A DNA stretch of 64,000 nt, taken from Rhynchobatus australiae. Lineage: Eukaryota. How positions within the stretch are numbered: the first letter of the stretch is position 1; each line of letters starts with the position of its first letter. Position numbers and translations under genes: made by a program. Shown here piece by piece: positions 1 to 64,000 of the stretch. The notes below the pieces were generated by a model, which was not told the DNA's origin, searched no databases, and saw only the letters and a program-made list of their open reading frames with translations. The stretch is from assembly GCA_034780895.1 (NCBI GenBank), contig JAUZTB010000135.1:84507058-84571057 (forward strand), in the 5' to 3' direction.

Positions 1-121
1 GAGGAAACCCACACAGACACGGGGAGAACGTACAAACTCCTTACAGACAGCGGCTGGAATTGAACCCAGGTCGCTGGTGCTGTAATAGTGTTACACTAAC
101 CGCTATACTACCTTGCCTGCC
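1..121 (-). mobile_element. tRNA-derived SINE (HE1/V-SINE-like), 5' part
   Basis: gaggaaacccacacagacacggggagaacgtacaaactcc V-domain; B-box-like GGTTCAATTCC on the minus strand. Confidence 0.8.
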
Positions 122-1334
122 TCCTTATGTTATCATCCTGATAAAATAGCATTAGCTCATACTTATTTGTAACTGATTTAGTACAGTGGAAGGAAATTAG
201 TCCACTTGATCATTTTTTTAACATGACATTAACAGTTTGAACAGGAAAGCCTTGCATCTTTGATGTAACTACTTAGCATTTAAAGAGGCTGGTGTTTCTG
301 GCCGGCTTCTCTTGCAGCTTTGAGGGAAATATTATTGTCAAAAACTCTTGCAGCTCTGATTCCTTACATTATGTGAATTGGCTGTGAACCACATTGGAAT
401 GTCCAGATTCAGTAGTCATTATATAAATGCAAGTTGTATTGTTTCTGTCTTTTGAGTTGTGGAATATAAAGAAATATGAAGTTGCTGTAAGAACATATAT
501 GGGATCTGAATTTTCATCTAAAATAATTCTGTAATGTTACAGATCATGCATCAAAAATGTTAAACATCCTATTCTATCAAACAAGTAAATTGCTATAGTA
601 AGACTTTTTCAACTGTAAGAATATGTACAATAATAACATACTTCATGCAGGATATACTTCCAAGGTTATGTTTTTCAGAGCTAAATACTCTCTGGACATG
701 TTCTATTAAAAAACATAAAGGCCTTTTCATAATCTACATATTGCAGGAAAAACTTTTGATTCGATTACTGCCTTGTGATTCACTAGGTATTCATTATTCT
801 TAATCTGCACAAGATATAATCTCTCTGAAAAAAAACAAATTGGTTTCATCCTCACTTAATGTGAAGCCTTTATGTTTCAGTCTATGAGATCATGATTTGA
901 TTCACAGACTATTTATGTAATATATGCAAATGAGAAATTGGATCAACTAGCAGCCATATTTTAGGCACAAATTATGTAAATATCAATTTTACCTGGTATA
1001 GATCATGCTAACGATAATTTTCTGGTGAACTTACAAAATATATCAATGCCAATGCCTGATGCAGCGTCAGATATGTATGAAAAGGTGTCATATTGTTAGC
1101 ACCTCAACTTTGAGCTCCTTCTGGCTGAAATTCTGGGGTCTTGACAATCACAAAGAAAACAAAGGAACACAAAGTGCTGAAATTCCCAGTTAGACACAAA
1201 GTGTCTCCATTATGGTTCATATTTTGATCACAATATCTGATAGACTTATACTCCAGTTATCAAAATATTTTTGCAATCATTTTTCCTTACTCTGTCATTT
1301 GCATATCAACCAGCATAAGATCACTACAGTTTTG

Positions 1335-1545
1335 CAACACTCTGACCACTTTGATTGCTTTGCACTAAAATGGACTTTGTTTCTTTTTGTTCTAATTGTA
1401 TTTTTTCTTGTAAAAATTGTTTATGTTTTTCTTGTGAATGTTGCTTATATGAAACTACGTGCCTGTGATGCTGCTGCAAGTTTTTCATTGTAGCTGTGCA
1501 TACGTGTTCTTGTGCATATGACAATAAACTTGACTTTGACTTTGC
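1335..1545 (+). mobile_element. Rex1-like LINE 3' tail
   Basis: tgcctgtgatgctgctgcaagtttttcattg...atatgacaataaacttgactttgactttg. Confidence 0.65.
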
Positions 1546-2332
1546 ATTATTTTAATTGCATGCACCTAGGTGCAGCATTGCATGCTGCAGCCTCTGCCTC
1601 ACTATCTCACACACTGCAGTAGAATGGAGCAACTCATGGCACAGGACTCTAGTAGGGCAAATGGCTTGTATGGGAAGTGGATTGGGCACAGGCTGATCAT
1701 CACATTGTTCCTTTCCACACATTNNNNNNNNNNCCCTCCCCCCAGCACTCCCTCCCTAATGTTATCCTTCACCTCCACAGCAGCATTTTATGCAGCTGGT
1801 CTGTGGCTACCATGGATGCAGATCCTTTGATGGCGGACACAACACAACACAACACAAGATGTGGCAATTGCAATGATTTTTCACAGCTCCCCTGGAACAT
1901 GCAGAGGTGCCATTTTCACACATCTTTCCAACATTGTTTCAAAATCTTTTCAGGTAATTTCACAATTTTTTCTGTGACCCAAACTGGCAGTAGCACTAAC
2001 TGCATTAAGAATTTCTAAGCATTAGTCTTCTAAAATATTGGAAATGTTAGTGATAATTATATTCAAATTTAATTTCAGAGTTATGGTATAAGTAGAGGAT
2101 AAAATAGGAACCAGTGGATAGATTAATGAAGTCAAATGTAGAGATAGAACTGATTAGAAATAGTGAAAGGCAATTAGAAATTTAGATTTAATGATATTGG
2201 TCAGGGTACAAAGTATCCATAAGAAAACTATTTCCATACATAAGTATGGTAAATTAAAATCCCAGTATATAATTATTCTGCAATGATGTTATAACAAGTG
2301 GCCTCCTGGCTCTACAATTAAGTTAATTTCAA

Positions 2333-2368
2333 GAGAAACAAAGGATTGCAGATGCTGGAATCGAGATG
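2333..2368 (-). mobile_element. 36-bp terminal fragment of the same Penelope-like family with 13-bp TSD
   Basis: AAGTTAATTTCAA at 2320-2332 and 2369-2381 flanks gagaaacaaaggattgcagatgctggaatc. Confidence 0.7.
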
Positions 2369-3404
2369 AAGTTAATTTCAATATCTGCCATTACTGTAAT
2401 TTAAATAAAATCTTTTATTAAGATAATATAGCAGAAAGTGAGCTTGAATCTGGCATTTAATCATAGTAACAACTTGTTTTGCCATGTCATGTGACATTAT
2501 TTAAAACTCAATTCCAACCATCTGTACTGCATTTTATGAGCAGCTATGAGCAAATTTAAATGCTCATCTCTAACCTTGGACAATGGAATCAATTTAATGC
2601 AACTTCTAATAAAATAACATACCTTTTAAGAGCAATGAAGTCCCCAAACAAAATTTTAATTTTAAATATCTTTTTTTTTCAATCCTCAGCCCACCCCTTC
2701 ATTGGCACCTACCCAACAGGCGCTGTTGACCAACACCATGATGTGATTTATGGGGGTCAGATGACTGCTTGAGTACAGAACAAGAATGACAATGCACTAG
2801 TTAGCCACAGCCAAGGCCAATTCTGTCTTCACCCAACATTTACACATATATGTGCAAAGTTGAATGACAGCAAATAGAAGTAGGAACTATGGTTAATTTT
2901 TATTCTTCTTAGCATAATAGGGTAAGCCAATTGTAGGCCAATTGCAGCATTACCACCAACTGTTTTTATAAGTACCAGGGAACAAACCAGGCTACTGTAT
3001 AGCTTGACAATATATCTTCCACTACATAATGCCTACAAAGAAAGAGTCAGTTATTATCTTCAAGTACAAAGCAAATGATAATATCAATTGATGCGAGCAA
3101 ACAGTATGTGAGATACATTAGAGCACTTTTTTTAACTTTAATCCATGATGCTTTCCTGCCATGAATACTTGGTCACGCCACAGTAGGCATCAGTTTTAAC
3201 AGTAGAACTGGTAAGAACTACCAACAAAACGTTAAAGTAAGAGTGGTGATAATGTGGAACTCACTAGCACATGAAGTGGTTGGGTTGGATAATTTGATTG
3301 CATTTAAACAGAAGCTAGGTATAGAAAGAATATGTTGCTGGTGAGGACTGGTGGGATGTGATAGAGTTGCCATATTCTGGTGATGCTAGTGTCTGCTTCA
3401 CTAG

Positions 3405-4560
3405 TGTCTAGTGGTGTACCACAGGGGTCGGTGCTGGGACCTTTGTTGTTTGTAATTTATATAAACAGTTTGGATGTGAATGTACAAGAGATGGTTCGTA
3501 AGTTGGGCCAAAGAGCCTGTTTCTATGCTGTATAACTCAATTCCTGGAGGGGAAGGGGAGGGGAGGGGAATCCCTGGTAGAATTGTAGGAACATTCCTGC
3601 TTATCCTTCCCACACAGAAAGTTGCTGCTTCCAAAAAAAACATGATAATTTAACCTTGGTTTGTGGTTTCTGACGGTCCTCAATAATCCTGGATGAAGTA
3701 GGTCCAAGTAGGTCTAAAATAGGTGATGCTGTAGATAGCGTAGAGGTTATGAAAAAATTACAGGGGGATCAGCTAGGTATGTGGATTGAGGATTGGCAAG
3801 TGGCTTTCAATCCAGATAAATGTGAGGCATTGCATTGGGACATCAAACCAGGTAGGACTTATACAGTGAATGGTAGGGCCCTGAGAAGTGTTTTATAGAA
3901 CAAAAGTACAAATGCATAGTTTGCTAAAAGCGGCATCACATGTAGATAGGGTGGTGAAGAAGGCATTTGGCATGCTGGCCTTCATCAGTCAGGGCATTTG
4001 AGTATAGGAGTTGGGAAGTTATGATACATAAGACATTGGTGAGGCCACACTTGGAGTATTATGTACAGTTTTGGTCGCCCTGTCATAGGAAAGATGTTAT
4101 TAAACTAGACAGAGTGCAGAAAAGATTTACCAGGATGTTGCCTGGACTTGGGCACCTGAGTTAGGAGAGGTTGCGTAGACTAGGACTTTATTCCCTGGAA
4201 TGTAGGAGATTGAGGGGTGACCTGATAGAGGTATATAAGATCATGAGGGGCANNNNNNNNNNNNNNNNNNNNNNNNNNNNNNNNNNNNNNNNNNNNNNNN
4301 NNNNNNNNNNNNNNNNNNNNNNNNNNNNNNNNNNNNNNNNNNNNNNNNNNNNNNNNNNNNNNNNNNNNNNNNNNNNNNNNNNNNNNNNNNNNNNNNNNNN
4401 NNNNNNNNNNNNNNNNNNNNNNNNNNNNNNNNNNNNNNNNNNNNNNNNNNNNNNNNNNNNNNNNNNNNNNNNNNNNNNNNNNNNNNNNNNNNNNNNNNNN
4501 NNNNNNNNNNNNNNNNNNNNNNNNNNNNNNNNNNNNNNNNNNNNNNNNNNNNCGTATAAC
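3405..4560 (+). mobile_element. CR1/HER1-like LINE 3' fragment (RT remnant), internally rearranged
   Basis: SGVPQGSVLGPLLFVIYIN; [15 protein letters not shown]; RRLRGDLIEVYKIMRG; frameshifts and a gap. Confidence 0.9.
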
Positions 4561-4736
4561 TCAATTCCTGGAGGGGAAGGGGAGGGGAGGGGAGGGGAAT
4601 CCCTGGTAGAATTGTAGGAACATTCCTGCTTATCCTTCCCACACAGAAAGTTGATGCTTCCAAAAAAAACATGATAATTTATCCTTGGTTTGTGGTTTCT
4701 GACCTTCCTCAATAATCCTGGATGAAGTAGGTCCAA
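3530..4736 (+). repeat. Pair of ~180-bp direct repeats (3530-3707 and 4554-4736)
   Basis: Near-identical, with a few substitutions and a one-unit difference in the GGAGG tract. Confidence 0.92.
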
Positions 4737-7440
4737 TCTAATTGGTCATTACCACCTGTCAAAGGAGCCTGTTTCAAAATGTTAGGGCCCTAATTTACAT
4801 ATGAAAAGCATCTCATGACTGAGGGCAACTTCATAATGTGCTCAGTGAATCTCTTAGTGAAGCAATGTAAGCATAGATTAGACAGATGTGTCATTACCAG
4901 ATAATAACTGCACATGCAACAGAATATATTCAAACTAACACTATTGCATTTGAATTGATAGTGTAATGCATAGTCGTTGTTATTCATCATGAATTTACCC
5001 GTTTTGGATCATGAGCTTTTATCGTTGTTCCCGTATATTTGACTTACTCCTGGGAGAAACAGCATGCTATTTGGTTAATTGATAAATTGCAGGATCTATG
5101 TCTTAACCTATTGTACCTGAGTTGATTCAAGAGTCTGCTGAAGTTATGTGTCACTTCCCAATTCTGGAAGCAGAACTGGCAGCCATGTTGTCCTTGCCAC
5201 ATGGGAGCACTGAACTGCTGCTGGCATGAATTCAGTCAGCTGCTCATTTACTTTTCACTGCTGGAGAGCTCTAGGTCCAGATCTAGAATGGTTCATCTGG
5301 AAACATTTACCAAGCATGTTGAAGGCAGTTGTGGCAGTTTCCTGCATTCTGAGCTGTGAAGAATCCTCTGAAAGTCATTACAAATTACCTGCTCCATCAT
5401 ACCCTGTTAGTTGCTGTACAGCCTCAAATTGTCATTAAAGTCTGTATTGAGGTATTGCTATTTCTCAAACATCATGATGAATTTTGAAATGGATGCATTC
5501 TGGATTTCATAACGTTAAGTCATAATGAAAGAAAAAGTTTTCCTTCATTCGTTATGCCTCAAGGCCCTCCTGGGCTTATTGAATCATTTAGTACCAATTC
5601 TTTACAAATGTCTATGTCCAACAAGAGATTACCTGTGGCCTGCAAAAGAGGAAGTGCAGCAGGTACTAATTTGGAGGGGCTTGGAACAGAGGAGTGGTTG
5701 AATCAGCTTTGTTTGGTCTTCCTGTTTCTGAACATCTCCACATATGATGAGTGAGGAAGAATANNNNNNNNNNNNNNNNNNNNNNNNNNNNNNNNNNNNN
5801 NNNNNNNNNNNNNNNNNNNNNNNNNNNNNNNNNNNNNNNNNNNNNNNNNNNNNNNNNNNNNNNNNNNNNNNNNNNNNNNNNNNNNNNNNNNNNNNNNNNN
5901 NNNNNNNNNNNNNNNNNNNNNNNNNNNNNNNNNNNNNNNNNNNNNNNNNNNNNNNNNNNNNNNNNNNNNNNNNNNNNNNNNNNNNNNNNNNNNNNNNNNN
6001 NNNNNNNNNNNNNNNNNNNNNNNNNNNNNNNNNNNNNNNNNNNNNNNNNNNNNNNNNNNNNNNNNNNNNNNNNNNNNNNNNNNNNNNNNNNNNNNNNNNN
6101 NCTTGCTGACATTCCACAGCATTATACCAATCAGGTTTTGCACCAGGTTTAGAGGATGTAGAGCTTTGGATTAAGAGGCAAAAATTTATTTCACAATTAG
6201 TTATCTTGTTTTTATTTGGTCTTAGTTAACTTTTTTGTTTCAAAATCTTAAAAATATGCTTGAAATATTCTTAGATTACCTACTTTAATTTACATAATTT
6301 TTATATATCATTATTTCTCAGAAACATTTAAAAACTATTAAAAGTTCCTTGTAGCTTTGACAGCCAGCAAACCTGTGGGCTTTGCTGGCTGTGAAAGCCT
6401 TCAAGCCAGGTTTGGAGGCAAGGCTTCCTCACTGCACTGCTGGAAGCCCTGCTGCCATGGAGTCCATGCTGTGGGGCCAGCAAGGTTGGCCCTCCACATG
6501 CGGACCAGGTCAATGCAGGGAACCACTCATGGCGATTACAGACCAGGGTACCAAACCAATAAAACCCAACCAATTGATGTAACATTTAACACTTAGTTGT
6601 ATGGAAGCCACTAGAAAATGAATACAGCAACACATTTTTTGGCACACTGTAGTCATGGCACAGCCCAGGCGAACAAATCCATGATCTTGTGGATCCTTTA
6701 GCTCTGAACTTGGGCATGATACAGGATTAGTACATGACAGATGTACTATATATAATCATGCAATCTCAACAGGCCAGCACCAACATTATTTGTTTAGGCT
6801 CATCCAGCAATTTCAAAACACAAAATCCTGTACACACTAGAAATGTTTGTGTCAATATGGTTGATTCTGAGCTCGGGGTATTTATCAAACTCCTTCACCA
6901 TTGCCTGCCTGTATACCGTCCTGCTCTGCTTGTATATTGTCCCGCCCTATTGAGCAATCCTTTCTCTGCAAAATGAGCTTTTTCCAAATGTAATTATGAT
7001 GCTCTTGTGCAATAGATTTACAGTTAAGAGCATTATTGCAGATGCATATTTTCTTTCATTTCCCATCACTAAATTTAAATTGAGTTTAATAATCAATAAA
7101 AATGAACCACTGTTTTGTAAAGTTGTGCCAATTTTACAAGCTTCCACTCTCCTACTGGAAGAATTGAAAGAATTGATGCACATTAATTAAATTCAAATAA
7201 CAAATGGTCTCTGCTGCCACCCACAGTCAATCTACTGTACTTGACAAGCCACAAAGATATTTTAAAGATTGCATGTAATATATATATATAGCACTGTATC
7301 ATTTTCAAAATGCTTACTTTTTGGATTGTGGTAATTAATATTACACAGGCAAATAACTGAGCATTTGTTGAACAAAAGTAGAAGACGAATTTGTTGCCTG
7401 ATCATTTGTGAAAAGAATAAGAGCAGGAATAGGTTATTCA

Positions 7441-8155
7441 AACTCAAACGCCATCTCTCAATTTGCCTATGACACCACTGTTGTTGGCAGAACCTCAGAT
7501 GGTGATGAGAAAGGAGTGAGATAGATCGGCTGATTGAGCGGTGTCGCAATAACAACCTTGCACTCAATGTCAGCAAGACCAAGGAATTGATTGTGGACTT
7601 CAGGAAGGGGAAGTCAGAGAACGCACACCAGTTTTCATTGAGGCGTCAGCGATGGAAAGGGTGAGCAGCTTCAAGTCCCTGGGTATCAACATCTCACAGG
7701 ATCTATCTTGGGCCCAACAGATTAATGCAATCACGAAGAAGGCTCTACTTCATTTGGAGTTTGAGGAGATTTGGCATGTCACCAAAGACTCTTGCAAATT
7801 TCTACAGATGTACGGTGGAGAGCATCATGACTGGTTGCATCACCACCTGGTATGGAGGCTCTAATGTGCAGGATTAAAGGAAGCTGCAGAGGACCATAGA
7901 CTCAGCCAGTTCCATCACGGGCACAACCCTCCCCACCATCGAGGGCATCTTCAAGAGGCAGCAGGAAGGCAGCATCCATCATTAAGGACCCTCACCATCC
8001 AGGACATGCCCTTTTCTCATTACTACCATCGGGAGGAGGTACAGGAGCCTGAAGACAATTTTTATGTCTTTATTCTTGCACTGTACTGCTGCTGCAGAAC
8101 CACAAATTTCACAACATTCGTCAGTGATAATAAACCTGATTCTGATTCTGATTCA
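7441..8155 (+). mobile_element. Rex1/Babar-type LINE 3' fragment nested in a CR1 tail
   Basis: FAYDTTVVGRTSDGDE, LNVSKTKELIVDFRK, ERVSSFKSLGINIS; tail aataaacctgattctgattctgatt. Confidence 0.85.
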
Positions 8156-9914
8156 GTCCCTGGAACCTGCACAAGCATTCAACAAGATCACAGCTGATCT
8201 TGTATCTCAAACACCATTTTCCTGCTTCATCACCACGTCCCCTGATTCTTTTAATATGCATAAATTTACTACAGGAAACAAAAAACATTTTCGTAGAGAA
8301 GTATCATTTATTGCAGTTGAGAGTGACTTATCGGTATTATCACTGCATATTCATCAATATGAGAGGTTTTGTTGCTACTGGCAGTAATTTACTACATATT
8401 CAGGAATTACACAACAATTCTACATACTTTTAATTAGTTTATTTGGAGTCAAGTTCAGGGAAAGGGTATATAATAAAATCTTCAGAAGGATCAACAGTTG
8501 ACAAGATACTCAATGAACTTCCGCTGTTTGTAGTGCTGAAGTGTCTTATCTCAATGGACCATTCAAATCAATTGTTAATACCTCATGGACAATTTTAACT
8601 CTGCCAATTAGAAAATCACCAGTAGGCAGTTTGTCCTTGTGTTATGCCCACCAAGGTCCCATACCAATCCTGCAGGCTATGATTTAAACTTGCCTCTCTG
8701 ATCAGGTGAGATGGACAGCTGCTGAAAAATGTGAAGAATAGGATCTAATGCATCTAGTTTTTAAATTTGGCCAAAAATAACACAGTCAGCATATCTTTCC
8801 CACAGCTTCATCCACTCAAAAGTAATTTTTTTCCACATTTTAAAAATTTACTTTTCATGTCGGGCAGGTGGAACAGCAATGTTTCTTTGTACCCCACAGG
8901 GAATGTTTACGGCGACGAGAGGGGCTAAATGACTCACTGTTGTTTCTATGTTTATGCCTTCCCTTCCTAAGGCTTTACCCTCCTTGTTCAACTTAACTTA
9001 GTGCTTTGGTAGTGTTCTTCCTTCCTGGAAGCACCATTCTACTGTACAGGTTTTTGCACTTCCATGCACTGGACATTGAACTTTGCCTTGTAGACAAAGC
9101 CCAGAAGCAGAACTTACCTGTGCCTCAGCATCACAAGACAAGCCATCCACCTCAGTTTAGGGACAGGTAGTCATTCGGGGCCAGAGTTAGTAATTTATGA
9201 AGAACACCTGCAAGAATACATTTCCTGGATTTCATTAATGTTCAGATCCAGCAATTGGGCAAGAGTCAAACAGGCAACCAGCAGTCCATTACATTGCTTA
9301 TTTGGTTCTTCTTTTCATTGATGAATAAAATTCAATTTTCAAACCTTAAAACCAGTCCCCAACACTAATTTTCCACCCAAAAAAATTAGCATGATGTTTA
9401 ACAATTCTTTGCCTTTAGTCAATTATATTATTAAACTTGGAAATTCCACCCTCCTAAAAAATCTTTTTTGTTTTAATTCCTTAAGTGAAAGATTTGCTAA
9501 CTTTGAACATATCTAACTGGAATTACAGAGAACTGCAATGATTCCTATAAGACCCTCCTATTCTCTTGGTGCAAAAATGCCATCCCCCCTCACCCCCCCC
9601 CCCCCACCCGTTGATCTAACCTTAAGGAAATGTGACCTTAATCAACAATATTTTGCATTTCTATTGAAAGATTGTTGCTGCATCATTACTGATTTATATC
9701 CTTAGTGCTTAATCTTTGCTCCCTGACCACACAAATCCTATAATCAACCTCTCTTTGCTCCCATTGATCCGACATCCAAAGCCATCCTCTCATCATTTGT
9801 ATGCTCTCAACTCAGTATTTCACTGAAAGGCATGCTGTTGCAAGCTCAGTATTTCAGGCCTTAGCAAATCCGAATTACGAACTGTCAGATTTTATACATC
9901 TCTTCATAACACAG

Positions 9915-10255
9915 TGCTGGACAGCTACCTCACAGCTCCAGTGACCCTGTTTCCATCCTGATCTCTGGTGCTGCCTGTGTGGAGCTTGCGCATTTTCCAT
10001 GTGACTGAGTAAGTTTTATCTGGGNNNNNNNNNNTCCTCCCACATTCCAAAATTGTGTGGATTGGTGGGTTAATTGGGCACTGTAAATTGCCCCCAGTTT
10101 GTAAATGAACAGTAGAATCTGCAGAAGAGCTGATGGAAATGTAGGGGAATAAAATGGGATTCATGTAGGATTAGTGCAAAAATGAGTGTTTATTGGTTGG
10201 GGCAGACTCAGTGGGCTGAGAGCCTTTTCTATGATTTATCTTTCCAAGGCTCTAA
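9915..10255 (+). mobile_element. HE1/V-SINE-like SINE
   Basis: ctgtgtggagcttgcgcattttccatgtgactg...tcctcccacattccaaa central domain with a CR1-like tail. Confidence 0.75.
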
Positions 10256-11234
10256 TTCTGCATTAGATTATTACATAATTGGTAAACTACAGCTTCATCA
10301 AGGATAATTTATTTGAGTTTTTTGTTATCAGTATCCTTATCAATGAAAATTAACAGCAGAGAAATAGATTAAGTGGTTCAAGAGTTTTTTTGATACCATT
10401 TATCTGCGACAGAAACCTCCTCCCACCCTTCTTCTCACCTAATCATCAAATCTTCTGTTCCTTTTTCTGTATGCATTTATTTTTCTTTTGGTGAAATGCT
10501 TACTTTAACCTTTTCCAAACTTAAATTTCTTTCTTTCACATGCAATCCTTTTACCTTGTTACCTTGTCATTACCTTATCATCATTTTCAATTTTATTACA
10601 TATAATTGCTGTGACACCAGGTTAAATTTTAATTATGTTTGTCTTTGATTTGGTGATATTCTGTATTAGTCAATGACCTGCTTCTACAGAAGCACAAATT
10701 CAAAAGGAAAGTGTATACACTGGTTGTTTATTTTCTAGAACTTTAACTGTAACATTAAGCTCCACAGTGTTATTTATAGGGCACTACAGGAATTGGTCCC
10801 AATATGGCTTATGATGTGTATGCACATGTTTTCGTCTTGAGTCATACTTGGTATCGTTTTGGCAAAGGTGTTAGTGGGGCTAAAACTGATCTGAAGTCAG
10901 CATATCCATTTTGGAGCTTAATACTTCAGTTAGTCATTTCTCAACCCAACACATGGTTCAGCAATGAAATATCCATCCTACCAGCATTATTTAGAAGGAT
11001 CATCAGCTACTTTAACATGAGTTGTGGACTGATTTTTATTAGCTGCTAATACGAGTGTTTAATTATGGATTATTTCTAGAGTTCCTTGAAGGTGCTAAAG
11101 TCTATACAGAGTAGTGTGGCAGATGCTGAAGGACTTTGGTCAGACTTCAAGGCTTCACAAACCAGATACTCTTGAGACACGATGGCATTAGTAGGCATTT
11201 TCTTTAGGAGAATGAGGACAAGCTGCTGGTAAAA

Positions 11235-11350
11235 TGAGCTGGAGGGGCAGATGGGCTCTCAGCAGCAGGCCGTATCCACTGGCAGTGTTTAAATAGCAAT
11301 TGCCCTACCCAAATCATAACATTGTTGAGATGTGTGCTCTTCAGTATGGA
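11235..11350 (+). mobile_element. Possible PIF/Harbinger transposase N-terminal remnant
   Basis: gggctctcagcagcaggccgtatccac... translates to SSRPYPLAVF, reminiscent of RRPYPPRVF in HARBI1-like transposases; highly degenerate. Confidence 0.35.
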
Positions 11351-11842
11351 AGACAGGATTCTGGCACTTGATGGAAATTACCAGATTTTTAACAGAAATC
11401 AAGACACCATCATTCTGCAGAACACCTCTGTCCACCTGCTGTGCAGCTACCATGAAAAGCCAATAGCAATCAGCATGCGTCTCGTGTAGAACTGCATGTA
11501 AACAATGAAAACCATGTCGCTGCATGCTTTGTCTTAATGGATTTGAGTAGCCAGCTGAAATGATGATTCCACTATCTGGACCAATCTGGAGGTGCCCTGG
11601 AGTAATTAGTATCAAGGTTTAAGGTGGACTGCTTTGTGCTGGACACCATCACCATCATGATAGCACAGATCTTGCAGAAGAAGGGAGGCAGTAGACTGCT
11701 CATTCTCTCTCCTAGAAAGTGGGGAACAACTCATCCAAATACAATGCCAGTAACTCCAACCCAAATTCCCCATTCACTTTTCCTGTCCTCTGTTGTTGAC
11801 CGACACCTTGGCCTTTCTTGCAAAATGGTTGGAGTTCAGAAA

Positions 11843-12436
11843 TAGGGAAGTATTTTTACAATTGTTCAAGGTAATGGTGGGGCCACACCTAGAGTACTGT
11901 GCAGTTTGGTTCCCTTATTTAAGGAAGGACTTACTGGCATTCAAGGCAGTCCAAAAGTGATTCATTAGGATGAGAGGGTTGTCCAATCACAGCAGCTAAA
12001 GACATTCGATGTATACTCTTTGGAGTTTAGAAGAATGAAGGGTGTTGAGAACATATAAGATCCTGAGTGGGCATGACAGGGTAGATGTTGAGATGTTTCC
12101 ATTAGTGGGAGGATCTTGAACGAGGGGACATAGTTACAAGATTAGGAGGTGGTCATTTGAAATTAAAGTACCTAGAAACTTGTTGTTGCAGAGGATGGCA
12201 AATCTCTGGAATTCTCTACCTTAGAGGCTTGATCTTTTGAGAGTATTTAAGGAGGAAGTAAATATATTTTTGATAGACCAGGGAATTGAGGGGTATATAT
12301 GGAAATGGCCTTCAAGAAGAGATGAGACCTGTGGCAGATCAGCCATGATTATATTGAATGGAGGGCCAGGCTTGGTGGGGGTCGGGGTGGTTGTGGATGA
12401 GTGACCACTCCTGCTCCTATTTTCTTATGTTCTTAG
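11843..12436 (+). mobile_element. CR1-like LINE 3' fragment
   Basis: ggccacacctagagtactgtgcagtttgg...; tail actcctgctcctattttcttatgttctta. Confidence 0.85.
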
Positions 12437-14302
12437 CGCAGTATTTGCTTGACCACAACACAAAAATAAAAGCCATTACTGACATTTCATTGCACCTGCC
12501 CATCAACTTTCTTCTATAGGTTCCCTTATCAAAGTTCCTTCATAAGTCCTTTGCAATAGAACTCATGTGCAACCACATCCTCTGGGCAGCTGGGACCTGT
12601 GCTGCCCTTTTGGCCTCCTGGTGTCTCACCATGTGCAGCTCATGCCATGAGATAACTTTAAAGTTGCACATAACATCAGTAACTGAGCTGATGGTCAGAA
12701 GGGCAGAATTGAGTGGCAGTCTCTCCTCATCCCCATCACTTTCTTGCTCTTGATAGCCAATAACTACCTAACCATGTTGTCATTCCGAAAAGTACATGGA
12801 TATGGTTGAAGTGAGGGGAAGTAACACCATTGGAACTTGCAAATCAGAAGAGATTCTGGCTTATTAGGATGTGAGGAGGACGGTATCATCATTTCGGTCC
12901 TGGCACTGTTTACGCCTCAACAAAGCTTTTCCAATGCCTTTCCCACATACCTTGGGCATGTAGCTAGGCCTGGCCTCNNNNNNNNNNNNNNNNNNNNNNN
13001 NNNNNNNNNNNNNNNNNNNNNNNNNNNNNNNGAATTATGTCAATGTAATGCTTTGGGTAATTTGCCTGTCAAGGTAGAATAGTTGCCAATGTGTGCAAGC
13101 TCTGCCATATGCCTTTAGGGTTTCTGGTAGTACTAAGTGTGAGAGGATGTCACTTACAATTGATCAGTAGGTGAGTGGGGTATTGTGCAATCTCACAATC
13201 TAAAGGTGGAATTGATGGAACTTGGCACCTTGCTTCACTGCACTCAGGTCCTCAGGGTTGTCTCTGGGCATTGACTTTCACAGCTTTGTGCTTTGGCTGT
13301 TTTGAAGAGGATGAATCCTACATCTCCTCCAGCAGCATGGCCCCAAATGCAATGTTGGAATATCCTTTCTCTCCCACATTCTGAAATGTCTCTGTCACAA
13401 TCAGTTCCAGACCTCTGCCCAGCATCTGCTGCAGCCACAAAGTTTTTCTCCTTTACAATATGCAGCTTGGCTTTAAGTAATGCAGGCTGTTAATGGAACA
13501 TGAAGCCAATTGAAATGACTAACCTACTCAGGTCCTCCTTTATAGACCTGCTGCCCCAATGTATCAAATACCTCACTAAAGGTATATTTCCAAGATCTTG
13601 CTTAAGTTTTTCAACTTCTTGTTTCAATTCTATGTGTCTGGCTTTCTGGAACCTCCCTCTATTCCTAGTCCAGCTATTTGTACTAAGATTTTCAGTAACT
13701 TAAGCCCCACGCTCTGCAATGCTCCCAATTCTCTGTCTCTCAACTTCTCATTCCGCTCAATCTGCTACCATGTAGTAGCTTAATTTTTTAACAATCTCCT
13801 CCTTCCATAAAACATCATGGAACATGTTTTCTAACTTCTTCTTGTTGATTCACAATAAACATGACTCTACATTTTTCTTTATTTTGTAACATTTCTCCGT
13901 ATTTGTGTTGTTTTGCTAAATCAACATTCTAAGATTGTTATTTGATTATTGACTAGTAGGTATTAAAATCTTGGATTGTGTGTTATGACTTCAGCAATAT
14001 CTTGTCAACTAACTGTACTTACGTATCAGTCATTGGCTGACAAAATGTAAGTCAGATTTAAAAGAATTTTAAAGTGCCCTTTGATCAATGGCAATTTGTT
14101 ACATAAAATTCTGAATTGCATCATTTTTAAATATATATAGAAATGGCATACACAAAAAGAATGTCATATTTACAATTTAATTGATAGCTTCTACATAATT
14201 AATATTGGTGTCCTGTTAGGACCTCCTGAATTGCAAGCCTCCTGAAATGATAATGTGAGCCACAATCCTCTGAACATCGTGAGGTCCAAGCTTGACCATA
14301 AG

Positions 14303-14395
14303 TACAAACAGGAAATGCTGGGATACTTAGCAGGTTGTGCAGCACGTGAAAAGAGAAACAGAGTTAACGTTTCAGTCAATGGCCTATTGCCAGGA
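14303..14395 (-). mobile_element. Degenerate Penelope-like terminal fragment
   Basis: gaaatgctgggatacttagcaggttgtgcagcac...gagttaacgtttcag motif. Confidence 0.5.
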
Positions 14396-15944
14396 ATCTA
14401 CCATATTAGTGCTGTTTACTCAATATGTAGCATTGAATAAGGAATGGAGTACTGGCGGAGCAACAGATTTAATGATCAGCTACACATCTTAGTGAAGAAT
14501 TCAATAAGTTTAATAATAGTCCAAAACCTTTTACAGCCCAGTCTGAGATGACTTAAGTGGCAACAACCAGGGATTGGGAGTACTTCACTCCCTGTTAAAA
14601 GAGCTCTCCAGTTAAGGGAAGTGAGGTTTACCAGAGGAGTATTTCTATTTTTTTTTATCTTGGAAGCATGCTCCTTTTGAGGACGGCAGTGGCACCAATA
14701 AGAAATGAATTTTGATTAGTTTAGCTGCACTGAGACTTCAATTGGATGCACTGTGAACACAGGCCTTTTTTTAATCACCTGGAAGCCCAGTGGTTTCTTA
14801 CACCCCCAATTTTGATATGTGCCCCGCTTGGAAAGGGGACCACAAATGATGTGGAGTATTTGACAGAAGAGTTCAATATGTATTCACCTGTACTCACCAT
14901 TACTGTATGTAACATGCGCATTACCTCAAACACAGTCACTGTAGCTGTGTAGCATTACCTCAAGCTACACTCCTTGTAGCTTTCAAACTTCCAGCACATC
15001 ACGGATATGTTGATTTGTAGGAAATAGAGGTCCATGATAGAAGGAAACTGGGTCCCCAGTGCAAGGAATCATGAAGCCCATGGCTTATAAGTTCTTCTGC
15101 ATCTAAATTGCTCTATTATCCCCATAGCAGTAGCCTGTGCAAGTTTAATTAAAGGCAGGCTATAACCACATATTGTGCATGAGACCCAAGGCATTATGAG
15201 TGGTAGAACAGGCCTTAGACATGCAAATAAACTTAGAGGTCTTTTTCTCCATACCTATGCAATGGCAAGAGATTGGCAAAGGTCTTGAACTAGAGATTGG
15301 AGGTGGGACAATACTGAGAATGTAGTGGGGATAAGATCATGAGAGAAGTGACTGAAGATCTGGTGTGGGATGGATGACAGTTCTTGTGGATAAGACATCC
15401 CAGGGAGGAGATAAATTGGTTGGCAGTGGGTGGTGGGGGAAATGCAAAGTGGAGATGTTGAGGTACTGCTGGGGTAATCATGAACAAAAGAAGGAATGCT
15501 GTGGAAATGCACAATCTTAGAAGATTAGAAAGGTGAGAGGTGATTATATTAGGTAGATGATTTGGGGGAAAAGTGAGTATCGGGCAGATGACAGTGGATC
15601 ATTAACGATTCAAGTAATTTACCCACCAGTTAAGACTTGCTTCAGTGTTTGAAGCCTACCCCATTTATGGGCCTTGTATTCATTGGGTTGCCATTTTTCC
15701 CTGATTATCCATGCAATTAAATAAACACTCCAATATTACACTAAAAACTCTCTGGTCACATCTGCTATAATATGCCAGGTGATGAAACATCTGATCTCTA
15801 ACCAACAGTTGAGCAGGCAGGTCTGAGCCAGTAGGATCTCCCTCATATAATTTAGTATACCTCTATCAGATCCCTCCCACTGCCCAGCCTCCTTTGTTCT
15901 GATTAAATCTTGCCTCATAACTGAAATGCTCCATCCCAGGCAAT

Positions 15945-17020
15945 ATCCTGCTGAATCTACTCTGCATCCTCTCCAGTGCAATTGCTTCCTTCCTACAGTC
16001 TGGCCAGCAGAATTACACACAGTACTCCAGAAGTGGCCTAACCAGTTTTATAAAACTGTACCATAATCACTTTACTCTGATATTCTAGTTACCTATTCTT
16101 TATCTACCTATGCTGCCACCCTTGGGGATCCTTGGACTTGTACACTAAGGCTCCTTTGTTCGTCAATACTCCCTAGGGCCCTATCATTCAATATGTATGT
16201 CCTACCCTTATTTGTCCTCCCAAGGCGTATTTACCTTGCATTTATCAGGATTAAATTCCATCTGCTATTGCTCTGCCCATTTTATCTTTCTTCAGTATCT
16301 TCATTGAACCTAAAACAGTTCTCACGATCACCACCACCAATTTTCACATCATCTGCAAACTCTCTAAATTCATATCCAAATTGTTAATGTATATAAAACA
16401 AAGCCATGGTCCCGACACTGACCCCTACAGTACACCATTGGTTACAGGCTTTCAATCACAAAAACATCACTCCACCATCACCTTCTACCTACTATTATCA
16501 AGCCACCTTTGGATTCATTTTGCCAACTTGGCTTGGATTCCATAAACTCTAATCTTTTGAACAACTCCTATCTGAGGCCTTGTCAAAGGTTAACTGGTCT
16601 AAGTAGACTACATCATCTGCACTGCCATCATTGGTACATTTTGTTACTTCTTCAACATATTGAAATTGGTCAGACAGGTTCTCCCCCCCACCCCAAATAA
16701 AGCCATGTTGACTATCTTTGATTAATCTTTGTTTTTTAATGTAGATTAATCCTGTCCCTCAGAATTTTATCCAAAAACATTCCTATCACTGACATTTGAC
16801 TACCAGGCTTGTAATTACCTGCTTATCCCTGTTGTACTGAAAAAAAAAGTACATTTGTATTCCTCCAGTCATCTCTCCTGTGGCCAACAAAGACTTAAAA
16901 ATCTTTGTCAGATCCCCAGCAATCTCCTCCCTGGCCTCCCAGGGCAGCCTCAAGCACTGGGTCCACATCCATCTTTAAACCTGTAAGACATCCAATACCT
17001 TCTCTTTTTTAATGATAAAG
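15945..17020 (-). mobile_element. CR1-like LINE fragment, degenerate RT
   Basis: Minus-strand WEAREEIAGDLTKIFKSLLATGE and FADD-region remnants. Confidence 0.8.
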
Positions 17021-17933
17021 TATTCCAGAATTTTTCCAGCCCATTCTTGAATTCTTCCACTAAAATGCCCTTGTAGTTGATACATATTCTAAAGTAGGGC
17101 TGGGGAGTAAGCAACTGAGATTCAAAAATGTCCTATACTGTAGAATAAACCCCATGGGCCAGATCCAGTGAACATATAACATAAGCCTCTGTTCTTAAGT
17201 GTCTTATAAGCACTGAAGATTCAGATCAAAAATCTGGAACCTGTACACCAGGTACCCAACTCTATTTAGTGAGCAGGTTTTTGATAAGAATTGGTGCAAC
17301 TCATAAAAAGTGTTCCGTGAGGAGAATTTCTAGTCCCTTGTCTCTTCCTCTAATTCTCCAGGCATATATTGGCACTCTAATGCCCACTCAATTCAACTGG
17401 CATTCTTCTTCCCCACTCAGCAGTTCAAGATGGCACTTTCATGTCTCAGTTCAAATTGGGATCACTCCTCCTTCACTGTTTCTTCCCCCAACCAAGACGT
17501 ACATCCATGTCCCTTTCTCTCCAAGGACATTATTTGCAGGTTCCTCCCTTTCTCACCCCAAGCGCTGCCCCCATGTTCTGCTGCCTACCTCTTCGCTGTT
17601 ATCAACTTACTTCCACGTTGTCCATATCTCCCTGTCTCTTTATGCACAGTGCTGCTTCCAGCAGCTGATAACTTATTTTCTCCCTACATCAGTACCTTCA
17701 CAAGGGCGCTGATTAAATTTTAAAACTGGCTGCATTTTAAGCTGGCAGCAGTTAAGCTGTGAGCAGGTGAGAAAGTATTGTTAAAAAGCCCGAGATACAT
17801 AGTGCCAGTAATACAACAACATTTTTTGATAAATTTATAGTAGATGCATACATATAAACTTAAGTTTTGGCAACTTTTAATTATGCCCCTTTATAAAAAG
17901 ATCCACATGAAACACTGACTGCATATGAAGATT

Positions 17934-17939
17934 TTTATT
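17934..17939 (-). promoter_or_regulatory. Candidate distal poly(A) signal
   Basis: Minus strand reads TGTAAATATGTATTATGT-AATAAA-AATCTTCATATGCAGTCAGTGTTTCATGTGGATCTTTTT: upstream UGUA, downstream GU/U-rich element. Confidence 0.5.
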
Positions 17940-19564
17940 ACATAATACATATTTACAATTCTGCAATGGTCTTACTTGTAATTAACCAGAGCATTCAATT
18001 GTTTTTGTTTCCCTGGCACTGGATTTAAGCTCTTTAAAGATAAAGACATAAATCTTTTCAAAACCCTTACCATTTGTCAAGGACCAATAGTAATTAGGCC
18101 TGGAGTATACAAACAGACAATGGTAACTGTAAAATATCTATTAAACAAACTCCAGAAATCACAGTGACCAAATTAGTTAATTAACCTTTTCAGGTAGAAA
18201 TTACCCAATTAAGANNNNNNNNNNNNACAAAGAATACCTGACTTGCCAGATTTCCAGCTCCAATTAACTTTCAGTTATCCAAGGTTGTTTTCTCGTGTAC
18301 CACACAGAGATTCATGTGTCAGTAGCTTAATTAACTCTTCCAGTAATGAGAAATACAAAATTGTTTCATACCAAAAAAACACTGGCCCAGACAGAACTGC
18401 AGTACCAGGCCAGATGAGCCCTAAACTCCACTGGAATATACAGCTACTGTGACACAGACACCAACAACACAGTGGTTTAACTGTCTCCTCTGTATATGGA
18501 AACTGACAATGTGAAATAAAGCATTATATTAAACAGTTAAAGCTTGTAATATATACAGTCTGTTAATAACTAGTACAGAAATTTCCTCCTATTAGTTAAC
18601 AGTCATCATGAATATCACACTGAACACTGTGAGTCACTATCTTTAATCAGTGAGAAACAGGAGTTGCTATCTTCAGGCTTGGAATGTTAATGTTAAGGTG
18701 AAATCTTTATCAATGATTTATTTTAGAAAGTTTTTTTTACCTATACTGTATATAGGTAATAACATAGCAAGATATTATTTCAAATACACATTCAGTTTTC
18801 CAATGATGAGTTTTTCAGTCAGAATTTCAAAGGGTAAGGTGGTGGTTTAGTTCTAGCTTTAAAAATACCCCAAAAAATCTGCTTCAAAAAGACTTCAGTC
18901 AGTTCTGACTTGCTAACTTGATACAGTTGATTTTTTTTGTGCGAGAAGGTGGGANNNNNNNNNNNNNNNNNNNNNNNNNNNNNNNNNNNNNNNNNNNNNN
19001 NNNNNNNNNNNNNNNNNNNNNNNNNNNNNNNNNNNNNNNNNNNNNNNNNNNNNNNNNNNNNNNNNNNNNNNNNNNNNNNNNNNNNNNNNNNNNNNNNNNN
19101 NNNNNNNNNNNNNNNNNNNNNNNNNNNNNNNNNNNNNNNNNNNNNNNNNNNNNNNNNNNNNNNNNNNNNNNNNNNNNNNNNNNNNNNNNNNNNNNNNNNN
19201 NNNNNNNNNNNNNNNNNNNNNNNNNNNNNNNNNNNNNNNNNNNNNNNNNNNNNNNNNNNNNNNNNNNNNNNNNNNNNNNNNNNNNNNNNNNNNNNNNNNN
19301 NNNNNNNNNNNNNNNNNNNNNNNNNNNNNNNNNNNNNNNNNNNNNNNNNNNNNNNNNNNNNNNNNNNNNNNNNNNNNNNNNNNNNNNNNNNNNNNNNNNN
19401 NNNNNNNNNNNNNNNNNNNNNNNNNNNNNNNNNNNNNNNNNNNNNNNNNNNNNNNNNNNNNNNNNNNNNNNNNNNNNNNNNNNNNNNNNNNNNNNNNNNN
19501 NNNNNNNNNNNNNNNNNNNNNNNNNNNNNNNNNNNNNNNNNNNNNNNNNNNNNNNNNNNNNNNN

Positions 19565-19830
19565 TTCATGGGAGCACAGGAACCAGGACCCTGGTGTATT
19601 AATGGGAGCACATGAACTAAGGCCCTGGTGTATTAATGGGAGCACAGGAACTAGGGCCCTGGTGTATCAGGAACCAGGGCCCTGGTGTATTCATGGGAGC
19701 AGAGGAACCAGGGTCCTGGTGTATTCATGGGAGCACAGGAACCAGAGCCCTGGTGTATTCATGGGAGCAGAGGAATCAGGGCCCTGGTGTGTTAATCGGG
19801 GCACAGGAACCAGGGCCCTGGTGTGTTAAA
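19565..19830. repeat. 34-bp minisatellite (TCATGGGAGCACAGGAACCAGGGCCCTGGTGTAT)n, about 8 visible units
   Basis: Direct tandem units, some with the 14-bp palindrome ACCAGGGCCCTGGT; adjacent ~610-N gap. Confidence 0.9.
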
Positions 19831-19937
19831 GAGTGCACGAAAGCCAAAGGGAGCATGGGAATCAGCATCTGGTGAGCTTGATGCCAAACAATTGGGATTT
19901 CTGAACAATCGGATAGCAGATTATTGGAGTTTTACTG
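19565..19937. mobile_element. Second copy of the same MITE family in opposite orientation (left end in gap)
   Basis: gatgccaaacaattgggatttctgaacaatcggatagcagattattggagttttactg is homologous to the reverse complement of 56502-56565. Confidence 0.7.
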
Positions 19938-20451
19938 TCCATCTTCATCACTATCCTCACCCAATTTGTATACCTGATCTTGAAACTTCTCATGTCTATA
20001 TGATTGAGTGCACACACCACTACCTACATTGATCCTTACTTTAGAATACCCTGCATGCTGGCAATTCTATACAGCTGATGCAATTATCATTTTAATTATT
20101 TCATAAGGGCATTAAGTCAATTAGCTCCTTGGATTAGCCCATATACATCTAACCTAACTTGCCTGTTAAAAACTGTTTTGGTCTGATAACAGTTCTGAAT
20201 GCAGAAACATATGGTATACCATGTATGAAGTTAATGTTACTGAAATCATAACAGCAAACTATAGGGCATAAGTCTGAAATATTAGTCTTTATGTGTATTG
20301 TTGCAATGCTTATTGAGTGAGTTCCTTATTCTTTGTGAATTTTCTTTTTAATTCCTTCATGGGAAATGGACCATGCCTATCCCTAAATGCCTTTCAACTA
20401 AATGGCTTGCTAGGCCATTTCAGTGAGCAATAAAGATTTTGTTCTGGGTCT

Positions 20452-20493
20452 GGGGGGGGGGGTGTCAAACACACACACACACACACACACACA
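20452..20493. repeat. Poly-G run followed by a (CA)12 microsatellite
   Basis: Seen directly. Confidence 0.9.
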
Positions 20494-21174
20494 AAATTAG
20501 GTAATGACAGGTAATGTCCTTGTTTAGAGGACATTATTAATTGTGATTTTGCAACAATCCGGTAGTTTCATTGTCACTATTACAGGCACTATTTAATTTA
20601 CTGAATTAAATGCTTCAGTAGTCTTTTTGGAATTTGAAATTGTATATTTGGATTATTAATCCAGGTCTCTGGTTGAGTATCCCAGTAATGTCACCTTCAT
20701 CCTACTATATTCCAAATGTGGGACTGGAACTCCTTCAAAGAAGTTTGGAATTTCAGTTCATATCTATCTATATTTTTAATATGACTATTCTGTTTTATTG
20801 AGGTAACTTAATCACCCTATTGTATGAATTAACATTTAAAAAAGACCATTGTGAAACTGTTAGTTACCTGCTCAGAATGTTCTGACTTTTAAATTTTAGC
20901 TGATGATTTCCTTTACTGTGAGAGGGATTTTAGCCACTGGGTAACCATACCACCAATTGTTCAAGAGTGACATGGTGCTCTGTTAAATCTTTCTGCACCA
21001 TTATTTTCCCAAATAAAGCAAGGTATTGTTTACAATCTGATAAAGTTTGCACCTCAAGCAGATACGGATATGTTTGGCAATCAGGCTGATTTGTATAGAG
21101 GAATATTTTACTCATCACCTGTGTAGTCAGACTGCAGTATAACAGACAAAATTACAAGATGCATAGCTTGCTGT

Positions 21175-21180
21175 TTTATT
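21175..21180 (-). promoter_or_regulatory. Candidate intermediate poly(A) signal
   Basis: Minus strand AATAAA followed by ACAGCAAGCTATGCATCTTGTAATTTTGTCTGTT (U/GU-rich downstream element). Confidence 0.45.
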
Positions 21181-24100
21181 ACATTCAATAACCATTTCAA
21201 GAAGACATTTTTGCATATACTACAACTGCACATAGCTGTAACACCGTTAGTCTTTTCATTGGCNNNNNNNNNNNNNNNNNNNNNNNNNNNNNNNNNNNNN
21301 NNNNNNNNNNNNNNNNNNNNNNNNNNNNNNNNNNNNNNNNNNNNNNNNNNNNNNNNNNNNNNNNNNNNNNNNNNNNNNNNNNNNNNNNNNNNNNNNNNNN
21401 NNNNNNNNNNNNNNNNNNNNNNNNNNNNNNNNNNNNNNNNNNNNNNNNNNNNNNNNNNNNNNNNNNNNNNNNNNNNNNNNNNNNNNNNNNNNNNNNNNNN
21501 NNNNNNNNNNNNNNNNNNNNNNNNNNNNNNNNNNNNNNNNNNNNNNNNNNNNNNNNNNNNNNNNNNNNNNNNNNNNNNNNNNNNNNNNNNNNNNNGGTCC
21601 CATTCAATGCAAGGTATGGTGTGCAGTTGTGGCGTGTCCAAATCCCCTACAAATAACAAACAATGATACTGCACTTGTTCTCCTGAGTAAATCCTACTAG
21701 TCCAAACACAATAAAATCTGTTATGGCTTGAAAAAAGTCCTGTCCAACATTTTCTGCCACTTAACAAACCTGTGAAAACAGCAATCCCGAGGTTTTATTT
21801 CATTCTCTTTCTGGCAAGTAATGTTGGTCTACATATTGGCAAATACAATGTCCTTTGGTAGAAAACAACATTCATTAACTTGGAAACACTCGTACAAAAG
21901 TTTATGAATATTATTTGACATAGTTCACTTCTTTAAAAACTATTTTGCCATGTGCTGCCTGTGGCAACTGCAGTTTGTGTCTGTCAGCACCAGGAAGTCA
22001 CCTGATGAGATCTGTAAATCTTGATTTCATTTGAGAATTTACATTGTAGTCACTTTTCAGCCAAACTATTAAAAGTCTTGTCCAACAGATACAAAATAAT
22101 TTTACAGTGAGTCAAATTGCCAACTTTCCATTATCTGATTAGTTGATATTAATTTATGGTCTTCAGGGTAAAAACAGCCTTCGAAATTGTGCAGGCAAAG
22201 ATAAAATTGAAATTTCTAATTCAAATTGGGTTTAACTAAATTACTTTGGAGTAATTGTAAAATATAGATTGGCCCAAAATACTTACTCATATTTGATATG
22301 TATAGAGATCTTTCTAAAATCCTTAACATTTAATTTATACTATTATGATGATCTTTACACACTTACTATATTGCAAGTTAACTTTTCTTCTGCTCTCTGT
22401 TTCAAAGGGATGATCAATAGAGAATTCTACAGGAAGTGGTCAGTAGCAGAGGAAAATCTGCTTGGCAACACATCAGTGTACAACAAAGTTATGCTGGAAG
22501 TAGAAAAGATCTAGTGATGTACTCAGAAAAAACCATAACTATGGTGTGTAATGGGAATATCAACAGGGTTTGAACTGCGTAGGAAGGTTATAGAATAGCT
22601 GTGGCAAAGTATTAGGACTAAATGGTTGAGGATGTTGTATGGATTATTAGAATTAAGAGTTGGAGGCAAAATTGGAACGTTTAATGGATTGGAATGTAGG
22701 CTGTCAATTGGTATGGATAAATGTTCATGGGAGAGAATGGAAAATTATTATGTGAGCAATACTGTCAAAAAAAAACAATATTAAGAACTGTTTTGTATTT
22801 TAAATGTAAGTTTTGGCATTTCTTTGGTCAGAAAACTACATTGCTCCTTAAGTTAAACATGCACATTATTTGTATCACTTAAGTATAAATGACCCATGCA
22901 ATGTGACAATGTGTTGTTGAATATCATGTGATTTGATTTTAGGAGATTAAGAATAATGAGATTTTTCTTCTCTAATAAGACAGTCATTTAACATACCTGA
23001 ATGGAGATTAAGAGTAATGAAACTGCTTGGATATCGCTGGAATATTCCCATGATGTATGGTTTTCAGTTTAGTACTCCACTTTTGTGTAATTATTCAATA
23101 AACAAAATATTCAAATAAGTCTATTTCCTAATTTTCCCAATAACTTTTAATATTCGTTTTTCTTTAACACAGTAGTTTGATGAGACAGGAAATGGAGATA
23201 AAGAGACTGGGATTTAGAAGGATGAAGCAAATGCTCAAATTTCTCCACTGTTAAACTACAAGTCTATGTAAGCAGTTTGACTTGAGATTTTGGTCATGGA
23301 TATGAGGCGTTTATAAATCATAAATGTTTTCTTGAGATTCAAATAAAATAGTATAGCATAAAATTAATCTTTGAGTGCAAAGTGGAAAAAAAGAGAAAGT
23401 CTAGCCATTTACACAAGGATAGCTCCAATTAGACAGCCTGAAGAGATTTACTATTGCTGAATTACTTACATTATTGCAAATAGTTTAAACAATGTGACTG
23501 NNNNNNNNNNNNNNNNNNNNNNNNNNNNNNNNNNNNNNNNNNNNNNNNNNNNNNNNNNNNNNNNNNNNNNNNNNNNNNNNNNNNNNNNNNNNNNNNNNNN
23601 NNNNNNNNNNNNNNNNNNNNNNNNNNNNNNNNNNNNNNNNNNNNNATGGGAGGAGTTTGTGTGAAGTATAAACACCAACAGAGACATGTTGAGAACAGTG
23701 GCCTATTAATACTATGTAAAGATGTTTAGTTTTGGCTGGGAGATAATTACCGTCACATCTGCTAGACAAGAGGAATAAAAGCATGGCTTTGGTTGATTTT
23801 AAAACCCTAGAAAATTAGCACCTTGTACTTTCGATGTTTTCTAGCTCAGTGTATAACAGCACAATGTGACTTAATAAGATAAAATGCAGCAGCACCTCTG
23901 GCTCAATAGAGAATAAGAGCATTCCTATAATTTAGGAAAGTAAATGCCACTTGGGCAACCAATCAGGATAACACAAAGCGTGTTTGCAAATATAGTCACA
24001 ATAGGTATTTTATATACACACACAAATATATATATTTATAAAGTAGGGATGTGCAAACACCCTAACATTTGCTTTTTTTCTAAAAATGTTCATTAAACTT

Positions 24101-25407
24101 CATAATGTTTAATGAACAGGTACTACCTACTTTCTTATGTCCTTAAGTGCATCATTCAGAAATATTGTCACATTTGGTTCAGCAGTGCAAACTAGTCTAT
24201 GGGAATTGTCATTGGTGGCTATAAAATGCATATGCAGGATTGACTGATTCCATCATATAATTTACAAACAATGCCACAATGCAAAATCACAATTTACGAT
24301 TTCTCAGTCCCCAAATCCATATTTTGTAATGCACAACTTTTACATATGTTTCACAAAATATATTTCTTGAACAAATTGTGCTTTATATTTAGTCCAAATC
24401 TCGGCAGAAACATAGTGCTTAAAGGACAAGAATTGCTATTAATGATGTGTGGTACAAAGCCAGCACAATCTTATTTGTGTTCCACTGAATGAAGCTTATG
24501 GCATTAGAAAGTGCATGTTGATTACTGCTTTCAAATAAACTTGGTCATCACCATTTTGAAAAATGGTCTCATTAACTAAAACGTACTTGTATATCTTAAA
24601 TATTTCAGTAACTGGACTGAATTTTTTTCTGCTTGATTTTACAATAAAATAAGTAATTTGGAGATTACTCCTGCCTTAAGAATGAAATACTTAAAAATTC
24701 CTGACCCCTTCAATAAATTAGCCACATTATCATTTCTCAAGAATAAATGAAAAGCCATGTAAGTTGGCTGAGAATTTCATTGGCACTGGTTTGTAAATGG
24801 GTTTTCCAGTATCTTACAGCACTTAGTAGTTACATCAACAGAGAAGAAATATCTCCAAGAAAATTCCTAACCGAACGTCCTGAGATACTCCAATATAATT
24901 CAGATATCTGAGTTTTCAATTCAGCAATGTCAGCAATCCATCAATACAGAAAGGTATGCTTGTCCTCTTGGACTTTCCAGAATTACAGAGCATATTTACT
25001 TTTTGAAACACTAAACAAGCTAACCCTTATAACATCCATTCCTTTCAGAATTTTAAATAGTTTTGCTAGGTAATATTGATGATGACTAGGTCAAATATTG
25101 TCAGAAATTACTGTAAAGCTGAGAAGCATATTAAAAATGGGAGACGACGTTGTATAAATGATAAGCAATGGAGCTTATTAAAAACTGGAATAAGTTTTAG
25201 AGAAGTATTGGAACTACTTTAAACAGTGTCAGAGTCTGGGCTAGATGCCGTGTAATTTAGTTGCAAAATATTAAGTGAAAGAGGACAGTTATGTAGATAA
25301 TGAATAATACTGACTTTTCAAGAGATTTAGTTAAAATCAGTTGTTGAGAAGTTTCATATGATAATGGATTTAATATTGTTATAAGGAGCAAGATGACTGA
25401 TAAAACC

Positions 25408-25530
25408 TGATGTTCTGATGATGTCCTGAAAGGAGTTCTGATGAAGGGTCTCGACCTGAAACATCGACTGTTTATTTCCCTCCATAGATACTGCCTGACC
25501 TGGTGAGTTCCTCCAGCATTTTGTGTGTAT
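25408..25530 (+). mobile_element. Penelope-like terminal-repeat insertion with hammerhead-like motif and 14-bp TSD
   Basis: TSD TGACTGATAAAACC at 25394-25407 and 25531-25544; AGTT-CTGATGA-AGGGTCTCGACCT-GAAAC-ATC-GACT at 25434-25469. Confidence 0.78.
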
Positions 25531-27886
25531 TGACTGATAAAACCAGCATGATTAACAAAAAATAAATTTGCCTTACGTAACTGCTATCATCTAAGTACTT
25601 CACACACAATAGGCTACAAAATGTTTTTACAGCTGTTTTTAGACTTGTTCCCAACTTGCCAAAGAAGGTGATTTTCCAACTGCAAGCAAGTTTGGAAGTA
25701 ATATATGATATAAAGAGGAGACATTTAATAAGGAAATGTTATATGTGACCAATTCATGGAACCAAGGGACACTAAGAGGGATATAACCTTGCCAGTTCTC
25801 TAAAATGGTTCATCTAATGAAATGTCATCTAATGCATATTAACGAAGTGTTGCATTCAAATAAGGGACAGATTTGAATTTGAATCCTGAAGCAGCATTTG
25901 AATTAACATTTTGAAAATTGGGCTCAACATTAAGGGAAAGCTAAGTAACCTTTCAGGTTCCTACTGAAAACGTGTATTATCTTTCATCCAGAGTTTGTTT
26001 GGGAGTCATTGTTATTCCTATTCTCTGCCTCTTTTGTGGAGCTATATGGGTTTTCATAATTGATATCTATTTATTGATTTTATTCATAAGGGGTTAATAA
26101 AACCTTCCTTAATGATGAGATATTGATTTTTTAATTTATTTTAATAAATCTTGTTTCATATGATAGATAGTTTCAAAACATTGAAACCAGCTATCATTTT
26201 ATATTTCTTCTCTTCAATTGTCCAGAAAATATTTTAAAGCACATTTAATATTTTAGGAGAAGTGCATATTACATAAAGATTATAAACATTGATCAAGTTA
26301 TCTACTTCTGTGGTATGATTTTCCCTATCATTTAATTCAGTAAGATCATCAATCTGGGGAATTTTGCTCATGGTGTTATAACCCAGTTTACAAAAACAGC
26401 TTTATTTGGCTGGACATCATGAAAAATGGATATACTAATTGGTAATCTTTCATGTTCCCACAAGGAGATTTGCTTCAGTTGTTCTGTAAGAACTTAATTA
26501 GTTTAAATGGATTAAAGTAGTGGTAGATACCATATACTTATGACTTCATTAGCCAAGAGAAACACCAATTTATCAGTAACTTTCACCCTCATTGCCTTCT
26601 TGGCAATCTAATGGAGTGGATAACCACTTGTTACAGAATCTATTCAATTTTCACTCCATTAATTTCAGGCATATTCTTTAATGGGTGAGCTGTTCACTCT
26701 GTCAACTCACTTCCTTTGTGCTGACTATGAACACACACATCACTGTTTTGCCCTAGGTTAAGTGCGTTGCCTGCCACACCAAGAATGTGTTGTGCAAGTG
26801 TACTAGTTAGAAGAGGACTAGAGCCAACATGACAAAATTTAAACAAACCCTGGTACCCTCCAGGGGTAATGTTAAGCAAACCTGGCATCAATTCAATTGC
26901 ACATTCCTTGTTCGATGATCCAGTTCCATGCACATCCCTAACAAGTTCACTAGTTTGTCAAGCAGAGTTATGTAGCTGTTTGTTACATTTTTTGCAATAA
27001 AAAACAAAGGTTCCTGGCTGGTGTTCCACACTGTCTTCTTCAGGTTGCAGCACAACCAGTTTTGCTTTCATAGAAGTTTACCGCAACAGTGGGAAGAAAC
27101 GATTTCATCCTCCATTCCATGGGACCCTGATCTTGCACTTCCCTCAATCTCCCAGAAGATATGCATTCTAATATCTTCGACAGGATGGAGTAATCCACTT
27201 ATTCATTTTGCTTAACTAAATGTAAGTAGCTTATGTGAAGAAAATATAAGAGACACCTGCAGAAGGTAATAATTTTTACCAAAATAGTGAAATGTGGAAC
27301 TTGCTATCACGTAGAGTGACTGGAGAAAACAATATAATTTAACGGGAGAAAGGTAGATGAGGATAAAGTACAAAGGTATGTTAATAGAATGAGATGAAGT
27401 TGGGAGAAGGCTTGTATAGAGATTTTGTGCTGTAAAATTTTAAAGCAATTGTACATAATACTGCTTAGAAGAATAGTGAAGTCGTGGCAAACATATAAAC
27501 CACGTAAGTGTTTCATTATGTCAACAATGTGTTCACAGCCATCAGGTTTCCTGAGAAACCTCCATGACTAAATCAAAATTTGCAACACAATATACTTCAT
27601 TTCCCGGTCAGTCATACTTCAAACCAATAAAGAAGCATTTACTCCAGAACTGCCTCATCACTCTACTCCAGTTGCTCACAGAAAGATTTCCATGTAATGC
27701 ATTCTCCATCACTGACATGTGAGTAACCTTTATGCTGCTCAGTTCCATACAGACTTCTTTTAAGTGCATCTTGTTTGAGTGTTGCTGCTACAGTTATAAA
27801 TTTATTTTTAAAAAGTTTAGTGCTTCAAAAAACCATTCTTAATAGCTGCCCAAAAATTCTTCTTAAAGGCCTTTCATAACTCGCCT

Positions 27887-27998
27887 CTAATCAATAAACC
27901 TCTGGCACGCTTTCTTCCAACGGCAGGCAGTACACCACATATCTCGGTTTTCCATACCATACACTTTCCGGCATTTCTTTCCTTCTCCACGGATTTTT
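27887..27998 (-). CDS. ZNF704: ZNF704 terminal coding exon encoding the C-clamp/CR3 domain ([36 protein letters not shown])
   Basis: Acceptor TTCATTCCCAG; TAG at 27889-27887; C-clamp motif shared with ZNF395, SLC2A4RG and TCF E-tails. Confidence 0.96.
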
Positions 27999-29425
27999 CT
28001 GGGAATGAAAAAAACAAAATTTATCTTGGTGCTTAGAGGACTTTGTCCCCTTTCAGTACACCACTTCTAATGAAAAACATGAGAACAATTGTCACCATAA
28101 TTAATGACCATCTAATCAAGATGCACTTTCACAAATCACTTAGTGTAGAAAATCACGAGGCTATTTCATCTGTGGATTATTACTTACTAAGGTAAAAAAG
28201 TTCTGTTGTTTTTCATTAAAAGATTCACCTCATTTTTATTTGCTTCATTTAACTGAATAATTAATTCTCAGTTGAAATTAATTCTATTTGCTTATACAGT
28301 ATTAATCACTGCACTCCAAAAGTAACAGACAAATTGCACAGGATTGTTTTGATGTACTAAGGCACTATAGGCTAGAAAATCAATGATAATAGTTTATGGT
28401 CTTTAAAGAGTTTGTGAACTGCAAGCTAATGAACATTTTGTTTAGGGCCAATTGCTGGGAAATTCAAAAATGTGNNNNNAGCTGAGGATGTTCTGTGTTA
28501 CTGGGAAGGTCTTGTATTTGGAAAAGCTGTCCTCCAGCACTGAGCAATGTACAAGGATTCAGAAGATTGGCCTAGCCAGGATGGGGATTGTAAGGTGTGA
28601 GGTCAGGGCTGGAGATTGTTAGGGAAGTCAAGGTGAGGTTCATGTACCAGCGACTGATGGTGGGGTGGGGTGGGGTGAAGTGGAGGGAACGTGCTGAGTG
28701 GGTGGAATGGTGATTGGGGGTGGTTTTGGTCATGCTATCAGGATCGGGATTGAGGGAATCTGGGAAAGATTAGAAAAAGTACATTATTCAAAGGAGACCT
28801 ACTTGAAGCTGCTTCCTAGAACTGAATTCTGTGGGCTGGAACGTACTCAGCAAGGTACCCTTGAAGTGACGATGAAGCAGGCCTCACATATGCAGAGAAA
28901 GCTGTTTCTGTTTGAATGGACTTCAGACAAAAACAACGGAAGGCTAGGTATTCACTGCACACTATTGCTTCCACCGCATGTCCCTGTCTTCTCTATAAAT
29001 TTACAGGTTTGAAGTACAGAGGAACAGGAAGAAAAATTGCAGAATGTGTGCATCTTGCAATGAGTCTCAGAATTTCCTTTACATTTTATTTTTTATTAAA
29101 ACTGAATCACATACACACAAAGTTGTCGTGCCACATAATCATATTTCTCGGTGCACATTAATACTTTATTGTTATTAATAATAAATGTCCAGCATTATAT
29201 ACCAATAAAAAAAAGCCTCATTTCAAATAAGAAATGGATCCTTATTAAAAACATTTAATATCCTGAACATAGGTCACAATTTTACTGTGTCTCTGTCATA
29301 TTTGTTTCATGGATAAACATCTTGGGTCAACCATAATTAAAGAAATGTATCTTGAACTGTTTGTAATTGGTTTTGACAATGTAGCAGATGTATTGCACAT
29401 TGTGAGTGAGCAATGTATACTGTAC

Positions 29426-29523
29426 CTTGCTCCAACCACAGGTCTAGGTGGAGAGGAGAGTGAAGGGACGGGCTGCTGACGCTGCTCTCCAGCACCCACG
29501 GTATGACTATGGGTTGGTGAAAC
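29426..29523 (-). CDS. ZNF704: ZNF704 coding exon (VSPTHSHTVGAGEQRQQPVPSLSSPPRPVVGAR)
   Basis: Acceptor GTGTGCTAG, donor AG|GTACAG, 98 bp, phase 0 to 2; resembles the recalled mammalian VSPTHH..GEQRQ..LSSPPR segment. Confidence 0.92.
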
Positions 29524-30139
29524 CTAGCACACACAAAAAAAATTTCCATCAGTCCCATTGACTTTCAGCTCCCTAGGGAACTGAACACTTATTTAGCAAT
29601 CCTACTTCCTGATGGATAGAAAACCTGTAAAATAAANNNNNNNNNNNNNNNNNNNNNNNNNNNNNNNNNNNNNNNNNNNNNNNNNNNNNNNNNNNNNNNN
29701 NNNNNNNNNNNNNNNNNNNNNNNNNNNNNNNNNNNNAAAATAAAGCAAGCATTGCACTGTGGTCACTTAATCTAAAGGTCAAAATTTTAGGCAGAGTAGG
29801 GATGTGTTTCCTGCCATATGTTCATCAGAAGACTCTGTACTTTTCAACAAAATATAAATGAACAAGGCATTGTTTGGTTTACTGTCCTTTGAAGGAAAAC
29901 AAGCTCCACCCTCAACACAAGTTGGAGAATTTTGAAAATAATTCAATCCCAACACATATATTTTGATAGCCAAAGCCCATTGATTTAAGTCACTAGAAAA
30001 TAAAACTGTATAAAAAGATCTAACTTTGCACATTGTCATTTTTAGTCAGAGTTTTAAATCACATAGTCCAGATTTTGCTAACGAGTCATCCTCTAAATAA
30101 AGTAATTGAAAAGCCTCATTGTGACAAATTCTGAGTGTC

Positions 30140-30700
30140 ATTTAATTTTCAGTTCTATCTCATAGTTCAAGTCCCACTCTAAATTATGAGCACAGGATTT
30201 AGACTGGTACCCACTGATGTACTAAGGGAAATGCTGTGGTCTCAGAGACATTGTGTATGGGCTAAATGTTAAACTTGAGGCTCTATATGTTCTCAATAGA
30301 ATGTAACAGATCTCAAGGCATCATTTTGGAGTTGAGGAGATTATCCTGTGACCTGGCCAATATTTATCTTTGAGGCAATATCACTAAAAAATAGCTGTGA
30401 TGTAAGGCCAACAACCTGAAAGAACACTAGCTCTGTTTCTCCCTGTACGGATGCTGCATGGCCAGTTGAGTCTTTCTAGCATTTTTTTATTTTTCAAATT
30501 TTCAACATCTACAGTATATTGCTTTTGCACTAAAATAACTTAGCTGGTCGCTTCTGCTGTTTTTTTAGAGCTTGCAATGCACAATATGGCTGCCTTATTT
30601 CCTAGGTTACAATAATGATTATATATCAATAAGGTACTTCACTAGTTGCAAAATATGTTGGGAAGTCCAAAAGTCCTAACAGGTGCAAAATAAAACCACC
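30140..30700 (+). mobile_element. Deu-domain SINE (SacSINE1/AmnSINE-like), interrupted by a Penelope-like fragment at about 30410-30530
   Basis: gttcaagtcccactc B box; gttaaacttgaggctc...cctggccaatatttatc Deu-like core; tggctgccttatttcct tail. Confidence 0.6.
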
Positions 30701-30833
30701 TTTGATTGCTTCTGTTTATTTTAGAAGAAATCTGGGGTAATATTTAACCACTGTTTGAGCAGTAAACCAGCTGAGTGAATCACTCAGCCAGTATAATAAT
30801 GGGTTCCATCACGAGTGAGAGATTTGCTTCACC

Positions 30834-31513
30834 TAGAACATAGAACACTACAGCACAGTACAAGCCCTTCGGCCCATAATGTTGAGCCGACATTTTATCC
30901 TACTCTAAGATCTATCTAACCCTTCCCTCCCACATAGCCCCCCATTTCTCTATCATTCATGTGTCTATCTAAGAGTNNNNNNNNNNNNNNNNNNNNNNNN
31001 NNNNNNNNNNNNNNNNNNNNNNNNNNNNNNNNNNNNNNNNNNNNNNNNNNNNNNNNNNNNNNNNNNNNNNNNNNNNNNNNNNNNNNNNNNNNNNNNNNNN
31101 NNNNNNNNNNNNNNNNNNNNNNNNNNNNNNNNNNNNNNNNNNNNNNNNNNNNNNNNNNNNNNNNNNNNNNNNNNNNNNNNNNNNNNNNNNNNNNNNNNNN
31201 NNNNNNNNNNNNNNNNNNNNNNNNNNNNNNNNNNNNNNNNNNNNNNNNNNNNNNNNNNNNNNNNNNNNNNNNNNNNNNNNNNNNNNNNNNNNNNNNNNNN
31301 NNNNNNNNNNNNNNNNNNNNNNNTTCCACATCCTTCCTATAATGAGGCGACCAGAACTGAACACAATACTCCAAGTGTGGTCTAACCAGAGTTCTATAGA
31401 TTTCCACATCATCTCACAGCTCTTGAACTCAATACCCCAACTAATGAAGGCCAACACTCCATATGCCTTCTTAACAACCCTATCGACCTGCGTGGCAACC
31501 TTGAGTGATCTGC
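30834..31513 (-). mobile_element. CR1/HER1-like LINE 3' end
   Basis: [26 protein letters not shown]; terminal tagaacatagaac repeat. Confidence 0.9.
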
Positions 31514-32596
31514 ACCTGCTTACAACCCACTCAGTGAAGATGGAAACTACCTGCAAAAATCCTTACTGATTGCATGAAAATGAAAGTTGTTGTGCTAAGA
31601 ATGCAGTGGCACATAACAGTCATCTGTGAATATTCACTGGTCCTGAAAATCTAAAATGCTTTACTGCCTGTCACCATAACTGGTAGAATATCCCCAGGGA
31701 ATGGGAATAAAATATTCTCGGCATTAAAAGTCCAGGGCACATGCATTGAGAACACCCCGTGCAACGTCCTCTACCAGCTCTGGCATCTCCTCCTCTACGC
31801 ATGACAGTAAGTCCTGGATGAGCAGCAATTTCATCACGTAAGAAATTGAAGACTGAAGTCAGTGGGGTCTGCTCCATCACAAGTGGTATGACCTGGTTGA
31901 ATTTCCCCCTGGTGCTATCTAAGGCCCACTACTAGGTACTCAGTGTATCTTCCTGCCTTCTGCTGATCAAGAGCTGCAAATGAAGGAATTTCCAAGGGAG
32001 TTCAAGAATCTCCCTAACATATCCTTGTAGAGCAGAGTCCCCTTGGTACTTTCCACCGCACAAAACAAAATTCCATTGATTGCAGAGGAACTGGGTAGAA
32101 CTTAAACAGTCTTAGCATTTCAGGTAGATGACCTTTCATCAGATGCAACAAAACTGGGGTTTTCAGCTCCCATTGACAACCTCACTGGATTTAAATTTCA
32201 GGGTCAGGATGGCAGAAGATTCCTTTTGTGCTCTGGAAACATGGAACTTCCATCTGCTCACATCAGTTGAAATCTTATATAAACAGTCTTCAACAGGAAA
32301 TAGAAAAGCCATAGTGCTCAAAACAATGATGCAGCAGCTTTTAAGTCAAGGGGCATATCCAGCAATGATTGCACCCATGGAAAATCCCAACTAGATGACA
32401 CTATGCTGTGGTATCAAAGGGGAGCAAACTGGTTAGAATTTGGACACGCAAATGAAATGGCCAGCAACTCCTGTAACATTACCAGCACAGGTCAACTGAA
32501 GCATCTTCTGAAGCTGGTCTTCAGACCTGGTAATGAAACAGTGAGCTAAGCCTATATGGAATGTTTAAAACTCTTTTTTAACAACTTTACTTATAC

Positions 32597-32826
32597 AGTA
32601 CGTTAACCAGCCCTTCTGACCCAATGAGCCCGCGCCACCCAATTACACCCATATTAACCCTCTAACCTGTACGTCTTTGGAATGTGGGAGAAAGCCAGAG
32701 CACCTGGAGGTAACCCATGCAGTCATGGGGAGGACATACAAAGTCCCTACAGACAACGGCAGAAATTGAACCCCGATCAGGTGCTGTAATAGCATTACGC
32801 TAACCGCTACGCTACCATGCCGCCCT
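32597..32826 (-). mobile_element. HE1/V-SINE-like SINE
   Basis: tctttggaatgtgggagaaagccagagcacctggagg...attgaaccccgatc...taaccgctacgctaccatgccgcc. Confidence 0.8.
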
Positions 32827-33289
32827 TTACATTTGGCTGAACATGAAGCCAGTGCTCTTCCATACTCCACAATTAGGTGGAGTGAGAAAAGAGTACCCAC
32901 CATGAAGTGCACTCCAGTGTGTGCCATTAGAACCAGCACAGGAAGGGCCTGAAAGCCAGTCAGAATGTTGCATGACACATTACATGATTCAGTGTCACCT
33001 CTCTACAAATCAGTAGGTGGATAAATGGATACTACTGGCAACAGGGGTGGGTTCACGGCAGACCTTTGTCCTGCAGATTTTGCACGTAAGGTCCATCCTT
33101 TCACATCAGTGAATTGGGCTCACCCTCTGAGTGTTTGTACGGCATTCAACCACTGTGGTTTGGATGCCCTGGGTTTTGGAGTGTAGTCCCCATAGGCTAA
33201 ACAGCTTTCGTCTAATTCTGAAAATTAACTCCACTCCCATGGGAAGTTTGTGAGAACTAGAACCTGGAAAACATGAACCACTTCCCATT

Positions 33290-34015
33290 AACTTTAGTCA
33301 CCTCTTGGCACAGGCAGACCTCAATGATGAAATTCATCAGCACCTTCAATGTACTAGCACAGCCTTTAGTCGATTAAGGAAAATCAAATTTGACTTTGTC
33401 TTGTACAAAATTCATGCTCCATCAGGAAGCAATGATCTCCACCCTCCTGTACCTTCTGAGATCTGGACTATCTACAGCACCCAACTCAAGACACTGGAAA
33501 AATACCACAAACATTGTCTCTGCAAAGCCTCCCAGATTCACTGTTTGGAAAAGTGAATCAATGTCAGTGTCCTCTCTCAAACCAGCATCTGCAATATTGA
33601 AGACCTAGTTACTCTCAGTCAGCTGCAATGAGCTGGTCATGTTGATGGTATGACTGACACCAGACGTGTATTCCAAACTCTGTCATGTTAAGGGATTAGC
33701 AGGTGCAGGGAGGAAAAGATTCAAAGATGTGGTCAAAGCTTCCATGAAGAAATGCCACATCCCCACTAACTCCTGAGAATCTCTAACCCTTGAGCACTCA
33801 AAGTGGAGGAGAGTTAGAGATTGTATTAAGAACCTATGTACTGGGAGCATACAGAGGCATTGTTTAAGCACAGGAAGGAATGAGTTACCTCACTCACTAT
33901 CCACCTGCTGCCCTGTCTGTGAGAGTCTGAGATTTCCCAATGGGCCTCAACATGAACCTCAGAACGCACAAAACTGGAATGGAATAAATTCACCCTTGAA
34001 ATCAAGAAGAAGACT
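33290..34015 (+). mobile_element. RTE-clade LINE 3' fragment
   Basis: ADLNDEIHQHLQCTSTAFSRLRK, TLLY..EIWTIYS, QLQ*AGHV, RKRFKDVVKASMKKC. Confidence 0.8.
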
Positions 34016-35731
34016 ATTGGCAAAAAATTTTGTGAATGTCCTTCGTAGAGATTGAGGCTTTTGTACCTCCTATCTCACGATTTAAAGAGAACATTATTTC
34101 AGAAACAAGCATTGCCCAGCTAATGATAAAACAAAGTAATTTTAATCTGAATAGATGTTCCTTTGTGCAATAAAGCTTAAGATTCATTCAACTTATTATG
34201 CTTAAAAGAAGCAAAACATGTTTTTAGAGTACAATAGCAGCGGACATCTAGTAATGAAGCCATGCTCATTAGATCTCAGTATCTGAGGATACATAATGAG
34301 CTTTTGATTTAGTTCAATTTTGACAAGGGGCATCGAACTACAACATAACAATGCAACGCAGCCTTGTAACAAANNNNNNNNNNNNNNATATCATCATTCT
34401 CAGAGCTGACAAACACTCTCATCAGTATGCTCTAATGGGCAAAATATGATAATTCACTAAGAGACATTGAGCGCAATTACTATAAATCACAATGCTCATA
34501 CCACTAACCATGCTCTCTACAGAGGAATGAGTAAGCATCTGTAATGTATCAAGTGTCTCAGTCTACACACAATAACAAGACTGAATATGCGTACACTGTA
34601 CTCCATATTATTTTTCATAAAAATCATTGAAATCTACATTAACTCTACCCAAATTGTCACAAGTAGTGAATACACTTATTTTCAGGACATTGTGAATAAT
34701 TATTATAAGACATTGTAAACTGCTTGTTCAGATTAATGACACTGCGAGGACAGACATTCCAAACTATTCCTGGAAGGGTTATGTCCATAGTTATTGTAAA
34801 TCACTTGAACCAGCACTGTCATTTTCCAGACAGCATTGATATTGATGGTCGTCTGTATTCTTCACAAGCATTGAGATAAAAATCAATGGCAGTCACTGTA
34901 CCCATCATGGTTAGAGTTTTTAGAAGCTGGTCATAAATAAATGCTCAGAGGAAAGCACTATGTTCATTTCCTGTAATTTGCTTAGCTCATTCCCTCATCA
35001 TCNNNNNNNNNNCAGACCTGCAGAAGAAGCAGTTTGAAGCTGTAACTTATTAGGTAACTAAATGCAATGCTGCACCTCTGAAGTCAGATGTAATGTTTGA
35101 TGGCTATAGCAGCACATCTACATTCTACTTCCTCATCATTATTGGGATCTATTACTGTCTGTACTCCCCTTGATAATCAGACAGTCAGTCTGGGCCATAT
35201 GTATCTGCAAATACCCAACTGTAAGCAAGGGCTGGGGAAAAGAATGGGAGGATTTTTTTTTACCCTGTTTAGTATGGAGCTTCATTCAAGCCCTGATTAA
35301 GAATTGGAAAAGTTCACATCAAGACAACTAGTGAATTTGAATGAAAATCTGCACTGAGATTTTCAGACTGACACTTGGTTTGCTAGGATCTAAATCTCAG
35401 TGGCTCCCATGAACAATCTTTGAACACTGGCAATACTCTCACAAGGAGTACCCTAAGGCTTCTTACACAATTCTAACCATATATTTTATTCAGAAGTGCA
35501 AAATTGATTCTACAGTTGTTATGTGAAGAGCTGTGTGCCCAAGGGAAGTGCTACTATGGTACATCCGTTTCATGTTGCAACCTTCATTTCACATAAAATT
35601 AACCTGTAGAGCTTCTTATGGGTACAGACCTCTAACATAGTGTTATCACAATTTATTATTGGGACATGGACTTATTGTACCATTGTGGGATATGACAGAA
35701 TAACAGCTGACAATGTAATGGAATGGCTGAC

Positions 35732-36085
35732 ATAAGAATATAAGAAAAAGCAGTAGAAGTCAGTATGGGCCCTTATTCCTTCCCTACTGTTCAATGTGAT
35801 CAAGGCTAATCCGCTACTTCAACTCGACTTCCCCTTCCAGTCTCCAGTGTCCAAAAATCTATATTTCATTCTTGAATAAGTATAATGTGCATAGCCCTCT
35901 GAGTTGGAGAACTCTAAAAATTCAAGACCCCCTGAAGAAGAGATTTGTTCTCATCTCAATCTTAAATAGTAAAATACCTTAATCTGAGACTATGAACCCT
36001 AATTCTAGATTCTGCGGTGTGGCCAAACAGCCTGACATCATCTACCTTGTTAAGGTCTTCTAAGAATTTCATATATTTTAATAAG
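35732..36085 (-). mobile_element. Old CR1-like LINE 3' end
   Basis: cataagaatataagaaaaagcagtag...tgttcaatgtgatcaaggctaat tail motif. Confidence 0.65.
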
Positions 36086-36628
36086 TGAAGCAACATGTCA
36101 CTGAAGACCTTTCCTTTATATATAAGCAACACTGTAATTCAGCATTCTATTACTGGAGATCAGAAGAATGAGGTTACATTTAGAAAGAAATAAATCTGTG
36201 AACAAAGATCCAGAAACTGCCATGTCATTACTGATATTAACTTTTTTTTGTGTTGGCTACAAGGCAGATGTTGGTTAGGACAGAAAATAGTCCAACCGAA
36301 TATACAACCAAATGAAAATGCAGATAGAGTCCTAGTTTAACACCTCAAACAAAATACCAATGCAGTATCACATAACAATATCATCTTATGTTGATATACT
36401 CAAGTTCTGTCTTAAATCTGCCTAAATTGAATGATGCAGTAGAATGATCTCTGCACCCTGACCTCTAACCAAAACAAAATTCATCCCTGCCCACCCTCCA
36501 ATATGGTTTGATCATATTTCAAATGAAACAAAGGTACATTTGGTGCTCAAAGAATTTATCCAACAATGACCTAACTAAACACAAGCTACTTCAAAATGTA
36601 GTCAACACTTTGCCTTGCAGTGAGACCT

Positions 36629-36718
36629 TAGAATAGAAGAACATAGAACAATACAGCACAATACAGGCCCTTCGGCCCACCGTGTTGTGCCACCCATCAA
36701 ACCACACCTCACACCATC
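36629..36718 (-). mobile_element. CR1-like LINE 3' tail, running into a gap
   Basis: agaacatagaacaatacagcacaatacaggcccttcggccc. Confidence 0.75.
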
Positions 36719-38544
36719 NNNNNNNNNNNNNNNNNNNNNNNNNNNNNNNNNNNNNNNNNNNNNNNNNNNNNNNNNNNNNNNNNNNNNNNNNNNNNNNNNN
36801 NNNNNNNNNNNNNNNNNNTCAGAATCCAACTGATCTACTCTGAAATCAAGTAATCAATGGCAGAGTTAGGAACATTGGCATTAGAAACATTTCCCAATAT
36901 TGGAAAAAAAATCACTAATAACAAGATGAGGCAAGTATTTTCTTCGTACATATTTTATAGAAGGGTAGGTAATGACTTCACTTCCTTTAACACAGAGGAT
37001 ATCACCCTCTTAATGTAATTAGCCCCTTTTAAGACTGTTAATTACATTCATTCTTCCATCCCAAGGGCTATTAACTACTCACTAATTTGTAATATACTGC
37101 AATCAAAGCTGCAAAATGAACTTTATGAACACAATTAAATTCAATGGCTTATTACAAGCAGTGTACTGGCTATGTTCAGAACACTACGGGAGGCAAAGAG
37201 TACTCAGCACCTAATGTGCCAAACAATCTAAAAAAATTTTATTCAAATTCAGTGATAAGGCCAAGTTGCAGTTTGAAGTGGAAATTTAAGAACTGATTGC
37301 TGTAAGTTCTTCAACAGGAAGAAATCACTAGGGAATGGAGTCCTGGGTAGGAAAGAAGAACTAAAAAGAGGAACTGTTTAAGGAATAGTAGAATCTGTGA
37401 TGGCAAAAGAGGGATCGAAGGTTTGATCAGACAGAAATTACTGAATTGTCCATTTAACCATTTATATTATGAAAAGATGATGAAGTAATAAAGATAAGAT
37501 CCTCTCTGGTTGTGAGGGCAAGAGATAAAATCTGTTCTTTTAATCAATAAATCACAATACATTCTTTTTATTTTGTTAAATAGCACAGGAAGTAAAGCAG
37601 ACCTTCTGCTTTCTCATATCTATTCTGAAAATCACACCTCCCCCACAGTCTGACCTATTTTCCTTGATGTCCACGATCCAATGTTCAGTGAAAAAGGATT
37701 TGCTGCATTTAATACTCTATGTGACCCAGAGCAACACAGGGGGACAGCAGGACCAATCAAAACATTGCTCCTTTGCCTAAAAATGCACTTAGTTTTAAAA
37801 TTAATGAAGCCAATTTAAACTATGCACCTCAGAAAAAATTCCAGACCGGCTTTGATTAGAATTTTCTCTCCCTACATTTAGTGCCCAAGAATAGATAATA
37901 TAATTCCATTTTAAAAATTAAAATATTGCTAAAATGTTTGCTCATCCTACTACATCTGCACTAGCACCATTCGCCATACAAAACACTTGAGCGGGCTGTA
38001 AGCGAACATTAATGGGAAGATGTATTTATGCAAGACGTGAGTTGGAATTGGAGGGGATATTCATGTGCTTGTCTGCCATAACATCAATGAAAAGACTATG
38101 GTAACTTTAGTAAAACAGTAAATGCCAATATTTATCAAGAATTCCTGTAGCAGCTAGGCTAAAGTATGTGGGTGAGAGAACTTAGTGACTGAAGTTTAGA
38201 TCTTTCAATAAACCAAAATCTGAAGCAGAAATAGGTCATATACAGTACAACCTTTCTGGTGACTGTATTACTGAAATCATGCTCCTGAGGTAATGAATTG
38301 TGTTAATTATTTTGGAGGGGAAATAAGGATGTTTCTATTTAAAACATTAATAATGCATTAAACTGCATTTTCCTGACTGGAAAAATGCCCAAGGCATTCC
38401 AGAGAGGAAAAATGATGCTGTACCACAGGAAAAATTAGGAGGGTTGTCTAAAGAGAAGGAGGGTCATGATATCAGGGATGGAGAGGCAGAGGGGTTTTGC
38501 AGAGAATGGGCCAAATACAATGCCATTAATGATGACATTCAAAA

Positions 38545-38745
38545 AAACTGAAGACACTGGAAATGTAAAACAAAACCAGAAAATGCTGAAAAAACTCAGC
38601 AGGTCAGGCTGCATCTGTGTGAAGAGAAACAGATCCAACATTTCAGGTCAAAGAAGATAAGAAGACAAAAGAAGCCAGGAGGGTGGGGTAGAAGGATGTC
38701 CCTAATTGGGTAAAACCTAGATGACCATGTGGATAAGCTGTAAAG
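38545..38745 (-). mobile_element. Degenerate Penelope-like terminal fragment
   Basis: aaaatgctgaaaaaactcagcaggtcaggctgcatctgtg...aacatttcaggtc motif. Confidence 0.6.
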
Positions 38746-39095
38746 AAGATTTTCTGGTGAATGAGTGAATGGGAGCAGTTAAAGAGTTAAAAAATAGACA
38801 AAAGAACATCGGCATTGCAAAATGTAGAGCAGAAAAACCAGATCAACTGCACTTTTCTCATCAATACACTTTGTTATTTTTATTGTAGACTGGGAAATTG
38901 ATTTGTTGACCTTGTTTTACACAAATTGGATTGAAAAGACAAACTCTGAACATTGCACTATTTTGTTTGAAAAACATATAAAACCTATTAAAAAGGGTTA
39001 CATTTTACACAATATCTTGATTCCTCCAGCTGCCTGAAAACTTCAGAGTTTGAAAACCTCAGGTGTTGGTCAAGCTTTAAGCTGCTCATACTTAC

Positions 39096-39197
39096 TGGGA
39101 TGCCAGTGAAGGTAACTGGTGGAGATTGCCAAGAGATGCTGAATCCATTGCTGGTAGGTGTGAACTTTGATCCAGGAATATTAACGGGTGCTGTGGC
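39096..39197 (-). CDS. ZNF704: ZNF704 coding exon ([34 protein letters not shown])
   Basis: Acceptor TTTTCCAACAG, donor CCA|GTAAGT, 102 bp, phase 0 to 0; [12 protein letters not shown] motif. Confidence 0.94.
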
Positions 39198-41496
39198 CTG
39201 TTGGAAAAAATGTCTATTGTGTGGCTCAACAGCTATTTATGTTGTATAAATGAATTTCAATGAAAGAACTTTCATGAAAGGAATTTGAGAACTTGAAACA
39301 ATTCGCCTGATGATGCAATGCACCCTGATCCTGACCATGCTTACATCTCATCAATTCAAGACTCAATGCTCATCCCAAACCCAGGTCTGTCTTCCTGTGC
39401 CCACACTCCAAGCAACCCTGAACAAGATCCCAACTTACCTGTTTTCCTTTGCTTGTTCTACAATGGTGGAGCATACAAGGAACTGTCTTCTGGCACATTA
39501 AGTGTGCACGGCCTGATCTACACTATACAATGCTTTGATCTTCACGTGCTACAGTAATTAACCATGATTGGCTCTCAACAAGTTCCGTGGCCTACCTTGC
39601 TGAATCCAGAAGACCAAGTACTTCTAGATCAATGAGTTATACTTGGAAAATATCTGCTACATTCTTGTGGTTATGGAATAAATTAATCACTACATAGTTA
39701 GTTTAGCCTGTCAGTACAATCCTCTTGTATACATGTCTCGTGAAGCACCACTAGAGNNNNNNNNNNACTCTGCAAGACGTGTACTACTGCTGACTGCTTC
39801 TGATTAGTCATAGACATGGAACTAAAAGCTGTACATAAACCAGCTCCAGGCTCATTAAAAGCAGGTGTTGGGGAGATCCGCCTTCACAACTCTCCAGGGC
39901 TCTTGGTCTTACTAAGACCCAGCTGCCTCACATTTGGTGTTTAGCTCTCCACATCAGAATGCACTTCAGGGATTGCAGCACACCCCCAGATCTCACCCAA
40001 AGCAAAAGCACCTCTGGCATATACAGAGTTTTGGTATTGTGGATGAATTTCTTGCTTAAAAAAATGAATATAAAAGTGATGAGCAGTTCTATCAACTTGC
40101 CATCTGTCCTGATGTTTGGTCATAACTTCATTCAGCTAGTTGGAATACATGTCAGAAAGAGGTGAGATGCTCTTGTAGAAGAGGAAATCAAGATCCTAAG
40201 TTAGAATTTCAATACCATTTTTGTCTCAGCCATCCGGATTGTCATCATTCCTGCGTTCACCCATGGGTACTGTAAGCCTGGAAGCTCTTGGGGGGATGGG
40301 GTGGTGGGAGGCAGTGAGGTGCTGTTTCAGGCATCATCGGCAAATCAATTGATGACATGTGGAGGGTTGCAGGGGAAGGATGTTGAGCAAGAGTCATGAG
40401 CTTTGGTGGGAGTGGAGGAGAGAGTGGGGCAAGAGGTATGCTGGTCATTGGATGACCCAAAAAAGAGAGTTGGGCAAGTATCTGCTTAAAAGGCTACCCA
40501 TCTGTTCCCAGAACCTGCCCCAGGCAGTAGCCTTTAAGTCACACTAGGCAGGTTAAATAGGCACTGAGAAAACCTGCTTCCATATAAGTGGCTCATGGAA
40601 GACACACAATGGAGTGAAAATTGCTGTTGCCAGTTGTTGGGCATCTCTGGGTCCTCCACACATTGGAACCTCAGACATGTAGAGTGTCTTGACTGCAAAT
40701 TACTGCATTCAACTCACCTGGTCAACTATTGTCAACATTTGGTTTCTCATTGAAATTCTATCAAGTGGCACACAGTTTCTAGACAATTATCTTTGAAATG
40801 ATTTAGGGGGCAGCTGGAAGATTCCTGTTAGTACAAATTTATGAAGGATCATTATGAAAGTTTGGAATTGTTTTGGATGTCAAAGTTGTTTGAGGTGTTC
40901 TAATTACAGTTTTCAACAACATGAACTTAATCCAGGCCAGTTTTTCAGTTATACAAGTGCTCAGATACAAGGGAAGTCAATTGGTCATAAAAGAGAAAAT
41001 CACAATAAATCTTCAATAACCTAATTGTCACACATAGATCATAGAATAAATTTCAAGGGATGCCTAGAATCAGACTTTAAAATGATTCAGGAGGCAAACA
41101 GATCCATTTTCTTGTCAAGGGACTGAAAGTGAACAAAGCAAGAAGAGAGTGTCAGTTCCTGAAAAAAAATCTGTTTGGGTCCTTTTCCTGTTGGCAAGTA
41201 CTTTTATGATCCACCAATATTAATATTAACATATTATTTACATTGTGCCTATGCATATGTTAGCTTTGCATTGCAGTTTGAAAGGTTCTAATAGTAGAAA
41301 AGTTTTCATTCTAGCAGTCTGGAATGGATTGGAACTCAAATCCCAGAAATGAAAAGATGCTGACATCAAACATGAGTAGTGAATGCAACAGACTTATACA
41401 TATTGTATATACCACAATATAAAAAAAGAAGTCAAATTATTCTCTCTGAATTCCAACTGCCTTTATGTTTAAGGCAATAATCAAACTTAAAGGGAT

Positions 41497-41832
41497 GGCA
41501 CAGAGGTGGGCTGCACAGCTGGAAGAGCTGCTGCCTCACAGCTTCGGTGACACAGGTTCTATTCTGATCTCCCATGCTGTTTGTGTGGTGTTTGTGCATT
41601 CACCCTGTGACTGCTTGGGTTTCCCCTGGGTCCTCCAGTTTCCTTCCACATCCCAAAGAGATTCAAGTTAGTAGGTTAATTGGCCACTATACATTGCAAG
41701 CTTTTTATAGGTGAGTGCAGGAATCTGAAGGGAATTGATGGGAATGTGGGGAGAATAAGACAGGATCATCGTAGCTGGGCAGCATGGACTCATGGGCTGA
41801 CAGGTCTGCCTCTGTAGTGTATGACTCCATGA
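41497..41832 (+). mobile_element. HE1/V-SINE-like SINE
   Basis: gctgctgcctcacagc...tgtgtggtgtttgtgcattcaccctgtgactgc...ccacatcccaaaga; tail tgtatgactccatgac. Confidence 0.78.
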
Positions 41833-41989
41833 CACTAGAAAAAGCAAGGAGTAGACACTTTCAGATGAAGAGATCCATTCCATTTAAGGAAAAAAATAGT
41901 TGGATCATAAATGAATCACCAGCTTGTATGCTCAGTTTCTAAAACCTACCCTTACCATGTCCAGTTTGTATTGGTAGTGCTAAATAAAA

Positions 41990-42300
41990 GAATCATTTGC
42001 ATTTAGGTAGCACCTTTCATGAAATTAGGAGGTCCCAAAGTATCTTACAGCCAATGAAACAGCTTTTGAAGCATGGTTATTGTTGTAACAATGAAAATAA
42101 TGCAGCAAAATTCTGCACAGCTAGCCTGGAAGAATATTAAAGTGATAATGACCACCATTTTTTGACTCATTCTGACTGAAGAGTAAATATTAGTTAGTCA
42201 CATTCCAGGGGAAGTTCCCCTGCTCATCTATGAAACAGAGCCAAACGCATACTCAGACCTCTTAACAGTTTGAACTCAATTTGACACATCATCCAAAAGT
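41990..42300 (-). mobile_element. Deu-domain SINE remnant
   Basis: ttgcatttaggtagcacctttcatg...ttacagccaatgaa tail and ggggaagttcccctgctc core. Confidence 0.55.
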
Positions 42301-42400
42301 CACAAATCAATAAACATGCATTATCCTTTCATTTTGGCAGGCCTTTCTCGTGTTTACTCATTAAAACCTCATAATATTAACCAAAGCTGCACCTTGTTAC

Positions 42401-42662
42401 CTGATAAGCGTGGTCAGTGTGGACGAGGTAGAGGCAGGTCGGTGCGGACCGACTCAGAGGAGTGGTGGTTTTGGTCTCGGTTCTGGTGACGGTGGTTTCA
42501 GGTCGTCCTGAGTCCAAGCTTGAGAGCGTAGGTGGTGATACCACTGATGGCGACACTGGAGAAAGGCTACCCAAACCCTCAGCTACGGAATCCGTGTTCA
42601 GTTTAATCTCCTGGTAATAGAAGTCCTCTTCACCATCACTGCAATCTGAATCTACATTACGT
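42401..42662 (-). CDS. ZNF704: ZNF704 coding exon ([21 protein letters not shown]...[20 protein letters not shown])
   Basis: Acceptor TTCTTCCAACAG, donor CAG|GTAACA, 262 bp, phase 2 to 0; family motifs EEDFYY and DHAYQ. Confidence 0.96.
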
Positions 42663-43094
42663 CTGTTGGAAGAAAACAACCAGTACTGATTGGAAACTAA
42701 GTTCAACATAAATCACACAGAGCACTAGGCACTCTCTCCTGACAATGAATGCAGCCTTTCCAACATTTCCAACATGGTAGCAAATGTCACATTTCTTGAC
42801 ATTTGCTATCAGCACCAATTAATGACTGGATAGGAATTCAGGCAACAATTTTCACTTTACATTATTGCAGGGCATGCAAAGGAAAATAAAAGGGATTTCT
42901 CTTTTCACCTCAGCTGGATTCCAAATTTTCCTCGTTAAGACAAACTGAGTTTGATGGAATGGGCTGCTGATATTTGAAAAGAAGAAATCTCCTCCCACTA
43001 AAATGATTTATTCGTCAGCCCAGTAAAGAAGAGTAGGTGGGATGAATGCAAGTCTGTTTATTTTGATGAGGTCATTGAGAAACACATATTGGAG

Positions 43095-43540
43095 CAAAAG
43101 AAACTGCATATGCTAGGAATGCAAAACAAAATTAGAGAATGGCAGAAGCACTCACCAGGTCAGGCAACATCCATGGAGATAGAGAATGAGTCAACATTTC
43201 AGATCAAGGAGAAAACAAGTTTTAAGTTTCAAAAAGAGGGAGGTATGGAAAGAAGAGGGGGAATGTCTGTGATAGGGTACAAATCAAACTTGTTAAGGGT
43301 AACCATCACTTTAAATGCCAGCCAATAGAAACAGAAAAGGAAGAAACAAAGTGAAACTGAAATATCTAGCAATTTGAGTGGAAAGGAAAAGAAAAATAAT
43401 TTTCTGAAATTGTTGAATTCAATATTGAGTTCCGAGCGTCACAGCATAATCAGACAGACGAGGTGCTGCTTCATCTTTGGACTACTTTAGGAAGCCAAAG
43501 ACAGAGAGCTCAAAGCTGGAGTGTGACAAATAATTAAACT
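43095..43540 (-). mobile_element. Penelope-like element 3' remnant (end of GIY-YIG endonuclease region plus terminal repeat)
   Basis: Minus strand encodes degenerate KQHLV...LNIEFNNF, resembling the C-terminus of elasmobranch Penelope ORFs, followed by the terminal motif. Confidence 0.6.
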
Positions 43541-43879
43541 AATAGAGGACATTCACAGGTGAAAACTGGGGTTTGCTTCTTTCTTGTTGAGTTGATGGAG
43601 CTACTTAATAACTACCTCAAAAACTGTTTGATCGATTTTTCTCTAAGGGTTCACAGTTCAGGTGTTTTGTAGCTTTACAACAGTATTGTACAGTATTGCC
43701 ATGACTGTAAAAAAAAATTCAATCTGAGTTAAAAGCAATGTAACTTTATTTAACAGAAGAATTTGAACTCTCTGATACATTTTCACCATACAGTTCTAAA
43801 ATTTCATTGGTCTCTCTGTTCCACTTTCTGAAATAACCTACTGATAATGAACTGATGCAGACAAACTGAAAACTGGATA

Positions 43880-44127
43880 CGCATTGGTAACTTGGTTTAT
43901 TACTGTCACATATATCGAGGTACGGTGAAAAACTTATCTTGCATACCATTCATACAGATCAATTCATTACAACAGTGCATTGAGATAGTACAAGGTAAAA
44001 CAATAACAGAATGCAGAATAGTGTTACAGTTACTGAGAAAGTGCAGTGCAGGTAGACAATAAGGGGCAAGGCCATAACGAGGTAGATTATGAGGTCAAGA
44101 GTCTTGTCGTACTAGGGAACCATTTAA
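43880..44127 (-). mobile_element. Rex1-like LINE 3' tail
   Basis: ggtttattactgtcacatatatcgaggtacggtgaaaaac... terminal motif. Confidence 0.6.
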
Positions 44128-44659
44128 TATTTCTATTCGGCCTTACAATCTTCAATAATTATTTTAATATATTACAAATTTCTTCTTTTTAGATGGAAAG
44201 AATTTATCTAAAACATACAGTAATGAAGAGCTGTTGTTACAATCTGAAAAGATACTTAACAGATTAATTTACATTATAAATGTAGGTGTACAATAAATAA
44301 GTTTATATTTTTAAACTGATTACCTGTTAAAATTTACTATTTTATATGCATTCGATGTACATTCAGGAAGCTGCCATTATTAACAGATAGCAGTTTAAAT
44401 TAAATTGTATGTGGTCATCCTCTACTGAGTTGGAGAAATGGATCAATCTCTCTAATTTCTCTCCTCATTGCTGATATTTTGCCCTGGCTCCACTCTTGGT
44501 GAGTTTTTCTTCCCCTAACTGTATATTCAATTCTAACATACCATTGGAATTTATTTCCAAATCCTTCCTCATACTCCTTACACATAAACCTAAACAGCAA
44601 TGCTGCCATAACACAGCTCTGCTTCTTCTCCCCCAGTGCAAACTATCACCACAACTGCG

Positions 44660-44830
44660 TGTCTCCCTACCCTGTCCTACCCCTCCCCCTTTCCTTCCCA
44701 AAGTTTGTACTTGCTAACAATCTGTAACCCTGTAACATCTTCCAATTCTAAAGAAAGGTCACCGACATAAAATGTCAACTCTGATTCTCTCCCCACAGAT
44801 GCCACCTGATTTGCTGAGTATTTCCATGAT
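44660..44830 (+). mobile_element. Degenerate Penelope-like terminal fragment
   Basis: ttctaaagaaaggtcaccgacataaaatgtcaactctg...cacagatgccacctgatttgctgagtatttcc. Confidence 0.5.
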
Positions 44831-44879
44831 TTAAGTCAAAAGAATGGGGGTTCATGATCATTGGACAGGTTCCATTATC

Positions 44880-45440
44880 CACTGCGAAAATTCCCTCATT
44901 ATGATGCACAACTGCTCTGTTCTGGACTGACGGAACCTGCAGGGAGTGGTAAATACTGCCCAGTCCATCATAGGCTTGTCATTTCCTTCCATCCAGTCCA
45001 TCTTCATGGTACGTTGCTTCAGGAATGCTAATAGTATTGTCAAGGATGCCTGCCACCCTGGCCATTCCCTTTTCTCTCTTCTACCTTCTGGGAGAAGATA
45101 GAGGAGCTTGAAAGCTCGGACCACCAGACTTAAGAACAGCTTCTTCCACGCTGCTACCAGACATCTGAACTATTCACCTCTTTCACATCCCCTTCCCAGT
45201 GGTGCTGCCACGTTCTCAGACTCTTCATTCTACCTCTCTGTTTTTCCGTTATTATCACTTTGGCATCTCTTTTTGCACTACTCTGATTGCACTACTACTT
45301 TGCTCCATTCTGTTGTTTTGTGCTTCTCACTGAATTTTTTGTGGCACTTAATATTACCATGTACACTCTTTACTCTGAGCTTCATGCCAGCCAGGATTTT
45401 CATTGCACCCTGGTGTATGTGACAATAAACTAAACTAACT
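44880..45440 (+). mobile_element. Rex1/Babar-type LINE 3' end
   Basis: LQGVVNTAQSIIG...HPGHSLFSLLPSGRR.RSLKARTTRLKNSFF; tail aataaactaaactaact. Confidence 0.85.
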
Positions 45441-46269
45441 AAATATCAGTTCCTATAAATATCAAATCCTGACAATTAATTATTTTAAACATTTTTAAAC
45501 ATTGCTCTGCATTNNNNNNNNNNNNNNNNNNNNNNNNNNNNNNNNNNNNNNNNNNNNNNNNNNNNNNNNNNNNNNNNNNNNNNNNNNNNNNNNNNNNNNN
45601 NNNNNNNNNNNNNCAGTGACAAAGCAACAACTGGTATGTGACAACTTTCTCATTTGCTGCTAAATTATACAATTAAATTTTCAACAGAAAATTCCTGGTA
45701 ACATGTGATTGTAATTAGAGTAAGACTTACCTGTAGAAGACCTTTTTGCATGAGTTGTAATTTCATATCATTAGAGTCAATAATAGTTAATCTCAAAGGC
45801 AGTAGATTATTGACTTTTAATGACAGAGTAGTACCCCATAATGTTAAAACTGCTTGTGGCAATGCCATGTCTGGATCATGCAATGATGCACTCCTTTCTC
45901 CAGTGAGTACCACATTCCAAGGGCTTCACCACTGGGTTTTGTTGTGCAATGTATTAAGGAGGACAAGCTACAAAACTTGCTCTGAGACTGCCGCCAAAAA
46001 TGCTTTAAACTTGTTAGAAATTACTGCAAAGTCTGTATGAAAATGTATGGCCTCTTTTAATTACCTCTTCTTAGTAATATCTGTACTCATAATTCACCAA
46101 ATGATGTGTCAATGATGTAATTCGCTTCCTGTCAGAAAGTTGCTGCATTTAATATTTTCACCACATTGAACTGACTAATCCATTTCACGCAACAAAAATG
46201 ACGTAAGTACTTATCTATGCTATAAATGTCCTGTAAAATTATGCTCCTCCCCTGTGACTTGCATCTTAC

Positions 46270-46370
46270 CCCAAGTGGATGGTACGAATGTGTTTCTGGA
46301 TCCCAGCAGCAGTGCTCAGCACCTTTCCACAATTCTTCCACAAACACTTGAACATAACTTTCATGGAGTT
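46270..46370 (-). CDS. ZNF704: ZNF704 coding exon encoding the C2H2 zinc finger ([34 protein letters not shown])
   Basis: Acceptor TGTTTTATAG, donor GG|GTAAGA, 101 bp; C-x4-C-x12-H-x4-H pattern; not in the ORF track in this frame. Confidence 0.96.
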
Positions 46371-47547
46371 CTATAAAACAAAAGACAATAAAACTAGAAG
46401 TATCCTATACTCTGCCATGCTGCTGTTCTGGGTTCAAACCTTATATGAAGTAAACCAGCATGTAAGAGGCACATAAGGTGGAAACGTTTTGACTGAGGGG
46501 CCAAGAGTAGGACTTTTGAGGAGGTGATCAGTAAAGACATAGGGGAGTTACTCACTGAGTCAACAGGGGTGGCAGCCAGCAGGACAGGGTCATGAGGTTT
46601 GTAGGGGTGGTTTTTGGTCAGGATGAGGTTTGTGAGGGTGGCTTTGCACCAAACAGATGACAGGAGAAGCCAGAGAAGGACATGCATTCAGGGCCAGGGC
46701 AGAGTAAGTGGAGAGAAAGGGCAAAAGATCACAAATGGTTGAGTGGATGGTCTCAGTTTTAGTGACAAAGAAATAATTGTGCTCCTTCCTCTTGCTGCTG
46801 GAGGTGAAGGTTGAGGGAGTGTAGACGGCCTAGCACCAATTCATGTCACACAACACTTACTATGTTTGCCGACCAGAAAAAAAACAATATATGCTTACTC
46901 TCTATTTCCTACTAGCCAGCTGATCTTAAGAGCTGCATGAGAAGACAGGAAAGACAAAGGAAGCAGTTTTTAAAGAAACAATTGCAACTTTACTTGGATC
47001 TCTTCAGTAGCAGCAAGAAAGCCCCAAGGCTACTGACCAGATCCACCGTTTTCTTTCAGGGAGCATAGTGCTAGGTGTGAAATCAGGCGGCAAATTAATG
47101 GCTCAGGACTGATACACTTGTGCCTGAACAGACATAATGCCCACTGAGTGAACCGCTTCTGTCCAGAATTAGGGTGGAGGGCTTTCATGTAAATATTTTA
47201 AAGAAGAATTGATAGAGCTTGAAAAGACAGTCAGTGACCCGGAGTGTAGGAACAGAATCTTTGGCCTTGGGAACAATCACTGTAGTGAGGTTCGGGTTCC
47301 ACTCAATACTGGGCTTAGTCATTTCACGTCAATGAGGTCCCAAGTTGTCACTGTTAGCAAGTTTACTACGTGCCTAGATTTCCACTGACTGCTTCCAATC
47401 TACAGAGAATCAGTCCTAAATTATCAGAAAGGTGCTCAGACCCTTTGCCCTGTAATACTTCATGAGCTGAGTTGGTTGTTTTGCTAGGACAAGGCAGGTG
47501 AGTGACAGGAAGAACTGAAACCTCCATGCACAATAAGTTATACATAC

Positions 47548-47777
47548 CTTTCTCTTCCTCGGAATGGGTTCATCAAACAACAGGTTGCTGGATTCTGCCT
47601 CATCAATGCTGTCGTCTGGCTGGACAGTTGCACGGAAAGGTTTGAAGCTGTCAGCTGATAAAGGTGGCGATGGGGTAGATGGATTTGACTGGTCACTTGG
47701 AACCCCCCAGCTCCAGGTGCCACTGCTGCTGTAGCTCGATGACATGTTAGTTGGTTCCTTCCAGGAACCATTCTGAT
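47548..47777 (-). CDS. ZNF704: ZNF704 coding exon (Ser-rich region, [20 protein letters not shown]...[15 protein letters not shown]-like end)
   Basis: Acceptor TGTGTAACAG, donor AAG|GTATGT, 230 bp, phase 1 to 0; junction codon G+AT = Asp. Confidence 0.96.
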
Positions 47778-49254
47778 CTGTTACACAAAATGCAACAGAA
47801 GTTATCATTCACCAGATGCATCATTTATACCAAATCTAACAATATACATACAGCATACTGCTTATTTCTAGTGATATTTTTAAGTTACCATCTATGTCAG
47901 AACAGAGTGATTTTCACCTAGATGGTAAAGGTAAACTGCCTGTTGTAGAACATGCTTGCTTTCAACTTCCTCCCTAAACGTCTTTTCTCTTTTCTTCCTT
48001 CTTATTCATCTCCCACTCTGTGCCCCTGCTTCCTTCTGGCTTTCAGTCTAGACTGTTCTAAGCTTGGTTCCATGTTACTCCAGAGCCCTCAGTTCATGTA
48101 CTTCCCGAAGTCAGAAGGCACAGATATTGAACAAAGCTGCCATGCCCCTGACCATCTGACCCTGAATCCTTGATTCTACATCGTGTTATCATTTATGTCT
48201 TTATCTTTATCTTTCTGTCTGTCAGATCTCAGTGGGGGGAGCCTGCTAAGGAGAAGCTGACTCCCAGCTGATCGACAAGGCCTTATGCAACACAGGGCCT
48301 TTCTATCAGTAAATGACTGGCTCTGTCCNNNNNNNNNNNNNNNNNNNNNNNNNNNNNNNNNNNNNNNNNNNNNNNNNNNNNNNNNNNNNNNNNNNNNNNN
48401 NNNNNNNNNNNNNNNNNNNNNNNNNNNNNNNNNNNNNNNNNNNNNNNNNNNNNNNNNNNNNNNNNNNNNNNNNNNNNNNNNNNNNNNNNNNNNNNNNNNN
48501 NNNNNNNNNNNNNNNNNNNNNNNNNNNNNNNNNNNNNNNNNNNNNNNNNNNNNNNNNNNNNNNNNNNNNNNNNNNNNNNNNNNNNNNNNNNNNNNNNNNN
48601 NNNNNNNNNNNNNNNNNNNNNNNNNNNNNNNNNNNNNNNNNNNNNNNNNNNNNNNNNNNNNNNNNNNNNNNNNNNNNNNNNNNNNNNNNNNNNNNNNNNN
48701 NNNNNNNNNNNNNNNNNNNNNNNNNNNNNNNNNNNNNNNNNNNNNNNNNNNNNNNNNNNNNNNNNNNNNNNNNNNNNNNNNNNNNNNNNATGTACTATAT
48801 AACAGAGTGAACATCATGGAAACGAGATGTTTCTTGTTTTTCAGAGTGCACCACAAGTGCATGAAAATCAAACATGACCCACAGGTATCTAATAATAAAA
48901 TTCAAATTAAAGTTACAATTGACGAGAAAGAACCTGAATTTATATATGCACCTTTCATAAATTCAACATTATATGACGGTCTCTGGCAAGCGACCTGTTT
49001 TGGCACATACCTCATTATACAGATACAACAACCACATCACATTCTGTTGGAACATACATAAACATTTTATTTGAACAATTACAAGATTTTACTAAAACTC
49101 ATCAGTTTAAGAGCCTATCACTGCCCTTTGCTGCCTCTGACCAGTACTCAATTCATATGGCTAGATTCACCTTTACTCTGTGTACAAATATCATTGTTTT
49201 GTATTTTTTGAAAATATACTCATTGATTATTTACTAATCCAGCCATATTCCATT

Positions 49255-49395
49255 GATATTTGTACAACATTGCCATGGACAAATGCTGTTTCTTACAAAA
49301 GTGAGTACACTTTAAAAATACTTTCAATAACTGCAAAGTGCTTTAGAGCATCCTGAGGTTGTGAATGGCATTATATAAATCCGAGTCCCTTCTCT
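49255..49395 (+). mobile_element. Deu-SINE 3' tail (similar tails at about 340-445 and 53040-53155)
   Basis: ctgcaaagtgctttagagcatcctgaggttgtgaatggcattatataaat. Confidence 0.5.
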
Positions 49396-49719
49396 CTAAT
49401 TGCTCAGATATTTAGATGACAGTTGGTCATCTATTTGCCACATTTCCTGTTCAGTAAATTTAATCACTGGAAAACTGAGAGCTCTGCAAGCTCTTGACAT
49501 CCATGCCTAATTCTACAATCCGCAATCCCATCATGTGAGGCACCACACAGGAAGCACAAACCACAAAATTAACCAGTAATTCTTTGAAGTATCATGTGAA
49601 ATATAAAAACGGACACTTGAAAAATTAAGTTAGAAGTCACAAAGTGAATTCGGCTTTTGGTCCCTTTATAAATAACTCTACATTAAACCAATTGCTAACA
49701 TTTAACTTCAATAGCTTAC

Positions 49720-49829
49720 CTGCTACACGAACTGCAGAGGGAGGACTGCGAACCAGCGGGCTGGTGGACAGGCTAGTCAGGACCATTGCTGCTGTTACTT
49801 TGTCCATCTCTCCTTCCTCGGAGAAACTT
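49720..49829 (-). CDS. ZNF704: ZNF704 coding exon (first one in window; [36 protein letters not shown], conserved region CR1)
   Basis: Acceptor TTTATACAG, donor G|GTAAGC, 110 bp, phase 2 to 1. [23 protein letters not shown] matches ZNF704 as I recall it (ZNF395 has [17 protein letters not shown]). Confidence 0.95.
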
Positions 49830-50564
49830 CTGTATAAACAATAAAAAATCAAGACAGAATCAGCAACTACTGCCAGCCTGTATAAAGACCCATACTTTAG
49901 AGAGACAATAAACAGCAACAAAAGCTTTTAAAACAATGTTGTGGCTGGAAGTATTGTCAGTACTGCATCATCCAAGTGCTAAGGAAACACAACATAGATA
50001 GGCTAAATCTTCTGGAAAAATTACTATGTTAATTACACAGCCTGTTACTAATGCACATATCAGCCAGGAAGTTCAGGCATTGCCACTCTCCAGAATTTCC
50101 TGGTCAGGATACACTGCACTGACATCTGGGTCACACAAAATCATCTTACCCTTATGTTCTCCTTTATTTTTAAGAATCTGCTAAATTATCACATTAATTG
50201 CATATTAAACACTGCAGAAAGTTTGGACTCAAAATTGATGGCAAACATGCTGTTTAACAGTCATTGTTACTGCAAAGTCATTAAATCTTTCCAACCCAGA
50301 AGGTGAACAACTGTTGGGTCTCATTCCTCTATATCATGATTTATTCTCATATTCTTTCTTACTTTTATATTTTGACCCATTTGTTCCCCTCTCTTAATCT
50401 AAACGTTTCTTCCTGATCTTTTGATACCTTATTTGAATCTAATTGAAAAACAAAATATTGCAGGTGATGGGTATTTGGAATTTAATTTGAAAACCCCGCA
50501 AAATCTCAATTCAACCATGTTCAGCCAGAAGTGCCCAATAGGTGATCCGTCAAAGCTCACTTCT

Positions 50565-50735
50565 GAGCAACACACACAAAATGCTGGAGGAATTCAGCAG
50601 GTCAGGCAGCGTCTATGAAGAGAAATACACAGTAGACGTTTCGGGTCAAGACCCTTCATCAGGAAGAGGATAGAAGTCAGAATAAGAAGGTCGGGGGAGG
50701 GGGAGGAACACAGACTGGCAGGTGATAGGTGAGTG
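50565..50735 (-). mobile_element. Penelope-like 3' terminal fragment with hammerhead core (stem I disrupted)
   Basis: Minus strand CTGATGAAGGGTCTTGACCCGAAACGTC plus the family terminal motif. Confidence 0.72.
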
Positions 50736-53700
50736 GGATTACTACTTTCAAAAGGGCAACTAGTGATAAGTAGTATGTGCTGACATTGCAATCAATGTGC
50801 AATCTTGAAAAATGAATAAATAAAAAAATCCTGAAAGATTCTTGTAATAATAGCGACTTTATTCCAAAAAAAAGTAAAGAGCAACCACCTTTTGGTACAT
50901 TCTGGGCTTAGGCTTCACCCCAGAAGCTGGTTCCAATTTGGGGGGTTGCTGAAAACTCTCCTAGCAACACTCCAGGGTTGTCAGGGAAAAATGCTATGGA
51001 TCTGATTGGAGCACTGCCCAATTATCCTTATAGTTAATTTATCCAGGGTAACACTAATAGAATGCAGAGTTAATCTGTTCACTGGAGAACTGGTCAACAC
51101 ATATCAAGAAAATCGGGAACCATGTGGCTAGAGAAATAACTGGAATACTTTTGATGAGATCTATTTGATACCTTGGATACCAGTACTGAAAGGAAAGAAA
51201 GTCTAACAAGGCCGCTGTATGCAGAACAGGAGTTATTCATTTGCAAACCTTAGACATTAGAGAAGAGCCAATATTTAAAATTAGCAAAGGTGATTCATTA
51301 AGTATTAGTTCTAACACTGAACTAGATAGAAATCGTGGAAGCCCAAGTGGTTTCTTCTGTGACGGTTCTCACATTGTCACTGAATTGCTGGTATGACTAC
51401 TGATCTGATTCCAAAAATAACCAGTCAGGCTGAGGGTATGACCATGGACAATTGGAGAATTAGTCATCTCAAAGACAACATTAAATTAAAGGATACTAAT
51501 ACCCCTTTCAGCTATACAGCAAAGCTGGTGCATTTGTAAAATACAATGATTAAAACCTCCATGTAGGCAACACAGAGATTTGTTACTGACAACCATAATA
51601 TGCATACATTTTCCCATCCTGTATTTCATGGCTGAAGAGAACAGAAGTGATTTTCACTAGATAATTTAAAACCAATTACATTAGTTTGCTTATGATGTGG
51701 CTGCCAAAGAAATGGGCGTGTGAAAAATGAGCAATTTGAAATGAGATTAGAAATTCTTCCTGCATACCACCCCAGCCCCCACTCCTCTCAAATGAGCAAA
51801 TATGTGGAACAGAATCCCATCAAAATCAGCCAATGTGGGTTGATTAACTTCAGTTAAAAAGTGCCTGACAAGACCCGATTAAGAACATGATGAGATTATG
51901 ACTACAAACTTAAATAGTTTTCGGAACTTTACCATTTCTGTGGTGCTGCACCCATGGTGATGTGAACTGTGGTGTGTAACAGGAGAATGTTCAATAATTA
52001 GATTTTGATATTAATAGTAATGTAGAAACTTGTACTTTCTATGATTTGATCATGATTGGTTCAAACAGCTTTTACAGGAATTTCATCTTGATAATGCAAC
52101 ACTATATGAGGCAATGCAACACCACGAAGGCTTAAATATATTCTGTTCATACTGCTAAAAGCAGTGGAGGCCTTAAGAGATGTAGGAAGGAAGGACATCA
52201 TACCACTATCAATGACAATCTCACCATTGCTGATAATTAAGAACAGACTAACTGTGTGGGAATTAGCTAGATTAGATGTGTTTTGCATTTTGTGGGCAGG
52301 ACATAACATGGCAATATTCACTTTGCCAATTATGTATCAGGGTTGGGAATATCCTGAAAGGGTTGGATAGCATTAGTTCTGAAGTGCAGGTCTTCAGTAC
52401 TATAGCTGGGATGTTGCCTGATACCATACCTCTGCTGCATCTACGGCTCAGAGCCAATTCTTAATATCACATGGAGTGAACTGATTTCTGTGCTGGAGGG
52501 GATCTTAAGAGGATGCTGAGACTTCACATTTTGGTTGAAGCCTTGTCTTTAGCACTTGTGTGCCATATAAAGTTCCTGGTGTACGTATGGAAATACAAGA
52601 AGTTTATAATAATGCACAGGACTGATTACTATTTTCACACTATATCTGACGACTACCAACTTTGGTTTGTATTGGTTGAAAACTTTTAAGTTCAGGAGTT
52701 AGCAGATATAATCAAAAGAAGTTACCAGATATAATTGAAAGTAGTTTACCCAACAATCACATTGAACATGAATAATGAAAGCAAAGCTTAACCCACTCTT
52801 AAGTACACTGAAGATCAAGCACCTTGATCTGGGGGGTTGCTAAACACTTTCTTTGCTTTTTAATCACATGTTGCATCTTGAGGAAGGCAACATGCAAGTC
52901 AAAAGCAAAGAAAATATTTAGAAATCTCCAAACTCAAAATGACTATGCATTAAATTGAATATTGGAGGGTGAAGAATTAGATAGGGAGAAACTATCCAAT
53001 CAAATCACTGAAAAACTTAGCAAGTTTATCTGAGCCACAATTATAACTTTTCCTACATTAGAACAGTGACAAGATTTCTTAAGATAATTCACTGGTTGTA
53101 AAATGCTTTGGAACATTCTGTGATGGGCACTATTTAAATGCAACTTTTTTCTTCTTTTGTTCCTACATTTAAAATTGCCTGTAAAAGTCACACTTGTAAT
53201 TTCAGAAATCTGTATAAATTCTTAATGATATACATTGCTGTAAAAAAATTTTTGCATAGCCTCACAGTTGGGTTGGGAACCTAGAGATTCAATTGTTCAC
53301 TTATACTGTTGTTTACAATCCAGGTTCCCAAAATGTGTGCGTGTGTCAATGGACAGAAGGCTGCATATGAGCAACACTAACACCAAAATGAAGAAATGAT
53401 TCTTCAGCCATCCATTCTAAACTGAGACTCAGACTCAATTCTTGTGATTGGTTTTTACCTTATTCAACTACTGCCAGTACATCTTAGGACACTCTGGGGT
53501 CTACTCAAAGCTGCCTCCCAGTAGGAACATGGTTCAGGACCACTGCCAGTACATTCAGTCTATTCCTATTCCTGAGAAAATGTAAAAGCATCCCATATTT
53601 TTGGCCATCCTAATGGTGCAATAATTGGGACCCCTCTGCAGTACTCCTGAACCTTGTAATCCCAGACAACATCTGCTAGGGTTTTTCTCCATTTCTTCCA

Positions 53701-53938
53701 AACTTCAGACAAACTTGAGAAGTACTTGAGCCTTTGTCCACCAGTGCTGTCAAACAACAGTGCCCTGTTCTCAAAGCTTCTGCATTCCTTAAAACTTCAT
53801 TGCGTCAGAATGGATAGAATCATGAAAATGAATTCTCAGAGCTCAAGTATAAAGATTAATGTTACCACAGGATATCTGCTGACAAATGTCCACATGCAAC
53901 AGAGAAAAATAATGCAGAATCTTCATCACTCTTGAAAG

Positions 53939-54045
53939 GGTCTTTCAAGAGACTGTTAGATAGCTACATGGAGCTGAGTAAAATAGAGGGCTATGGGTAG
54001 GTCTGGTAATTTCGAGGTTAGGGAAATGTTCGGCACAGCTTTGTG
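53939..54045 (+). mobile_element. 5'-truncated CR1-like LINE 3' end
   Basis: FKRLLDSYM-like ORF end and gttcggcacagctttgtg 3' UTR motif, running into a gap. Confidence 0.7.
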
Positions 54046-56064
54046 NNNNNNNNNNNNNNNNNNNNNNNNNNNNNNNNNNNNNNNNNNNNNNNNNNNNNNN
54101 NNNNNNNNNNNNNNNNNNNNNNNNNNNNNNNNNNNNNNNNNNNNNATAATTACAGGAAACAAAGGATAATTTTTTTTTTGTTTCTTATTTAAGCGGAGCC
54201 GATTAAAGCAATTAATCATCAGGGTTTATTTCTAGAGTTTCAATAAAGTATAGCAGTTACAAATATTGTATAACAAAACCTTCCACTTCTTTGTTCAACC
54301 AGTGCTTTAGGAGTCTGTTGCTGGATCAGAGATGTTCTCACCAATAAAGAAGATGCTTGAACAGTAATCTAATCATGCAACTCTGCTGAAGTCATTAACT
54401 ATGAGAGAAATGCAATTCTCTGGAAAAGCAGAAGGATATGATTATTATCAGAACCATAAAAACTGAGCTACAATTTTAGCAAAACATTTTATATTCAAAC
54501 GTAATCTTCCTCTTAGGTATCAATTTCATAGAAAAGGATGGGCACATAAAGTAAATCAAGGTAATGGTAACAAATCTTGTACTGAGAGTGCTTTGATGTT
54601 AAGAGCGTGATGAACCAGAATTCACATAGTGTGTCAGTTGTAATGGATATCCAGAGGTAGCTGCAAGCTGGTAACTCTAAGGAGTTAACTCATGGTAGAA
54701 ACCATTGACATGAACCTTGCAGCAATCATTAACATCTTAAGATAAAATTACAGCCAAAACCATGTTCATGTGTCCATAATGATTTTGAGTTATGAGTTCC
54801 TCCTTTTTGTCTGCCAGTGCTCTTATCTCTTGAAATTGCTTGCTGGGATCTGGTTTACTGAGCAACTTAAGTCTTTTGACACTTCACCCATGTGACCATT
54901 CTTCAATGCAGCCTTGACACCTTGGACCACCACCAAAGGTGTACTGCGAGAAACAGTGCATTTTCCAGACAGCTAGTTTCAGTGACATTGCCACTTCTGA
55001 CAGATTAATAGACTTTAGTCAAAAGGGAGAAGTGGTGCCATGAGCAAGTGCAATAGGATTTCAGGTTTTCAGAGAGGGAGGGAGGGGGGGAGGGGGAAGA
55101 GAGAGAAAGACAGACAGAGAGAGAGGGGAAGAAAAACAGTTGTCTGAAATAACAAAAGGAGGAACACCAAGAGCTTCTCGTATCTCTGCCAGCACCGTGA
55201 CTCCACTGCCCCCGCCCCCCCCCCATCTCCCCCAAACCCTGCCATCCTATCACCAAGCTTTTGGAAGCTTCTGATAGATCCACTGATAGAATTAAGGACA
55301 AGGACAATCAGATGCTTTGATAACAATGGTGGTGGTAACACACAAAGAGGTGGTACCACCACACCACGGCAAACTACAATGAGAAGATCTAAATAGCTTC
55401 CTAACCTCAAAAGCTTAGCTAAGCAATGCATAAGGTCTCAAATCCCACTGCATATCCTCAAAAAAATGCAGGAAGCAGGATTCTTCTCCATGTCTACAGT
55501 ACCCATGTGTACAAATAGATAAACAGCTGAATATTCACAAGAAACTATAGACGGTCCCCAGTCCCCGGGAGTGTAAGACTGAAAAGAATAGGGAATGCTT
55601 CATGTCCCAGAGCTGAAATTACTCACAGCATGGAATGTCTGAAGGCAAATGGGTGAAATTACACGTTTGAGCCAGATTCTTTTTCAGTCTGTATTTCCCT
55701 TGCAAAGTAACAATTGTTCACAATTAGCAGCAATGAAATACCATGAGGAAAGGAATGGATAGTATCTTAGCGACTAATTTCTTTCTGGGAGAAGGAAGTT
55801 CCAGGCAGAGTACTATGACTCTGAGGGCCAGATGGGTCCCGAAATTGAGAAACCTGTAACAGAAACTGGAGAAGAATGTATGAAATACATGAAGGAGATC
55901 TAATCACACTGAAAGAAAAGGTGTTGTCAAGATTATGGTAAACCACAAGATTTGGAAAACTTTAGAAACCAGCAAAGGATGACAAAGGATAATAAAGCAG
56001 GAGAAAATAGATTATGAGAGTAAATTAGCAAAAAGTATAAAAACAAACAGCAAGAGCTTCTAAT

Positions 56065-56330
56065 ACAGGCCATCCCCAGGTAAAGAACGGGTTCTGTTTT
56101 TACAGATATCCATAAGTCAATTTTATCCTAAATTAGAAAACACATAAACATCACTCGATATGGTAACCATATCTCCACAATTTTGTAATGGTGGTATAAA
56201 AACACACGAGAGAACAATTACTAAAAGTGGAGAGGCAGAGGAAGCTAGTTCTGCCATTTGTAGCAACAGAAGTATATACAGTATGTACGTTGGATTTTTA
56301 AAGTTAAGGCATTGGTTGTGACCCAAAATT
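56065..56330. mobile_element. Tigger/pogo-like DNA transposon remnant
   Basis: TA|CAGGCCATCCCCAGGTAAAGAACGGGTTCTGTT resembles Tigger-type termini and interrupts the CR1; no second TIR found. Confidence 0.45.
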
Positions 56331-56501
56331 CCCTCGCTACTGGAAAGGTCCCAATGTTTTGAAAACCACTAATTTTTATCCCCCCTATTCAGGAAAGGTG
56401 GAAGGAAACAGGAAACTATAGGGCATTTAATCCTGTCACTGACAAAATGATGGTATCTATTATGAAGGAAATAGAAGCAGAATATTTAGAAAATTGTAAT
56501 A

Positions 56502-57056
56502 CAGTAAAATGCCAATAATCCACTGTCTCACTGTTCAGAAATCCTAATGATTTAGCATCTGGCTCATCATTTCTCACACTCACTTTCAACATGACAGGGT
56601 TCTGTTCCCACACTCATTTTAACCTCAATGGAGCCCCATTCCCACACTCATTTTAAACACATGGGGGCCCCATTTACAGACTCACTTGAAATACACTGGG
56701 ATCCTGTTCACACACTCACTTTAACTTCAACAGACCCCTGTTCCCACACTTACTTTAACCTCAATGGGGTCCCATTCCCACACCCACTTTAAACATATCA
56801 GGACCTTGTTCCCAGACACAGGCACTCTGTTCCCATGATCCCTTTAAATACACCAAGACCCCATTCCTACACTCCACGTAAACTTAGCTGGTTCACTGGA
56901 AAATTTATTATACTACTGTGCCATCTAAAAAAAGGTGAATAAAGAGCACTGGTATATTAATTGGAATAATATCCAATAATCNNNNNNNNNNTCTGGAAAA
57001 TCTGCTAGTCCAGCACACCAAAGTCCCAAGAGTGCCGGATTATCTGAGTTTTACTA
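56502..57056. mobile_element. Tc1/mariner-pogo-type MITE with TIRs, TA TSD and internal 34-bp minisatellite
   Basis: TA|CAGTAAAATGCCAATAATCC ... GGATTATCTGAGTTTTACTA|TA; the CR1 sequence resumes across the TA; tandem cccacactcattttaa units at about 56575-56880. Confidence 0.75.
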
Positions 57057-60000
57057 TACAATCAAGTAAAGTCAACATGGTTTTATGAAAAAAATTGTTT
57101 TTGACAAATGTATTATTAGTTCTTTGAGGGTAACAAGCTGGGTAGATGAAGGGGAACCAGTCAATGTAGTGTATTTGTATTTCCATAATCCATTCGGTAA
57201 GGTACCACATAAAAGTTGCTACACAAGAGTTCATGGTGATGCATGTAATATATTAGCCAGGGTACAGGATTAGTTAACTAACAGAAAACAATGAGTCTGA
57301 TAAATTGGTCATTTTCAGGTTGGCAAGCTGTAACTAGAGGGACACTACACTGAAACCACAACTTTATGGAAACTGTACTAATGACTCCAATGAGGAGTCA
57401 AATTTGTTGACAATGTAAAGGCAGTCAGCAAAACAAGTTGTGAGGACGACAAAAGAAATCTACAAAGGGCTAAAGATGGGTTAAATGACTGAGCAAAGTC
57501 TGTCAGATGAATAACAGAAAGGAAATATATTGTACTAATGAACTACAGAGGAATCTGGGTGTTTCTGTTGCTGAAACATAAAACATGTAGATACAGCAAG
57601 TAATCAGATAGCCACATGGAATGTTGGCATAATTGCAAGTGGAATGGAGTATAGGAATTAGGAATTTGCTATAACTGTACCAAGTTTTGTTAAGGCTACA
57701 CCGAGAATACTGTGCACAGTTTTGGTCTCCTTAATAAACTGACTCCTAAAGGCAGTTCAGAGAAGGTTTGCTAGGTTAATTTGTGGAAATAAAGGGGTTA
57801 CCTTATGGAGAATGGTTAAGCAGGTTGGGTCTATTCTCATTGGAGTTTAAAAGAATGAGAAATGATCTTATTGAAACACATGATTCAGTGAGGTAACGAC
57901 AGGGGAATGTTAAAGGGATGTTGCCCTTCCAGAGGGAATTTAGAACTAGGGGCATAATTTCAAAGTAAGTAGACCGGTTAACAAAGAGAAAATAAGGAAT
58001 TTTAGTCTCTCAGATGGTCATGAAGGTTTGGAATTCTCTACCCCAGAAAGCTGTGGAAACCAAGTCAGTGGATATATTCAAGGCCAAAAGACAGATTTCT
58101 GATTCATAGAGAAACTGAAGGTTATGAGAAACAGACAAGAAAGTCAAATTGAGGCCAAGATCAGACCAGCCATGATCTTAGTAAATTACATGGCTTACTC
58201 CTGCTCCTATTCCTTATGTTTAATGTATTCATAGTCAGCATTCACTGTTTTTTTAATGTTCCAGGTTTGCAGTGGGTTGTTACACTTTCCAGTGAATTAC
58301 ACGCAACAAGAAACCTAAAAGTTTCAATTCCTGCTGTGTGCTCAATTAATCAATGCCAGTAAAGACAAAGAAGTTACCCACCACAATTAATCCTAATAAC
58401 ACTGGGATAAGCCCCCAAATTCTGCTGATACCCAAAACTTCCTCTGGAAGAATGCATGTATGGAAGTCAGAAGAGATCAGAATCAGGTGAGGCTGAGATT
58501 CCCCGCACTCACTGTCTGCAAAGACAGTGGTTGTTTCAGTGAAGTCAAGAGACACATCAGCATCTTAAAACTGGAATTTCAGTGTGATCAAAGGCAGAGG
58601 GGGAAAAAAAAGTTTTTGGTGCAGAGTCCCTATGTTTCTTGAATATAGGCTAACCTTTATCTTCTTGACTGGTTAAAAAAAGTACTGGACAGACCCTGTA
58701 CCATACACATCTGGAAGGATTATACATTTAGAAGAATACTATGATATCTGCTTTCCTGGTCTACCTGGGATTCCTANNNNNNNNNNNNNNNNNNNNNNNN
58801 NNNNNNNNNNNNGCAAAACATTGGCAACTGCATTAATTAAATATTTAAGTAGCAGAATATCAAGCGACTCTTTCACAATCCAAGCAAGGCATATAAAGCA
58901 GAATTTGTTACAGGTACAAAACAGGAAGTAAAAGCCTTGAAAGTCTGAACCTGATTTTGAAGAAATTTTAAATATTCAATTCTGTTTCAGCCAAGATCTA
59001 TCAAAGATCAGAAGCAATGAATAATGAGTTTGTTCCAGAAAACACATGTTACCTCATTCCACTGCTGTTTGTCTCAATCTTAGATTTCTCTCTGACCAAT
59101 CTTAATTGCATGTATTTTCTAAACTGGTGGGATAGTGGCTTTGTTAACTTGAGTGGTGATTTCTAATGAAATAACCTCATGTTCAAGCACAAAATGAGAG
59201 ACAACCATTGTAAAAATGCCTCAGTTTAAGAAGAAGAATCAGATTAAGTAAAAATATTTATTTGTAAAGTGACGTAAGATCTCTGAATTTGCATCTGTAA
59301 AATGTGTCAACAATGCAACACAGAGGAATTTGCCTATAAATGGATAAAAATGACTATTTAAAAGTGGATACTGTTTTTTTTCACTACTGTTTACTCTATT
59401 GAATACCTGGTCCTTTTTTTCAGTTTGCACTTCTTTCAAACTGGAGTGATGAAAAAGCTCACAAATACTTAATTCAGCAAAATTACATTTGTTTATGTGG
59501 CAACTGAGAGGTCATCAACTGTTTGATGAATCAAACAGATGACCTCTTAGGAATTTCATTGCACCCTGGTGTATCTGACAATAAACTAATCTGAATAAGC
59601 TAACCTGAATATGAATTTCAATGCAAATCCAGTGTTTTTTTTGTTCATGATTACTGATTTTAACTTTTCATTCTACAACATCTAATAATTAACTGAATTA
59701 AAATCTCAACTGATGTCAGGGGATGTGAAATACTGTCTCTGGATAATTAATACCTGTTTTTGAATTACTAATCCTGTAATTTAATCACAACTGTTGCGAT
59801 TAATCACAGCCTGTTGAAAATCCAAGCTCCACTTTTTAAAATTTGAGAAATAAGAAAGCATAAAAATAACCAGAATATAGTTGCTGAAAGAATTATATTT
59901 TTCAAAAAAATTGGGAGAACATCCCTTGCAGACTGTAGCAATGAATCATACTACTTTGCCATCAACGTCTGAATTTTTCTCTTCATGACTTCATGTAGTT

Positions 60001-61287
60001 AGCTTNNNNNNNNNNNNNNNNNNNNNNNNNNNNNNNNNNNNNNNNNNNNNNNNNNNNNNNNNNNNNNNNNNNNNNNNNNNNNNNNNNNNNNNNNNNNNNN
60101 NNNNNGACTTCATGTAGTTAGCTTGGTATTTCCTACAATACTGATAATGGAATGCTGCAAATATCTGTACTTAAGTCACAAAGCTCATGTAACCACTTGC
60201 TTCCACAAGTTAGGGCCATTTGTTGACATCATTTTTATCAGCTGTAATAACTTTTGGAAGATGGTAGTTGGCTTTTGTGTGTACAGCAGCATTCTTTTTA
60301 ACTAACCCATGTTTAGCTTCTCCATCTGCAAGCTTAATGCTGCCAACAAGCTTCGTTCTTCATGAGTATCAGCCTTCATCTCACTAAAAAAGGAGATAAA
60401 AATCACAACAGAACTTTAAATGAATACAAGGCTTTTTGGTGGACAGAAACAAATGGTTGGCTCCGAGGCAGCTGGAGAACTTCACCCAATTTAGTTCCAG
60501 TCCAGCACTTTCAGTCTCCCAGTGGTGTATAAGCACCCCTGTGATCATGAGCTTGGTTTGAGTGAGAGCCACTATACCAGCAGGTTTATAAACACAGTCC
60601 TATTGATGAATAATCTAACCAAAGAGCTGCCATCCTACTTGTGAAAGTGGTAGAGAAAAATAAGAGTTACCACATTTTCAGAACAGCATGGGGGAAATTT
60701 GAATAAATTGTTGTTTTGCTGTTGTTATTCCTTTAAAGAATTTCTTTCTGAATGGTTAAATGCACATTGTAAAAAAAACTCAATTTTCATTTTTAAGCTC
60801 ATTGTTTTGTCTAAACTCAGTCATCTGGTTTAATGTGACCTACTTTGATTAATCTCACTTCGACACAGTTCCATGTGTTGAAATGGATTTGTAATCCTCC
60901 TTACTTATTTTTAATCAAGTATATCTCACTTGTGATATTTCACTAAAATTAACCTGAGTTTCTTTACAGTGTCATTTGGTTTTCCTTGTGTCTCTGATTC
61001 TCAGGTTCAGGATGGAGTCATGATTGAGGAATTCCTTGAAATATTCCTTCCAGTGAGGCTCTGATTGTTCAGACTGTGCACGGCCTTGATTGTGCTGAAG
61101 AATCAATGCATGTCACAGTTATAGTGAGTTGCAGGAACTCATGTGTTCTTTCCTACTGCCATCTGTCCTTTTAGATCAGATTTGCTGCTGGACCTCAATT
61201 TTCAGGTGCCTGTAGAACTGCTTCTTTTCCCTTGATGCATGGTGGAGCTTCAAATCCAAAAGTAGCATTTACAATTAATTAGTCATA

Positions 61288-61917
61288 GATCAGAATCAGA
61301 TTTATTATCATTGATTTATATGACATGAAATTTGTTGTTTTGTGGCAGCAGTAAGGTACAAAGACATAAAATTACTATAAATTACAAAAATAAATAAATG
61401 GTACAAAACAAAACGAATAATGAGGCATGGACCATTCAAAAAATCTGATGGCAGAGGGGAAGAAGCTATTTCTGAATTGTTGAGTGTGAGTCTTCAGGCT
61501 CCTGTACCTCCTCCCTCATGGAAGTAACAAGAAGAGGGGATGTCTTAGATGGTGAGGGTCCTTAGTGAAGGATGTCACCTTCTTGAGGCACTGCTTCTTG
61601 AAGATGTCCATGATGGTGGAGAGGGTTGTGTCTGTGATGGAGCTGGCTGAGTCTACAATCCACAGCCTCCACACCAGGCTGTGATGCAACCAGTCAGAAT
61701 ACTCTCCACCGTACATCTGCAGAAAGTTGTAAAAGTCTTTGGTGACATTTCGAATCTCCTCAAACTCCTAACAAAGTAGAATCACCTTCTTTGTGATTGC
61801 ATCAATGTGTTGGCCCAGGATAGAACCTCTGAGATGTTGACTGACGCACAGGAACTTGAAGCTGCTCACCCTTTCCATCAATGACCCCCTCATTGAGAAC
61901 TGGTGTGTGTTCTCCCT
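61288..61917 (-). mobile_element. Rex1/Babar-type LINE 3' fragment
   Basis: Reverse-complement homology to 7640-8150; tail atcagaatcagatttattatca. Confidence 0.85.
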
Positions 61918-62270
61918 GTGAGATACAGCATAGAAACAGGCCCTTCAGCCCACCTAGTCTACACCAACCAACAAACACCTATTTTTGCACTAATCCCATC
62001 CTAAACCCTTTTATTCTCCCAGATTCACATCAACTCCCCCCAGATTCTCCACTCACCTTCACATTAGGGCTATTTACAGCCCCCAACTAACCTACAAACT
62101 TGCACTTCTTTGGGGTGTGGGAGAAAACTGGAGTACCTGGGGGAAACCCAGGCGGTCACAGGGAGAATGTGCAAACTCCACACAGACAGCATCAAATGCA
62201 GGTTACTGGAGCTGTGAGACAGCATTTTACTAGCTAGCACCTGCAGCTGTGAGTCACTGTGTTGCCCTAA
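61918..62270 (-). mobile_element. HE1/V-SINE-like SINE abutting or interrupting a Rex1-like LINE
   Basis: ggggaaacccaggcggtcacagggagaatgtgcaaactccacacagacagc V-domain. Confidence 0.8.
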
Positions 62271-62599
62271 TTAGCTCTTGAATCTCCTGGTCATTCTCAT
62301 CAAACCAAAACTGTTGTTTTCTGGTAGACAAGCCAAAAAAAGTCTGTAATTACGTTGCACTTCAGGCTAGTTCAGAAGCTGCAGACACATTGTGGTTTCC
62401 ATTGCCTGGGGCTCATCAGATTGTCTGTAAACTGCTGAATGAAGACTGGTAATTGGAATTGCACTCTGCTAAATCTCAGAAATTCAGCAAGGATACTGTC
62501 TGTCTTGAAGCCTTGTTTCCCAGCTGATTACAGCCTTTCTGACTTCTTGTCAGTCAAGGATGACAGCGAGACGGTCACTCCTCAATAAGGAGGTTGGGA

Positions 62600-62925
62600 C
62601 CTGGAGCATCACACTCTGCTTCAAAAGGGCATCAACCATACCAGTGCCCAAGAAGAGCAGTGTGAGCTGCTTCAATGCCTATCACCAGCAGCACTCACAT
62701 CTGCTGTGATGAAGTGCTTTAAGAGGTTGGTCATGGCTAGAATTAACTCCTGCCTGAGCAAGGACCTGGACCCACTGCAATTTGCCTACTGCCACAACNN
62801 NNNNNNNNNNNNNNNNNNNNNNNNNNNNNNNNNNNNNNNNNNNNNNNNNNNNNNNNNNNNNNNNNNNNNNNNNNNNNNNNNNNNNNNNNNNNNNNNNNCT
62901 GGGACTGTGTGTCAGAATTGGTGAA
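62600..62925 (+). mobile_element. Rex1/Babar RT internal fragment
   Basis: [49 protein letters not shown]. Confidence 0.85.
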
Positions 62926-63050
62926 AAAATTTTAAAAATGGTCATTTTAACTCGCAGAGAAGGTGACAGGAGGACTGGCCAGGAGAAAGTCAGTATGTCT
63001 GAGAAGGCAATAGCAGATTACATGGGTTAGTGAGTTAGTTAGAGGCAGAT

Positions 63051-63191
63051 ACAGAGACACCAGAGATTCTGCAGATGCTGGAATCTGGAGCAACACGCAC
63101 AAAGCGCCAGAGGAACTCAGCAGGTCAGGCAGCATCTGTGGAGGGAAATAAACAGTCGACGTTTCGAGTCGAGACCCTTCATCAGGACTGC
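63051..63191 (-). mobile_element. 141-bp Penelope-like terminal-repeat insertion with 14-bp TSD
   Basis: Flanked by AGTTAGAGGCAGAT at 63037-63050 and 63192-63205; contains the hammerhead plus the ctgcagatgctggaatc...gaactcagcaggtcaggcagcatc motif seen in several other copies. Confidence 0.8.
63153..63190 (-). ncRNA. Minimal type-I hammerhead ribozyme motif (Penelope-like element type)
   Basis: RNA CAGUC-CUGAUGA-A-GGGUCUCGACUC-GAAAC-GUC-GACUG: perfect 5-bp stem I, intact core, stem II hairpin, palindromic ACGU in place of stem III, GUC cleavage triplet. Confidence 0.8.
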
Positions 63192-63432
63192 AGTTAGAGG
63201 CAGATTAGGCCTTTTTGTCTGTTTTACTATTATGCTTTGCTAACAGCAGGGCAGTGGGACATACCCAGCAAATCAGGCTGTACTAATGGAGAGAGAAACA
63301 TTACATATGGGTGACTGGCAAAAATTGCCAATCCTGATACAGAAATGAAAGAGTGAGTTACGTACCATTCATAAGTTTACTACAGTTGGATATTGATCAT
63401 CAATGCAACTAAGATGTTACTGAGGCCGTTGA

Positions 63433-63474
63433 CACCAAAGTGGAGTGGCAGGTCACCAAAGTGGAGTGGCAGGT
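63433..63474. repeat. Perfect 21-bp tandem duplication CACCAAAGTGGAGTGGCAGGT x2
   Basis: Seen directly. Confidence 0.9.
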
Positions 63475-63524
63475 ATGCATTATGTCACAGACTGCAAGAA
63501 GAGACGTGGTGAAGGACTCAATGT

Positions 63525-63650
63525 CCTGATGCAGGGTCTCAACCCACAACACCGACCATCCCTCAGCCTCCACAGATGCTGCCTGACCTACTGAGTTCTT
63601 CCAGCAGTTGTTGTGTTACTCCAGATTACAGCATCTGCAGTATTTTGTGT
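63525..63650 (+). mobile_element. Degenerate Penelope-like terminal fragment
   Basis: gtcctgatgcagggtctcaaccc...cagatgctgcctgacctactgagttcttccagc...cagcatctgcag; inverted relative to the 63051-63191 copy. Confidence 0.7.
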
Positions 63651-63734
63651 CACTGAGCACTTTGACGTGATTGGGAAGGAAAGAACATGACATCCAAAAT
63701 CACCAACCAATCACATTTGTCCTACATAAAAATA

Positions 63735-64000
63735 TAGCAGCCTGCTCAATAGGCACCTCATCCAACAACCATTCACTCACTCCACCAGTGAGACACAGCA
63801 GCAGCAGTCTGTACCATCTACAGGATGCACTGCAGCAACTCACCTCGACTCCTTATACTGCATCTTCCAAACGCACCACCTCTACCGGCTAGAAGGACAA
63901 GGGAAGCAAAAGCACGGAGACCACCACCACCTGGAAGTTGCCCTCTAAGTGTTTACAGGACGGCTTTGAATCAGTGGACTGGACCAGATTCGGCGATTCA
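63735..64000 (+). mobile_element. L2/CR1-group LINE 3' remnant joined to a Rex1-like fragment at the window edge
   Basis: tgtaccatctacaggatgcactgcagcaactcacc motif, then LQDGFESVDW from about 63950. Confidence 0.55.

What the first reader, a model, noticed from the sequence alone, without database searches (positions are those of the whole stretch)
63037..63205. Intact hammerhead ribozyme on a 141-bp TSD-flanked mini-retroelement, sense to the ZNF704 pre-mRNA
Seen: the minus strand reads CAGUC-CUGAUGA-A-GGGUCUCGACUC-GAAAC-GUC-GACUG. Stem I is a perfect CAGUC/GACUG, the core is intact with one extra A after A9, and predicted cleavage is after GUC (between 63158 and 63157). The insert is bounded by a perfect 14-bp duplication and its 5' end falls almost exactly at the start of the ribozyme. 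Established: Penelope-like elements carry minimal type-I hammerheads whose palindromic stem III usually requires dimerisation. Inference: this is a young solo terminal repeat or a retrozyme-like unit, and because it is sense within the long upstream ZNF704 intron it could cut nascent RNA. The ribozyme class is known; the solo TSD-flanked unit and its intragenic placement are what merit checking.
Basis: partly seen in the sequence, partly recalled or inferred. Interest (0 to 1): 0.7.

Follow-up and report, generated by a model that had tools for sequence, protein, structure and literature searches.

The report
Solo Penelope ribozyme end, ray intron
This 141-base insert is one of many thousands of short end pieces of a known jumping gene (Penelope-like) in a ray-type fish; its tiny self-cutting RNA motif is intact but likely silent in the ZNF704 intron, while copies across the genome suggest that the element's RNA likely starts, capped, right at the ribozyme.

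Summary
Observation confirmed: 141-bp insert (63051-63191, minus strand), perfect 14-bp target-site duplication, intact minimal hammerhead, sense in a 77-kb ZNF704 intron. It is the terminal unit (pseudo-LTR end plus tail) of a very abundant Neptune/Nematis-type Penelope-like element: longer copies run on into an RT-thumb/CxxC/GIY-YIG frame. It is not a retrozyme (no tandem). The motif is the published min-HHR, inactive as a monomer in the cases tested. Here no intact sense partner is near, and an antisense copy 334 nt away is predicted to bury it in a duplex, so cutting of ZNF704 RNA is unlikely. The scan has noted such copies repeatedly in this and other genomes. What I did not find in print: family 5' ends pile up at the A of stem I, not at the cleavage site; 77 of 100 examined copies start there and 47 of those carry an extra G (A 16, T 14), the known footprint of a copied cap. 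The short units therefore likely are run-off copies of a capped RNA that starts at the ribozyme. Interest modest.

The parts
63051..63191 (-). Solo terminal unit (pseudo-LTR end plus tail) of a Neptune/Nematis-type Penelope-like element
   Evidence: 86% identical to the 3' end of L150, which carries RT-thumb, CxxxCxxC linker and GIY-YIG upstream; 3459 first-look candidates in the genome
63192..63205 (.). Target-site duplication, copy at the element's 5' end
   Evidence: 14/14 identical to 63037-63050
63037..63050 (.). Target-site duplication, copy at the element's 3' end
   Evidence: abuts the insert
63153..63190 (-). Minimal type-I hammerhead: stem I 5 bp, intact core, extra A, stem II 4 bp, loop-less ACGU palindrome; predicted cut 63158/63157
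   Evidence: sequence; stems I and II form at p about 0.85 in isolation; only fully intact motif among 8 core matches in 264 kb
63189..63191 (-). 5' junction: extra G at 63191; A at 63189 is the family's preferred 5' end (inferred transcription start)
63051..63088 (-). Optional 'tail' between the two preferred 3' ends of the family (boundary approximate)
   Evidence: 3' ends of 89 copies: 31 at unit positions 93-111, 40 at 129-141
63523..63643 (+). Older antisense copy of the same family, 334 nt away, predicted to pair with the ribozyme copy in the pre-mRNA
   Evidence: 78% over 123 nt; fold -266.5 kcal/mol, z -13.4; hammerhead stems fall to p 0.0
50565..50666 (-). Nearest same-strand copy, same intron, 12.4 kb downstream; core intact, stem I broken (1 of 4 pairs)
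49715..49831 (-). ZNF704 coding exon 3, first exon downstream of the insert
   Evidence: tblastn with ray ZNF704 proteins

Best explanation
The insert is the solo terminal unit of an abundant Penelope-like retrotransposon, placed with a 14-bp target-site duplication in ZNF704 intron 2, and its inherited minimal hammerhead is likely silent there. Shown: identity with the parent's 3' end, the duplication, the motif, the sense placement. Inferred: the parent's GIY-YIG nuclease nicked the target and its RT started at the outer 'tail' site; copying likely ran about 140 nt to the 5' end of a capped RNA that begins in stem I (family mode at the A, 63189), which is why so many units begin at the ribozyme. 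Inferred: the motif needs a second hammerhead, and probably the element's protein, to build stem III; here no intact sense partner is near and the antisense neighbour, transcribed first, would pair with it.
For: Parent link: longer copies continue upstream into a pyrimidine-rich 3' UTR and a GIY-YIG frame; L150 frame has RT-thumb-like sequence, CxxxCxxC and the GIY-YIG motif and its 7 homologs carry PF00078 (5 of 7), PF26215 (7 of 7), PF01541 (1 of 7). Abundance: 6971, 5154, 2531 and 2108 exact matches to four short family motifs, 0 for reversed controls; 40,844 nuclease-domain candidates. PLE hallmarks: two 3'-end modes (31 and 40 of 89) and adjacent inverted copies (20 of 74). Silence: a single min-HHR showed no cleavage and dimers only low cleavage (PMC4209133); the anole PLE hammerhead does not cleave without protein and no RNA-seq ends were found at its site (PMC11167929); predicted duplex here. 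RNA 5' end; untemplated G is read as a copied cap for L1 and SVA (PMC4859970, PMC9341517).
Against: The motif is better preserved than almost all relatives (all four CpGs kept in 2 of 41 rows; 5 of 46 copies intact by a lenient rule), although it was picked for being intact. Folding is an equilibrium prediction; co-transcriptional folding could differ. No RNA data were available. This copy starts G-C-A, not at the modal G-A junction, and a G before the C is not enriched (13 G, 19 A of the first 100 of 326), so for this one copy a plain truncation cannot be excluded. The pairing neighbour is only 78% identical.
Confidence: 0.82

Rival explanations
1. Same parent and same silence, but this unit is an ordinary chance 5' truncation of the element's 3' end, and the pile-up of ends at stem I comes from RT stalling, snap-back or template switching at the stem rather than from a capped RNA start.
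For: 5' ends occur everywhere along the element at 0.5-1% per base. Many ends near the ribozyme adjoin inverted copies, some joined through the 5-nt stem I complementarity. This copy's junction is G-C-A, where G is not enriched. Self-priming has been proposed for PLE inverted junctions (PMC3846280).
Against: The excess is one base sharp: about 6.5% of 5154 copies have G before the A, against 1.7% one base further up and 1.8% at the cleavage site. It holds in non-inverted copies (24 G, 13 A, 11 T; p 1.7e-4). At all other 5' ends G precedes in only 15 of 68. In TSD-bearing copies the G lies outside the duplication (e.g. L347, L354).
Confidence: 0.3
2. The solo hammerhead does cut ZNF704 pre-mRNA in vivo (as a monomer with protein help, or as a trans-dimer through ACGU with another transcript), lowering or rerouting gene output.
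For: Intact core, both stems and palindrome; sense strand. Protein-assisted cleavage is shown for one PLE hammerhead. Unusual CpG retention. One contig of another organism label crosses the 5' junction, which would fit an old, retained insertion.
Against: No monomer stem III; published monomer inactive; nearest sense copy has a broken stem I; predicted sequestration; no strand bias in this gene (5 vs 4); no pile-up of genomic 5' ends at the cut site (purine before it in 63 of 2108, and 19 of 30 examined were scored as simply continuing upstream, 22 by eye).
Confidence: 0.05
3. The 141-bp unit is an independent non-autonomous element (retrozyme or SINE-like) that amplifies as such through a circular or short RNA.
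For: Short units beginning at the ribozyme are common (an estimated 10% of copies that reach the A start there with a non-C neighbour); monomer derivatives of retrozymes are described (10.64898/2026.07.22.740005).
Against: No tandem here; ends are not at the cleavage site, as circle-derived units would suggest; the flanks and extra bases of short units are all different; no near-identical sibling among 40 scored of 3459 candidates (best 93-94%); most close copies extend into the parent.
Confidence: 0.07

Closest known systems
Minimal hammerheads (min-HHR) of metazoan Penelope-like elements (Cervera and De la Pena 2014, PMC4209133; read: parts 1-2 of 4)
   Same: Type I, helix I of 4-5 bp, extra base between positions 9 and 10.1, G10.1-C11.1 pair, palindromic 15.2-16.2 without helix III, mostly single motifs from truncated elements; reported in fish Xena, Poseidon and Neptune PLEs.
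   Different: Helix II is 4 bp rather than 7-8 bp as in the schistosome families; cartilaginous fishes are not named in the parts read (supplementary figures not seen).
Neptune/Nematis clades of endonuclease-positive PLEs (10.1101/2021.04.23.441226, passages; PMC3846280 and PMC2377424, passages)
   Same: C-terminal GIY-YIG behind a CX2-5CxxC linker, heavy 5' truncation, adjacent inverted copies, optional 30-40 bp tail, TSDs of about 8-15 bp, promoter inside the pseudo-LTR.
   Different: Clade not fixed by an RT tree; no full-length copy recovered. In D. virilis Penelope the start lies upstream of an intron whose end meets helix I; here the inferred start lies in helix I itself.
PAc, Poseidon element of Anolis carolinensis (PMC11167929; read: parts 1-2 of 4)
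   Same: Two internal RT start sites a short way downstream of the hammerhead define the tail; hammerhead needs protein; cleavage not needed for insertion.
   Different: PAc evidence is in vitro and says nothing, in the parts read, on a capped start at the ribozyme; different clade.
Non-LTR retrozymes of animals (PMC7229834, passages; 10.64898/2026.07.22.740005, parts 1-3 of 5)
   Same: Type I hammerhead on a short non-coding repeat related to PLE pseudo-LTRs; monomers dispersed, about 43% intronic in Xenopus.
   Different: Defined by tandem units with a hammerhead in each and, mostly, canonical ribozymes giving circular RNA; this locus is a single unit with a minimal motif.

Membership tests
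PLE minimal hammerhead (min-HHR) | Conserved core C3-A9, G12-A14, A15.1/U16.1, H17 | tested here: met
PLE minimal hammerhead (min-HHR) | Helix I 4-5 bp, extra base after A9, G10.1-C11.1 pair, palindromic 15.2-16.2 without helix III | tested here: met
   features listed in PMC4209133
PLE minimal hammerhead (min-HHR) | Lies in the terminal repeat of a PLE | tested here: met
   L150, L148, L149: about 360 nt behind the GIY-YIG stop
PLE minimal hammerhead (min-HHR) | Compensatory changes in helices across family members | tested here: not met
   41 copies of one family: covariation score 0.149 vs 0.163 shuffled; changes are mostly CpG decay. Decaying copies of one master are a weak test; other families not compared.
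PLE minimal hammerhead (min-HHR) | Self-cleavage as dimer | not testable with these tools
   needs in vitro assay
Endonuclease-positive PLE, Neptune/Nematis type | Single ORF with RT followed by GIY-YIG | tested here: met
   partial frames only: L150 333 aa; GIY-YIG E 7e-4, below Pfam cut-off, in L149; homologs with PF00078/PF01541
Endonuclease-positive PLE, Neptune/Nematis type | CX2-5CxxC linker before the nuclease | tested here: met
   feature
Endonuclease-positive PLE, Neptune/Nematis type | Optional tail and adjacent inverted copies | tested here: met
   31 and 40 of 89 3' ends in two modes; 20 of 74 with an inverted copy within 200 bp
Endonuclease-positive PLE, Neptune/Nematis type | Placement in an RT phylogeny | not tested
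   no full RT recovered, no reference set
Non-LTR retrozyme | At least two tandem units each with a complete hammerhead | tested here: not met
   definition
Non-LTR retrozyme | Expression as linear and circular monomer RNA | not testable with these tools
   no RNA holder listed
Domesticated intronic hammerheads of amniotes (RECK type) | Canonical architecture and orthologous conservation | tested here: inconclusive
   architecture minimal, no Rfam match; one contig of another organism label crosses the junction, not seen among pieces shown for four further runs

The most novel reading that the evidence does not exclude
The short ribozyme-led units that litter ray genomes are not truncated 3' ends but complete run-off copies of the 5' end of a capped element RNA: transcription starts on the A inside hammerhead stem I, the RT starts about 100 or 135 nt downstream, runs off the end and copies the cap. 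Genomic junctions would then map a vertebrate Penelope promoter onto its ribozyme and give in vivo support for internal RT initiation; each such unit, this one included, might keep an initiator.
Probability: 0.5. Interest if true: 0.55.

Novelty: new member of a known kind. Interest (0 to 1): 0.3.

Why it matters
The locus itself is ordinary: one well-preserved copy among many thousands, of a motif described in 2014. What could matter is the family-level footprint. The PLE life cycle, and the job of its hammerhead, are open questions; if thousands of copies record a capped RNA start inside stem I and almost none record the cleavage site, then uncleaved, capped RNA is the usual template, and the start site can be tested directly by CAGE or 5' RACE. 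If the intronic copy did cut ZNF704 RNA it would be a mobile-element ribozyme acting on a host gene, but the evidence is against that.

Tried and rejected
Rfam scan of 62000-64000: nothing at E<=1. Pfam on exon peptides: only DUF4772 for the upstream exon; none for three window exons; none for L150 and L148 frames. Long 'open frames' of 592-2219 aa were mostly assembly gaps, so no full-length parent was recovered. Cap G at this copy's own junction (G before the C): not enriched (13 G, 19 A, 68 T of the first 100 of 326), rejected as a family signal. Pile-up of ends at the cleavage site: 4 of 73 in the sample, but 2 are inverted junctions made through stem I complementarity and 2 may be alignment-end effects; genome-wide counts show at most a small excess. 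A spliced upstream exon as source of the G (the upstream sequence resembles a 3' splice site): no shared sequence beyond two bases among 49 G copies, rejected. Covariation: none. Sequencing runs: no RNA holder listed. No empty-site joint among the 15 joints shown in each (92 and 79 not shown); contigs were swamped by family copies. TSD survey: 7 of 70 copies scored against 0-3 in shifted controls, so clean duplications are uncommon. In one search copies with identical middles were merged and 9 of 30 plus 2 of 30 rows dropped; that set was not used for counts. Sense/antisense bias genome-wide could not be tested without gene annotation.

Full report
Observation. The minus strand at 63190-63153 holds a minimal type-I hammerhead exactly as described, with the predicted cut at 63158/63157. 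After GAAA comes the palindrome ACGU with no loop, so stem III cannot form within one copy. A perfect 14-bp repeat flanks a 141-bp insert. Rfam has no match. The host gene is ZNF704, closest to ray proteins; its exons lie on the minus strand, two of them beyond the window, and the insert is sense in coding intron 2, about 77 kb long with 16 gaps.

What it is. The unit belongs to a very large family: 3459 first-look candidates, 6971 exact matches to one 32-mer, 18 related hits in 106,829 bases of 12 evenly placed stretches, and 16 in the 264 kb around the gene. Most close copies continue upstream into a pyrimidine-rich region and then a frame ending in a GIY-YIG domain. In L150 a 333-aa frame with RT-thumb-like sequence, a CxxxCxxC linker and the nuclease motif is followed, about 360 nt later, by the unit at 86% identity; its 7 homologs carry RT and related Pfam domains. 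The linker marks Neptune and Nematis elements (10.1101/2021.04.23.441226, passages). Among 93 copies chosen by a mid-unit motif, 3' ends fall in two modes (31 and 40 of 89 uncensored), the known optional tail, and 20 of 74 have an inverted copy within 200 bp upstream. So this is the terminal unit of a Penelope-like element, with tail.

The ribozyme. It has every listed trait of the min-HHR of Cervera and De la Pena (PMC4209133, parts 1-2 of 4), who found single motifs inactive and dimers weakly active. The anole element's hammerhead cleaves only with its protein and leaves no RNA-seq ends (PMC11167929, parts 1-2 of 4). In one preprint 1 of 9 Xenopus dimers cleaved. Here the motif is the only fully intact one among 8 core matches in 264 kb; the nearest sense copy, 12.4 kb away, has 1 of 4 stem I pairs. 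An antisense copy 334 nt away is transcribed first and is predicted to pair with the unit (-266.5 kcal/mol, z -13.4); stems I and II drop from p about 0.85 alone to 0.5 in the unit, 0.006 with local flanks and 0.0 with the neighbour. There is no covariation among 41 copies and no strand preference in the gene (5 sense, 4 antisense). Against this reading: the copy is unusually well kept (four CpGs in 2 of 41 rows; 5 of 46 copies intact), and no RNA could be examined.

Age. Best relatives among 40 scored are 93-94% identical and the copy differs from the majority of 29 close copies at 8 of 138 positions. The perfect duplication and kept CpGs suggest it is younger than most. One contig of a run under another organism label (X4) bridges the 5' junction, 63156-63294, with 14 differences; part of that flank is itself a repeat, and no such piece was among those shown for four further runs. 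Age is open.

Where copies begin. With unit position 1 at 63191, 15 of the uncensored 5' ends fall at -1 to 4, 7.3 times the rate elsewhere (binomial p 4e-8; 7 of 2000 simulations reach this in any 6-nt window), mode at position 3, the A. Of 5154 exact matches starting at that A, 683 lack the parent's C before it. I examined the first 100 listed: 22 continue into parent sequence, 1 meets a gap, 77 start there; of the 77, 47 have G before the A, 16 A, 14 T; among non-inverted ones 24, 13, 11 (p 1.7e-4 against a genome with 20% G). One base upstream there is no G excess, nor at the 68 other 5' ends (15 G). In copies with a duplication the G lies outside it. At the cleavage site only 63 of 2108 matches have a purine before it, and most of the 30 examined simply continue; the 3 clean short ones all had G, a small hint that the RT may add this base at any template end. 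An untemplated G at full-length L1 and SVA 5' ends is read as a copied cap (PMC4859970, PMC9341517, passages). The site is a pyrimidine-purine step in a context matching the initiator consensus (consensus recalled, not from a call). PLE promoters lie in the pseudo-LTR (PMC2377424, PMC3846280, passages), and the anole RT starts internally a little way past its hammerhead. Together these imply a defined RNA 5' end in stem I and run-off copying; cap versus terminal-transferase origin of the G is not settled. This copy begins two bases earlier (G-C-A), inside the cluster but not at its mode.

Comparison and novelty. It works like, and is a member of, the PLE min-HHR class; it fails the tandem test for retrozymes (definition; PMC7229834, passages). 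Earlier notes of this scan reach the same filing for other loci; none matched the cap words or the sequence. I found no paper on this family in rays or on a cap footprint in PLEs in searches, which cover only the open library; supplements of PMC4209133 and of the 2026 preprint were not seen and may list cartilaginous-fish motifs. PMC6155905 was seen as passages. Verdict: real, ordinary locus, likely silent; a testable family-level lead on where the element's RNA starts.

Noticed in passing
genome-wide family; L313-L382, L413-L442: Single-base excess of an extra G before the stem I A in copies that start there (47 of 77), often preceded by T (29 of 49 G copies); strongest in head-to-head inverted insertions (23 of 29).
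   Followed up: yes
L193-L222, upstream of the unit: In long copies the sequence before stem I is a polypyrimidine tract ending in CAG, like a 3' splice site; in D. virilis Penelope an intron end meets helix I. No spliced copies recognised.
   Followed up: partly
L228, L241, L393, L394, L401: Inverted partners are joined exactly through the 5-nt complementarity of stem I, suggesting template switching at the ribozyme stem.
   Followed up: partly
window 63433-63474: Perfect 21-bp tandem duplication between the two opposed copies.
   Followed up: no
window 62500-62798 and 63732-63950: Fragments of other interspersed repeats flank the locus (80-90% to other loci); the first looks like LINE coding sequence and runs into a 100-N gap.
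   Followed up: no
window 25434-25532 (+): Family copy just beyond the last ZNF704 coding exon with intact core and both stems but a broken palindrome.
   Followed up: no
G000:C76:138181258-138181494 (L032): Second DUF4772 exon in the genome, probably a ZNF704 paralogue (ZNF395 or SLC2A4RG; names recalled).
   Followed up: no
runs X1-X17: The same repeat family is abundant in all eight runs laid, under seven organism labels, with the same breakpoints at 63054, 63110, 63148 and 63190.
   Followed up: no
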